Notes: generated by a model not told the origin, from the sequence alone. Positions 1-64,000 are shown, counted from the first letter of the stretch. The stretch is 64,000 bases of DNA from Octopus bimaculoides (GCF_001194135.2 NC_068988.1:93492614-93556613); one strand, 5' to 3'. Made by a program: numbers and translations.

Positions 1-139
1 ACCCAACAAACACTGAACCAGTGAACGTGCTTTACCGGTAAATTACCATACAATTTATTAACTGATTTCACTAATCTTGGATTACCTTGATAACTTTGCA
101 TTAACATATATTTTCAGAAATATTAATATTAATATATAT

Positions 140-181
<42 letters not shown>

Positions 182-1795
182 GGCGGGGTGAACCCTGCTG
201 TACTCTTGTCAATCTGCCCTCGTACGTCATGTTTTCTCCCTTTCTCTGCTCTCTGATCGATGCCTTTTTCAGCTAACACTCGGTTTCCTTTTTTTCAATC
301 TGTGTTACTACCTTTTTCTTCTTTCTCTTACTTGTGCTAATTTCCAACCATTTCCAACCACGTAACACTTCGTCTCTTTTGGATGAAGTATTTTGTCCGA
401 AACGTTACATTTCACTTCTCCCTTCCACCATAAAGCTTATTCCATTTATTTGAATTATTGCACAGAATAATTCTTGCTTTTCAGAATTCATTACTTTTTC
501 TACCATTTTATGTTCATCTTTCAATTTCTGCTGATATTATTTGTTTCCCTAACCTACATCTATTTTTGCAAAATGGGGCCTTTAAATATATTTAAATCTG
601 GAGAAACATGATGAAGGCGTATTAAGTGTCTGGGTAACAGATCTAAGTGCTGTGAAGAACGATAGGGATTTTAAAAAAACAATGAATATAGATCATAGGG
701 TACCATAAAACAAATTAGCATTTACTACCTTAATGGTTTCCAATGCTTTGACATAAACAGCTTTCAAGAACCGCTGTTGCTGTTCTAGATACAATGAAAT
801 TGCTCTGATAACCAAAAACAGTATTGGTTTCGTCTTCTTTGACGACCTTGTAACCAAAATTATCATAACTTGAATAACATATCCCCTGTCACGGATGAAT
901 CGGCTTACTTAAGAAAGGGTAAACACAGCGAAATATAGAAAAAAACGTCTGGAAGAGGCAAGCGTGTAAATAACACAATTATAGGTGAAGGAATTGGTTG
1001 GTGAGTTAGTACTGTTTCTATTGTTGTTTGTTGTTGATTAAATTCGGTAAGTTTTGATAATTTAAGAGAAGACAAAGTAAAGAAACTTTATGGTAAACAT
1101 ACAAAAAGTGAAGGACCGAAAGTAGAACATAGACACAATAGCCTTGATTGCCATGCACTGCAGCAGATCATTTCCAGCTCTTTGTCTTGGCAACTTAGAC
1201 ATAACAAGTGAGAGATTTATTATAACTGACAATTTACACAAATTCTCTTTTTAAAATCTTCAAAAAACACTAATAAATGGCCAGTCGTATATATTAATGT
1301 CAAAGACTAAAATAACAATATTTGGAGTCGTATCAGATTCTTCAGACTATTATCCCCATCGTTTGTATATTTTTTCGCTTTTCGACGTTTCAATTTCTGA
1401 TCATCCTGACAGGAATAACTATCATTTGTTTTGGGTTTCAATTTACAACTGATTTTTTTTTGTTTGTTTTAAACAGGGTTTTTAACTTCTTTAACTTCTT
1501 TGTAATAATCCTGATAGAAAAAAAATTGTTCCAAGATAAAATCAATAACAAAAGAATTAAAACTCATTCACACATGTGTGTATGTGTGCGTGAATTTGTG
1601 TAATTTATACACTCACATATATACATCTTCTTTTTTTCTGTTACTTGTATCAGTCATTAGACTGCGGTCATGCTGGGGCATCGCTTTGAAGAATTTTAAT
1701 CGAACGAATCGACCCCGGTACTTATTTTTATAAGCGCAGTGCTTATTCTATCGCTAAGTTACGGGGACGTAAACCACACCAGTTGTCAAGCAATG

Positions 1796-1806
1796 ACACA
1801 CACACA

Positions 1807-1890
<84 letters not shown>

Positions 1891-1892
1891 CA
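1796..1892. repeat. (CA)n microsatellite, representative of dozens of CA/TA/GA/TATG/CAC/TAT/GAT tracts
   Basis: Seen directly. Other long tracts include 13261-13288, 16680-16772, 17411-17487, 27440-27505, 33860-34032, 42729-42781, 45230-45530, 50048-50110, 55455-55545, 55840-55983, 62006-62432, 63560-63720. Confidence 0.95.
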
Positions 1893-2018
1893 TACAAGTT
1901 TCTTTCAGTTTCTGTCTATCAAATCCATTCACAAAGCATTGGTCGGCCCAAGGCTGAGGTACTTGCTCAACATGCCACTCAGTGGAACTGAACTCGGAAC
2001 CGATTTCTGAGAGAAATC

Positions 2019-2270
2019 GTGTGGCCTAGTGGTCAGGGTTGTTGCATTCACGATCGCAAGATGTTGATTTCGATTCCCAGATCAAACGAATCGTGGTGCT
2101 CTTGAGAAAAAAAAACCCCCTTCATTTCACGTTACATCATTGTAGTGAATGAGTAACCCTGCGAAGGACTGGCGTCACGTTCAGGGGAAATGTGATGATC
2201 TCGGTCACTTAAACACTTTGGAAGCCAGGGGACCTGTCTTATGAGCCCTAGGGCTCGAGATAGCTTCTTA
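2019..2270 (+). mobile_element. tRNA-derived SINE family C (CORE/V-SINE-like)
   Basis: Head GTGGCCTAGTGGT.AGGGTGTTGCA.TCAC.ATCG.AAGAT..TG.TTTC.ATTC, then cttgag.aaaac.cttcatttc.cgttg...gagta.accctgc.atgg..tgg.gtc. Further copies at about 39090-39420 (+), 49507-49740 (+), 7290-7520 (-), 17725-17975 (-) and a head at 58830-58891. Confidence 0.75.
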
Positions 2271-2526
2271 ACCACACAACCGTGCCTTAAAAAAAACTGC
2301 CAGTAAGGTGTAATTTGAGTTGTTATTTTTAGCAGAACGACTGACCGCGTGTAAGCATGTATATATTAGGATGGAATATAATTATTGACAAAGGCAAAGT
2401 CGACATCGGCGGTATTTGAGCTCGGAACATAGAGACGGACGGAATACGTCTAAGCATTTTGCTCGGTTTGCTAACGGTTTCGCCAGCACGTCGCCTAATT
2501 AAAGAATATAACTTTGAATTTTAAAT

Positions 2527-2722
2527 TTTGGCACAAGGCCAGCAATTTAGGGGAGGGGTAAGTTGATTACACTGACCCCGGTGCTCAACTGGTAATTATC
2601 TTATTGAGACCGAAAGGATGAAAGGCAAAGTCGGCCTCGGCAGAATTTGAACTCAGAACGAAGAGATGGACGAAATGCCGCTAAGCATCTCCGGTCTGCT
2701 AACGATTCTGCCAGTTCGTCGC
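2527..2722 (-). mobile_element. tRNA-derived SINE family A (minus-strand copy)
   Basis: Reverse complement of the consensus aaggcggcgagctggcagaatcgttagc...gagttcaaattccgccgaggtcgactttgcctttcatcctttcggggtcgataaaataagtaccag. Other minus copies at about 2385-2497, 4770-4930, 11460-11645, 12722-12900, 15965-16150, 17480-17645, 19230-19700, 28100-28265, 38600-38802, 51425-51615, 59085-59390. Confidence 0.8.
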
Positions 2723-4488
2723 TAAACTGTAAAATATAATTATTGTCAATTTAGAAAATAGAAACAATATTTTTGAATGTGAATATGTCAGCTTCTAAAT
2801 AAATGTCGAAGTAGCATAACATTTCTAGATTCCTAGACTTTAAAACATTCATAGAATATAAATGGTTAGAGACAAGAAAATATAAATACACGACGGTAAA
2901 ATTGGTGTTCCATCTAATTACGTATTCCATTTTGGTTTTCTGTCGAGTTACGAATATGTTTGAGGTAAAAGCCATTACTTCGTCTGTAATTTCGACGAAA
3001 GCGAAAATGCAAAAATAATGGTTCGTTGTGCTGCTTCCTGCAATTTTCGTTCTTAGAATGTTAGTTAGACTAACGAAGCTTGACTGAAGAAAGTTCGGAA
3101 TTGTTCCAGTATTAGTTTTCTATAAGATATTGAAACTTCGCATGACAGCAGCAATTTCTTTTACTTTTCGGATGTTTTATCTATATTTTTTACTTCTTTT
3201 TAAAGAAACACTCTAATGAGCGTTCTAAAGTCAGAAAAACCAACATTTCTTTTTTCTTTTTTCTCCCTCTCTCTCTTTCTTTGTTTTGTTTTGTTCTTTG
3301 CAAAACTAGTAAAGGATGAAGTTATTACCATATAACTTCTTAACTACCTCTAAACAAAATACGTTCCGTTTGCTGCTTGTCTCTATAAACAAAAGATAAG
3401 ATTTTCGATACGTGTATGTTTTCAGTTTTGTCTTGTTTTCAATTCCTTCTTGTGTTCGGTTTAAGGTTTCAAGCCGATAAAACTGATTCCAAAATTAACA
3501 CCGAAAAATGTTATCGTTTACTTTGTACACTGTATTTAGAATTCTCTATGATTCCCATTCAATAAAACACATTTGAAGTGGGAAACGAGAAGGAAAAGCC
3601 TGCAAAATAAGTGGAAATTATCCGTTGCAACCACGTAGTTTGGAGTTACTTACATTGAGAGGAATCTTGGTCACAGTATCTTCTACTTATGGCCTCGGAT
3701 TGACCGGTGCTTTGAGGGAGAATTCGGTCGACGGAAACTGTGTTGAAGCTTGTAGTACATATCTGTGTTTAATAACAGCTGATATAAATGTTGACTTGTT
3801 GGTTATTTTCTTTAGTCAAACTTTACATCGTATAGAGAGAGTGGAGAAGAGAGGGCGAGCGAGAGAGAGGGGGAAGAGAGAAGAGCGAGAGTCCAATACA
3901 ATGATTATCAAACTTTAAAAAAATGTACTGCCTTTGATTTGATCGAAAAAAACTCTTCAAGCTGGTCCCCCAGCATGGCCTCAGTTCAATGACTGAAACA
4001 AGTAAAAGAATAAAAGAGTAAATATCTACTCTTACTATAAACGGCTGATTCAGCCTTACTTCGAATCGGATCTCGATTTACCATTCTGACATTCGCTTCT
4101 GTCATTTTTGGCACCGATTGTAGCAGACAATCGGTGCCAAGTTGTCGTGCTGCTATTGTTGTTGTCATGATTGCTTGTTCCCCCGTCACCTCTGAACATG
4201 CAAAATAGAGTTAGATCAAAAGCATTCTAGCCGTGACCATCTCTCTTATTCAGATACATCGCAAATATAAAACAACCATTAACTATGGAGCTTTGACATA
4301 TGGAACCGAGGGGAAAAATATAGAAATTAAGCTCATCCAGGCACGGGTATGGCCGTGTGGTTGAGAAGCTCACTTTGCAACCACGAGATTTCGAGTTTAG
4401 TCCCATTGGGGACTAAACTCTAGTATAGCCTACAGTGACCAATCCCTTGTGAGAAAAGTTCAGTGGACGAAAACTGCGAGGAAGCCTG

Positions 4489-4539
<51 letters not shown>

Positions 4540-6250
4540 CACACAAACACGTGTGTGTGTTTGTCTGCGGCCTCACCCCTTGTGAACCGGTGTCGGTTTG
4601 TTTACTTAACGGTTGGGTCTAAGGGACCAATAGAGTAATTTACGTTTTGATTTCAAATCCCGTCAGGGTCAAATCTACTCTTTTACTCGCTAGATATTCT
4701 TTTCTTCTCAAGGCACAAGGCCCGAAATTTTTTGAGGATTAGATCAATTAGATCTAATCCCAGTCGATTAGATCAAGCCAAATACGCAACTGGTACTTAA
4801 TTTATCGACCCCAAAAGGATAAAAGGCAAAGTCGACCTCGGCGAAATTTGAACTCATGACATAAAGACAGACAATATGCCGCTAGGCATTTCGCCCGGTG
4901 TGCTAACGTTTCTGCCAGCTCGCCGCCTTATACTTTTCACATATTGATAGCGTAAAGTGCCCGTCGAGTAATGAGGTCTATATGCTCCATCAGATTCTTT
5001 AATAGAATTGAAGAGAAATTATCGTAGGAATGAAATGTGAAAATACAGATACGCAAAATTTAGAGATTGAAAATAATCTCTATGATGAAAGACTGAAACT
5101 TAGAAGTAAAAGTAAGAAATCAAAAAAATTTTTAGATTCTTGGACTTATATCGCTTTGTCAGATAAATTCGTTCGTGGACTTATATCGCATTGTCGGATA
5201 AATTCGTTCGTGTTTTTTTTTTCTACTTGATATTCCATCATCATGTTTGAAAAGAGGTAAAAATTGATTCAAATTTCAAAAACGATGAACAAAAGTTGTA
5301 GAGGAAATTGCTGGCCTTGTGCCAGAATTTGAAATGAACATTGCTCTTGGTTCTAAGGTGGTGAACTGGGCAGAGCCGTTAGCAGACCGAGGAAAATGCT
5401 TAGCAGCATTTCGTCCCTCCTTACGTTCTGAGTTCAAATTCCGTCGAGGTCGACTTTATCTTTTATCCTTTCGGGGTTGGTAAAACAATTAACCGACAAT
5501 GTAATCAACTTGCTCTCCTCTCCTAAATTGCAGGCATTGTGCCTATAGCAGAAACCAATATTAAGTTTTATACCTGTATTACATATCAATACAGTACATT
5601 TATAAAAGCTTCACACACGCACACCAAAGGTACGAAGAGCTGAGCTCGGTTATGTAGAGAAAAATGCATGAATCGTAAAATTACAGAAATTGGAATAAAA
5701 TATATATTTACCTTTATTATCCGGTCATAAAAGCAACTTTATTAGAAATGGTTGAGTGTCAGATGTGATCATACTGACAGCAAGAGTGCATCTCACTGAA
5801 AGAACATAAAAGATAGAAAATTGGCAAGCATAAGTGTTTTGCTAATGGGAAGCATTAGTTACGACAGAAATGGCACTGAAACTATGTAGATATGATTCTT
5901 TGTGTTCTTAATTACTGTTCTGCTACCTTCGAAGAAATAAGCAATGCTAAAATGGGAGATCTTACTGCCTTGTGCAAGAAAACATTATTTAATATTTGTT
6001 GCTTTTTGTTATTGTTTTATATTACTAGGAAAGAAACATCGAGTTTACCTGAATGGGCGCTAGGATATAACAGAAAATTATTAGTGGCCGTGTGGTAAGA
6101 AGTTCTGGGTTCAGTCCCACTGCATGGCACCTTGGGCAAGTGCCGTCTGCAATAGTTTCGGACTAACCAATCCTTGTGAGTGGATTTGGTAGACGGAAAC
6201 TGAAAGAAGGCCCCGTCGCATATATGTATATATGTAAATGGATATCTATG

Positions 6251-6281
<31 letters not shown>

Positions 6282-6283
6282 AC

Positions 6284-6315
<32 letters not shown>

Positions 6316-9300
6316 TTTGTGCCCCCTCCCCACCACTTGATAAACGGTGTTGGTGTATTTACGTCCCCGTAACTTAGTGGTTCGGCAAAATACACTGCCG
6401 TAAGTTACTGGGGTTGATTCATTCGACTAAAATGTCTTCAAAGTGGTGTCCCAGTATGGCCGCAGTCTAATGACTGAAACAAGTTAACGATAAAAGATGT
6501 TGTAACTTCATACAAGGTTGCACGCTTCAACTCACTTTTAATTTTCACCAATTAATATCGGATAATTTTCAACAAGGCACGAAATCTCCCTATTTTAATA
6601 GACTTTCTACATTATAAACTGAGTTTATATTTTCATTGATTATAATCTGTTATTGTTATATAACCGTTTGTGAGCTTTATGTTCAAAAGAATCCCATCCA
6701 TGACATCCTCGTTTATTCATAAATCCAGTGTTACACCGTCTGATGTATCATTCATTTTCAAGACGATAGGATATGTAAAGGCCTTCTCCGGTTTACGATT
6801 CGTTTTTGCTCGATCAACTGCCTCTGGTTTACGATTCGCATTCTTATTCGATAAACAACTGTTTGTAGACTCATACAGTACGTGGCTGAATATTCCAACA
6901 AATTTTACGTAATACACAAGTATAATGAACATGACACAGGCTATCAAGAGCAAACCCCTTTAAGTTATTGATGGAATCCATTTGACGGACGTCCACAGTT
7001 TCCGTCGATCCATTTTCACTCAAGAAGTTTGGACCGACTCAAGGCCACAGTAAAAATCATTGCCAAACAGTCCTCGAGGTGTCACACAGTGAAATCGGAC
7101 CCATGGCCTCGCAATGCAAACTTCTTAACATTCAGCTACGTGCGTTCATAATTCTTATACAAATCTCTATATATTACACAATAGGGTTTTAATCTTATGT
7201 TTTTCTTCCATATTTTAAGTTCCACCTAAATCGACCGAATGATCGAAAGTGTGGAGTAAAAAAAATATAATTACTGTCTAGAGTTCTAAGGACGGTTCCT
7301 GGTTTCTGTGGTGTACAAGGGACCGAGATTACAACCCTTTCTCTTGTCTGTGAAGCTAGTCTGTTGTAGGGTTACTCGTTGACAGTTGACTGAACTGGAG
7401 CAACGTACAATGAAGTATTTTGCTCGAGAACACAACGCACCGCCCGACCTGTGAATTGAAACCACGACCTTGCTATCGTGAGTGCAGCACCCTAACCACT
7501 AGACAACGCACCTTAATAGAGAAAGTAGAGACCAGGCTATAAATATTTAATCCTATATAATCTCTTCCTTCAATATTCAGAATTCAAATACTGCCATGGA
7601 CTTGCTCTTCTTCTTCATAGAAATATCTCACAATATCATAAATGTTAAACAGATATATTTCATACACTATAATCGGTTTTGTTGTACTAAATCCAAGCAA
7701 ACCTAACTTCGAAACCATGTTAGGATTACTTCATGTATTGTTGGGCCAACTCAAAAAATTGTTGCCCTCAAATAATGAATATGTACGTGACAATTTTCTG
7801 TTTTCTTTTGCCTGATAATACAAGGCTTTAAGCTTGTGTTGCCAGCTTATATTGCCGAGTAGTGTATGAAGAACTTGTTGTGGTATGGTTGCAAAGTTTC
7901 GTCTGATATGTGTCTGCTTAACAGTTTGGTAAGCTATACGGGTGTATTCACGTGTAATGTTACGGTTTTAAAATTGCAGTAAGGAATGGAATTCTCTGAT
8001 CTACTGATAAAAAAAAATTACTCGAAACTTACAGTTCTACGAAGCACTTGTGCATATGTATTTACTTTTGTGTGCACATATAATTATGCGTATCCAGAAA
8101 GAAAAAAAATCCTACGTTTATTCTGAAGGTGAAGATGCAAAATAGATTTATGCATTCATTGATAAAAATGTATTCAACTCTCCATTAACAAGATTCTTCA
8201 TTAAAAAATAAAGAAAGAAAAATAATAAACGGTGGAGGAAAAGAAACGAAAGAAAAGCCCCTCAAAAAACAAAGTTTTAAAACATGTTTCGTTCAGAAGT
8301 TTCTAAAATGAAACAACAGTGGCAGGGTAAAACGTTTGGGTAACTTCCTGAGCGCAAAAGGATAGCAACAAAATGGGGTTAGCAGGAGCTGTTGTGGAGA
8401 GATCGTTGCTAACCTACTGAGTTGATCAGGTTGGGAAACAGTGAGCCTGCTGAGATGAACATACACTGTGCAGAAACGAATATGTCTTGGCCATCACTCA
8501 GTCATTCATAACTTAATGATGCATCGTTTTAAATAAATTTTACTGATGTTGTCAGTCAGCTCTGTCGCTGCCTATAACATAATTTACTTTGCATAAACAG
8601 GCTCTGCTTCTTGCATACAAATATGGGGGTTGTAGAGTTGATGCAAGATGATACCTAAGTTCAATCTTACCGTGTACCCATGATGCAATTTGAGTTCTCA
8701 TCTGAAATCCCCTCGCTTATGTTTCTGATGCCCTAGAGAAGGAAAGAAAAAAAATAGCATAAATGTTATGTCTTATTTTACCCCTGCATATGTATCTGAG
8801 AATATTTTAAACGCATTTGAAAAATCAATTATTTCTTTACAACTTATCAGGTCGTGGCGTATCATCTGGTTAAATCATAGAAGTAGATTGACATACTGTT
8901 CCCTTTAAATATTTCGTGGAAGACTTTACAATAGATTTGTCTCAGCTTTGTATCTAGTCAAGAACGTATGCGTATGTAACCTCCTATACCACGCTTTTGG
9001 TTTACTGTGGACTCGTTAATTTACAAATATTATTACTAAATCAGTAATTATTTTGGAGTTATTAAATTATCTTCCTAAAGAAAGATATTTGAAACTAATG
9101 GCGTTTTAAGTGAGTAATTCGTGCTGTCTTTTCGTTCAGTCGAAAGTCAAACAAGATCTGTTAGTTAACCCTGCTTTAGAAGGCTGCCTGCTTGCTCTTA
9201 CTTAAATACTGAGGAGACAAGCCCACAACTCACCTCAACCATCCAGTGATCCAGAACAATGAAGTATTTTCCATATCTGTTTTGAAATAAATAGTTTTGC

Positions 9301-9719
9301 TATTGTTTCATTCACTTTAGAATAGATTTGCCTCAATTTTTTTTCCCCGAATTAAGATATCTTCTAGGAATAAACATTTTTGTATATTACATCGTTTCAC
9401 GTTTCTGGATCAGAAAGCTGAAAGTAAGCTAAACAAAAAATCACGAATATTGGAAATTGTTCTGTAATTAATGGAATTTGTTCATCTTTATTTCTGTATA
9501 AACAATTAGTGCTTTGTTACTGCAGTGAGGCACTTGGGCCCATTGAAGTGGTTGGTAGCTCTAGATTCAAAGGAGTTGAGCGGCTGAAAGGTAAAGTTTA
9601 CCCAAATTACACTTACTCAGACTTGGCTGCTCCTGCATCGGGCGACATCCGGGGGTGTCAAAACCCTTCAGCAGAATCAGTCAGCATCCACTGTCAATGT
9701 ATCATTCCATCATAGGTTT

Positions 9720-10140
9720 ACCAGCTGAAAGTCCCTACCGATTGTCCAGTGCCAGTTCTTGGTTTGTCCCCTACATCATTGCTCCTGGTGGTTTCCCTAA
9801 AGGACTTAGGTGGTGACTCTGTTCATTGGGAGTTTTATGATATTTCTTAGCCAATTCAGTTGGTGTTTGCAGATGGTGATGGACACTGGGCGTTGGTTTA
9901 CTCTTTTGGCTTCTTCGATGCTGATAAAATCATTCCATTTGATGCTTAGTATTTTCCAAAGGTATTTGCTCTCAAAAGTGTCCACTTTCTTTTCTTGGCT
10001 GCTTTTCAGGTGTTATGTTTCACAGCCATATGTATTCCGAAGTCAGTTGATCAAAAGCGCTAATTCCAGATAAACTGATCTCTGTTAAGATACCTAAGAT
10101 TAAGGAAACAATCCAGATACCGATTTATGGAAGGTTAGCA
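9720..10140 (-). mobile_element. RTE-clade LINE 3' ORF fragment
   Basis: Minus strand: YGCET*HLKSSQEKKVDTFESKYLWKILSIKWNDFISIEEAKRVNQRPVSITICKHQLNWL, the typical RTE C-terminal YGCETW...KILxIxW...LxW pattern, with stops. Confidence 0.75.
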
Positions 10141-11959
10141 TAGGGTCTCATATGCTGTTTGTTTATCAACGAAATATGGAATGAATCGAAATGTTTTCGC
10201 CGCTAAAGATTCTCTCTCAAAGTTTTAGGCATAGACCTCCCTTAAAAAACCTTTATCCTAATCTTGTTTATAATCAGAAAGAGAATGAAATGTCTGAATC
10301 AGATACGCACCAATAATCTATGTGTCAGTTGCTGCTGTCTAACTTTAGGCACTCGTTTCCCTTAACTAAAATGAATGGAAAAACAAAAATTAAGTATTTA
10401 TATTTCTGCTTTGATATTCATAAGCAGAGTTACCACCTTAAAGTGATTCACTTGGTAAATATTAGAGGATAAGGTGATCGGTGTAAACGACCACACACGC
10501 TCTTACACACCGGGTCTTCCCAAAAATGATAGCACACATTGAATGATTATAAAGTCATTGTTTGTTGAAATACGTTTCATTTTCAAAATTGAACAGGATC
10601 TACAGAAAAAATTCTATCTTTTCGATATATGCCTGTTTTAATCTGATTGTGTTTCTCGTTCAAACGTTGCGGTTTAGAATTTGGTTTAGATTAAGCATAA
10701 GAGCACAAAAAGAACAGCTTTTTGTCCTTACTTTTTGTCTCATTCTTTAAAAGAAATTTAGTGATATTTTCGAAGCATTTCTTTTTCTTCTCCTTTATTT
10801 TATAAGTGTAAGTATCAAAGTTCGACGATCCATTTAAATATTTAATAAATCTGGGAGTCTGGTATTCCTGGTGAGGCAAGCAAATATTCTTCCTACTTCT
10901 AGGGTAGGATATAAAATGTTGCCTGTAGCGAATGTGTAGTAGTTTAGAATGATCTAAATTCAAGCGTTTCGTTTTCCACTACCCCATATGATGGCCTCCA
11001 CGTTCGAAGACTCCGAAACCCTTTGATGGCAACGCGAACCAACAATATTTTTTACTCACACACACACACACGTGTGTGTGTATGTGTGTGTGTGTGTATG
11101 TGTGTGTGTGTGTATGTGTGTGTGTGTGTGTGTGTGAATGTACTTTTGCATCTGAGCTTAGTCCCCCAACACTGCTTGATAAGCGGTGTTGCTGTGTTTA
11201 CGACTCCGTAACTTTGCGGTTCGGCAAAAGACCGATGGAATAAGTACCAGGCTTAGAAAGAAAATAAGCACATAGTTCGATTAGTCCAGTTAAAGTTTCT
11301 CAAGTCTCCAGCACGGCCTCAGTCTAATGACTGAAACAAGTAAAAGAATAAAACAACATGGTGGTCCTGAAAGAAAACATTTCCCAGGCGGAGCTCTATG
11401 GAACGTGACCAGCAAGAGGAGGGCTTGCTCCTGATTTGAACCTAAGATCAGCAATCATAAAGGAAGGGGATTAACAGATACCATCGACCCCGCCACCGGT
11501 ACTTGGCTGGCACTTTATTTTAGCGACCCTGACAAAATAAAAGGAAAAAGTTAACGTTGGTCGGAATTGAGCATTCGAATGTAAAGGGCAGGGACAAATA
11601 CCGCAAGGTATTCTGATCGACGCTTTAACGATTCTGCCAACCCAGCAACGCGAGCAGTGATACTTATATTATTTATTCTGGATATAAATCAAGCGACTTC
11701 CTGAGCAATAATCTGTGTTTCGTGTTTCGCACGTGTTTCTCCCAAACTGATGTTTCTGTTAATTAAAAGCGATATTATTTGGGATTTACAGCTTTTTTAT
11801 TCGTCTAACCTTTCATTTTTTGTATAAGTTACACTGACGAAGGAAGTTTCAACAATTACTCTTTATGTATTGTATACGTAAGAAAGCAACAAAGCAACAC
11901 TTCACGTGCAAGGGATCACGGAAGAAAGTTTTAAATTCTACTTGTTTTGTGGTGGGTAG

Positions 11960-12135
11960 AATCCTCAGATATCTAGGCTTCTATCAGAAGCAACTGTTGC
12001 TATACTTTCCGGCTGGATTTCCCAAGTGTGACCAGCTGAAACCATGGATATTATCCAACCATCTCGTTCTCTGTCTGTCTCTAGATCTTCTGCCGATGAG
12101 GTTGGTTCAAATCCGTCTTGCGATTTTTTTCCTGT
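11960..12135 (-). mobile_element. RTE/BovB-like LINE extreme 3' fragment
   Basis: Minus strand: GRRSRDRQRTRWLDNI...ATVASDR, matching the GxRxRGRQRxRWLD RTE terminus. Confidence 0.55.
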
Positions 12136-13259
12136 GACAATCTAATCACATAGGCGCAGGACTGACTGTGTGGTAAGAAGCTTGCCCCCCAGCCACAGGG
12201 TTCCGTTGCTCCAGAAATCATTGGAAGGATTCTGCTATTGTTATTGTATTGTTTATTCAGTTGTTTTTGGAGTCGTGTCTTGTATCCCTGTTCCAGTAAA
12301 GGAATGTTGTATAGCGTCTTTTGGTGATGCAGGGTGATTCTAATTGTAAAAATGGAAATGCACGTCCACGTAATTAAGTTTGATTTGAAATCACATGATT
12401 TTCAATTCGATTCCACGGCGCACCATGTTTGGAAGCTTCGAGTCCATCAAAGTCTCGTAACAGAAATTATATAGGTGGAAAGCATGCGGAAGCGGGCTGA
12501 ATGTTCTTGGGCGGTAGACCTATTTGCTGCTTGGTTCGACCCAGCCAGCTAGACCTTAGATGCCGTTGGTGGAGGGCTGAAAAGTCCTTAATGTAACGAT
12601 AGATTTCTCTCCTCCTCTCTCCAAAGTCGGAGAACCTGCGAAAAATGACGTATGTAGCCCTACCACCGTTGACAACTCGAGATGAAAAAATATAAACGAT
12701 TTAAGTAATGTATTGGCTTCAGATTTTGGCACAAGGCCAGCGATTTCGGGGGAGAGTTAAGTCGATTACATCGAACCCAGTGCTTAACTGGCATTTATTT
12801 TATCGACCTCGGCGGAATTTGAACTCGGAACGTAATGACGGACGAAATGCCGCTAAGCATTTCGCCCGACGTGCTTACGATTCTGCCAGCTCACCGCCGT
12901 AAGGATCCAATATATCATAGTTTTGAAAGGTGTTTAATAAACTAGAAACATGGGATGAGAGGTGGGGAAGATAACAAGAGTGTTAGCATCGCATATTAAC
13001 TAGTTTTCGTTATTGTTCTACAAACTAGAGAGGGGAGATGTTTCAGCTAAAATTTAATCCAAACGAACAGATTTAAACAATTACTCACACAAAAATTAGT
13101 TTATACTGCGTGTTGTTTGTTCCTCCAACACAAGTACTTTGTCATGTCAAAAGAAAATTATGAGATATAGACAGAGAGAAAAAGACAGAAAGAACAAGAC
13201 AGAGAGAAATAGACTGAAACAAAAAAAAAAACAACAGCAAACACTTGCGATGAGAATCT

Positions 13260-13290
<31 letters not shown>

Positions 13291-13952
13291 TACTGAGCGC
13301 CATCTTGTATTCAGTCAGCAGTTTTAGATATTTTCCGCTAAATTGCTTGTCACCGGCTTGTTTTATTGAAAACATCGTTTGTTTTCCTGGTTTTCGTTGG
13401 AAGCTGTGACAGTTCTGTATATTTGTGACTGCTAAAGTGAAATGAAGCGGTGTCTATCAACGATTTCCACGGTCTCAACGAAAAATATCTTGAAAATATT
13501 GCTACCGAAATATTGCTTGGAATGGAAATCTGTTTATGTGTGTGTGTGCNNNNNNNNNNNNNNNNNNNNNNNNNNNNNNNNNNNNNNNNNNNNNNNNNNN
13601 NNNNNNNNNNNNNNNNNNNNNNNNNNNNNNNNNNNNNNNNNNNNNNNNNNNNNNNNNNNNNNNNNNNNNNNNNNNNNNNNNNNNNNNNNNNNNNNNNNNN
13701 NNNNNNNNNNNNNNNNNNNNNNNNNNNNNNNNNNNNNNNNNNNNNNNNNNNNNNNNNNNNNNNNNNNNNNNNNNNNNNNNNNNNNNNNNNNNNNNNNNNN
13801 NNNNNNNNNNNNNNNNNNNNNNNNNNNNNNNNNNNNNNNNNNNNNNNNNNNNNNNNNNNNNNNNNNNNNNNNNNNNNNNNTATATATATCTAAACATGTG
13901 TATATTTACGAGCATATGTTTGCACATTTGCATACATACATATATAGAAACA

Positions 13953-13997
<45 letters not shown>

Positions 13998-14482
13998 AAA
14001 CACACTTATATCAAATATAAATACACATATGCTATATGTTGGTCAAAATGTTTTATAAAAAAAAAAAAAAGAAATTAGTGGAACTACTTCCTGTTTGTAC
14101 TTCATTCTTCAACAAATAATTATTCTAAACAAGTAATCCGAGATTCAGCAACAAAAACAAGACCAAAAATTAAAACCAAAAAGTATATTTGTGTTATCAG
14201 TAGAGTGTTATAGTTTTAAGATGTCGAAATGGTGTCTTTATGGCGTTGCTTCATCGCTGCTGAGTTAGGGATAACTGCGAAGGTAATTCATGTGAAGTAA
14301 TTTAGCCAGAATACATTATGTAATATGATGCGGAAGATTATTCTTGATAGTTATTTGTGGTGGATATAAACGAAGCAGGGTTGTGCTAAACATTCTTAAC
14401 AATCATGGACTGAATCATATAGGTTGTCCTACGTGCCCGCCACTTTAGAGGTGAGATCCACGGTTGTGGCATTCATTTAAAG

Positions 14483-14767
14483 CAGTGGTTCTCGACCATA
14501 TCTTTCTTTTTTACCTGTGGACCTCTTTGACTCCTGTTTTTACTTGGGTGGATTTTCTTAGCCATTCCATGTTTTAAAGAAACTGTTATATTTTTATAAT
14601 TGAATATTAAGAATTATATTAAAAAATCGTTAAAACATTTTGAGTATTGTAGAAGTAGACCCAGTTTATTGCACATAAATTTTAACAGCAACATCTTATA
14701 AGGACCCCAGGGGTGATATGGGGGTCTAAGGGTCACATGTATCTCGGTTGATACATGTTGAACACTG
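14483..14767. mobile_element. hAT (Charlie-like) MITE with intact 8-bp target-site duplication
   Basis: Termini CAGTGGTTCTC...GTTGAACACTG. Perfect TSD ATTTAAAG at 14475-14482 and 14768-14775. A second copy lies at 21181. Confidence 0.8.
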
Positions 14768-14785
14768 ATTTAAAGTGTAACTTAT

Positions 14786-15108
14786 TGTAATAGTGGAAAT
14801 GGTACAGCCATCCCACGCGACAAGTGGTATGGGACAGCCACTATAAAGTGAAACGACGTCAACCAGTACAGGGAGTCATGTGTCAGTCGCTGTAGAGTCT
14901 TTGTACGAGTTCTCAGTTGGAGTTAAGTGTCAGTTGCGTGTTATAGTCGAGTTCGAGTAACAGTCAGGGTAAACGGTTCAAAGTCGGTGTCTTGCAGAGC
15001 TATCAACGATAGCACGATAGACAAAGCTGTGTATTACCGTTCCGGTATACAAGAGATACATTGTATCCGATACCAAGAAATATCGTGGCTACAAGAGTAG
15101 ATACAACA
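14786..15108 (+). mobile_element. Possible solo LTR
   Basis: TG...CA ends (TGTAATAG / TACAACA), internal TATAAA, raised GC and repetitive GAGT/CAGT motifs typical of LTRs. No clean TSD found. Confidence 0.3.
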
Positions 15109-16774
15109 GCTTCAGTCACAACAGTGGCCACACTTTATAACTGTGGAAAACACCCCTTTACAACAATTATCGTAATCGAAAAGCAGACATTTTCATGGCA
15201 TAGAGATAACACGAATCTCAAATGGCCGCATCACATAGTATTGTCATATAATTCGTCACAATTCATTCATTTATGAAACGAGTGATGTATTATCAACAAT
15301 TGTTTCATTCATTTGAAGGAAGTTGCGTCTAAATCGCATCTTAGTTATTAGAGACGTGGGCTCTTCCTGGTGAGATGATTAGATGTACTACATGTGGACT
15401 TTGATTCTAGTGATGAATCAACGATCCAATGAATATGTTGCTCACTCACTGCTCATTCATGCAAGCGTTTGTTCATTTACTTAGTCTCTCAGACAATGAA
15501 AATCGGCGAATTTATGCTACTGGAGCACCAAATCATGATTTATGAGTTATTGTTTCCTGTATCGATAAGATTTACCAGTTTAGCTTATCTAACTGGAGAA
15601 TGAGTGTAAAATATTCCAGACGTATTACATATGACAGACTTTTGTCTTATCCAATTGCGCAGAGACAGAATTTCAAATGAAAATAGAATAGATATACATT
15701 TGTAATTTAAGAATATTTAAACAGTACTATTTTCTGTATTATTGCGAATAAATTTTTCGGCGCTTTATGCTCTGATTTCAAATCCCGGTGAGGCCAACTT
15801 TACTTTTTCTCGTTTCAAGATTGATAAAATAAAGTACCAGTCAGGCACTGGGATCGATAGAAGCGACTAAATCAGTCACTCTAAAACTGCAAAGCTTGTA
15901 TTAAATTTTATTACAAATAAATTCACAAGAAAGATATAGCTTCAGAAAAAATACTGGTTTCATATTTTGGGACAAGGCCAGCAATTTCGAGGGAAGGATT
16001 CAGTCGATTACATCGGCCCAAGTGCTCAACTGGTACTTATTTAGAAAGGATGAAAAGTAAAGTCGACCTCAGCGGAATTTGAACTCCGACGAAATGCTGC
16101 TAAGCATTTTCCCCCCACCCTGTTAAACGATTCTGCAATCTCGCCGCCTTATTCTCAACAAGTATTAAGATGTTCTTTAAATATGTTTTAAAAATTGTTT
16201 TTCAAAATTTAAATTTTCACACGGTAAATATAAAGTCGTTGAAAGTGTTTTAATTCTGACATCAAATAAATCTTTGGAAGACTTTTTTGTTGTTGTTGTT
16301 GTTGCTGAAGCATCGCTCGCTAAATATTATTTTTTGGTTGGTAGTTAAGCACACAGCTTTTCTTTGACTTTTGAAATGTGGGCCATTAAACTCTCCCACT
16401 TTGGATATTTATGTCAGGAATTTAAGACATACGCCATTAATTCGCATTTGCTTAAACCAAATTATTCAAAACAATAAAATTTCAGCCGAAACTTATGTCT
16501 AAAATTTAATTCCTTCTGAACAGAAATATGTTGTAAATTATTTTGTTTGGTAAAGACTGATTTGTATTTGACTCAAAATTGTTTTGAAGAACTCTAAAGC
16601 TATAGTGACTTATGAGATATTCACATTTTCAGATTATGTTGAAATATACAAATATGTACCGATGAATAATGAATCTTAATGTATGTATGTATGTATGTAT
16701 GTATGTATATATGTATATATGCATGTATGTATGTATGTATGTATGTATGTATGTATGTATGTATGTATGTATGT

Positions 16775-16878
16775 CTTTATTCAGTTTATTTCAAGATTTC
16801 TTGCCAATAGAGAAAGAACTGGTTTCTAACCTAGATCCGAGGTTCCTTCATCGGAATTTCAAAATCAACAACAGGGTA
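16775..16878 (+). repeat. ~105-bp interspersed element embedded in (TATG)n, copy 1
   Basis: Nearly identical to 61901-62005; (TATG)n on both sides in both copies. Confidence 0.8.
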
Positions 16879-17430
16879 TTTTTGTATGTATGTATGTTCG
16901 TATGTATGATTGTATGTATGCATTCTTTTGAATTTTCCATTCTACTTAAAGATTTCTAATACATACGATTTTGAATTTGTGGGCGCTATATAATCGATTA
17001 TACATTGGCTTTAATACTTGACAGATATTTTATATTATCAATCACAAATTAATGACAAGTAAAGTTGAGCTCGAAGGTATGTGAACTCAGGAGTTAAACT
17101 ACCCCAACTAAATACTAAATTATACGCTTCCACTCAAACCATTCTTTCGACACACAACTCTTAACTTCTTACATTTACCTAAGGATTTTGGTGGAAGGAA
17201 ATAATCAATTATATCAACATCATTACTTGATTGTTATTTTACTTTATCGATCCAGGAAAGATGAAATGCGAAATTCATCACCTCGATAGGATTTGAACCC
17301 AAAACCTAATGAGTCTACCTATTACTAGAAGGTGTTTTGGTCTATGCTTTAACGATTCTGCCAGTTCAAAAAGTCTGAGTTACAAATTTTGGCACTTGAC
17401 TAACATGGTCATGTGTGTGTGTGTGTGTGT

Positions 17431-17489
<59 letters not shown>

Positions 17490-18305
17490 TTGAACCCAGT
17501 ACTCAAGCTAGTACTTATTTTACCGACCCGAAAGGACGAAAGGTAAAAGTCGACCCGGCGGTGTTTGAACTCAGGGTGTAAAGTCGGAAGAATTGTCGCT
17601 AAGTATTAATATTTTTCGTGGGACAGTAATAATTATGCCATCTCGCCATTCATTCAAAAAACTATTGTTAAGTGTTTCTGCTAGAAAGAATCCTCCCCAG
17701 CATGCACACCTGGATATTACTATCTTGGGTGCTTGAACTCATGGGGCAGGTTACCCGGTTACCCGGTAACCCTAGCATGTAAGTGACCGAGATCACAACT
17801 TTCTCCGTGAATGAGACGTCAGTTGGTCGCAGAGTTACCAAGTTACAGATGAGTGACGACGAACAATGTGAAATGAAGTGTTTTGCTCAAGAACCCAACG
17901 CATCACCTGGTCCAGGAATCGAAACCACAATCTTGTGATTTTGATTGCAACACCCTAACCACTTGGCCACATACTTTCGCGTTTGAAAGAAAAAAAAGAG
18001 GGGAAATACAGAATGCTTTTCTTTCTTTTAATCTTTCATCTTCTAACTGCTTTTAGTCGTTCGGGGCCCCAGGATTCTAGAATGTAGGTGCTTCGAACTC
18101 TGTACTTTTCGTTCAGCTAAAGAGGATGAAAGGAAAAGTGGACACGGATGGTATTTGGTTTCTGAAATTAAATGGAAGGGTCCAGTCACCACATAACATT
18201 TTACCTGAGACTGTACCAAGTTTAACATCTCTTTGACGCTGTGTGCGCATGCGTCTATTTATATATGGCACATTTATAGTTTCAATCAGCAGCTAACTTT
18301 CATCT

Positions 18306-18437
18306 CTGCACTCGCGTATGCTGTGTACCACCACACTACTAATGGTCTACAACATAACAACAGTGCTACATAAAAACTACCTTTTTACTGCTAGTGGTTT
18401 GCATCACAAAGTACTAGATTCGAGAAGGTAAACAAAA
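18306..18437 (+). ncRNA. Box H/ACA snoRNA-like element, copy 1 (full two-hairpin form)
   Basis: 5' hairpin gcact(18308)/agtgc(18366) with upper stem atgctgtg-acca/tggt-tacaacat. H box ACATAA 18368-18373. 3' hairpin tacctttt/gagaaggta + 4x4 pocket + ctagtggtttg/caaagtactag. ACA at 18432-18434, 14 nt below the pocket. Confidence 0.65.
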
Positions 18438-20227
18438 ATTCCATTTTACTTAGAATTTAAAAATAAACTATTGAACGTAAGCTGAAGATATATTATTCCA
18501 TTATGTGCAACAGAAACCGTATTTATTAAAATAACCATTTGCATATCAAACTTATTGGAAATACACCACGAATAAAGCAAATTTTCTGCGCTATTTGCCC
18601 AGAGATGTTATCTCTTATGAACGTACTATGTTTAGAAACAGAAATATATCCGTATCAGAGGAGAACTCGTCCAAGCAGAGCCCGTAAAAATGCTAGATGC
18701 GCATTTCTGTCTCATTGCGCTTTGTCAGCAGCATGTTCTCACTGGTAACTACAAGTCAAAATCCGTTACTATTGATATAGAAAAACGGTGTTTGAACATT
18801 CGTTGATGTTGCAATTAGCCACTCGGTTGAATAAATCCGTTTATTGCAACGGCAGCACTACTAAATAAATAGCCATCTCTGTATCACTCTTTCTTAGCCA
18901 AGATTTTCAATTTAAATTTCAATACTTCCAATATTTTCGTTAAACAGGATTTTCTTAAAACCACTTCATCACTGAATTTCTGCGAAATATTAATTCTTTG
19001 AAAGGTCGGACAGTTTGTTGAATATGACTATTTCGCAAACTATTCGCACAATTTCTCTCCTTCTTCGTAGTTCATTAATCTTTTCCAATCTTAAGATGAG
19101 AATTAATCACAGAAAAATTTGTGTATTAATATTTCCATAAAGAATATGAGCGAGAAAGCAAGGTGTGGTAAGTAGTTTGCCTTCCAGTGACATGGTTCTG
19201 CGTTCAGGCCCACGGCGTGCACTTTGGGCAAGAACGTACAGACGGACGAAATGCTATTAAACATTTTGCCGTTTCTATTAATATTGTTTTCGCATTTTGG
19301 CACAAGGCCAGCAATTTCAGTGGAGCGGGTATGTCGATTACATCGACCCCAGTGCTCAACTGGTTCTTATTTTATAGACTTCATCCCTCCCCCCCAAAAA
19401 ATGGCAGACAGTGTCGACCTCCACAGAATTCGAACTCGGAACATAAAGACAAACGAATTGTCACCAATAATTTTCACCGGCATGCTGTAAGGATTCGTCC
19501 AGCTCGCCGCCAACCATTTCAAGTAATATCAGTTTCAAATTTTGTCACAAGGCTAGCAATTTCGAAGGATGGAAGGAGGAAATCGATTACATCGACTCCA
19601 GTACTCAACTGGTACTTATTTTATCGACCCCAGTGCTCAGCTGGTACTTATTTTATCGACCCCGGAAGGATGAAAGGCAATGTCAACCTCGATGGAATCG
19701 TTTCGTGTAATATTAGCAGATTACGTGAGCTGAAAAATAAATACCTCGCAATAAAAAGTACAAGTCTATAACCGCTTCAATCAAGACACAAAGCAGACTG
19801 GATTCATCTCCAGTTGATCAATAAAACATCTGACAGGATATTTAGTCTTCGATTTGGTCAAATCATTTTTATGAGTAACATATTTACATTAGCAGTAGAA
19901 ACGGCACCGTTTCTTCAGTTCTTTAACAGCTTTCACTCTTTGAACTATGGCCACTCAAGGGCCTCTGTTTCCAGGATATAATTGATTTTTTTCTACCTGC
20001 GTTCTTATTTCTCAGTTGGTATTTACTTTATTAATTTAATGAGAATGAAAAGAAAAATGGGGATAGGCATGGGTGGGGGATTTGAATTCAGAACTTTAAG
20101 GCACGTAACTAAATAACAAAATATATTTTATTTCAGATTCTGTCTTCTTCCCACGAACGTGTATGTGCTTGTGTATTTGTGTGTATGTATGTATGTCATT
20201 GTTCAGTTTTCAAGACCAGATACCCTT

Positions 20228-20324
20228 CTGCATGCACAAACCTCTGCAGTGCTATACTAATTCTACCTCTCTACCTGCTAGTGTTTTGTGAAACAAAATA
20301 CTAGATTCTCGGAGGCAAACAAAA
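20228..20324 (+). ncRNA. Box H/ACA snoRNA-like element, copy 2 (shortened 5' hairpin)
   Basis: H box ATACTA 20254-20259. Hairpin ctagtgttttg/caaaatactag (20278-20304) with lower stem cctct/ggagg. ACA 20319-20321, 14 nt below the pocket. 5' hairpin reduced to about 25 nt. Confidence 0.5.
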
Positions 20325-20950
20325 AAATCTTATTACATTCAGCATTAAAGTATAGACCGAATGTCCACATTTACTCAAGTAGCAAGAATCTCGAAACGTC
20401 TTTGTATCTCTTCCGTCTATTAGGCCCAAAATCAACGTCGATCAATATGATCCAACGTATTTGTATCATGAGTGTAATGAGCCATGATTAATAAGCGCAT
20501 GAATGGTAACAGCTCGATGAACAGCTGCAAAGTCCTTTGGACAATTGGAAAAATAATCTTTCTCAATAAATTTGATGACAATGGCAAAACTAACGTATTT
20601 GTCAAGAAATGAACTTATCAATAATAAGAACAAATATTTTACGGAAAATATATTTTAATCGAACTTTTGAAATCAATGGAACTTTAGCTAGAAGTTGCTT
20701 ACTTGGACCCCAGTAGTTATATCTTGATTGGTGCTTATTGTGTGGAAGGGATTATCAAAGGATTAGTAGAGGGACTAGGAATGGTTTGATCCCAGAACCT
20801 AAAGCAACAACCAAACGCAACATCTTTATCCTCCACTCTACCAATTCTCTCAGCTATTTTGCCACGTGTCGTGTCTCAGCATGTACATGTGTGTTAGTAT
20901 CTGTGTGGTATATTGGACATTTTTACTTTCAAGACAAGATAATCCCATCC

Positions 20951-21074
20951 ATGCACAAGTCCACGTAGTGTACCACCTTTGGTTCACTCAGAACGACAGT
21001 GCTACAGTAACTCTACCTTTCTACCTGCTAGTGTTTTGTGTCACAAAATACTAGATTCTCGAAGGCAAACAATT
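20951..21074 (+). ncRNA. Box H/ACA snoRNA-like element, copy 3 (full two-hairpin form)
   Basis: 5' hairpin gcac/gtgc with upper stem agtg-t-acca/tggt-t-cact, 15 nt from H box ACAGTA 21004-21009. 3' hairpin ccttt/gaagg + pocket + ctagtgttttgtg/cacaaaatactag. ACA 21069-21071, 14 nt below the pocket. Confidence 0.65.
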
Positions 21075-21180
21075 CTATTACATTTAGTATTTAAGAATAA
21101 AAGTTTGGCTCCAGAGGCCAAACTTAGCCATGTAACAAGAATCTTGAAACCCCTTCTTTCCCTTATGTTATCATTTAGAC

Positions 21181-21433
21181 CAGCAGTTCTCTGCTACTTT
21201 TTACTTATGGACCCCTCTGATTTCTATTTTGTTCGGTTGGACCCTCATTACCACTCGATTTTAAAGAAACCCTATTATATTTTTCATAATTAAATATTAT
21301 TAGGAATTCTATTTAAAAATCGTTAAAATATTTTGTGTAGAGCAGAAGTACAACCAGTTTGTTGCACAGAAATTTTAACAACAAATCTTATGCGTAACTT
21401 GTGAGGGTCATATATGGATCCCAGTTGGTTACT
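21181..21433. mobile_element. Second, more decayed copy of the same hAT MITE
   Basis: Begins CAGCAGTTCTC and aligns along its length with 14483-14767 (e.g. ttttaaagaaac...aaaaatcgttaaaa...aaattttaaca.caa.atcttat). Right terminus eroded. Confidence 0.7.
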
Positions 21434-21455
21434 TATGCAATCTGCATCCGATATA

Positions 21456-21712
21456 CAGGCGGGGTGCAAAAGTAGGTATACAGTATGTATTACATCAATA
21501 TTTGTTATACTTAATTCATTAAGATTATTAGCTCATTAAATTAGTTAGCCTCGTTTTTGATAGTTTCAATGTCATTAATCATAAAAATACATTTATCATA
21601 ACTATAATAATACTTTTATCGTAACTTTTGATTTTTTTTTTTTTTTGATAAAAATGAGTATTGTACGTGTTTTCTTTTTTCATAACTGTATTCCAGCTTT
21701 TGCACCACCCTG
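21456..21712. mobile_element. Tc1/mariner-type MITE
   Basis: About 30-bp imperfect TIRs (CAGGCGGGGTGCAAAAGTAGGTATACAG / CTGTATTCCAGCTTTTGCACCACCCTG) flanked by TA on both sides; AT-rich non-coding interior. Confidence 0.75.
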
Positions 21713-22197
21713 TATAGTGCAAGCAGAGACAATAAGCATTACTTCTCAATGTAGTTGCTATTTTCATCTCTTACAGAGATTTGCTAATTCGCTACATTGT
21801 TTGTTAATTTGTGATATAGTCTTTCTTGATAAATTTGATGACTATTACCAAACTTAACATATTTTCACTAAATTAACTAATTAGTTATAGGAACAAACAT
21901 TTTAAGGAAAATATATTTTAATCAAACGATTGTGAAGTAATGAAATTTGGCCGGAAGTTGATAGCTTGAATTACTTCGTTACTTATTCGTCGACTGGTGC
22001 CTCTTGCTTGGAATGAAAGGTGAAATGTGTCAATGAACCTTAGAGGAATTTATTTCCAGAACCTAAACAGATATAACCAAAAACACCAACATCTTTATTC
22101 GCCACTCTACCAGTTCTATCAACTAATTACCAATGCCTGCGTGCGTGAGTATGTGTGTGTATATTGTACATTTTTATCTTCAAGACCAGATACCCTT

Positions 22198-22294
22198 CTG
22201 CATGCACAAACCTCTGCAGTGCTATACTAATTCTACCTCTCTACCTGCTAGTGTTTTGTGAAACAAAATACTAGATTCTCGGAGGCAAACATAA
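22198..22294 (+). ncRNA. Box H/ACA snoRNA-like element, copy 4 (identical to copy 2)
   Basis: H box ATACTA 22224-22229 and ACA 22289-22291. 113 nt (22179-22291) identical to 20209-20321. Confidence 0.5.
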
Positions 22295-22679
22295 AATCTT
22301 ATTACATTCAGCATTAAAGTATAGACCCAATGTCCACATTTACTCATGTAACAAGAATCTTGAAACCTCTTTGTTTCCTCTGTGTTAAGTCCAGGTCAAC
22401 CTCAACCAATGAGATATACAGAACCAAAGACTTTCCTCGTTCCTTTCATGAGAATCGTGTCTCTTTAATAAGGATATGAATTTCATTCGTTTCAGCGTTT
22501 GATTAAACTGGATATTCAAAGACTTCTTGATCCTATTTGTAATTAGTTCAGTTCTTGAGACTACACAAGTTCTGTCAACAATCAATCAACGTCATTTTCA
22601 AATTTCTCTTTACTTATACAGTTTGTGTACCGATGAATATTAGCACCAACATGACTGTGTATATAGAGAATTTTATACC

Positions 22680-22836
22680 GGCTTAGCTGTTTCGTAAGAA
22701 GTTTGCTTCTCAGCCACATGGTTCCAGATGCATACTTACTTCGTGGCTCCTTGGGCAAGTGTGTTCTACTATAGTCTCAGGTCGACCAAAGCCTTGTGAA
22801 TGGATTTAGTAGATGGAAACTGAAAGACGCTTATCG

Positions 22837-22886
<50 letters not shown>

Positions 22887-23100
22887 TGAGTGTGCTTGCG
22901 TGCGTGTGTGTCTGTGTTTGACCCCTACCACTACTTCACAAGTAGTGTTGGTTTGTTTACACCCGGTTCGGCAAAAATAACCGATATAATACGCACCAGG
23001 CTTACAAAAAGCACTGGCGGTGATGTGCTCAACGAAATATTCTTCAAGGAGGTGCCCCAACATGGCCGCAGTCTAATGACTGAAGCAAGTAAAAGATAAG
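22680..23100 (+). mobile_element. tRNA-derived SINE family B with internal (TA/TG)n microsatellite
   Basis: Consensus gtaagaagcttgc..ccacatggttc...ggcaccttgggcaagtgtcttctactatag...gtagacggaaactgaaagaagccc-(TG)n-...ggttcggcaaaa...ccccagcatggccgcagtc.aatgactgaaacaagtaaaaga. Other plus copies at about 4345-4620, 6085-6500, 11150-11350, 37430-37550, 43100-43320, 46480-46600, 61100-61410. Confidence 0.8.
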
Positions 23101-23567
23101 AAAATGTTAATTTGTTTCATTAGCGCAAATGGTAATTCCATGACATTGCTACAGAAGAACCGAACCAATTCCAACAAAACATTTCTATCGAAAGCAACGA
23201 ACCTTTAACTAACAGTTGATTACTTCGACCCCAGAACTTAATTCTTGACTTGGTGACTGGTGCTTATTCTCTGGAATGGAGGATGAAAACATAAGAGGAT
23301 CCAGGGGTGGGGGGAAATTCCATACCAGAATGCTAAGAGACATAATCAATTACCCCCAATAGGTTTTATCCTAGACTTTACCCCAATAGGTTTTATCCTA
23401 GACTACCTACCAATGTGTATAAGCACACGCGCGTGTGTATGTGAGTGCATATGTGTGTATGTGTGTGTGAGTGTGTGTGTATGTGTGTGCGTGCGTGTGT
23501 GTTTATGTGTGTGTGCGTGTGTGTATAAATTTTACATTATTATTTTGAAAACCGGATACTCTAGTTC

Positions 23568-23691
23568 ATGCACCTGTTTGTACAGTGTGCCGCATCTGGT
23601 CCACACTTAAACAACGGTGCTACATTAAACCTGCCTTTTTACTGCTAGGGTTTTGCATCACAAAATACTAGATTCGAGAAGGCAAACACAA
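23568..23691 (+). ncRNA. Box H/ACA snoRNA-like element, copy 5 (full two-hairpin form)
   Basis: 5' hairpin gcacc/ggtgc (compensatory vs gcact/agtgc in copy 1) with upper stem agtgtg-ccg/tgg-cacact, 14 nt from H box ACATTA 23622-23627. 3' hairpin tgccttttt/gagaaggca (compensatory vs tacc/ggta). ACA 23686-23688, 14 nt below the pocket. Confidence 0.65.
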
Positions 23692-24204
23692 AATCCAGGA
23701 TTTACGTAGACTCTACTGAATTCAACTTCCAGGTGTAACTATTTATCAAGAATCTCAAAAGCCCTGTTTAAAAAAAAAATCATGGGGTTATTTAAAACCA
23801 GCTCCAGCCTGACAGAATACTCGTATGATCAAATGCATTCCTTGTGTAATCACCATTCCCTCTCTTTAGATGTGTCATATATATCTAGGTATTTGATTAT
23901 CCAATATGAACTTTTCTTAAAATAGTAGATAGTGATTTGACACTTGTTATGTTCTGAATCTTTTGTTTTACTGTTTCGTAGGTCGAAATATCAACTGTTT
24001 GCAGTGAACTTTGCGGCCAATGTTATTATGATATGCAATATGAATATAGCTCGTTCACTGGATATGTTTTAACGATATATTGTGTAAAGACATATTTAAT
24101 GTTCTCCATAATACTTCAATGGTTTTGCTAGTTTCGTTCGCAAAAACGTCCATAGTACGATATGATAGGAAGCTGATGTTCGAAGCGTTGATAAACGCGT
24201 GGAT

Positions 24205-24760
24205 CTCATAGGCAGACAGTCTCAATACGTATCGTTGCTATCAAGGGCGACGACAACATTGCTCTCATCAAATCCTTCCAAATAGACAGAGCCCACCGGG
24301 AGGTCACCAGAAGACCTGGCTTCACTGAAGCTGTATTGATAGTCATTAGAGAAAGAGAAAGATTCACGACGTCAGAGGACATCGTTAACAGTTGTCGCCA
24401 GTAACTTAGTGATATTGGGAGTCCGATAGGGCAATCGTTGGCAGAGTAAGAGAGGTTGTCTTCTTTGGGGATAGGACACATTGTAGCCTGTTTCTAAAGT
24501 ACAGAGGGAGAGATTGGAATATTAGGGCTTACTTTTGAGGTACAATATATGGAGTTAATAGAAAGGATACCGCAAAATCAGTTACCTTAGTTTGAAGTGA
24601 CTGAAGGGACGTTCACACTCGGCGGGTTTGTATGGGAGAGTGTGGACCTGGACGAATGGAAAGGGACGGAAGTACTACCAGGATCGCAATTAGATCCTGA
24701 TCTAAATCCAAATATGGAAGACAGGACAAATTGTAAGCAATCTATTTGAGGTCTTAAGAT
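24205..24760 (-). mobile_element. Decayed CR1/L2-clade LINE reverse-transcriptase fragment, antisense in the vestigial intron
   Basis: Minus strand reads CPIPKEDNLSYSAN.CPIGL (VxPIPKxxxxxxxxNYRPISL motif) and, after a frameshift, NDYQYSFSEARSSGDL...GFDESNVVALD (QYGFRxxRSTxD...VALD). Confidence 0.65.
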
Positions 24761-24806
24761 GAACTGAGTGCTTAAACTGTAAAACATTTATTTTATTTAT
24801 TTGTAG

Positions 24807-25235
24807 ATGTACCACTTATGTGTCATCGGAAGTTTCCAGCCTCGTTTTGGGATAGTGCATACCAAAGTTCGACGAGCAGTCTTCCACACAGTTTCCATTT
24901 TCCATCAGATGCTTATTTGAATTCATCCCTTTATGCAATGTCGGGTTTCCATAAAACATGGCCTTACTCACTTGCATCACAGACTCACAGCTACGCTCCG
25001 CAACCAGCTCACACCTTTTCTTATTCACCAATGGAAACCGCCGCCAGCCGATATAGTCCGCACTATACACCTTTTATGATGCAGTCTCCAGCCCAAATGA
25101 GCAGTCGGATTGAGTCGAGACATGGACAGTACGACGTCGGGAAATCGAGTGACCCATTTAGTTCAGCATATTATCCAGTACCTCGTTTAAGCGGAGAGAT
25201 GGGTTCCAGTTTCAATCTTGAATCGAGCGGTTTAG
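24807..25235 (+). CDS. vg: Internal coding exon of a vestigial / vestigial-like (VGLL1-3 class) transcription cofactor
   Basis: Acceptor ttttatttatttgtAG|AT at 24806/24807 and donor TTAG|GTCAGT at 25235/25236. The 429-nt, phase 1-1 exon is open throughout: (x)VPLMCHRKFPASFWDSAYQ...KTWPY...NLESSGL. RKFPASFWDSAY matches the PMSxRNFPPSFWNSxY motif that follows the TONDU domain in vestigial/VGLL proteins (recognised from memory, not by database search). S/P/Y/H-rich composition. Confidence 0.82.
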
Positions 25236-25689
25236 GTCAGTGCCATTAATATATTATTTTCGTTTCTTTTTTTTATTTTCATTATTTTATTAATTAAACG
25301 TGTAGATAATTCGTTTTTTTTCTCGGTGGAACTTGAAGTAGATAAAGCTACAAGTAACAGCGTGTAAATATTGAGTTTTAAAACCTTTTGAATTGGAAGA
25401 CGAACCTAGATTTCCTGTAAACATGACTGACGTCCAACCATTCTACCAAATCAACCCTTTGATTTTCTCAGTCTCTTTTAGAAGCATAGTGCTTACCAAC
25501 GAGAATTACGTCAAAGGAACTTAGGAATTTTGAGAGAGCGCGAAATAATTTGTTTTTATTGGTGAAACTCGAAGTAGATAAAGCTATAAATAATAGCGTG
25601 TAAGTCGAAAAAGTCGAGGGTCATCGAGGTATGTTGCAATACATATAAATGCGATTTAGGCAGGAATTCGACAGGAGGTAGTTATCTTT

Positions 25690-25875
25690 TCTTTTTTTAC
25701 TTGTTTTAGTCATTAGAGAGCGGCCATGCTGGGGCAATGCCTTGAAGAGTTTTTAGCCAAACGAATCAACCCCGGTACTTATTTATTTAAAGCGTGGTAT
25801 TTATTCTATCGCCTCTTTTGCCGAACTGCTTGGTTATTGGGGTATAAACTCATCCATTCCGGTTGTCAAGTAGTG
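25690..25875 (-). mobile_element. SINE family B, minus-strand 3' half (vestigial intron)
   Basis: ttacttgttttagtcattag..gcggccatgctggggca... is the reverse complement of the family B tail. Other minus copies at about 1630-1995, 6950-7130, 27690-27840, 33250-33535, 36800-36975, 42780-42845, 51190-51390, 55006-55140, 56940-57070, 60890-61100. Confidence 0.75.
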
Positions 25876-27024
25876 GTGTTAAACTTCATACTTTACACTC
25901 CTGGAGTTAATACCAGCAATGTACTGGTGTAGAAGGAATCGACAATTGTTATTCCAGAAAGTCAATTATTCTGTTCACAGTTGAGTATCATTCCTTCTAC
26001 TAGAACAGAACCTTCGTCCCTCTCTCCCAATTGAAGGAAACCAGTTTCTTTGTTGAAAGGAATCGGTTACTTTGTGCTGAACAGCAAAGGAAATAATTTG
26101 TTTAGTCCGTTGATAACAATAATCCAGTGAAAATAATTGACTTCATCTCAAAGAATAGAAGACTTTAAAATACAAACCTGATTCCGAAATTAAGTGTGAA
26201 GCTTACTTTCAAAAATAACAGTTTCCCTTGTAAAAGTAATGTTTACTGATTAACTGGGATTAGGAAATAATCCCAACATAAATAAAGAGTATTAGAACAA
26301 GTGATGAGCTTCTAATGTTGTATAGGAGAAGTTTCTCCTTTCAATCCCTCTTGCCAATTTGACCATTAACAAAACCAATCCGTTTCTTCATAAGACTTTC
26401 CAATTCTAGCAACAACGTTTAAGTTAAAACATTTTTAAAAACGTAAAACAAAACGGTTTTTCCAAATTTATTTTATTCCTTCTTCTTGTCTGTGATGTTT
26501 CTGTCCTTTCTTTCTTGTTTCTCTCACCTTCTCCATCCCAATGCTTCGGATTAGTACTGTCAGCAAGTAAGGAACAGCGGTGTTAACGTAACTTATATTT
26601 CAGCTAGCCTTCAGTAACATTAGCTACAGCTAGACAACACTTACGAGACGAAGTGCCAGTACTTGACGACTGCTGGATTAAAAGCCTGTTATTTGAACTG
26701 TCCTGCTCTAATCAACATTACTCATTTGAAAAAGGCGTATCTTTTACACAAAGTGAAGCCTTCATTTCAACTAATTTATTTCATTCATTCCTAGTTTACA
26801 TTCTTTGAAAGTAAGAATGTATGAAGACGGGTTCCATTCGAATAGTTTTACTTTCTTTGGCATTTCTATATGTCTTCATATTTATGATTGGATAAATGAA
26901 TGGATGAATGAGTAATAGAATGGAAGAGTAGCAGATATGCAGCTATATATNNNNNNNNNNNNNNNNNNNNNNNNNNNNNNNNNNNNNNNNNNNNNNNNNN
27001 NNNNNNNNNNNNNNNNNNNNNNNN

Positions 27025-27065
<41 letters not shown>

Positions 27066-28493
27066 TATATATAAAGAGAGAGAGAGAGAGAGAGGGGAGA
27101 GTGGGAAATAGATTTGAATGACGTGGTGGGTATGCATATTTAACGTGTATGTGTGTTCACACACGTACGTTTGTTTGTTTGATTTTCCCTCTTTCTTTCT
27201 CCCTCTTTCTCTCTCTCTATCTCTCTCTCTATCTCTATCTCTCTTTCTCTCTCTCTATCTCTCTCTCTATCTCTATCTCTCTTTCTCTCTCTCTCTGCTT
27301 CTGTGCTCGCGCGCGTTTATGCGCACGCGCGCGGCTGTGTAGTAGGAATAGTCCATAGGGGAAAAATTATTTTGTTAAGTGGCTCTCATACTGCTTTTGC
27401 ATACTAGTAAACACCTCTGCGTCTACATATGTATATTAACAACAACAACAACAACAACAACAACAATAATAATAATAATAATAATAATGATGATGATGAT
27501 GATGATATATTCACATATTAAATTTTGTTTTTATTGTAACTTATAATAAAGACAATTAACATTAAACTGAAATATACTCATTATTTCCGACGAAGATTAA
27601 TAGAGCAATACTTCGAAGTCACTAAGTATAATATATATATGTATATATGTGTTTATATGTATGTATATATGTATCTATATACACATATGTTCCTTCAATT
27701 TCCGTCAATCAAATTCACTCACAAGGCTTTGGCCAGCCCAAGGTGATAGTAGGAGACACTTGCCCAAGGTGCCATTCAATGAGACTGAGCCTAGAATCAC
27801 ATGGTTGAGAAGCAAACTTCTTACTACATCGCCACACCGATGTTTATCTGCTTTTTTTTTAATGGTAAAGTGTTATTCGAGAGAGATTTGGCTGCTATAT
27901 TTCAGGTCAAGTGACAGCATAAAAGCTCTCTTGGATCTTTTCCATTTGAACGGCAGATCGAGAAATGAATTTTTTTGTAATTAAACACTTTCAAACTTCG
28001 GACACTGGTAGAATGTGTCATATAAAACATCTTTTACTCTTAGTGTTGTTGAGAAAAGTTTCTATTTTCAAAGTTATTTCGAGTTAAAGTTGTCGTATTT
28101 CGGAAATACCACTAAGCATATCACCCAGCGTGCTAACGTTTCTTATTTCTTTATTGCCCACAAGGGGTCAAACATAGAGAGACAAACAAGAACAGACGAA
28201 GGGATTAAGTCGATCAGATCGCCCGGCGTGCTAACGTTTCTGCCGTTTCTGCCAGCTTACCGCCTTAAAGACATTATCAATATTGAATAGAAAATAAATG
28301 TAGTAGGTAGTAGAACTTCAATGTTACCGTTACCGCCCACGCAAAATGCAAGGATACATCTGTGTGGGTTGGTGGGCATTGTGTGGTGGCATGGGGTAGG
28401 CATATAAAGGGTATGGTTAGAACGACAACAGAATGCATGTTTAGTAACTGTTTTCTATTAATAAATTCTAACTCATAATCTTTCTCTTTACAG

Positions 28494-28546
28494 TTTCAGG
28501 AATAGAAGTACCAGTTCAACAAACAAAAAAGGAATTTTATTGGTGA
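28494..28546 (+). CDS. vg: Terminal coding exon of the vestigial-like gene
   Basis: Pyrimidine tract tctttctctttacAG at 28493. Joined in phase 1 to the previous exon it reads V-S-G-I-E-V-P-V-Q-Q-T-K-K-E-F-Y-W-TGA, resembling the vestigial C-terminus (..SKDLYWF). Confidence 0.78.
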
Positions 28547-29277
28547 CGGTAGGTTGATGGTGGATCAACTTCCTCCTGATATTCGAAAGCGTTAGAAAAC
28601 CCAGTTTTGGAGCAAAGTGTTATGAGCCGGGACTAGCATGCCATACCGTTCGCCCGATACATGATTGGGCTGGCACTTCGGCGGTGGAGATTTACTACAT
28701 TGTTTCACACTATACCCTCTGATCTACAGATCATATCAAATGACCAAGCAATCATATCAACCGATCGATTATCATCGATCAGACTGATTATGCCGACAGA
28801 AAAATCGAACATCCAATCAGCAACTAAAACATGGTAATTTCCGCTTGGAAGATCCAATAACCGTTACGTTATGAATGTGCGGAAAGAAACCACTGAAATG
28901 TGTAATCCAGGGATTTTTTCATTTGGATATTTGTTCTGTCAGATAAAAAAAGTTGGCTTTAAACCACTACCAGTAGCAATGGAAGCAACTGCTATATCCT
29001 GATGGGTTGCGTGACGTAAATATTCCAGACTATTTGTAACTAAGGCAATTTGTTGTGATGTTGACAACACCACCAATCTCGATATCTTTTGGACTTGACA
29101 TGGAGATATACTGAGATTTGAATCCAAACAAAACATACTCATATATCATACATACACTCTGTGATCTAGAAGCACAGAAAAACCATGACAAAGTAATATA
29201 AAAAAATATATTAAAAATCAGTCAAATGTATATTTAGAACGATTTTAAATTTGCACTTTTGTGAATCCCTTAATAAA
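28547..29277 (+). other. Probable 3' UTR of the vestigial-like gene (minimum extent)
   Basis: Repeat-free unique sequence after the stop. First AATAAA at 29272-29277; later AATAAA at about 30085 and 30124, so the true end is unknown. Confidence 0.4.
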
Positions 29278-32200
29278 ACAATTTATCACAACAATGCTGT
29301 GTGTGACAGAGAGATAGATGTGTGTTGTATTATTCAGAACAGAGACTACATGTGGTAGGTACATCGTTCTGCTGAGAGAGAAATTTATTTGTTATTTCAT
29401 TGTGTTCTTAACAAAAACAGAAGATCAGAAAAAGCGGCAACATAAGAAACAATCAAAGCTTGTCTTCTTTTCTTTCACACGTGTGTGATTTTTAGTCAAG
29501 GCAGATAGATGGCGGGGGTGTTCTGATTCTCGAGATTGATGGATGGATGCAGATAGATGCAAATATATAAAGACATCTCGCTACATATGAATGTCTTTTT
29601 GTTAAGATATGAACGATGCGGAGATGAATTATATATGAGAACATGGAAAGATGAGAGGAGATAAAAGCAGCCCTGAGCTACTCAAGTATCCAAGATAACT
29701 GTATATAGTAACAATATGTACATATTTAAGTGTCTTATGTTCGTAGAGAAAAAAATGGGTTATGTACAGGGCCATGTCTTAGCAAAGACAATGTTCTATA
29801 CTAAGTCGCTGCCATCAAAAAGACAACCACATCTAACACTAGAGCAGTTGGGTTTATCGTGACATTATCAAAGCTGAGAAATAATGTAATTTTCAAACAA
29901 TACGTTACTTACAAAACGACATTTTTAACCCGAATTGGTTTTATCAACTATGTCGAAAAGAGAATATCTCTGCTCTTCACATATCTATTACATTTTAAAC
30001 GAAGGAGCCTCATATGTGGATATTTTACATGCTAGAGATAGAAGTTAAATCTCCATTATATATAGCACCTAATCGACACTTTAAAATAAAAAAGTGTATC
30101 TGTTAAGAAATATTCTGCATCTTAATAAAAAGACAGGATGGTTACGACTGGAACGCCTCTGATCGATCCTGGTGACTCAGGTCTAAACGACATCAAAAAC
30201 ATGTAAGGAATGTCTGTTTAAATCACAGACCCTTCCGCTTTCGATTGCAATATACTGAAAAATACTTGAAACATATGCAGGCAGAACCCCCTGTTTTAAG
30301 TATTGTCTGGTTGGGAAAGACGATCCAAGAGGTTTTTCAAATAAAATCGTAGAAGACTGGAAGTCAGTAGTCTGGCATCCAATCATAAGATCACAGATAC
30401 TCTTTCTGTATAAGACCATCTTTATCATTTATAAAAAGTCACTGGAATCAAATATCAGTTGTGTTAGTTTGATCTCAAAGTATTGAGTACTTATTTTTTA
30501 TAAACTTAACTTACTTTTATCACCCTACCCCTCCCTATACTATTGAAATTAATCTGTGTATATTGAACACTTTGTAATGCTATTGATTTCAGGATATTCT
30601 TAATGGGCATACTGTGAAGTTAATTTTCATTGCGTACGCCATTGCACCGGACACAGCTTGAACTCAGCACTTCAGTGATAAAGAATCACCCATTTGCTTA
30701 ACACAAAACGCTTGCAAAATAGTAATAAACTACACCAACACATGTGACTTATATAGAGCTAGGTGGACTTAGCCATAAAGTATTAAATGGCTCGGAGAGA
30801 GTAGAGTGTCGGTTACATGATACAAGCTATTGGATCTCTGTTTGGCTGTCAGCTTCTCTTTGTCAAGCTTCATTTGTAAAAAACAAGTTTTCGATATAAA
30901 CATAAAAACCAAAACCCAAAAAAAAAACAGTAAAAAATAATAATCGTTTATGGAAATGGGTATTTTGTGCACAAGAGATATATTTACAGAATTTAGCGCT
31001 AAATGTTTTGATGTAACGTTAAGCTCCAATATTTTGATTTCTTTAGATCAACAGCAATAGCAACTGCGTCTATGATAATGCGTAAAAGTTTACAATCGGC
31101 TATCAGGGATGCTGAGAGCAAAATATATCAGGCAAACTAGAAAACAATGTGGTTGATATTTCAAAACTTTATTTCTGCAATTCTACAACCATTTCGGTAA
31201 CAATCATGAATGTCTGCAACCATGCAAGTATTTGCTATGACCATTATAGTTATGTAACAATTATTCATACAGATAGTGTAAAAATTATATAACATAATTA
31301 TCAATGGTAATGATATTAAAATTATATAATATTATTAATAATGAATTATTGATGTTATAACTAAATAAAAATATCAACGGTAGTTGTAATTAGGTGAGAT
31401 TGATTTCGTCAGTAATATTTAGAAAAAAAATAGATTTATGTGAAGCGTGTTAACAATTTATATCTCAAATCATATACCATGCATGGATATCAAAGAATTT
31501 ATTAACTGCTTTGAGAAAGAAAGAGAAATAATCCTTTCTCTTGCAAAAATGGATTTTCGTCTTTCAAGCTAACAAGGTCAATAAAATATCACAAACGAAA
31601 TTAAAAATTAAATATTACCATTATATTTATAGTTAATATCCCATTAGTCGCGATTTTCAGTGAGTCGTTACCGTTTCCATAGATATCTGAAATTAACTTC
31701 AGTCAACGGGTACATTATTTAATTCTTCATTTTTTTTACATATTTCAAAGCTTTTGTATTCAAATAAATGGCGGTGTCTCAGTAGAGCCACAACCCCTGA
31801 ATAAAACAAGGAAACGTTGAAGTAAAACGAGTTGGAATTATCATGAATACCAACATTATCATTATCGGAAATGCAGTCAGCATTCTTTCGAAACACACAC
31901 ACNNNNNNNNNNNNNNNNNNNNNNNNNNNNNNNNNNNNNNNNNNNNNNNNNNNNNNNNNNNNNNNNNNNNNNNNNNNNNNNNNNNNNNNNNNNNNNNNNN
32001 NNNNNNNNNNNNNNNNNNNNNNNNNNNNNNNNNNNNNNNNNNNNNNNNNNNNNNNNNNNNNNNNNNNNNNNNNNNNNNNNNNNNNNNNNNNNNNNNNNNN
32101 NGACAATACATGTATAAAGGCGCTACTAATAGTTTCATATGTTGAGAAATCTTAAACATATTCTTCAGGCGCAAACCACATGTAATAATATTTATTACCA

Positions 32201-32893
32201 CACCAGATGGAGTACTTTTTTTGTTGAATTTTCTGTCACGGATCAGTACATCATATATATATATATATATATATTGAAGAATAATGAGTTCATAATGAAA
32301 ACTTGTCGAGACTTTCTGAACATTTATATTCGGCATATATATATATATCATATGCGAGTATGTATGTGTGTGTGTCTGTGTGTCTGTATATATAATGCAC
32401 ACACATATACATGTAATGTACGTATGAGCATGTAATAGGTGTCCATATGTGTGTATGTGAGTAGATAGGTAGGTAGGTAGGTAGGTAGGCACATGAAATT
32501 CTTCTCGAATCGCCTTAACTTCTTATCTTTCCGGGTCGATAAAACGAGTTTCAACCAATTAAGAGCTGGTGGAAATTTAAGCGACTTCAACCTCTTCATA
32601 AAATATGTGGCTTTGAGCCAATGCTGAAACTCATATATGTACACACAATGCACACACACACAAGCATACACCGTATCGTCTGTTGATACTTTGCATGTAC
32701 CACGTCCTTGTTTTCTTCCTGTGTTTTTTCTTCATTTTTGGGGGGATTAATTATATATATATATATATATACTCACACACCTCAGTACACATTCAGACTC
32801 ACACAGACACAGGCACACACATGTACACGCACCTCAAGATTGATTTCTTTTTTTAAAAAATGTTAAGCATACATCTGCAAAACTAATTGCCAC

Positions 32894-32928
<35 letters not shown>

Positions 32929-34362
32929 CGACTAAATACAGAAATACAGTTACACCTATACAATCGCATTCACATTGTCTTATGTACATAGAGGTACATA
33001 TATTCTTTAGAGGTTGATGTTGTCGTTGATGAACCCCAGATCGGCTCAAAGTGAAAAGAACCTCAATGGGAGACATTTCTGATGTGAGCAAAGCGGCGAA
33101 TCGGAGGAGGTACTAGAGCGTCGGAAAGTATAGTGCAACACTTTGAGTTCAAATCCGACCCGGGTTGGCACTGCGTTTTATATATCGCATAAATAACGAA
33201 CCAGTCAACTACTAGAGACAGGATTGTCATTCCTTGTCTTTTCTTTTTTCCTTTATTTGTTTCAGTTATTTGACTGTGGCCATGCTGGAGCACCGCCTTT
33301 AGTCGAACAAATCGACCCCAGGACTTATTCTTTGTAAGCCTAGTACTTATTCTATCGGTTTCTTTTGCCGAACAGCTAAGTCACGAGGACGTAAACACAC
33401 CAGCATCGGTTGACAAGCGATGGTGACACACACACACATACGACTGGCTTCTTCCAATTTCCGTCTGCCAAATGCACTCACAGGGTGCCACACAGTGGGA
33501 CTGAACCCAGAACCATGTGGTTGGTAAGCGCCTATATGGTAATAAAAATAAAATGTTGAAATTGCCGTTTCTTCCATCTCTTCATTGAATGGTCTCTAGT
33601 TTCTTGGAGAGAAGTTTTAGCAACTTGAAAAGGATAAAATTTAAAAACAATCTTGTCCAAAGGTTGTCTTTTTTTTTTCTTTTATTCTTCTGTATTGAAC
33701 AGGGCTGCACTGGGATTGAACACGAAACGACATCATTGTAAACAGAGCTTCACCAATTAAAGATAGACAGAATCACTGATAAGGTCACGGCTGAAACGCC
33801 TTTAGCAACAGACCAGCCGGAGCAACAAGACTGATGTGGAACTAACCAACACTAGCACCACTGCCACCACCACCATCAACACCACCACCACCATCACCAC
33901 CACCGACAACAACAACAACACTATCTACTCTACCAACATCAATACTAACAATATCACCACCACCACCACCACCAAGAGAACCACCACCAAGAGCACCACC
34001 ACCAAGACCGTCACCACCACCACCACCACCACNNNNNNNNNNNNNNNNNNNNNNNNNNNNNNNNNNNNNNNNNNNNNNNNNNNNNNNNNNNNNNNNNNNN
34101 NNNNNNNNNNNNNNNNNNNNNNNNNNNNNNNNNNNNNNNNNNNNNNNNNNNNNNNNNNNNNNNNNNNNNNNNNNNNNNNNNNNNNNNNNNNNNNNNNNNN
34201 NNNNNNNNNNNNNNNNNNNNNNNNNNNNNNNNNNNNNNNNNNNNNNNNNNNNNNNNNNNNNNNNNNNNNNNNNNNNNNNNNNNNNNNNNNNNNNNNNNNN
34301 NNNNNNNNNNNNNNNNNNNNNNNNNNNNNNNNNNNNNNNNNNNNNNNNNNNNNNNNNNNNNN

Positions 34363-34402
<40 letters not shown>

Positions 34403-35068
34403 CAGAGCTAATCGACCTAACACTGGTGCCACTGTCCTGTCAAACCAACCCACATCTCCATCAACAGACGTCGCTGCTGCTGCAATCTCTGCTCTTGTAA
34501 TTTGATGCCTTCAAAGTGTTGCAAAAAAATATGTTTTACATACATGCATACATATATGAATATGTGTGTGCATGTATGTATATGTATTTATGTATGTATG
34601 TATATAAGCATATATATGAGTGTATAAATATACATACATACATATATATATANNNNNNNNNNNNNNNNNNNNNNNNNNNNNNNNNNNNNNNNNNNNNNNN
34701 NNNNNNNNNNNNNNNNNNNNNNNNNNNNNNNNNNNNNNNNNNNNNNNNNNNNNNNNNNNNNNNNNNNNNNNNNNNNNNNNNNNNNNNNNNNNNNNNNNNN
34801 NNNNNNNNNNNNNNNNNNNNNNNNNNNNNNNNNNNNNNNNNNNNNNNNNNNNNNNNNNNNNNNNNNNNNNNNNNNNNNNNNNNNNNNNNNNNNNNNNNNN
34901 NNNNNNNNNNNNNNNNNNNNNNNNNNNNNNNNNNNNNNNNNNNNNNNNNNNNNNNNNNNNNNNNNNNNNNNNNNNNNNNNNNNNNNNNNNNAGTGGTAGT
35001 AGTGGTGCTGGTGGCAGTGGTAGTGGTGGTTACAGTGATAGTTATGATCTGTTTGTGTGTGTGTGTGT

Positions 35069-35104
<36 letters not shown>

Positions 35105-35639
35105 GTATTGATAAGAAGGAGAGGCGAAGGGGAGTGAAAGAAAGAGTATGAGTGTCAAGGAGAGTGAGAGAGAGAGAGAGAGCGTTAGAAGAAAGACGGA
35201 GGGTGAAGGGAGAGGAAGAGAGAGGCAAGTTCACAGAGACAGAGACAGACAATGAGAGATACACGGGCACACGCACGCAGTGGGGGAGAGAAAGAAAGAG
35301 ATACACCGATGCATCATACAGATGCACACGCACACATATAACCGATAGACATGCACATATACACACACAGAGATAAATACACACACAAGCACACGTGCGT
35401 GCACACACACATTCATGTACCCCGAGAATGAAAACGAGGTAAGAGACATGCGCTAAGAGGAACAAACGTGGCTGTGTTTCGAAGTTCGCTTCACAACCAT
35501 AAACGTTCATTCGGAAGAAGAATCCATAATTGTTAAACTTGTTTTAAATTTTTAAAAATCGGTAAATATTTGATTTCTGTTCGTTGGTTATAAATAAATC
35601 GTATTTGATTGCATCCCCTTTTTTTTGTGGCAGCACCGG

Positions 35640-36030
35640 AGACCAAGAGAAATTAACCATAGAGTTTCAAGGGGTCACGCTAGCCCATGCCGACAAGTTC
35701 AAATATCTGGGCTTCATTGTTGACCAAATAAAGTCCAGCAACAAGGAAATGAGTGCAATACATGGAGCAGAAAAACCATCCCTGATTCCATTCAATATAA
35801 ATGGTGAGACTGCATCTATAGCAAAAGCAGCAAGCTGAAACTTCTAAAAATTTGGTCAGTAGGGTTCTATGGGTGTGAAGCATAGACCCTAAGGATGAAT
35901 AACACCAGGTAATTGAGGGCGTTCGATATGATGTACAGCAGGCAAGAACTACTGATCAGCTGGGCGGCTCATACAACACCCATGTAACCCTCCTGACCAG
36001 ATTATCAGAAGTTCCAGCTTGATGCTTTTA
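35640..36030 (+). mobile_element. RTE-like LINE RT-thumb fragment
   Basis: EKLTIEFQGVTLAHADKFKYLGFIVDQIKSSNKEM contains the LINE FKYLG motif; degenerates downstream. Confidence 0.6.
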
Positions 36031-39000
36031 CTTAAGGTGTTGTCTCTTCATTTGTTTTGAGTGGAATCAAGGCTAATCTTCCTGCTTCAAGTGTTGAACT
36101 TCATATTCGAGTTCAAATCTGGTCGATACTAACTTAAACTTTTCACCCTCCTTGGTTCCCATAAAATGCGCACCAGTCATGTAATGGAGCCATTTCAATT
36201 GACTTAATCGCTCCCACCGTTTCGCCAGTCGAAAATATGTGCAACGGACAGAAAAGAACTCTTTTATTGGCGCTGGATTAAAGAACCAGTAGAGCACCCA
36301 ACACATACGCGACTTAATTGTCGTTGTTGTAGTTATTGCTGTGGTTGCCATTGTTATTGTTATCACTGCTGTTGTTGCTGCTGCCTGAACGGAAGTTCGA
36401 TGTTTCTATTTAAGATGAAGCAGTAGAACGGTTTCAACTAGAATTGACTCTTGAAATTCGAAACTTCTGAACTTGTTTATGAAGACTATCTTTGGCAAGT
36501 TTGGTAGAACAATTTGCATTGCTTACAGAATATAATTTCACGTCAAAAATGCTGCTCTATTGATACCTGCGATATTTAATTACAACGCTTTAGGCTCTAA
36601 TTTTAAATTTCAACAAAGGTAACGTCACCATTCCTCCATTCTAGATCCTGCAATCAACTGTACCTTCCTCGAAAGTTTCGGTATTTGTGTAAAAATTATA
36701 AACTAGTTTATCTTTTTTGTTTCCAGATCATTATTTCAGTCTTTCTTGATTTTTCTGGGTTTTTTTTTGTTTTTTGCAAAAAAATTTGTAGCAATAAGAA
36801 ATATCTTTTATCTTTTACTTGTTTCGCTCATTGGACAGCAGCCATGCAGGGTCACTACCGTGAAGGATTTAGTCAAACAAATCGGCCCAGTACTGATAAT
36901 TATTCGATCAGTCAGTGCCGCTGAAACGCTAAGTTACGAGGACGTAAACAAACTAGTACTGGTTGTCAAGTGATAGCATGGGTTCAAGCACAAACACAAA
37001 GACACACACACACGCGCGCATATATATCTATATATCTACACACACACACACTGGGCCATTGTACCTTCACTTTTTATGGCGTAACCAGCAATGGAAAGGC
37101 AATGTCCATAATTATTTATCAAAACCACCGAAACTTTTGGAAGGAAATTATGCTGAAACCGAAGGCCTGGTTCGAATTCTTTCGACCGAAGGAACTCTGC
37201 TAAAAATGTTCAACGACTGGAGAATTTGTATTAAACCAGCGGAAACAAAGGCACTGAAATTCATTGACTGTAACACATTCTTACAATCACGATAAGCCGG
37301 ATTATCTTCTGTGGTTTTATTAGAAGAAACACATCTGTTTTATAAAGATAAAATTTTGTTTTAAAACTCGCAGGAAAAGTTATTGAAGCCATATACGCAC
37401 CTGTTATTTTTATATTTGGACTCAGATGCAGGTATTGTTATGTAGTTAAGAGGCTCGCTTTGCAATACCGCGGTTTCAGGTTCAGTCCCATTGCACGGCA
37501 ATTTGAGCAAGTGTCTTTTACAATAACCCAAGGCAGTTCAAGTATGAGACGTGCCAAAACGTCCCAATCTCTACCACGTTCATTCTGCTCTGGTTCATAG
37601 AGTAAAGAATCTTATTACTTCGGGTGCTTGAAGATAAATGCCGTGTATCGTTAGTTGGCATCCCTAAGGACCTAATCTATATTCCAGGGACCTGCTTTTC
37701 TGCCAGTTTTTTTCCTTTAATATGAACGATTCGCAAATTTTATTAAAAATTATACATTTTGTCTTTTAATATGTTCAATTAAAAAACTGAGATAAGATAG
37801 TTTGTTAAAACAGTTAAAGTAAAATACTTTAAAGCAATATTTTATATGTGATTAATTAGTCGCGTGTTGTTGCTGTTGTTGTTGTTTGTGTAGCCCCAGG
37901 ATAGCTTTGATCGAGCAGATCTATGGCACCCAGGAAATCTCCACCGAACGACTAAGCGCGACAAGTTGTGAGCTGTTTATTACATTGCCACGATGGCTGC
38001 AACATAGGGATAATGACTTTGAATTAGTTTAGAAGTTAGGGGAAAAGGCAGAAAGATTGAGTTAGCATTTCCCTGAGCCCCACTGCAATTTCGAGCATAT
38101 TCAATAATTTAACTCGGAACCTTGGTGCCACTAAATTAAGGTAATACGAGACAGCTAACGCAGTCAGTAAAGCTACTCGACTAGACTCTGTTTCTAATCT
38201 CTTCGTTGAAGAAGCCTGCTGTTTGAGTTTAGCGTGTGAAAGAAAGCGAAAACTATTAACCATTAGAATCAAAACCTTATACCACGGACATTTTCCATTT
38301 TGTAAGAATGGCTCACATATACATAAGGAAAATATGTGCAATTCATATCAATTGCAGGGTTTATAATCATATGCGAAACCACAATGCTATCCACGCCAAT
38401 ATCAATAATTCTTAAGGCGGCGAGCTAGCAAAATCTTTAGCACGCCGGACGAAATACTTAGCGGCATTTCGTCCGTCTTTACGTTCAGAGTTTAAATTCC
38501 GCCGAGGTCGACTTTACCTTTCATCCTTTCGCACTGGGGGTTGATGTAAACGACTTTACTCCACTCCCCAAAATATTTCAGGCCTAGTTCTTTCTAATTT
38601 TGGCACAACGCCAGCAATTCTGAAAAGGATGGGCAAGTCGATTACATCGACTCCTGTGCTCCATTAATACTTTATTTTATCGACGCTGGAAGGATAAAAG
38701 ACAAAGTCGAATTCGGCGGGATTTGAACTCAGAACGTAGCGACAGGTGAAATACCGCTAAGCATTTCGCCCGGTGTGCTAACGATTCTGCCAGCTCGCCG
38801 CCATAGTGTTTACTTTTATCAATATGATGACAAATAGAATCGAATCCGACAGACTGAGAATTCCGAATATAAGGAAATAAAATCAAATAGTTGATCGGTA
38901 CCTCTTTGAATACTTTGTATGCCTCAACGAAATAACAACCAAGGAAATGGAATGAAATATTTTATCGGATTTTCCACAGATTATTTGTCATCCACCGACG

Positions 39001-39644
39001 CCTCTTTCTTAAAAACATCATTTTTCTCTTACTGAGAAGGTACTAAGAATGCCGTTGATCTCATTATCTTATTGAAAATTAGTGAAGGTAAATGGTTAGG
39101 GGTTTCATCTCACGATCGTGGGGTTGTCAGTTCTATTCTCGGCGGGGCATTCTAGCCTTGAGCAAGACACTCTATTTCACGTTGCTCCAGTCCATTCATC
39201 TCGCAGAAATAAATTGTACCCGTAATTGAAAGGGCCAGCCTTATCACACTCTCTGTCACGCTGTATCTCCCCGAAAACTACGTTAAGAGTACGCGTGTCT
39301 GTGGAGTGTCTCCGTCACGTGCACGATAATCTCACGAGCAGGCTGTTCGGGTGAGAGGGTCAACTGGACGCTCATCGTCATAACTGACGGAGATCCAGAC
39401 CAGTTGTTACAACACTGGTATACGCAGAAGCATACATATAAAAGGAGTGGTGTGGTTTTAGTGTTAGCAGTGGTATGGATGCCGTTACTCTTGTGCAGAG
39501 AGTTAGAAGGAAAGAATGTGGAGTATACAATAAAACAAAAGGTATTAGAGAGGTGATGTGATAAAATAACAGAGGTATTATACGGTGTGAGAGAATGGGA
39601 ATGAACGAGAGACAAAGAGAGATATATAGATAGATGAATAGAAA

Positions 39645-39687
<43 letters not shown>

Positions 39688-41631
39688 CGAGGGAGAATTA
39701 AGTAGGAGAGACACAGAGAGATAGAAAGAGATAGAGGGAGAATATGTGCATGTTATCAAAGTGCGTGTGTTGTGTTGGAGACATTAGGGAAATCTGGAGT
39801 TAGATTTTCAAAGAGTGAAAGAATTGAGGGAAATATACAAATATATATATATATANNNNNNNNNNNNNNNNNNNNNNNNNNNNNNNNNNNNNNNNNNNNN
39901 NNNNNNNNNNNNNNNNNNNNNNNNNNNNNNNNNNNNNNNNNNNNNNNNNNNNNNNNNNNNNNNNNNNNNNNNNNNNNNNNNNNNNNNNNNNNNNNNNNNN
40001 NNNNNNNNNNNNNNNNNNNNNNNNNNNNNNNNNNNNNNNNNNNNNNNNNNNNNNNNNNNNNNNNNNNNNNNNNNNNNNNNNNNNNNNNNNNNNNNNNNNN
40101 NNNNNNNNNNNNNNNNNNNNNNNNNNNNNNNNNNNNNNNNNNNNNNNNNNNNNNNNNNNNNNNNNNNNNNNNNNNNNNNNNNNNNNNNNNNNNNNNNNNN
40201 NNNNNNNNNNNNNNNNNNNNNNCCCCACACACACACGCACACACACACATATATATAGATAGATACATACATACATAATCATAGACAGATGCGTCATCCA
40301 TGCATACACACACACACACACATATACATATATAAATATATGTATAAATATATATGGAGAGAGAGAGAGAGAGAGAGAGGGGGGAGAGTGAGAGAAAGAG
40401 GTAGATCTATAGATAGATTGATAAACAGACAGAGAGAAAATAAAACGAAAATTGTGAGTCAATCACTGCAAGGAAGAGTTGAGGAAAATAAAAATAAGAA
40501 AATCTGAAGCCAGATGAAAAGGAACGCAATAATGGAGAAAAAATAAACTGACAGAAAGAAAAACCCCAAAGCCCATAGTTTTTTCGTGGATTCTAGACAA
40601 GTATGTATGTGTGTATGTGTTTGAATATATTTTTATGTGTGTAGTTATGTATACGTGCATTTGTGTACGTATGTGTGCATTTATGCATGTATATATACAC
40701 ATAATGCATATATATACATATATACACATATATATTCGAATCTATGTTTATGTGTCAAAATATGTGTGAATGTTCAACACAAACGCATGTGTACATAGAA
40801 AAAAAAAATGTACATACATAATATTTGAACAAGATTTTAACTTATCTTCGTTAAAAATGCCATCCGTTTCGCATAACGGTGGGCGGCCGCGGGATGTTGA
40901 CAACTGACATTTTACACGTAACCTTCCGACTGTGTGAGATCGATACGCAGGAGTGCACGTGTTTCAGATACTGGAGGCCCCACCCTTTGCCTCGGGTTAC
41001 AGTTGCTGATTGCTATCAGCAAAGAAACAGGTGTTACGCCCACGGAGTTGGAGTAAATATTGTGAATGAGAAAAATAGCGTTGCGTGTACGTATGTATTT
41101 ATGGTTGTATGCATGTGTATGTATGTATGCGTGTGTACATGCATGTATGTATGTTTGTATGTATATATGCATGTATGTATGTATGTATATGTATATGATG
41201 TGAGTGTATGTTTGTATCTATATAAGTACGTATATATGTATTTATGTGTATATGTTTTGTACGTGTTTTATGTATGTGTGTATGCAAGCAAGTATGTGTG
41301 ATTGTGTGTATGTATGTGTGTATGAATGTACGCACGTATGTATGCATGTATGTATGTGCGTATGTATGTGCAGATCAAATCTTATATATACGACAATTGT
41401 TTGTTTTGGGGGGTGTGCACGTGTAGTCACAATTTTATTAGTGTCACCATGCGAGAGAAAACGAAAATCCATACACATTTTGAAGGTGTTACTCTTTTAT
41501 TCGAATGTGGACATTCATCCAGTCGATACTCATTGTCAACAAAACTGCAATAGCGTCAATGCATGTATTGAGTCCTTCATTCAATGAGTGTTTTCGGTTT
41601 TTATCTATTTAGAAGCATTTACATGCATAGA

Positions 41632-41672
<41 letters not shown>

Positions 41673-42726
41673 TGCATAGGTGTATACACACAAACACGTT
41701 ATAATAATCCGTTAGGAACGTGGTAGAGGACAGTATAATGCTCGTCCACCTCAGAATTAGCCAGTACTATCCGGGAGTATTATTATATACGTCCTCACCT
41801 GAGGAAACACAACTAGATCTCATTATGCAAACAAACAGTTGCAAAATCAAATACCTGTATTTTTGGAGGACTACGGTGTGTCGAAACAATTGTAGCGAAT
41901 AATAAATAAATGTCCAATCGTACTCCTTCTTGACTCCAATTTCTGAAGGAATATATAAAATATCCTGGAAACAGCTGTAAGACCTTTTCTTTATAAATGT
42001 TCTGAAAACTATTTACAGCCTTGGATTTTCTTTTATCTCATTCTATCAATTTATATATATGCATGCTAATACATGACCCACGTTGGACTCCTCTTTCGCC
42101 ACAACTTTCTCTCACTCTTTCCTCTTCCATCTAGCAGCTCACCTATGACGGACCGGCGCCCTGTCCAGGTGGGAAACCTATACGCCAATGAAACTGGGAA
42201 ACCGGCTCTTATGAGCCAGGCATGGCTCGAGAAATAATAAACAACAACAGGTTCCCTGGCTACTGGAGGTAATGTCAAACAATTCTCGTGATGGTGACGG
42301 GTATTGAACAAGAAACACGTATCCAATACTGTCCTCGTTATCTTTACGCCGTTAGTTTGTCCTTTTCATTGAGGGCATGTCAACTTTGAAGAAAATTCTT
42401 GATTTTCGATATCATCTCTCCCGCTCATCTGGAGCCATGACACGTCCGCCAGAGACGAAGATAATTTTATAAAACGAATCATTTGTTGTATATATTTGTG
42501 TGTGTGTGTTTAAAAAGAAGTTTTTATAAAACTTTCTTGATACAGTCACAATATTTAAAGAAAGATATTCTTACAATAATTATCATTGACTGTTTAAATA
42601 AAAATCTTGTAAAAACAGAATGACACGAACTTTTTGGAAGGGGAAGCTTTCAGGTTCGTGTCACTTACTTATTTTCAAATACTTTTATGATTAATAATTT
42701 TTATTTAAATTCTTTTTTGTTCGACG

Positions 42727-42785
<59 letters not shown>

Positions 42786-43795
42786 CAAGGCGGTGCCCCA
42801 GCATGGCCGCTGTCAAATGACTGAAGCAAGTAAAAGATAAAAGATATATTTCCTTAACGATAATGATTTCATCAGTTACAACAACATTTCCTTGCTGCAA
42901 AGACGCGCCAAAGAAAAAGAAGAGTAAAGAAGATGATTAAATTTCATGTGTGACACTATGAAGTCATGTGCAATGATGAATCCGAATAGAAGTTGTCTAA
43001 ACAGTTGGTGCATGTGTAGCTAGGGAAATATGAAAAATCACAAAAAAAAAAAGACTCCACCGTGTTGCTTATGCATTTGTGTGTGTATGTGTGTAGGTGT
43101 GTATTAGTCCATCTTTGTTTTTGACTCCACCACCTTCGCTTGATAAACAATGTTGGTTTGTTTACGTCACCGCAACTTAGCTTTTCGGTATTACAGCCCC
43201 ATAGGCTAACACAAAACAATTACAAGGCTTTATTATAGGTAATAAGGTCGATTTCTTCGATTAAATACTTCAATGTAGTGCCCCAGCATGGCCAAAGCCC
43301 ATAGACTGAAACAAGTAAAAGATTATATATGCCTTAACTTCTTTTAATTTTTTTATTTTATATACATATATTTTCACTTTTTCCTTTTTTAATTGTGTGT
43401 GTACGTGTGTGAGTATATCTATATGCATGTACGTGAGTGTAAGACTGTGACCGGTGCATAAGTGCGACTTTCATGCACACGTCCCATTCATTTAATCGGA
43501 TATGCATGTTTGTATATGTGCGGGTGTAGGTGTGTCATAGGAAGATGTATATGTATATGAATATATATATATATATATANNNNNNNNNNNNNNNNNNNNN
43601 NNNNNNNNNNNNNNNNNNNNNNNNNNNNNNNNNNNNNNNNNNNNNNNNNNNNNNNNNNNNNNNNNNNNNNNNNNNNNNNNNNNNNNNNNNNNNNNNNNNN
43701 NNNNNNNNNNNNNNNNNNNNNNNNNNNNNNNNNNNNNNNNNNNNNNNNNNNNNNNNNNNNNNNNNNNNNNNNNNNNNNNNNNNNNNNNNNNNNNN

Positions 43796-43828
<33 letters not shown>

Positions 43829-44456
43829 CCTGATTGCTGCCATAGTAACGAAGCCAAATCAGGCAGAGTAAAGCCGCTAGGCAAAGATTGACCATGAACT
43901 CTGCTGTGCACGCGCACTAAGTTTTAATGTTCTAGCTCACTTCCGCTGTTTACAGTGCTTGGAAGGAAGATGTGTAGCGTGTGATCGTCGCATTGACCAC
44001 GACGAAGTTTAGTAGAGAATCTGCATCAAAATTTGCCAAAAGCTTGGCGATATCTGTTCAGAGACCTATGCAAAGTTTCCAAAAAATTTTCATCGTTCTT
44101 GACACAACCAAAATCTTGTGCAACTGAAACCCGAATGTCTTTTTGGTTAGCTGAAAGCACTTTGGGCACTGCTGGAAACAGCGTAAGTGCGCCAGAACGT
44201 TAAAACTTAGCTTTACTCTGCGTGCTTTAGCTTCGTTACAATGGCAACAGTCTAGACATTTCTTGATCAGACTCGTATATGTATGTGTATATGTATGTAT
44301 GTATGCATGTCTGTGTGTGTTGTGTTGTTTGTGTAAAATGCGTATATATGATTATGTATAGTTATATAGATGTCTATATACATCTATAGAGTAGCGTGCG
44401 TAGACGTATATACTACATTCTTCTTTTCTCCCTCTTTTTCCTTCCCTATATATATA

Positions 44457-44505
<49 letters not shown>

Positions 44506-45434
44506 CGTACACACATCCGCGCGCACGCATAAACACAGACATATTTCTACACACATTACATATATATAACATAGAACATATGTATGCAAATGTATTTATA
44601 AGGCCATTATTGTGTATACACGTGTGTGTGTGTATATGTGTGTGTATACCATATATATGTGCGTGTATACCGTATGTATGTGTGTGTGTGTACGTGTGCG
44701 CCCTCGTAAATGTCTGTGTTTGTCTGTAAATGTTCTCCAAACATGCTGAGTGACCCCGAAAACAAGGCTGCGCCTTGTAGAAGATTAAACTTGAGGGACA
44801 AATCCAAACCAGACACAATTACTAGATATTTAGACTCGCCAGACCATAATAGACATAGAAATAGTATACAGCAGCGACATCTTGCTGTGTAAATACACAA
44901 ACAGAACAAGTAAATAAACTTAGGAATACACATGAAGCACGTGTAGAAAATGGTCGGCAGTAACGAGCGAAGAAGAACAAACATGATCCTCTTGGTGGTC
45001 ACTTGAACTCCTAGAAATAGCAGCAAAATCTCATATGTATTGTTAATCGTCTAAAATCGTGGGATTATGAGATGATCATGGCTCAAGTATTTTCGGTCAA
45101 AATCTGCTCGAGGAAAGCCCTTCTGTGGCTAACAAGCACGCGCGCGCGCGTTCTTAATCCCTCCCCCTCTCTCTCTCTCTCTCATACACACATACAAGTT
45201 CTCTCTTTCTCTCTATCTCTCTCGCACACAATACACACACGCACACTCTCTGACACACACCCGCTCTCTCTCCCACACACAATACACACACGCACTCTCT
45301 CTCGTACACACATACTCTCTCTCATGCACACACACTCTATCTCGTACACACACACACACACACTCTCTCTCGTACACACACACAGTCTCTCTCTCACACG
45401 CACACAATACACGCACACGCTCTCTCTCTCTCTT

Positions 45435-45522
<88 letters not shown>

Positions 45523-45640
45523 GCACGCATACATATATGCATTCGTTTATCGTTTAACTTTTAGTTCGTTCAAGCCTTGAAGTGCTTTAATCAAACAAAT
45601 CGACACAATTGCCTATAATTCTGTTAAGTCTTTTACTTTT

Positions 45641-45950
45641 CTATTGGTCTCTATTGGTTGTCACGTGGTATTGGATGGATGGGTGGGGGAAAACACGAAG
45701 ACAAAGACACATATAGACATATACATATGTATATTTGTATACAAGTATATGAGTGTGTGCATATCTATGTGTGCCACGTGACCAGCTTTCTTTTCCGTCT
45801 CTACTCTTTACTGTTTTCTTCCTCCATGCTTCTCTAATTCCGTTTTTCTCTTCGTTCACCATTTTCTATCTGCCTCTCTTTCGCTTTTTCTCTCTCTCCC
45901 GTTGCTTACACGTGACCATCGTCTATCTTTCCTTTCCTCACGTGACCATT
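45641..45950. promoter_or_regulatory. Candidate promoter/enhancer: four GTCACGTG (CACGTGAC) E-boxes and three ATTGG (CCAAT) boxes
   Basis: CACGTG at 45662, 45775, 45909 and 45939, each extended to GTCACGTG/CACGTGAC. ATTGG three times within 45643-45674. Confidence 0.45.
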
Positions 45951-48900
45951 TTTCTTCTCCTGCGCGGACGTTCAAAGAACCAGACGTTTTCTTTCTCTTT
46001 TCTATTCCCTTTTCAAAGAGAATATTTCACCCAGCGTTCACTATTTTCTTCTCGTTCTGGTCTAACGACCTCCATGTTTGTTTTCGTTCGGTTTTCATGC
46101 ATGTCTCCACTGTCCTGTTTTTGTTCCCAACTTTGACTCTCCATAAATCCCAAATATTATTTTGGAATGTATGAGAGCAACTGTCTTTGAAGATTCATAT
46201 TGTCATTGAATGCTCGAAATGAGGAGTAGATAGACAGCCAATAACTGATGAAGGGTCGTTCTCTGTGTTTACTTGTTCTGTGTTCCATTTTTTCTCTCGT
46301 TGTTTGTGTATTTATCACATTTGTTTTTGTATTTCATGTTTTTTACACAGTTGGTGACGTCCTGTACCCATATATGCACATATATATAATTTATATTATT
46401 ATTTAATTGAACGCCACGCATCCATTTCCAAGTGCAAAATCAAGAAAAAATTCAAAGATGTCCGCAAAATGCTTAGCGGTTCAGCAAAAGAGCCCGATAG
46501 AGTAAATACCAAACTTAAAAAAAGACATAAACATTGGAATCGAATTATCACGGCAGTACCCCAGCATGGCCGCAAACCAATGACTGAAACAAGAGAGCCA
46601 AGTATTGGTCTCCTTATCTTTTTTATTTTCTTTATTTTTGGCCGTTAAAGATTCTTATATCGTTAAAGATTTTTCACCAAATTTTCTCCAGAAAGGATAT
46701 ATTTTCCTATCACTGGGGATAGAAGATAGTAAACATTGACAAGTTCTTCATTCCTAAGAGAACTTTTGACAACTGCCAAAATGTTAGCATGATTCGTCTC
46801 GACTAGTATTGTCTCGGCTAACCTGACTTTACCGACATTTCAGACATCACAATGTCAAGAATAAAATAATAAATAAATACACAAAGAAAAAAGAAAAAAG
46901 AAAGAGAAAGACGAGGAGGAGGAATGAGAGGAGGCGGAAAACACCGACTTTTCTTGGGAAAGAATGATTTTAATAAAAGTTACAATTCATCAACAGTTGT
47001 CAACAGGTTTTATAATATTTTCGGTCGCATGTCTCTTGGATTACCTCTCTCTCTACACGTTATGTCTTCTCTCTCACTCCTTCACTCACTATTTGCAGCT
47101 TCCTCCTCCTTTTCTCCTTCCTCCCACCCTCCCTCACTTTGCTTTACTACGAATCCCCTTCCCTATCTGTCGGCTGACTTGCCCTGTGGAAGAACTATGG
47201 CTATCAGCCGTATCTTTAATGTTGTCGGTTCTAGCAACAGTTGCAGACGATAGTTCCCCAGATGTATATATGTGTTTTAGTATTGCCAACACTCTTCCCT
47301 CGGATAACACTGCTTGATTTTCATCTGACACTGTTATATTCCAGCACTGCCAGGAATGTTGGCATTCGTTGAATGCAGACGTCGCACTTCAACGATGAAA
47401 ACGCTGAGATATGGCGTTGATTTTTTTCCATTGCTTCCTATCTTTTCTTTCTCATCTCAAATCTAATCGCTGCCATCAAAATCCTCAATTCACATCAGCC
47501 CTGAAAAACGCAAACATTACATACATACATGTATATGTGTGTGTGTGTGTGTGTATGTGTGTGTGTGTGTGTATGTATATGTACGTATGTATGTGTATGA
47601 GTATGATTATTCGTGAGCCCTAGGACTTACCAGACCAGTTACTCGGCTTCCATGGATTAAATGACATTACAACATTCCTCTTTGAACGGGACAACAGTCC
47701 GTTGTAGAAATCAAGGCCAGAAACTTTGAGGGGACAGGGAAAGTTGATTACNNNNNNNNNNNNNNNNNNNNNNNNNNNNNNNNNNNNNNNNNNNNNNNNN
47801 NNNNNNNNNNNNNNNNNNNNNNNNNNNNNNNNNNNNNNNNNNNNNNNNNNNNNNNNNNNNNNNNNNNNNNNNNNNNNNNNNNNNNNNNNNNNNNNNNNNN
47901 NNNNNNNNNNNNNNNNNNNNNNNNNNNNNNNNNNNNNNNNNNNNNNNNNNNNNNNNNNNNNNNNNNNNNNNNNNNNNNNNNNNNNNNNNNNNNNNNNNNN
48001 NNNNNNNNNNNNNNNNNNNNNNNNNNNNNNNNNNNNNNNNNNNNNNNNNNNNNNNNNNNNNNNNNNNNNNNNNNNNNNNNNNNNNNNNNNNNNNNNNNNN
48101 NNNNNNNNNNNNNNNNNNNNNNNNNNNNNNNNNNNNNNNNNNNNNNNNNNNNNNNNNNNNNNNNNNNNNNNNNNNNNNNNNNNNNNNNNNNNNNNNNNNN
48201 NNNNNNNNNNNNNNNNNNNNNNNNNNNNNNNNNNNNNNNNNNNNNNNNNNNNNNNNNNNNNNNNNNNNNNNNNNNNNNNNNNNNNNNNNNNNNNNNNNNN
48301 NNNNNNNNNNNNNNNNNNNNNNNNNNNNNNNNNNNNNNNNNNNNNNNNNNNNNNNNNNNNNNNNNNNNNNNNNNNNNNNNNNNNNNNNNNNNNNNNNNNN
48401 NNNNNNNNNNNNNNNNNNNNNNNNNNNNNNNNNNNNNNNNNNNNNNNNNNNNNNNNNNNNNNNNNNNNNNNNNNNNNNNNNNNNNNNNNNNNNNNNNNNN
48501 NNNATATCCATCCATCCATCCATCCATCCATCCATCCATCCATCCATCCATCCATACATACATACATACATACATAAACATATGTGTGTGTGAGTGATAA
48601 AACTGGTTTTCTTTTAAATTTGAGGACTTCTCCTTCCCATTTTGTTTTGTCCAACACACCCCTTATTGAAAATCACTGAAACATGCACTCACAATTGTTA
48701 ATCCGCCAATGCTGCCGATCTCCATGCCGTGCCAGCCGAAGGGATTAAACTCTTATGAAGTGAACCAACAAAACAGTTTCAACATGAATACAATATTGAA
48801 TACGAAATAAGTTGAAGCTTTGAACGAACATAAATTAACATCCATTAGAAATGTGAAAAATATATGTTTTTAATTATGTTAATTATTTTAATTATTTAGT

Positions 48901-50047
48901 CATGCTACATAATTAAGGTGGCGCCCATACCCTTGGCAGGCCCTCCCACATTGGTGGGGTCAATACGGTGACTGTTTAGTTTGAACTACTGTAAGTTGAT
49001 GCCTGCCTGAGCAGATCGGAAATTTTAGTGTGTTGCAGTTCTGGAAAAAGTTAGAAAATCTTGCAGCAGACGGATTTTGGCAGAGGTAATATGCATTAAC
49101 CTGCTAATTTAGAGGAAAAGCTGCATTTATTGCGTTCTTGGTTATCATTGTTCTCTGTATTCTATGTTCGAATCCAGCCAAGATCAACATTGTTTATCAT
49201 CCTCTTGACTTCGATAAGACAAGGTGTCAGTCCAGCGCGGCAGATTAACAGAATTGTTAATTTCACATCAGATAAGATGTGGATTTTGTTCCGGATTTTT
49301 ACGTTCTGATTTCTTGGGTGGCAGAGTTAATCCGTAGCTTAGTTTAATACCACCACCACCATCAACAATCACCCCACCACCAGTATCATCACCATCATTA
49401 CCACAAAAGCCAACATCACCACCAAAACAATACCACCGCCACCACTAACAACAATAACTGATCCGGGATGTCTTTAAGCGGTGTTAACTCTCTTGCAAAA
49501 TAAAGGCTTGTGGCCTAGTGGTTAGGGTGTTGCAATCACAATCGAAAGATCGAGGTTTCAATTCACAGAGCGGGCGGCACGTTGTGATCTTGAGTAAAAC
49601 CCTTCATTTCCCGTTGTTCCAGTTTACTCAGCTGTGAATGAGTAGACCCTGCAATGGGTTGGTGTCTCATTCAGTGAGATGCTGTGATCTCAGTCACTTG
49701 TACACCACTGAAACTGGAGAATCGGCCCCTTGAGTCCTAAAACTCACGACAATAGTGTCGAGTTGTTGTAGTTGTTGTTGTTGTTGATGACGACGACGAC
49801 GATGATGATGATGAGGATGATGATGACGATGGTGACGATGTCTCTTTGCAAGCATCCAGACATATCTCTTGTTTGAATATAACTTCCTTATTTCCCCTTA
49901 CTTCTTTCGTAGATCCTGAAAACACAAAAGGGCCCTGGATGCTGCTTTTCACCCCCGAAAAAAAAAAAATTAAAAGTGGGGCGCAGGAACTACGTGTTAG
50001 ACTCATGACCCAGAGGCTAGATCAAAATTACACTCTGCTAATTAGAG

Positions 50048-50112
<65 letters not shown>

Positions 50113-50814
50113 AAGCTAAAGGAATAGTGTCAGAATATTAAATATTTATTTTTCGTCTTTTGTGCTTTTCTTTCAAATCCACCAAAAACTCAAGCTGCTG
50201 CTTTTTTTCTTTTTTGTTATTATTATATTTTAGATCTCACTCCCACGTAGTCAATCCATTCCATACCTGTAATATCTCATGCTATTTTAATCCTTAATGT
50301 CTCGACCTCAGGAGAAATTGTTATTATTTGCATTATTTTGGCATAAATAAATATAAAGTCTATATCAACATCAAAATTAAATTAAGTGAATCAAAGCGTT
50401 TATAATTGTAATTAAATAATGTCATTTTATGACCGTAAGGGTGAACAAAATGAACCAAAAACATAGAAAAGAGTTTTTAATCAAAATATTTCGGCATTCG
50501 TCGTGTTCAGAGCTAAGGAGGGTGGAGGGATAGCTCTTAATTACGCAATGTCTTGCACACTCTTAATACGTTCAGGCAAATTCGAACGTGAATATACTAA
50601 TCGCTGGTGTGATTCATCACAGAAGAATACCTTCAAGACGAATGTTTGATCATTTCATACTAGATTCATTACAATAAAGGGACTCCAGAACACCCGGTGT
50701 TTCAACATCATTGTGTCTTGTCAGCCAAAGGTACCTCAGGTTAAAAAAATCTATGTGTTAGAAGTTCTTGTCTATAACTTCAGCAAACAGTTTAATTGCT
50801 GATGCATGCTGATA

Positions 50815-51032
50815 TCTCGAAACGGCCGATAAATCCAGCTCTATATTTAAGAGATGAGGAATTAGGTACATTATTTACATTATTTACATTTGACGGATAT
50901 TTGTACTCATCTTGTTTGTTGTTAACACGTTTCGGCTGATATACCCTCCAGCCTTTATCAGGTGTCTTGGGGAAATTTCGAACCTGGGTTCTCATTCCTA
51001 AGGTATTTTCGATGTTGTTATTATTATTATTA

Positions 51033-51077
<45 letters not shown>

Positions 51078-51180
51078 TTACCACTACGCCATATGCTCAC
51101 GGACATATGGCGTACTGCTTAAGAGCGCTGGCTACTAACCCCAAGATTCCGAGTTTGATTCCAGGCAGTGACCTGAATAA
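50815..51180. mobile_element. Composite repeat: Penelope-like terminal sequence + (TAT)n + palindromic tRNA-like head
   Basis: GTTTCGGCTGAT...CCTTTATCAGG (reverse complement of the CTGATGAAG...CCGAAAC motif common at Penelope-like termini), then (TAT)n. An 11-bp hairpin at 51085-51114 leads into a tRNA-like segment with A-box-like TGGCGTACTGC and B-box-like GAGTTTGATTC. Confidence 0.5.
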
Positions 51181-53184
51181 TCTCAACACCGGTTGTCAAA
51201 CGGTGCGGAATGGACAGACACAGACACACTCGATGAGCTTCCACACAGTTTCTGTCTGCTAAATTCCCTCACAAGGCATCGGTTAGTCCGGGGTCTATTG
51301 TAGAAGAAACCTGGTCAAGGTGCCGCACAGTGGGACTGAAACCGAAACCACATGGCTGCAAAGCAAATTCCTTAAACACACATGCCGTGCCTGGGTTTGC
51401 TTTCTTTATATCTTGATTTCAAATCTTGGCACAAAGCTAGCAATTTCGGGCAGAAGATAAGACCCCGGTGTTCAAATGACACTTATTTTATCAGCCCCGA
51501 AGGGATGAAAGGCGAAGTCGACCTCGGTAGAATTTGAACTCAGAAAATAAAGACGGACGAAATACCACAAAGCATTTTCTCCGGCGTGATAACTATTCTG
51601 CCAGCTAGCCGCCTTCTGTTCTATATATATTTTTTTAAAAAATGGAAAGACAAACTGCAATTTTAATGCGACAGATATCAGTAAAACGCTGATCAACGCA
51701 ATTCAAAGATAGTAAAAATATTTTTCGAAGCCTTTTAATAGAACTAAAACCAGCTGTAAACAGCAACGAAGCCCCAACTCCTTGNNNNNNNNNNCATTAT
51801 TTTACCGTTTTCACTCCCCAAAGTTTCTTGTACGATAAAAACGAAATAAAACAAAATAAAATAAAAATAAAACAAAACTACATTTAAAATCGGAGCCCTC
51901 ACTTTATTTTCTATTGACGGTGAAGAAATTGGCTGAAGTGGATGAGTGGAGACTTCAAAGTTGTCTTCACACGTGATTTGAATTAGCTCTTATTTTGTGC
52001 TCTTCTTCCAAACTGACGAAACACCTGTTTCCAATGATACGTAAAATTTCATCCCCACCCCCCCACGCTCAACACAAATCTTACAAAGAATTGCTTTTCT
52101 CTTCCACTTCTTTCTTGGTAATCTCCGTATTTGGGAAATATCTCCTGCAAGCCCACATGTCGTTCATGCAACAGTTCCTATTTTAATTGAAATTCCATGG
52201 TTCTGTTTGTAGTGGACAGATTCAGTGTTGCTTTTCCACCGTTGGATATAAGAACCGTTGGATTCCGTTAATAAAAAAGTTATGCGTTTGTTCTCCTCGC
52301 GTTCAATAAAAAGAAAGTATAACATGTATTTCGAAACACTTACCTAATCGTCCATTAAGGAGACATTAAGAAGAGAAGTGCTTAAGTAGAGTGTCGTGGA
52401 AGAATTAGTTGAAGAGTCAAAGAGAATCAATCGTAAAACTAATGGATTCATTCCAAATTAATTTGCTGGTCAATATTGCGTAGAGTAAGTTAGTGGAGAC
52501 TGTTTTAGACACGGAACATGGTAACTGATCACGGAAAATTCTTCCATGTAAGCATCGTCATCGTTGTCGTCGTCATTGCTGTTATGTCATCATCATCATC
52601 ATCATCATCATCGATAATAGCATAGTAGTTACCCAACAAAATAAGCCGACCAAGCCAATATAAATTCCTGGCGTGATATTTTTTTTCATTTATTTACCCA
52701 AACATATTTTCTTCTACCCCACCACGACCCCCACCCCCCGATTAAATCCGTTCCAAACCATCAGGTGTCTCTTTTATAAAACATTATACTCTCTTCTCTT
52801 GTTAAAGTGCCGCGCAGATGGAAGATACACGGCGCCTTTGTAACTTGTAATATTTTCTTCATAGTCTTAGGCCTTAAGTATGAATCTTATCTGCGAGACT
52901 GAATTAAATTACAATAGACTTACTTGGAAATACTTCAGATGCAGCACATGGCTTTAGAAGTAATTATTTATCATAATTATTGCTGAAAAAACTTTGAAGA
53001 ATGTTGGAGAAAGGTATTTTAATTCTTGTAAGTTATTCAAGGGAAGTATGGGCTCACACTTCATGAGGGCTCTACGCAAACGCATACATAGATACGTTCA
53101 TATATGCACACACTTATTCCTGCATACACATACGCACAAGTGGTAGGACCAATTGAGTTACATTGTTAATATTTGTATATTTCT

Positions 53185-53620
53185 AAGGCGGTGGGAGCTG
53201 GCAGAATCGTTAGCACGCCGGGTGAAATGCTTAGCGGTATTTCGTCTGCCTTTATGTTCTAAGTTCAAATTCCGCCGAGGTCGACTTTACCTTTCATCCT
53301 TTCGGGGTCGATTAAATAAGTACCAGTTACGCACTGGGGGTCGATATAATCGACTTAATCCCTTTGTCTGTCCTTGTTTGTCCCCTCTATCTTTAGTCCC
53401 TTGTGAGCAATAAAGAAATAAGAAATGTTAGCATGCCGGGCGAAATGCTTAACAGTATTTCGTCTGTCTTTACGTTCTGAGTTCAAATTCCGCTGAGGTC
53501 GACTTTGCCTTTCATCCTTTCGAGGTCGATAAATTAAGTACCAGTTGGTAACTGGGGTCGATCTAATCGACTGGCTCCCTCACCCAAAATTTCTGGCTTT
53601 GTGCCTTGAGTAGAAAAGAA
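53185..53620 (+). mobile_element. tRNA-derived SINE family A, two tandem plus-strand copies
   Basis: A-box/B-box-like head (TGGCAGAATCG...GAGTTCAAATTC) and core CCTTTCATCCTTTCGGGGTCGATAAA.TAAGTACCAG. Other plus copies at about 5353-5550, 15770-15890, 38414-38560, 63045-63170. Confidence 0.8.
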
Positions 53621-54550
53621 TATTTCTGAGTTCAAATTCAACCTCAGTGGTAATCTGAAATATTAGAAATTTCCACTACCAGTGGCCTAGCGTGTAAAAA
53701 CTTTAGTCAATAGACTTTATATTATTCATATAAATACAGTGTACATTTAAACGCATAAGAGGTATCCATCATAAGACTACCTGCACGCTAGAGAGGACAG
53801 TTAAATTCCAAACCACTATTAAGGATAAAATTTCGAAGAGAATGTAAATGTCTTTACATTTCACTCCCTTCGAAATTTTAGATAGATAGATAGATAGATG
53901 CGCGCGTGCGAGCACACACACATACGATTTTTGTTGTTGCTGAGGTTGTCATTTACTGCTCTACAAGATAAGGTCGAGGGACGATTAAACGGTAACTGTT
54001 AATTTCATCAGTCTCAACTGGCCGATCACTTTCTATACAGTATCGAGACTGTAATTAGTCAATTTAACGCCTGGAAGGCTTGCTTTATAAACAGGACGGC
54101 ATGAGATTTTTAGCCGACTAATAAATTTAATCTGAATTAGTTAGATACTTGGTTAATGCAGAAAGCTGCCAATTTCAAGTCGGCTGAGTAAACGAATGAA
54201 ATTAGAAGCCAAGTTGTTTGTAAAAGACCACAGAATCGTTGTCATATTGTGTATAAATAGAGCGACTGCCTTTGCTAAAGCGTTGGCGCCTTCGACCCGG
54301 AGAAGAATAAACATGGATTATCTCTCCATGAAAACATGTCAAAGAGGATGCAGTTTTATTTCTCTTTCACCCGTTTTAATCTCTCTCTCTCGCTCCTCTC
54401 TCTCTCTCTCTCTCTTTCTCCTTCTATCTCTTTCTCCTTCTATCTCTTTCTCTTCCCCATCTCTCTATCTATTTCACCGAGTCTCTATTTACCACAAGAT
54501 TTACGTAAGCATGTGTATATAAGTGGGCGTATGTATGTGTGTGTGTGTGC

Positions 54551-54581
<31 letters not shown>

Positions 54582-55472
54582 NNNNNNNNNNNNNNNNNNN
54601 NNNNNNNNNNNNNNNNNNNNNNNNNNNNNNNNNNNNNNNNNNNNNNNNNNNNNNNNNNNNNNNNNNNNNNNNNNNNNNNNNNNNNNNNNNNNNNNNNNNN
54701 NNNNNNNNNNNNNNNNNNNNNNNNNNNNNNNNNNNNNNNNNNNNNNNNNNNNNNNNNNNNNNNNNNNNNNNNNNNNNNNNNNNNNNNNNNNNNNNNNNNN
54801 NNNNNNNNNNNNNNNNNNNNNNNNNNNNNNNNNNNNNNNNNNNNNNNNNNNNNNNNNNNNNNNNNNNNNNNNNNNNNNNNNNNNNNNNNNNNNNNNNNNN
54901 NNNNNNNNNNNNNNNNNNNNNNNNNNNNNNNNNNNNNNNNNNNNNNNNNNNNNNNNNNNNNNNNNNNNNNNNNNNNNNNNNNNNNNNNNNNNNNNNNNNN
55001 NNNNNCGTCTACCAAATCCACTCAAAAAGATCTGGTCGGCCCGAGGCTACAGTAGAAGAGACCTGCCCAAGGTGCCACGCAGTGGGATTGAACCCGGAAC
55101 CATGTGGCTGGTAAGCAAGCTATTCACCACACAATCACTCCGAAGACAGGTGGTGTAAACAACAAATGGTTGTATTAGTTTAACGCTCAGGAAGGTGAGA
55201 AAGCCTTTTTATATTTCGGGCCTACGCTCTTCAACAGAAAAGAACATGAGGAAATAAACATTTGCATCTATTAACACTGCAGGTCTTGGCTTGAGGGAGA
55301 TTTTGTTGCTATTTCTATCGGGTTGGGTGACTATGCAGAAGTTTCTTGCTTGGCTGCAGTTATGGAATTAGAAATACAAAATATTAAATAACAATTGAAA
55401 CTATTTCCATGTCATTCCGACCCAGATTATGTTTGGGCATCTCATTGTCTCATTTGTAACTCTTTCTCTCTT

Positions 55473-55548
<76 letters not shown>

Positions 55549-55670
55549 TCTATCTCCCTTTGTGTGTATGTGCGCGCGTGTGTAGGAAATGAATCATCTC
55601 ATCGCCTCTTGTCTAGTTTTGTTCTTATCTCTTCTCATTGTTTTCTTTTTGTTTCATCTCACCATGTTAC

Positions 55671-55706
<36 letters not shown>

Positions 55707-55945
55707 GCGATGATGATGATGATGATAAGGATGACGATGATGTAATCTAATATATATGTAGCGATATATATGCGAAGATGGATTTTGAAATGCAAACATT
55801 AATAAAGTTAAAACAAATATATTTTTTTTCTTTAATAAAACACACATACACACAGACACGCGCGCGCGCACACACACACACAAACTCACACGCGTACACA
55901 CATACAAACACACACGCGCACACACACACACACGCGCACACACAC

Positions 55946-55984
<39 letters not shown>

Positions 55985-55986
<2 letters not shown>

Positions 55987-56866
55987 GGGTGGTTGAAAAG
56001 TAAGCAGGCATTAAAAATTGGTAATAAAATCCATATTCCTTTTACAAATTTATTGAAACAAATGATACATGTTCTTTATTACATAGGGAAATGTAAGTGT
56101 ATCTTCATATTTCAACGTAAGCACTGGTGGCGTCAACCAGTTTCCTCAAACAGCCAGGGGTTAAATGAACAATCTTCTGAACGACGTTGTCTGGGATATC
56201 ATTGAGAACCTCCTCAATCCGTGTCTCCAAGTTCCCCCAGTGTGCGAGGTTTTGTCTTGTACACCTCTTTTGTGTAACCCCAGAGGTAAAAATCACATGG
56301 AGTGAGATCTGGGCTTCTTTGAGGCCATTCCGTATTCCATTCTGCGGTCCCAGTCTTCAGGTTTTAGCTCCTGCACGTAATGGGGTTTCCACGGACGAAA
56401 ATTCAATTTTGATGCAACACCGTACGCATTGTGTCTTGTTAGTCCACTTTCACGAGCTACTTGACATGTTGATTTTTGTGGGCTGCGATTAAACATTTCC
56501 TGTTGCCACGTTCTCCGCTGATCGGGATGTAGCTGGACGGCCACTTCTTGTATAGTTCATAGAGTCCGTGGTCATCAGCTTTGCATGATAACTTTTTATT
56601 GTCTCCGGACGTAGTGTTCCATGCACGCCAACATCTCTGAGCTAAAACAATGGTATTCCACACTTCACAGCGTGCTGCTATCTTAACTCGTTCCTGAACA
56701 GTTAAGCGACCGGTCACCTGGAAAATAAGAAATAAGAAATAAGACAGTAAGAAAATAAGAGATCCCCATTAGTGTTGTCTGTTTAAAAAATGTTTTGCTT
56801 TGACTTCAGGGATATTATAAATTCTATAAACAGTTTTTAATGCCTAGTTACTTTCCACCCACCATG
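55985..56866 (-). mobile_element. Internally deleted Tc1/mariner (rosa/DD41D-like) transposon with transposase pseudogene
   Basis: TIRs CAGGGTGGTTGAAAAGTAAGCAGGCATT / AATGCCTAGTTACTTTCCACCCACCATG with TA flanks. Minus-strand frames give RLTVQERVKIAARCEVWNTIVLAQRCW (N-terminal HTH), RSPQKSTCQVARESGL...KPHYVQELKPEDWDRR, and EWPQRSPDLTPCDFYLWGYTKE..VYKTKP (third catalytic D motif). The region with the first two Ds is missing; frameshifts present. Confidence 0.85.
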
Positions 56867-56868
56867 TA

Positions 56869-56935
<67 letters not shown>

Positions 56936-57083
56936 GACGTGCTTCATTTAGTTTCCGTCTACCTGTTCCACTTTGGTCTGCCCTAGGCTATAGTAGAAGA
57001 AACTTGCCCAAGGTACCACGCAGTGGGACTGAACGTAGAACCATGTGGCTGGAAACCAAGCTTCTTGCCAAACAAAAGAAAAC

Positions 57084-57310
57084 AACTATGGCAAAGTGAG
57101 GCTAAGTCTGCAGATACTACAATCTGAACATAACTTTAGATGTATACCTGCTATTATTGGGGGCATTTGGTTATGTAACTGCATCAGCACCAGCGTTTGA
57201 GATGCTGGGTTTCACAAACCCAGAAAGGACACGGCTAATTAAGACATTACAATCAGGGGCCATTAATAGCGCTTTGAAAACATGTAATGCATTCCAGAAG
57301 CTTAACCTGC
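57084..57310 (+). mobile_element. R4/Dong/NeSL-type (restriction-like endonuclease) LINE 3' fragment
   Basis: NYGKVRLSLQILQSEHNFRCIPAIIG, a frameshift in a G run, then GAFGYVT...LGFTNPERTRLIKTLQ...ALKTCNAF. Resembles the KY..L...IPIIVGALG C-terminus of RLE retrotransposons. Confidence 0.55.
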
Positions 57311-57422
57311 AGCGTGTACATTTGAAACGATGCAAACACATGTAACTCATAGCTTAAAGGATACAGAACCACATGCAATGATGTACAGCCATGCACACAT
57401 AAAAGTATGTTGATGTACTTGT

Positions 57423-57475
<53 letters not shown>

Positions 57476-58302
57476 NNNNNNNNNNNNNNNNNNNNNNNNN
57501 NNNNNNNNNNNNNNNNNNNNNNNNNNNNNNNNNNNNNNNNNNNNNNNNNNNNNNNNNNNNNNNNNNNNNNNNNNNNNNNNNNNNNNNNNNNNNNNNNNNN
57601 NNNNNNNNNNNNNNNNNNNNNNNNNNNNNNNNNNNNNNNNNNNNNNNNNNNNNNNNNNNNNNNNNNNNNNNNNNNNNNNNNNNNNNNNNNNNNNNNNNNN
57701 NNNNNNNNNNNNNNNNNNNNNNNNNNNNNNNNNNNNNNNNNNNNNNNNNNNNNNNTATATATATATATATATGTATGTATGTATATGTATATATACACAT
57801 ATGGATATGTATGTATAGCATATATATATGCATGTATTGTCATATGCATATTGATTTACAATATACATCCAAGACCTTCACATTTTATGTTTAAGATTGT
57901 TTTACGTTTTGCCTTTCATCTCTTTTCTCCCCCCTCTCTCTCTCTCCCTCTCTCCCGTCATCTCCCCGTCTCCCTCTCACATACACAAAGACATAGACAT
58001 ACTCACGTACTCACGCACACACACACACACACACACACATGCGCACACATACGTTAAGTGTTCTATCTGTCTATTTCTTTTATCTCTTTGTCCCTCTCCC
58101 TCTCCATCTCTCTCTGTATATGTGTGTGTATGTCTGTATGTGTATGAGTGCGCGCGCGCGCGTGTATGTGTATGTAAACATGGATGAGCGTGTGCGTGTG
58201 TACTTATGTTTGTGTATGTATGTTTATATAAATGTGTAGGTGTGCTTCTCTGTCCGGCCCCCAACCCACCCCGCCTAATTTCTGTCAATGTTACGCTAAC
58301 CT

Positions 58303-58354
<52 letters not shown>

Positions 58355-58750
58355 TCTTCGCAGTTGTGCTTCTCTCTCACCACTGCTCATCCACCATAAC
58401 AGAGACACTAGCGACATCTGGTAGCCATTGCTAGACCATCCGTGTGCTGGTACGAAGTCGTTCTTTATTTACTGATGTGAATAAAATAGAATAGTTCATA
58501 TTAGCTATTAGAACTCTTCTACAAATACGGCCCCCTCCATTCTCCCTCCTCCTCCTACTCCTCCTCCGACCGAGCGACCGACCCAACTTTTAAAAATATC
58601 ATTGGTTTGTCCTCGCCAACAAGAACCACATTGCGTTTTAGCTCCTTGGGGGGTCGACTTTAGTCATTTCGCGTGACCGCTACGGATCCCTACTGTTGAC
58701 TACTCAGCGGGTGTGCTTATTTTATAAGGAAGATTTTGTTTAAATATCAG

Positions 58751-58782
<32 letters not shown>

Positions 58783-58912
58783 AGATAAATCAGACATCAG
58801 ATTAGTGAGATGTGCCAACGATTTTATAAGTGCGTGGATTAGTGGTAAGGGTTTTCGGCTCCCGATCGTCGGATCATGAGTTCGATTCCCTNNNNNNNNN
58901 NNNNNNNNNNNN

Positions 58913-58943
<31 letters not shown>

Positions 58944-60399
58944 GTATAAATTGGCCCACCGTCGATTACGATGACGAGTGTTCTAGTTGATCCAATCAAA
59001 GAAAACCCTGCCCTGGAAGTTACCCGGATGCATACCCTTAACATAGTTCTCAGGGAGACTCAGCAAGGTACAGAATATGAGAACGCCGGAATTTGAACTC
59101 AGAACGTAAAGACAGACGAAATACCGCTAAGCATTCCGCCCTGCGCGCTAACGTTTCTTATTTCTTTATTGCCCACAAGGGGCTAAACATAGAGGGGACA
59201 AACAAGGACAGAAAAAGGGATAAAGTTGATTATATCGACCCCAGTGCGTAACTGGTTCTTAATTTATCGACCCCGAAAGGATGAAAGTGAAAGTGACCTC
59301 GGCGGAATTTGAACTCAGAACGTAACGGCAGACGAAATACCACTAAGCATTTCGCCCGGCATGGTAACGTTTCTGCCAGCTCACCGCTTTAAGTTGCCAA
59401 AATATTGCAAAACTTTTGATTCGATCTAGTGCCATACAAAACAGAAATTTACGGACCCCACCCCTACAACATCCCACCTTTACCTTATATATTCTTCATG
59501 TATTGACCCCTATAAGCAAGGTGGCGAATTAATAGAAACGCGAAAGAAACAGACTGTCTGTTTTGTGGTATTTCTAACGGCTTTCTGCACTCGAGATTGA
59601 AATTTTAGCGTGGTCCACTTCCACTTCATGCTTTCTGGGAGGTTAAATAAAGATACAAACCAGTTAAGTACCCAGGAAGATTCTAGGTTTTCTTCTCCCT
59701 CTTTTCCTCCCACCCTGGCTTTCTCTCACTCCCCTGCCACAAAAGCAAACACACCGTCACAACACGAAAGTTTCGGTGTAGTGGATAATTAGAGAGGATG
59801 AAAACGAGGAACATTTCAAAGACCAGAAGGGAATCATTCGGCCATGACACATAGCAGTCATTCTTGAAAGGAAATATTTCATTTGCTTACATCTTGTTCA
59901 AGTTCCTTTCTTTATTTCTTGTATAAAGTATTTTATTTGTAATATATTTATTGTTTTCACGTACATATGTATACACACACGCAAACACACACGTACACAC
60001 ACACACACATTCACACAAACACACACATTCAAATACACCCGCGCACACATACATAAACGCACATTCAAACGCGCGCATGCGTTCATACATTCACGCATAT
60101 TTAATTATATGAAGTCTTCCTGCAAGGAAAGAGCTGGTTTCTAACTACGATACACAGCTCTATCGTTGGAATGTTGATAACAAAAACAATGTCCCATTTC
60201 GAAGTAGAGAAGAGTCTTGCATATTATTATTGTTCCGCGTACAGATTATATTTGTAATGTGCGTGTTGGCTGGTGGGTTTCTTTCTGATATATGCATGCA
60301 TGTACGTATGTGTGGATGGTGGATAATAGGATTCTAAAGTAGCTGTTCAACTGTGAGCTGTGCACTGCAAAAGCGAACTCAATACTAACCACAAAATAG

Positions 60400-60560
60400 A
60401 CACAAAGGCAGCATAAAAGACAACCTGAAGAAACTGCAAGTCAATGCAAAGAATTGAGAAGAATTAGCTTTGGAAAGCTCTGAATGGCAGAAGCGTATAA
60501 AGGAAGGTTGTAAAACCTTTGAAGAGGGTCGCTTTGAGCATGGAAGCCAAAGCTGCAATA
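60400..60560 (+). mobile_element. RTE-like LINE 3' fragment
   Basis: KDNLKKLQVN...EELALESSEWQKRIKEGCKTFEEGR matches the RTE C-terminal KDxLK...WExLAxDRxxWRxxIxxGxxxFE pattern. Confidence 0.55.
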
Positions 60561-60689
60561 ACCGCTGGATAGATTCGGACGAAGCCTTCAGGCATGTTTG
60601 GTCTCATGACTGGCACGAGCTGATTAAGTTTTGGGATCAATCCGGTACTGCACAAGGATTCTTAATTATTATTTTTTTTTAAATTTAAT

Positions 60690-60860
60690 TTTTTTTACTT
60701 AATTTTTGAGAGCGGTCGGGTTCATGTTTAGTATTCTTGTTTGTGAGAGCAGTCGAGTTTATTTCATATATTCTCATTTTAAAAGTCATCTCTGGCTAAT
60801 CGTTGAGAGGACGTTGGTGTTGCCTTGGCAGAGGTTTGCGCTCTCTGAGTGCTCTTGTTA
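60690..60860 (+). mobile_element. Possible Helentron/HINE-like non-autonomous element 3' end
   Basis: Ends CCTTGGCAGAGGTTTGCGCTCTCTGAGTGCTCTTGTT, resembling the ccttggcggagg..gcgctctc.gagtgc..ctagt terminus I associate with Helentron-type elements (from memory). Confidence 0.4.
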
Positions 60861-61900
60861 ATATTATTTCTATTTTCTTCTTTAGATTTTACTTGTTTCA
60901 GTCACCGGACTGCGGCCATATTGGGGCATCCTCTCGATAGGTTTTGTAAAACAAATCAGTCCCAGTACTCTCTTTAAGAAGATGCACTCACAAGTCTTTG
61001 GTCGGCCCGTGGCTATAGCAGAAGACACCTAAGGTGCCACGCAATAGGACTGAACCCGGAACCATGTGGTTGTGAAGCAAACGTCTTACCACACAGCCTG
61101 CACCTGTTTATTGCAGTTTTCTGTTTTGTGAGTGCATTTGGTAGACGGAAACTGAAAAGAAGCCCACGATAGATAGATAGATAGATAGATGTGTGCATGC
61201 GTATGTGTGTGTGTGTATGTTTGTCTCCCTACAAGACTTGATAACCGATATTGGTGTGCTTACGTACCCGTGACTTCGCCTTTCGGCAAAAGACCGAGAG
61301 GTTGGGTAGTAGGCTTAAAAAAGTACAGGGGTCAATTCATTCGACTAAGAATTCTTCAAGGTGGTGCCCCAGTATGGCCCCGCAACCTAATAGCTGAAAC
61401 AAGTAAACGAATAATGATGATGATGAAGAGAAGGAAGAAGACATGATAATGACGATGCTGATAAAGAGGATAAGAATGAATGGAGGAGGAAGAGGGGGTG
61501 TGCCGACGACGACGACGATGAAGAGGAGGTGGAAGATGAGGATGAATGTTAGTGGTGGTGGTGGTGGTGGTGGTGGTGGTGGTGGTGGACCATTTATGGA
61601 ACCTTCCATTTCTTTTAATGCCCTCCATCCTACCATCTGAGACTTTAGCATGCTGTGCTAGACTCATGTCATCATCCTGAAGACATATTTAAATTAAGCA
61701 ATGAATCAACAATTTACTTGCCAGGAATGTCTTCTATTATTTTAGTTTGTGTATTTGATTTCGCCCGGTTCCTTTAATGAGCGAGACAAACCACAGTGCC
61801 GGGCCGCACGGAATACCTTTCGCTCAAAAGAGCTGACATCTGCGTATTTATATGTACGTACGTACGTACGAATGTATGTATGTATGTATGTATGTATGTA

Positions 61901-62005
61901 GGTCATTATTTAGTTTATTTCAAGATTTCTTGCCAATAGAGAAAGAACCGGTTTCTAACCTAGATCCAAGGATCCTTCATCGGAATTTCAAAATCAACAA
62001 CAGGG
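61901..62005 (+). repeat. ~105-bp interspersed element embedded in (TATG)n, copy 2
   Basis: agtttatttcaagatttcttgccaatagagaaagaac.ggtttctaacctagatcc.agg.tccttcatcggaatttcaaaatcaacaacagggtat shared with 16775-16878. Confidence 0.8.
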
Positions 62006-62373
62006 TATGTATGTATGTATGTATGTATGTATGTATGTATGTATGTATGTACGCATACATGCATGCATGTATGTATATATGCATGTATGTATGTATTTAT
62101 GTATGTATGTATGTATGTATGTATGTAGGTAGGTAGGTAGGTAGATAGATGTGTATGTTTGTATTTATGTATGTATGAATGTATATAAGTATACGTACGC
62201 TTCTATTCAAGAATCTATGCATATGTATATATATGTATATATATATATATATATAAAGAGGTTTGTGTATGTACATATATATATATGTATATATGTATAT
62301 ATGTATGTGTTTATGCATGCATATCTGTACGTATGCATGTATGCATGTGCATGTGTGTTTGTGTGCGCATGTA

Positions 62374-62436
<63 letters not shown>

Positions 62437-63656
62437 GGATGTGGATAGGTAGATGGGAGGGTGGGTTGGTTGGTATAAGTACAATATAGCTGAATGATTA
62501 AGGAGTTCGCTTCAGAAACACGATGTACCGAGTTCGTTCCTGTTGTGTATCGCGATTTTCGGGTTATTACACAGATATTGTTTTGAGCTGAGTGGGGGTA
62601 CTAGATTCCCTTGTCCGAAAATATAAGGACATAGATCATGTCGTATAACCAGCTGGAGACGATGTCTGCTGAGGCTAAATTACAGCAACATTCGTCCTAA
62701 ACCAGGACTGCCATGTTATGTTGGCAAACAATCTTTACTCCAAAGTACTGTTGCTGAATATCTCTCGTTGTGAGATTTAAAAATAGTAATTTTACAATAA
62801 TTTTATGTAGAATTCTACAAAAAGAAATAAACAAAATAAGAAATAGAATAGCTGTAAACTTTTGCACAAAAAATAAACCTCAACGCATGTAAAACAAGAT
62901 ATGGGATCTTTAATCTATCAGAAGTTAATTGCTTTTTAAAGTCCGGCGTTCATGATTTTTATTAATTATAAAAATAATTAATGCAGCGTGTGGGCAGAAT
63001 GCATATCGACATTTTGTCTTTCTTTACGCTCTCTCTAAGTACAAATGCCGCCGAGGTCGACTTCGCCGCTCACCCTTTCGGGGTCGGAGAAATAAGTACC
63101 AGTTGAACACGGAGGTCTCTGTAATCGAATAGCCCCGCCTCTCCTAAAAAATTTCAGGTCTTGTTCTTTTTGTTAAAAGGATTGATTATAACAATGGTCC
63201 CGATAATCTTTGTGAGAAATATACTATTATCACATTTCCATTGTAACCTATAAACTAATGGCTGAACTAAGGCAACAACAACAACAGCAACAACGACAAC
63301 AGCAGCAGCAGTTACAAAAGCAACAACTCACGGGAATATGTTTTCTCTCGGTAAGCCCCAGCACGGTAATCAATGTGTGAAAATATTTCGACTCCTTCAA
63401 GGCAATGTTTACAGGTTTATTTATAAATATAGAGAGTTTTTATTGTCAACATTACACCACTGGGGTTCATGTCAGTTTTCTGTAAAAATACTGAAGGAAT
63501 ATACTGCTGTTAGACTCACATTTCATTGAACAGTTTTATGTAATTGACAAAGTTCGTGCGTATGTATACATGTGTTTGTACATACATACGAACATACATA
63601 CATATAAACACATATATTCGCATATATATATAGATATACACAAGTATATGTATATA

Positions 63657-63724
<68 letters not shown>

Positions 63725-63964
63725 TATATAACAATACATGTATGTGTGTGCATATGGGGATGTTTATGGTTGTATCTCTCTATATATGCTTGTATATAGA
63801 CGTGTCAGGTATATAAATGCCCCCTTGTACACACACATGCCAACGTGTATATAGGCGTATACAAGTGACTGTATGTTAAAATACATCAGATCACCAAATA
63901 GATAAATCTTCAACCGCGCACACATACTCACTTAACAAATGTATGTGCGTGTGAATGTATGTAC

Positions 63965-64000
<36 letters not shown>

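What the first reader, a model, noticed from the sequence alone, without database searches (positions are those of the whole stretch)
18306..23691. Array of five diverged box H/ACA snoRNA-like RNAs immediately upstream of the vestigial exon
Seen: five homologous elements found nowhere else in the window (18306, 20228, 20951, 22198, 23568), all on +. Each has hairpin - ANANNA - hairpin with internal pocket - ACA. The H boxes are ACATAA, ATACTA, ACAGTA, ATACTA and ACATTA: the three A residues are invariant while the N positions vary. In all five, exactly 14 nt separate the upper stem of the 3' hairpin from ACA, and the 5' pockets of copies 3 and 5 lie 14-15 nt from the H box. Stems show compensatory changes (gcact/agtgc vs gcacc/ggtgc; tacc/ggta vs tgcc/ggca; cctct/ggagg vs ccttt/gaagg) and G-U pairs that work only on the + strand. 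Full copies are 124-132 nt. Established: this is the dyskerin-bound H/ACA guide architecture and its 14-16-nt spacing rule. Inference: a tandemly amplified snoRNA family hosted in a developmental-cofactor intron, or in an unannotated non-coding host transcript. That is unusual, since metazoan snoRNAs are mostly one per intron in housekeeping genes.
Basis: partly seen in the sequence, partly recalled or inferred. Interest (0 to 1): 0.85.

Follow-up and report, generated by a model that had tools for sequence, protein, structure and literature searches.

The report
Five tandem H/ACA snoRNA-like elements
Five related 95-132-base elements in a 5.4-kb stretch just upstream of a vestigial-like exon have the fold, boxes and spacing of pseudouridine-guide (H/ACA) small nucleolar RNAs. 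They are most likely a lineage-specific snoRNA gene cluster, a known kind of thing, with no proof yet of expression or target.

Summary
Exactly five homologous elements lie on the + strand at 18306-18437, 20228-20322, 20951-21074, 22198-22292 and 23568-23691, and nowhere else in the window.

- **Fold:** the three full copies fold unconstrained into hairpin, hinge, hairpin, tail (z -2.6 to -3.8).
- **Boxes:** each has ANANNA in the hinge, with the A residues invariant and the N positions variable. ACA is invariant, and similarity ends right after it.
- **Spacing:** 14 nt separate the 3' upper stem from ACA in all five.
- **Conservation:** the hinge-3' hairpin-ACA block is 74-88% identical between distant copies, while flanks sit at the ~60% shuffled baseline.
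- **Background:** a generic H/ACA filter run over both strands passes only these five plus two unconvincing loci.

Weaknesses:
- Copies 2 and 4 have lost the 5' pocket.
- Covariation is too thin to be significant.
- No Rfam family matches.
- No orthologues could be retrieved.
- No rRNA target beats shuffled guides.
- The host intron could not be verified.

Verdict: a probable new H/ACA snoRNA family amplified by tandem segmental duplication (confidence about 0.6). Clustered intronic H/ACA genes are already known in Drosophila, so interest is moderate.

The parts
18306..18437 (+). Copy 1, subfamily A, full length 132 nt. H box ACATAA at 18368-18373; ACA at 18432-18434. It has a 10-nt insertion in the apical loop of the 5' hairpin and one G-G mismatch in the 3' upper stem.
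   Evidence: Fold z -3.84; alignments; covariance model 95.4 bits; passes the H/ACA filter with 14-nt spacing.
20228..20322 (+). Copy 2, subfamily B, 95 nt. The 5' hairpin is reduced to a 7-bp stem without a pocket (about 30 nt deleted). H box ATACTA at 20254-20259; ACA at 20319-20321. The 3' pocket is 7 x 6 nt.
   Evidence: covariance model 102.2 bits.
20951..21074 (+). Copy 3, subfamily B, full length 124 nt. H box ACAGTA at 21004-21009; ACA at 21069-21071. The 3' pocket is 7 x 6 nt. The 5' upper stem ends 15 nt before the H box.
   Evidence: Fold z -2.62; covariance model 101 bits.
22198..22292 (+). Copy 4, subfamily B, 95 nt, truncated like copy 2. It is about 99% identical to copy 2 in the core and 91% over 244 nt. 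H box ATACTA at 22224-22229; ACA at 22289-22291.
   Evidence: covariance model 101.6 bits.
23568..23691 (+). Copy 5, subfamily A, full length 124 nt. H box ACATTA at 23622-23627; ACA at 23686-23688. It has one G-A mismatch in the 3' upper stem.
   Evidence: Fold z -3.56; covariance model 94.3 bits. Weak end-to-end Rfam alignments to two H/ACA families: 17 bits (E 2.9) and 13 bits (E 3.2), both far below their gathering scores.
24787..25249 (+). Coding exon of a vestigial-like (VGLL) gene on the same strand, 1.1 kb downstream of copy 5. It is the presumed downstream exon of the host intron.
   Evidence: The ORF at 24818-25249 starts MCHRKFPASFWDSAYQ. Pfam TEADIR3 (TEAD-interacting omega loop) matches at E 0.0031, 18.1 bits, below its cut-off of 26. 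It is 80% identical to P0001 from a Logan contig.

Best explanation
The five elements are genes, or recent derivatives of genes, for a lineage-specific family of box H/ACA small nucleolar RNAs.

Inferred mechanism, from established H/ACA biology:
1. They are transcribed on the + strand as part of a longer precursor, most likely the intron that precedes the vestigial-like exon at 24787.
2. Each two-hairpin unit binds the dyskerin/Nop10/Nhp2/Gar1 proteins through its H and ACA boxes.
3. That protects it from exonucleases, leaving a ~125-130-nt RNA that ends 3 nt after ACA.
4. The internal loop of the 3' hairpin pairs with a target RNA and places a uridine 14 nt from ACA for conversion to pseudouridine.

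The inner pocket nucleotides (5' ..CUG, 3' AUUC..) are invariant in all five copies. The predicted target core is therefore 5'-GAAU-U-N-CAG-3'. It extends to GAGAAU-UN-CAGGUAG for copies 2-4 and to (CUC)GAAU-UN-CAGU(AAAAA) for copies 1 and 5. The 5' hairpin pockets have diverged completely between copies 1, 3 and 5, and are deleted in copies 2 and 4.

The array arose by tandem duplication of whole 0.75-1.9-kb segments. Each segment carried an old SINE fragment, a (TG)n tract and the snoRNA unit. There was later a short conversion or duplication between copies 2 and 4.

Shown here: sequence, fold, boxes, spacing, strand and selective conservation. Inferred: transcription, processing, protein binding and guide activity.
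For: - **Fold:** unconstrained minimum-energy folds of copies 1, 3 and 5 give hairpin, hinge, hairpin, tail with z -2.6 to -3.8. The minus strand is weaker. RNAalifold on the three full copies gives the same 35-pair consensus.
- **H box:** ANANNA sits 1 nt after the 5' hairpin. Its three A residues are invariant and all three N positions vary.
- **ACA box:** ACA is invariant 1-2 nt after the 3' hairpin, and the alignment breaks down directly after it.
- **Spacing:** 14 nt in all five 3' hairpins, and 14-16 nt in the three 5' hairpins, by direct count.
- **Selective conservation:** the 3' domain is 74-88% identical in distant pairs, against 54-74% for flanks and a shuffled baseline near 60%. 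For copies 1 and 5 the flanks are at noise while the 3' domain is 88%. The copy 3 and copy 4 units align at 69% over 640 nt, but their 3' domains are 88% identical.
- **Where the changes fall:** the single-stranded inner pocket bases are invariant, whereas the apical loop, the hinge spacer and the tail after ACA all vary. Indels respect the structure: a 10-nt insertion inside an apical loop in copy 1, and a deletion in copies 2 and 4 that keeps a closing stem.
- **Pairing changes:** three pairs show changes on both sides, and three one-sided changes go to G-U.
- **Specificity:** these are the only loci among both strands of the window that pass a generic filter with both hairpins.
- **Context:** they are on the same strand as the flanking exon, and 124-132 nt is a typical metazoan H/ACA length.
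Against: - No Rfam H/ACA family reaches significance. The best matches are 17 and 13 bits (E about 3), for copy 5 only.
- No target in eukaryotic rRNA is better than shuffled pockets give. Only microbial-eukaryote rDNA was available for that test.
- Covariation is not significant with four independent sequences. The 3' upper stem gained a mismatch in copy 1 and another in copy 5.
- Copies 2 and 4 lack a 5' pocket.
- In copies 1 and 5 the minimum-energy 3' pocket is only 4 x 4 nt.
- There are no expression data, and no orthologues were found.
- The host transcript is unverified.
- My filter was designed after I had seen the elements.
Confidence: 0.6

Rival explanations
1. These are decaying relics. 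One H/ACA-like or otherwise structured unit was copied by tandem segmental duplication, and the copies are now pseudogenes. The higher similarity of the core reflects local gene conversion, not selection.
For: Whole units of 0.75-1.9 kb were duplicated, flanks included. Copies 2 and 4 share a 244-nt tract at 91% that looks like conversion or a recent secondary duplication, and both lack most of the 5' hairpin. Copies 1 and 5 each carry a new mismatch in the 3' upper stem. No target and no family match were found.
Against: Conversion would have to be confined repeatedly to the same ~80-110 nt in every pair, including copies 1 and 5, which lie 5.2 kb apart and whose flanks are at noise. Substitutions avoid the box A residues, ACA and the inner pocket bases, and concentrate in the box N positions, the apical loop and the tail. 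That pattern is what selection predicts and what conversion does not.
Confidence: 0.2
2. It is a structured RNA element of another kind that does not bind dyskerin. Examples would be a repeated cis-acting structure in the vestigial-like pre-mRNA that affects splicing or editing, or a new small RNA class. The H and ACA motifs would then be incidental in A-rich single-stranded stretches.
For: The hinge and tail are A-rich, so ANANNA is easy to find there by chance; my rough estimate is tens of percent for the hinge alone. No target was found and no Rfam family matches.
Against: The A residues of the H box and the ACA are invariant while their neighbours vary. Conservation stops right after ACA. 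The 14-nt spacing holds in all five copies and 14-16 nt in the 5' hairpins. The total length and the two-hairpin layout match the H/ACA class.
Confidence: 0.12
3. It is part of a transposable element or satellite. The core would belong to a repeat family that is common elsewhere in the genome.
For: Each unit sits next to an old SINE-like fragment and a (TG)n tract. The window is rich in SINE copies: 19 blast matches in about a dozen places, on both strands.
Against: None of the SINE copies elsewhere in the window carries the core. All five copies share one orientation within 5.4 kb. Unit flanks are colinear, which fits segmental duplication rather than independent insertion. No matches were found in the metagenome or viral collections.
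Confidence: 0.05
4. It is a cluster of microRNA precursors, with the 3' hairpins processed by Drosha and Dicer.
For: Weak, non-significant Rfam alignments of the 3' hairpin to miRNA families (E 0.39-5.3). Cephalopods are known for many novel miRNAs; this rests on my own knowledge.
Against: The 3' hairpin is 5-9 bp, then a 4x4 to 7x6 internal loop, then 11-12 bp. That is about 24 stem positions, against the roughly 33-35 bp that pri-miRNA processing needs (established knowledge). The large symmetric loop sits where the miRNA duplex would be. The conserved 5' hairpin, hinge and ACA have no role in a miRNA.
Confidence: 0.03

Closest known systems
[quoted passage not shown] 2004 J Mol Biol 341:669, cited in PMC5932544)
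   Same: Several H/ACA snoRNA genes lie close together on one strand within intronic sequence. Related isoforms arise by local duplication.
   Different: Here the units are 0.7-1.9 kb apart and were duplicated together with SINE and microsatellite flanks. The presumed host is a developmental cofactor gene. Expression and targets are unknown, and two copies are truncated.
Canonical metazoan box H/ACA snoRNAs, for example Rfam SNORA68 (RF00263)
   Same: A length of 124-132 nt, the hairpin-H box-hairpin-ACA layout, pockets 14-16 nt from the boxes, and an intronic sense-strand location. Copy 5 aligns end to end with the SNORA68 model.
   Different: The score is 13 bits against a gathering score of 43 (E 3.2), so this is no evidence of homology. 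No conserved rRNA target was found. There is no match to any of the 4227 Rfam families.
Mammalian tissue-specific orphan snoRNAs in non-housekeeping or repeated hosts: the SNORD115/116 arrays, and the brain-specific H/ACA RNA HBI-36/SNORA35 in the HTR2C intron. This comparison rests on my own knowledge and was not tested here.
   Same: Tandemly repeated or tissue-specific-host snoRNA genes without an obvious rRNA target.
   Different: SNORD115 and SNORD116 are box C/D RNAs, one per intron of a repeated non-coding host. Nothing here shows tissue-specific expression or a host exon between copies.

Membership tests
Box H/ACA snoRNA (class) | Hairpin-hinge-hairpin-tail secondary structure on the transcribed strand. 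| tested here: met
   Minimum-energy folds of copies 1, 3 and 5 and the RNAalifold consensus. Copies 2 and 4 keep only a 7-bp 5' stem.
Box H/ACA snoRNA (class) | H box ANANNA in the hinge, directly after the 5' hairpin. | tested here: met
   ACATAA, ATACTA, ACAGTA, ATACTA and ACATTA. The A positions are invariant and all N positions vary.
Box H/ACA snoRNA (class) | ACA box after the 3' hairpin, 3 nt from the mature 3' end. | tested here: inconclusive
   ACA is invariant 1-2 nt after the lower stem, and similarity ends right after it. The mature 3' end cannot be determined from sequence.
Box H/ACA snoRNA (class) | Pseudouridylation pocket whose top lies 14-16 nt upstream of the H or ACA box. 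| tested here: met
   The 3' hairpins give 14 nt in all five. The 5' hairpins give 16, 15 and 14 nt in copies 1, 3 and 5, by direct count. In the minimum-energy folds the pocket is 7x6 nt in copies 2-4 and 4x4 nt in copies 1 and 5.
Box H/ACA snoRNA (class) | Bipartite complementarity of the pocket to a target RNA flanking an unpaired U-N. | tested here: inconclusive
   I scanned 120 eukaryotic rDNA loci taken from metagenomes. No site scores better than shuffled pockets: real guides score at most 7.5 at conserved sites, and 14% of shuffles reach 8 or more. No cephalopod rRNA or snRNA was available.
Box H/ACA snoRNA (class) | Accumulates as a ~130-nt RNA bound by dyskerin, Nop10, Nhp2 and Gar1. 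| not testable with these tools
   No expression or protein-binding data are available.
Any curated Rfam H/ACA family | Covariance-model score at or above the family's gathering threshold. | tested here: not met
   No hits at gathering thresholds on the whole window. The best per-copy hits are TtnuHACA23 at 17 bits against 100, and SNORA68 at 13 bits against 43. Copy 3 has none.
scaRNA (Cajal-body H/ACA RNA) | CAB box (UGAG) in an apical loop. | tested here: not met
   The apical loops read GUC, GAA and CAUCA in the 3' hairpins, and CCUU, GCAUCU and a 12-nt loop in the 5' hairpins. None contains UGAG.
miRNA precursor | A largely continuous stem of about 33-35 bp from the basal junction to the apical loop. 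| tested here: not met
   The 3' hairpin has about 24 stem positions, interrupted by a 4x4 to 7x6 internal loop. The Rfam miRNA hits are non-significant.
Dispersed repeat (SINE or other transposable element) | Many copies, both orientations, unrelated flanks. | tested here: not met
   There are five copies in one orientation with colinear flanks, and none next to the other SINE copies in the window. Genome-wide copy number could not be tested.

The most novel reading that the evidence does not exclude
This is a cephalopod-lineage, tandemly amplified family of orphan H/ACA guide RNAs. Its expression would be tied to a developmentally regulated vestigial-like host gene. Its conserved 3' pocket (target core GAAU-U-N-CAG) would direct pseudouridylation of a non-ribosomal RNA, while the fast-diverging 5' pockets explore new targets. 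That would be an invertebrate counterpart of the mammalian tissue-specific orphan snoRNA arrays.
Probability: 0.12. Interest if true: 0.7.

Novelty: new member of a known kind. Interest (0 to 1): 0.4.

Why it matters
If expressed, these would be unannotated snoRNA genes of a family absent from Rfam, in a group of animals whose snoRNA complement has been catalogued mainly by homology to known families. The giant squid genome, for example, was reported with 41 H/ACA loci found that way (PMC6962438).

The cluster shows snoRNA paralogues at several stages. The 3' guide is held constant. The 5' guides have diverged. Two copies have lost the 5' pocket. That makes it a compact case for studying how guide RNAs are born and decay.

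It would also add an example of H/ACA genes inside a tissue-specific developmental gene rather than a housekeeping host.

It does not change what is known about how H/ACA RNAs work.

Tried and rejected
- **Rfam:** the whole window at gathering thresholds gave 0 hits. The region 18000-24000 at E up to 10 gave only microsatellite artefacts such as SCARNA7, mir-297 and sno_ZL1 on (TG)n tracts. Per-copy scans gave nothing significant.
- **Orthologue hunts:**
  - An exact-pattern scan for the conserved 3' hairpin found nothing in metagenome contigs or viral contigs.
  - A protein-space search with the translated open frame across the core found nothing.
  - The only homologue of the neighbouring exon is a 1483-nt Logan contig from a distant relative. 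It aligns at the exon only (73.5% nucleotide identity) and does not reach the array.
- **Target prediction:** I fetched 120 eukaryotic rDNA loci using the conserved 18S 3' end and scanned them with all seven pockets. Hits were locus-specific, G-U-rich or no better than shuffled guides. The best conserved candidate is 5.8S GAAU|UG|CAG, with 8 Watson-Crick pairs, which is within the null range. A scan of the window itself, including the vestigial-like exon, found nothing notable.
- **Upstream TATA-like motif and downstream CAAGAATCTTGAAAC block:** I considered these as promoter or processing signals. I rejected that because flank identity between copies 3 and 4 (67-74%) is uniform over 600 nt, which is what neutral decay of a duplicated segment gives.
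- **Upstream host exon:** a search for the TDU-domain exon found none in the window.
- **tRNA scan:** no tRNA genes in the window.
- **Other filter hits:** the loci at 12768 and 40900 do not fold as H/ACA RNAs.

Full report
**Observation.**
The region 18306-23691 holds five homologous elements, all on the + strand: 18306-18437 (c1), 20228-20322 (c2), 20951-21074 (c3), 22198-22292 (c4) and 23568-23691 (c5). A sensitive blastn of the cores against the whole window finds only these five. So does a covariance model of the 3' domain run with filters off on both strands: the five score 94-102 bits, and the next + strand hit scores 14.7 bits at E 0.39.

**Anatomy.**
- Unconstrained minimum-energy folding of c1, c3 and c5 gives a 5' hairpin, a single-stranded hinge, a 3' hairpin with an internal loop, and a short tail. 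The z-scores are -3.84, -2.62 and -3.56 against dinucleotide shuffles.
- c2 and c4 have the same 3' hairpin (z -3.4 and -4.3), but their 5' hairpin is reduced to a 7-bp stem.
- The reverse strand folds less well (z -1.3 to -2.6).
- RNAalifold on the three full copies returns the same two-hairpin consensus, with 35 pairs.
- The hinge carries ANANNA 1 nt after the 5' hairpin. Its three A residues are invariant and all three N positions differ among copies.
- ACA is invariant 1-2 nt after the 3' lower stem. The three bases after it, and everything further downstream, differ.
- The last base of the 3' upper stem is 14 nt from ACA in all five copies. In the 5' hairpins the corresponding distance to the H box is 16, 15 and 14 nt in c1, c3 and c5, by direct count.
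- No apical loop contains a CAB box (UGAG).

**Is it more than chance?**
I wrote a generic filter: ANANNA, then 45-75 nt forming one unbranched hairpin of -12 kcal/mol or better with a pocket 13-16 nt from a following ACA. I ran it over both strands of the window. Seven loci pass. Five are these elements. The two others, at 12768 and 40900, have no stable 5' hairpin, and one lies inside a SINE; neither folds as an H/ACA RNA. The filter was written after I had seen the elements, so this is a rough false-positive rate and not a p-value.

**Conservation.**
The elements sit in larger duplicated units.
- The c3 and c4 units align over 640 nt at 69%.
- c2 and c4 share only a 244-nt tract, at 91%.
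- c1 and c5 align only across the core.
- Segment by segment, the block from the 3' strand of the basal stem through the H box and 3' hairpin to ACA+3 is 74-88% identical in every distant pair.
- Upstream and downstream flanks are 54-74% identical, against a shuffled baseline of about 60% under the same alignment scheme.
- For c1 against c5 the flanks are at noise while this block is 88%.
- Within the block, the variable columns are the H-box N positions, the hinge spacer, the apical loop, the outer pocket and lower-stem positions, and the tail. The inner pocket bases (CUG on the 5' side, AUUC on the 3' side), the box A residues and ACA never vary.
- Indels respect the structure: a 10-nt insertion within the 5' apical loop of c1, and in c2 and c4 a ~30-nt deletion that removes the inside of the 5' hairpin but leaves a closing stem.
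- Two subfamilies are visible. A is c1 and c5. B is c2, c3 and c4.

**Covariation.**
- Three pairs change on both sides while staying paired: A4 columns 20-71 (A-U, G-C, and A-C in three copies), A4 columns 24-67 (U-A and C-G), and the fifth pair of the basal 5' stem (U-A, C-G, and A-A).
- Three pairs of the 5' upper stem change on one side to G-U.
- Two G-U pairs are invariant.
- c1 has a G-G mismatch and c5 a G-A mismatch in the 3' upper stem.
- With four independent sequences the measures do not clearly exceed the shuffle controls. For example, 51 of 500 shuffles reach the observed covariation score.
- So covariation is compatible with the fold, and together with the G-U pairs it argues for the + strand. 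On its own it is not proof.

**Comparison with known families.**
- Rfam 15 gives no hit at gathering thresholds anywhere in the window.
- At E up to 10 it gives no hit on the elements; the listed hits are (TG)n artefacts.
- Scanned alone, c5 aligns end to end with two H/ACA models: TtnuHACA23 at 17 bits (E 2.9) and SNORA68 at 13 bits (E 3.2). Both are far below their thresholds. c3 gives none.
- The elements therefore fit the H/ACA class by architecture but belong to no curated family.

**Target.**
From the 3' pocket, the expected target is GAGAAU-UN-CAGGUAG for c2-c4 and (CUC)GAAU-UN-CAGU(AAAAA) for c1 and c5. The shared core is GAAU-UN-CAG.

No cephalopod rRNA was available. I fetched 120 eukaryotic rDNA loci from metagenome contigs through the conserved 18S 3' end and scanned them with all seven pockets. 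Strong-looking hits were locus-specific and G-U-rich. Hits at conserved sites were weak. At conserved sites the real guides score at most 7.5, while 14% of shuffled guides reach 8 or more.

The best conserved candidate is 5.8S GAAU|UG|CAG, with 8 Watson-Crick pairs, and it is within that null range. The window itself, including the neighbouring exon, holds no notable match. The target question is open. The RNA may be an orphan, or may target lineage-specific rRNA, snRNA or other RNA.

**Context.**
The ORF at 24818-25249 (+), 1.1 kb downstream of c5, begins MCHRKFPASFWDSAYQ.
- It matches Pfam TEADIR3, the TEAD-interacting omega loop of vestigial-like proteins, at E 0.0031 and 18.1 bits, below the cut-off of 26.
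- Its only database homologue is P0001, 80% identical, on a 1483-nt Logan contig that aligns at the exon only.
- The exon that would encode the TDU domain is not in the 24.8 kb upstream.

The intronic, sense-strand position is therefore plausible but unverified.

The upstream TATA-like motif and the downstream CAAGAATCTTGAAAC block are no better conserved than the rest of the duplicated flanks. I do not read them as signals. c1 and c5 contain a run of five T residues, which argues against Pol III transcription (established knowledge of Pol III termination).

The SINE-like repeat that is frequent in the window gives 19 blast matches in about a dozen places on both strands. It never carries the core.

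**Interpretation.**
The most likely reading, at about 0.6, is a lineage-specific box H/ACA snoRNA family amplified by tandem segmental duplication. The 3' guide module is under purifying selection in all copies. The 5' module has diverged in c1, c3 and c5 and is lost in c2 and c4.

Rivals:
- Decaying pseudogene copies kept similar by conversion (0.2).
- A structured RNA of another kind (0.12).
- A repeat family (0.05).
- A miRNA cluster (0.03). The stem is too short and is interrupted by a large internal loop.

**Novelty and interest.**
Clusters of H/ACA snoRNA genes within introns are described in Drosophila (Huang et al. 2004, cited in PMC5932544). Cephalopod snoRNAs have so far been catalogued by homology to known families (PMC6962438). 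This would be a new family of a known kind, in a host gene that is not the usual housekeeping type. It is worth a check in small-RNA data. It is not a surprise to a specialist, so I score interest at 0.4.

Noticed in passing
window 19269-19700, and matches in about a dozen further places, e.g. 2525-2722, 12711-12897, 15950-16042, 38417-38801, 51401-51612, 53195-53624, 59225-59387: A SINE-like repeat (...GGCACAAGGCCAGCAATTTC...GTCGATTACATCGACCCCAGTGCTCAACTGGTACTTATTTTATCGACC...) is scattered over the window in both orientations. Two adjacent copies are inserted between c1 and c2 and explain the long c1-c2 spacing. ARAGORN calls no tRNA in the window.
   Followed up: partly
window 20040-20110, 20700-20800, 21960-22060, 23220-23340 and 18120-18170: Each snoRNA-like unit has, 150-350 nt upstream, a strongly diverged fragment resembling the same SINE family, followed by a (TG)n/(TA)n tract. 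The ancestral duplicated segment therefore already contained a SINE insertion and a microsatellite.
   Followed up: partly
window 20179-20408 against 22149-22377: c2 and c4 share a 244-nt tract at 91% identity (about 99% in the core). Their wider flanks are not similar to each other, although c4's flanks match c3's at 69%. This looks like a short gene-conversion or secondary duplication event inside the array.
   Followed up: partly
window 22756-22889 and 23415-23529: Rfam E-value hits to SCARNA7, mir-297, mir-3149 and sno_ZL1 fall entirely on (TG)n microsatellites. They are low-complexity artefacts.
   Followed up: yes
window 56187-56717, minus strand: Two overlapping ORFs (for example ...RRTWQQEMFNRSPQKSTCQVARESGLTRHNAYGVASKLNFRPWKPHYVQELKPEDWDRRMEYG) look, from memory, like a degraded mariner-type transposase. 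Pfam gave no hit at E up to 0.1.
   Followed up: partly
window 13.5-14.0, 31.8-32.1, 33.9-35.0, 39.8-40.3, 43.5-43.9, 47.7-48.6, 54.5-55.0 and 57.3-57.8 kb: The window has 3343 N bases in several runs, usually flanked by microsatellites. The assembly is a gapped draft, so an exon or a further copy could be hidden in a gap. None of the gaps lies inside 18.0-25.3 kb.
   Followed up: no
L121 (Logan ERR12945500 contig, 1483 nt) against window 24787-25242: The only retrievable relative of the vestigial-like exon is 73.5% identical at the nucleotide level over the exon and cannot be aligned in the intron. The source is therefore a distant species, and close relatives of the window's organism are absent from the searchable collections.
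   Followed up: yes
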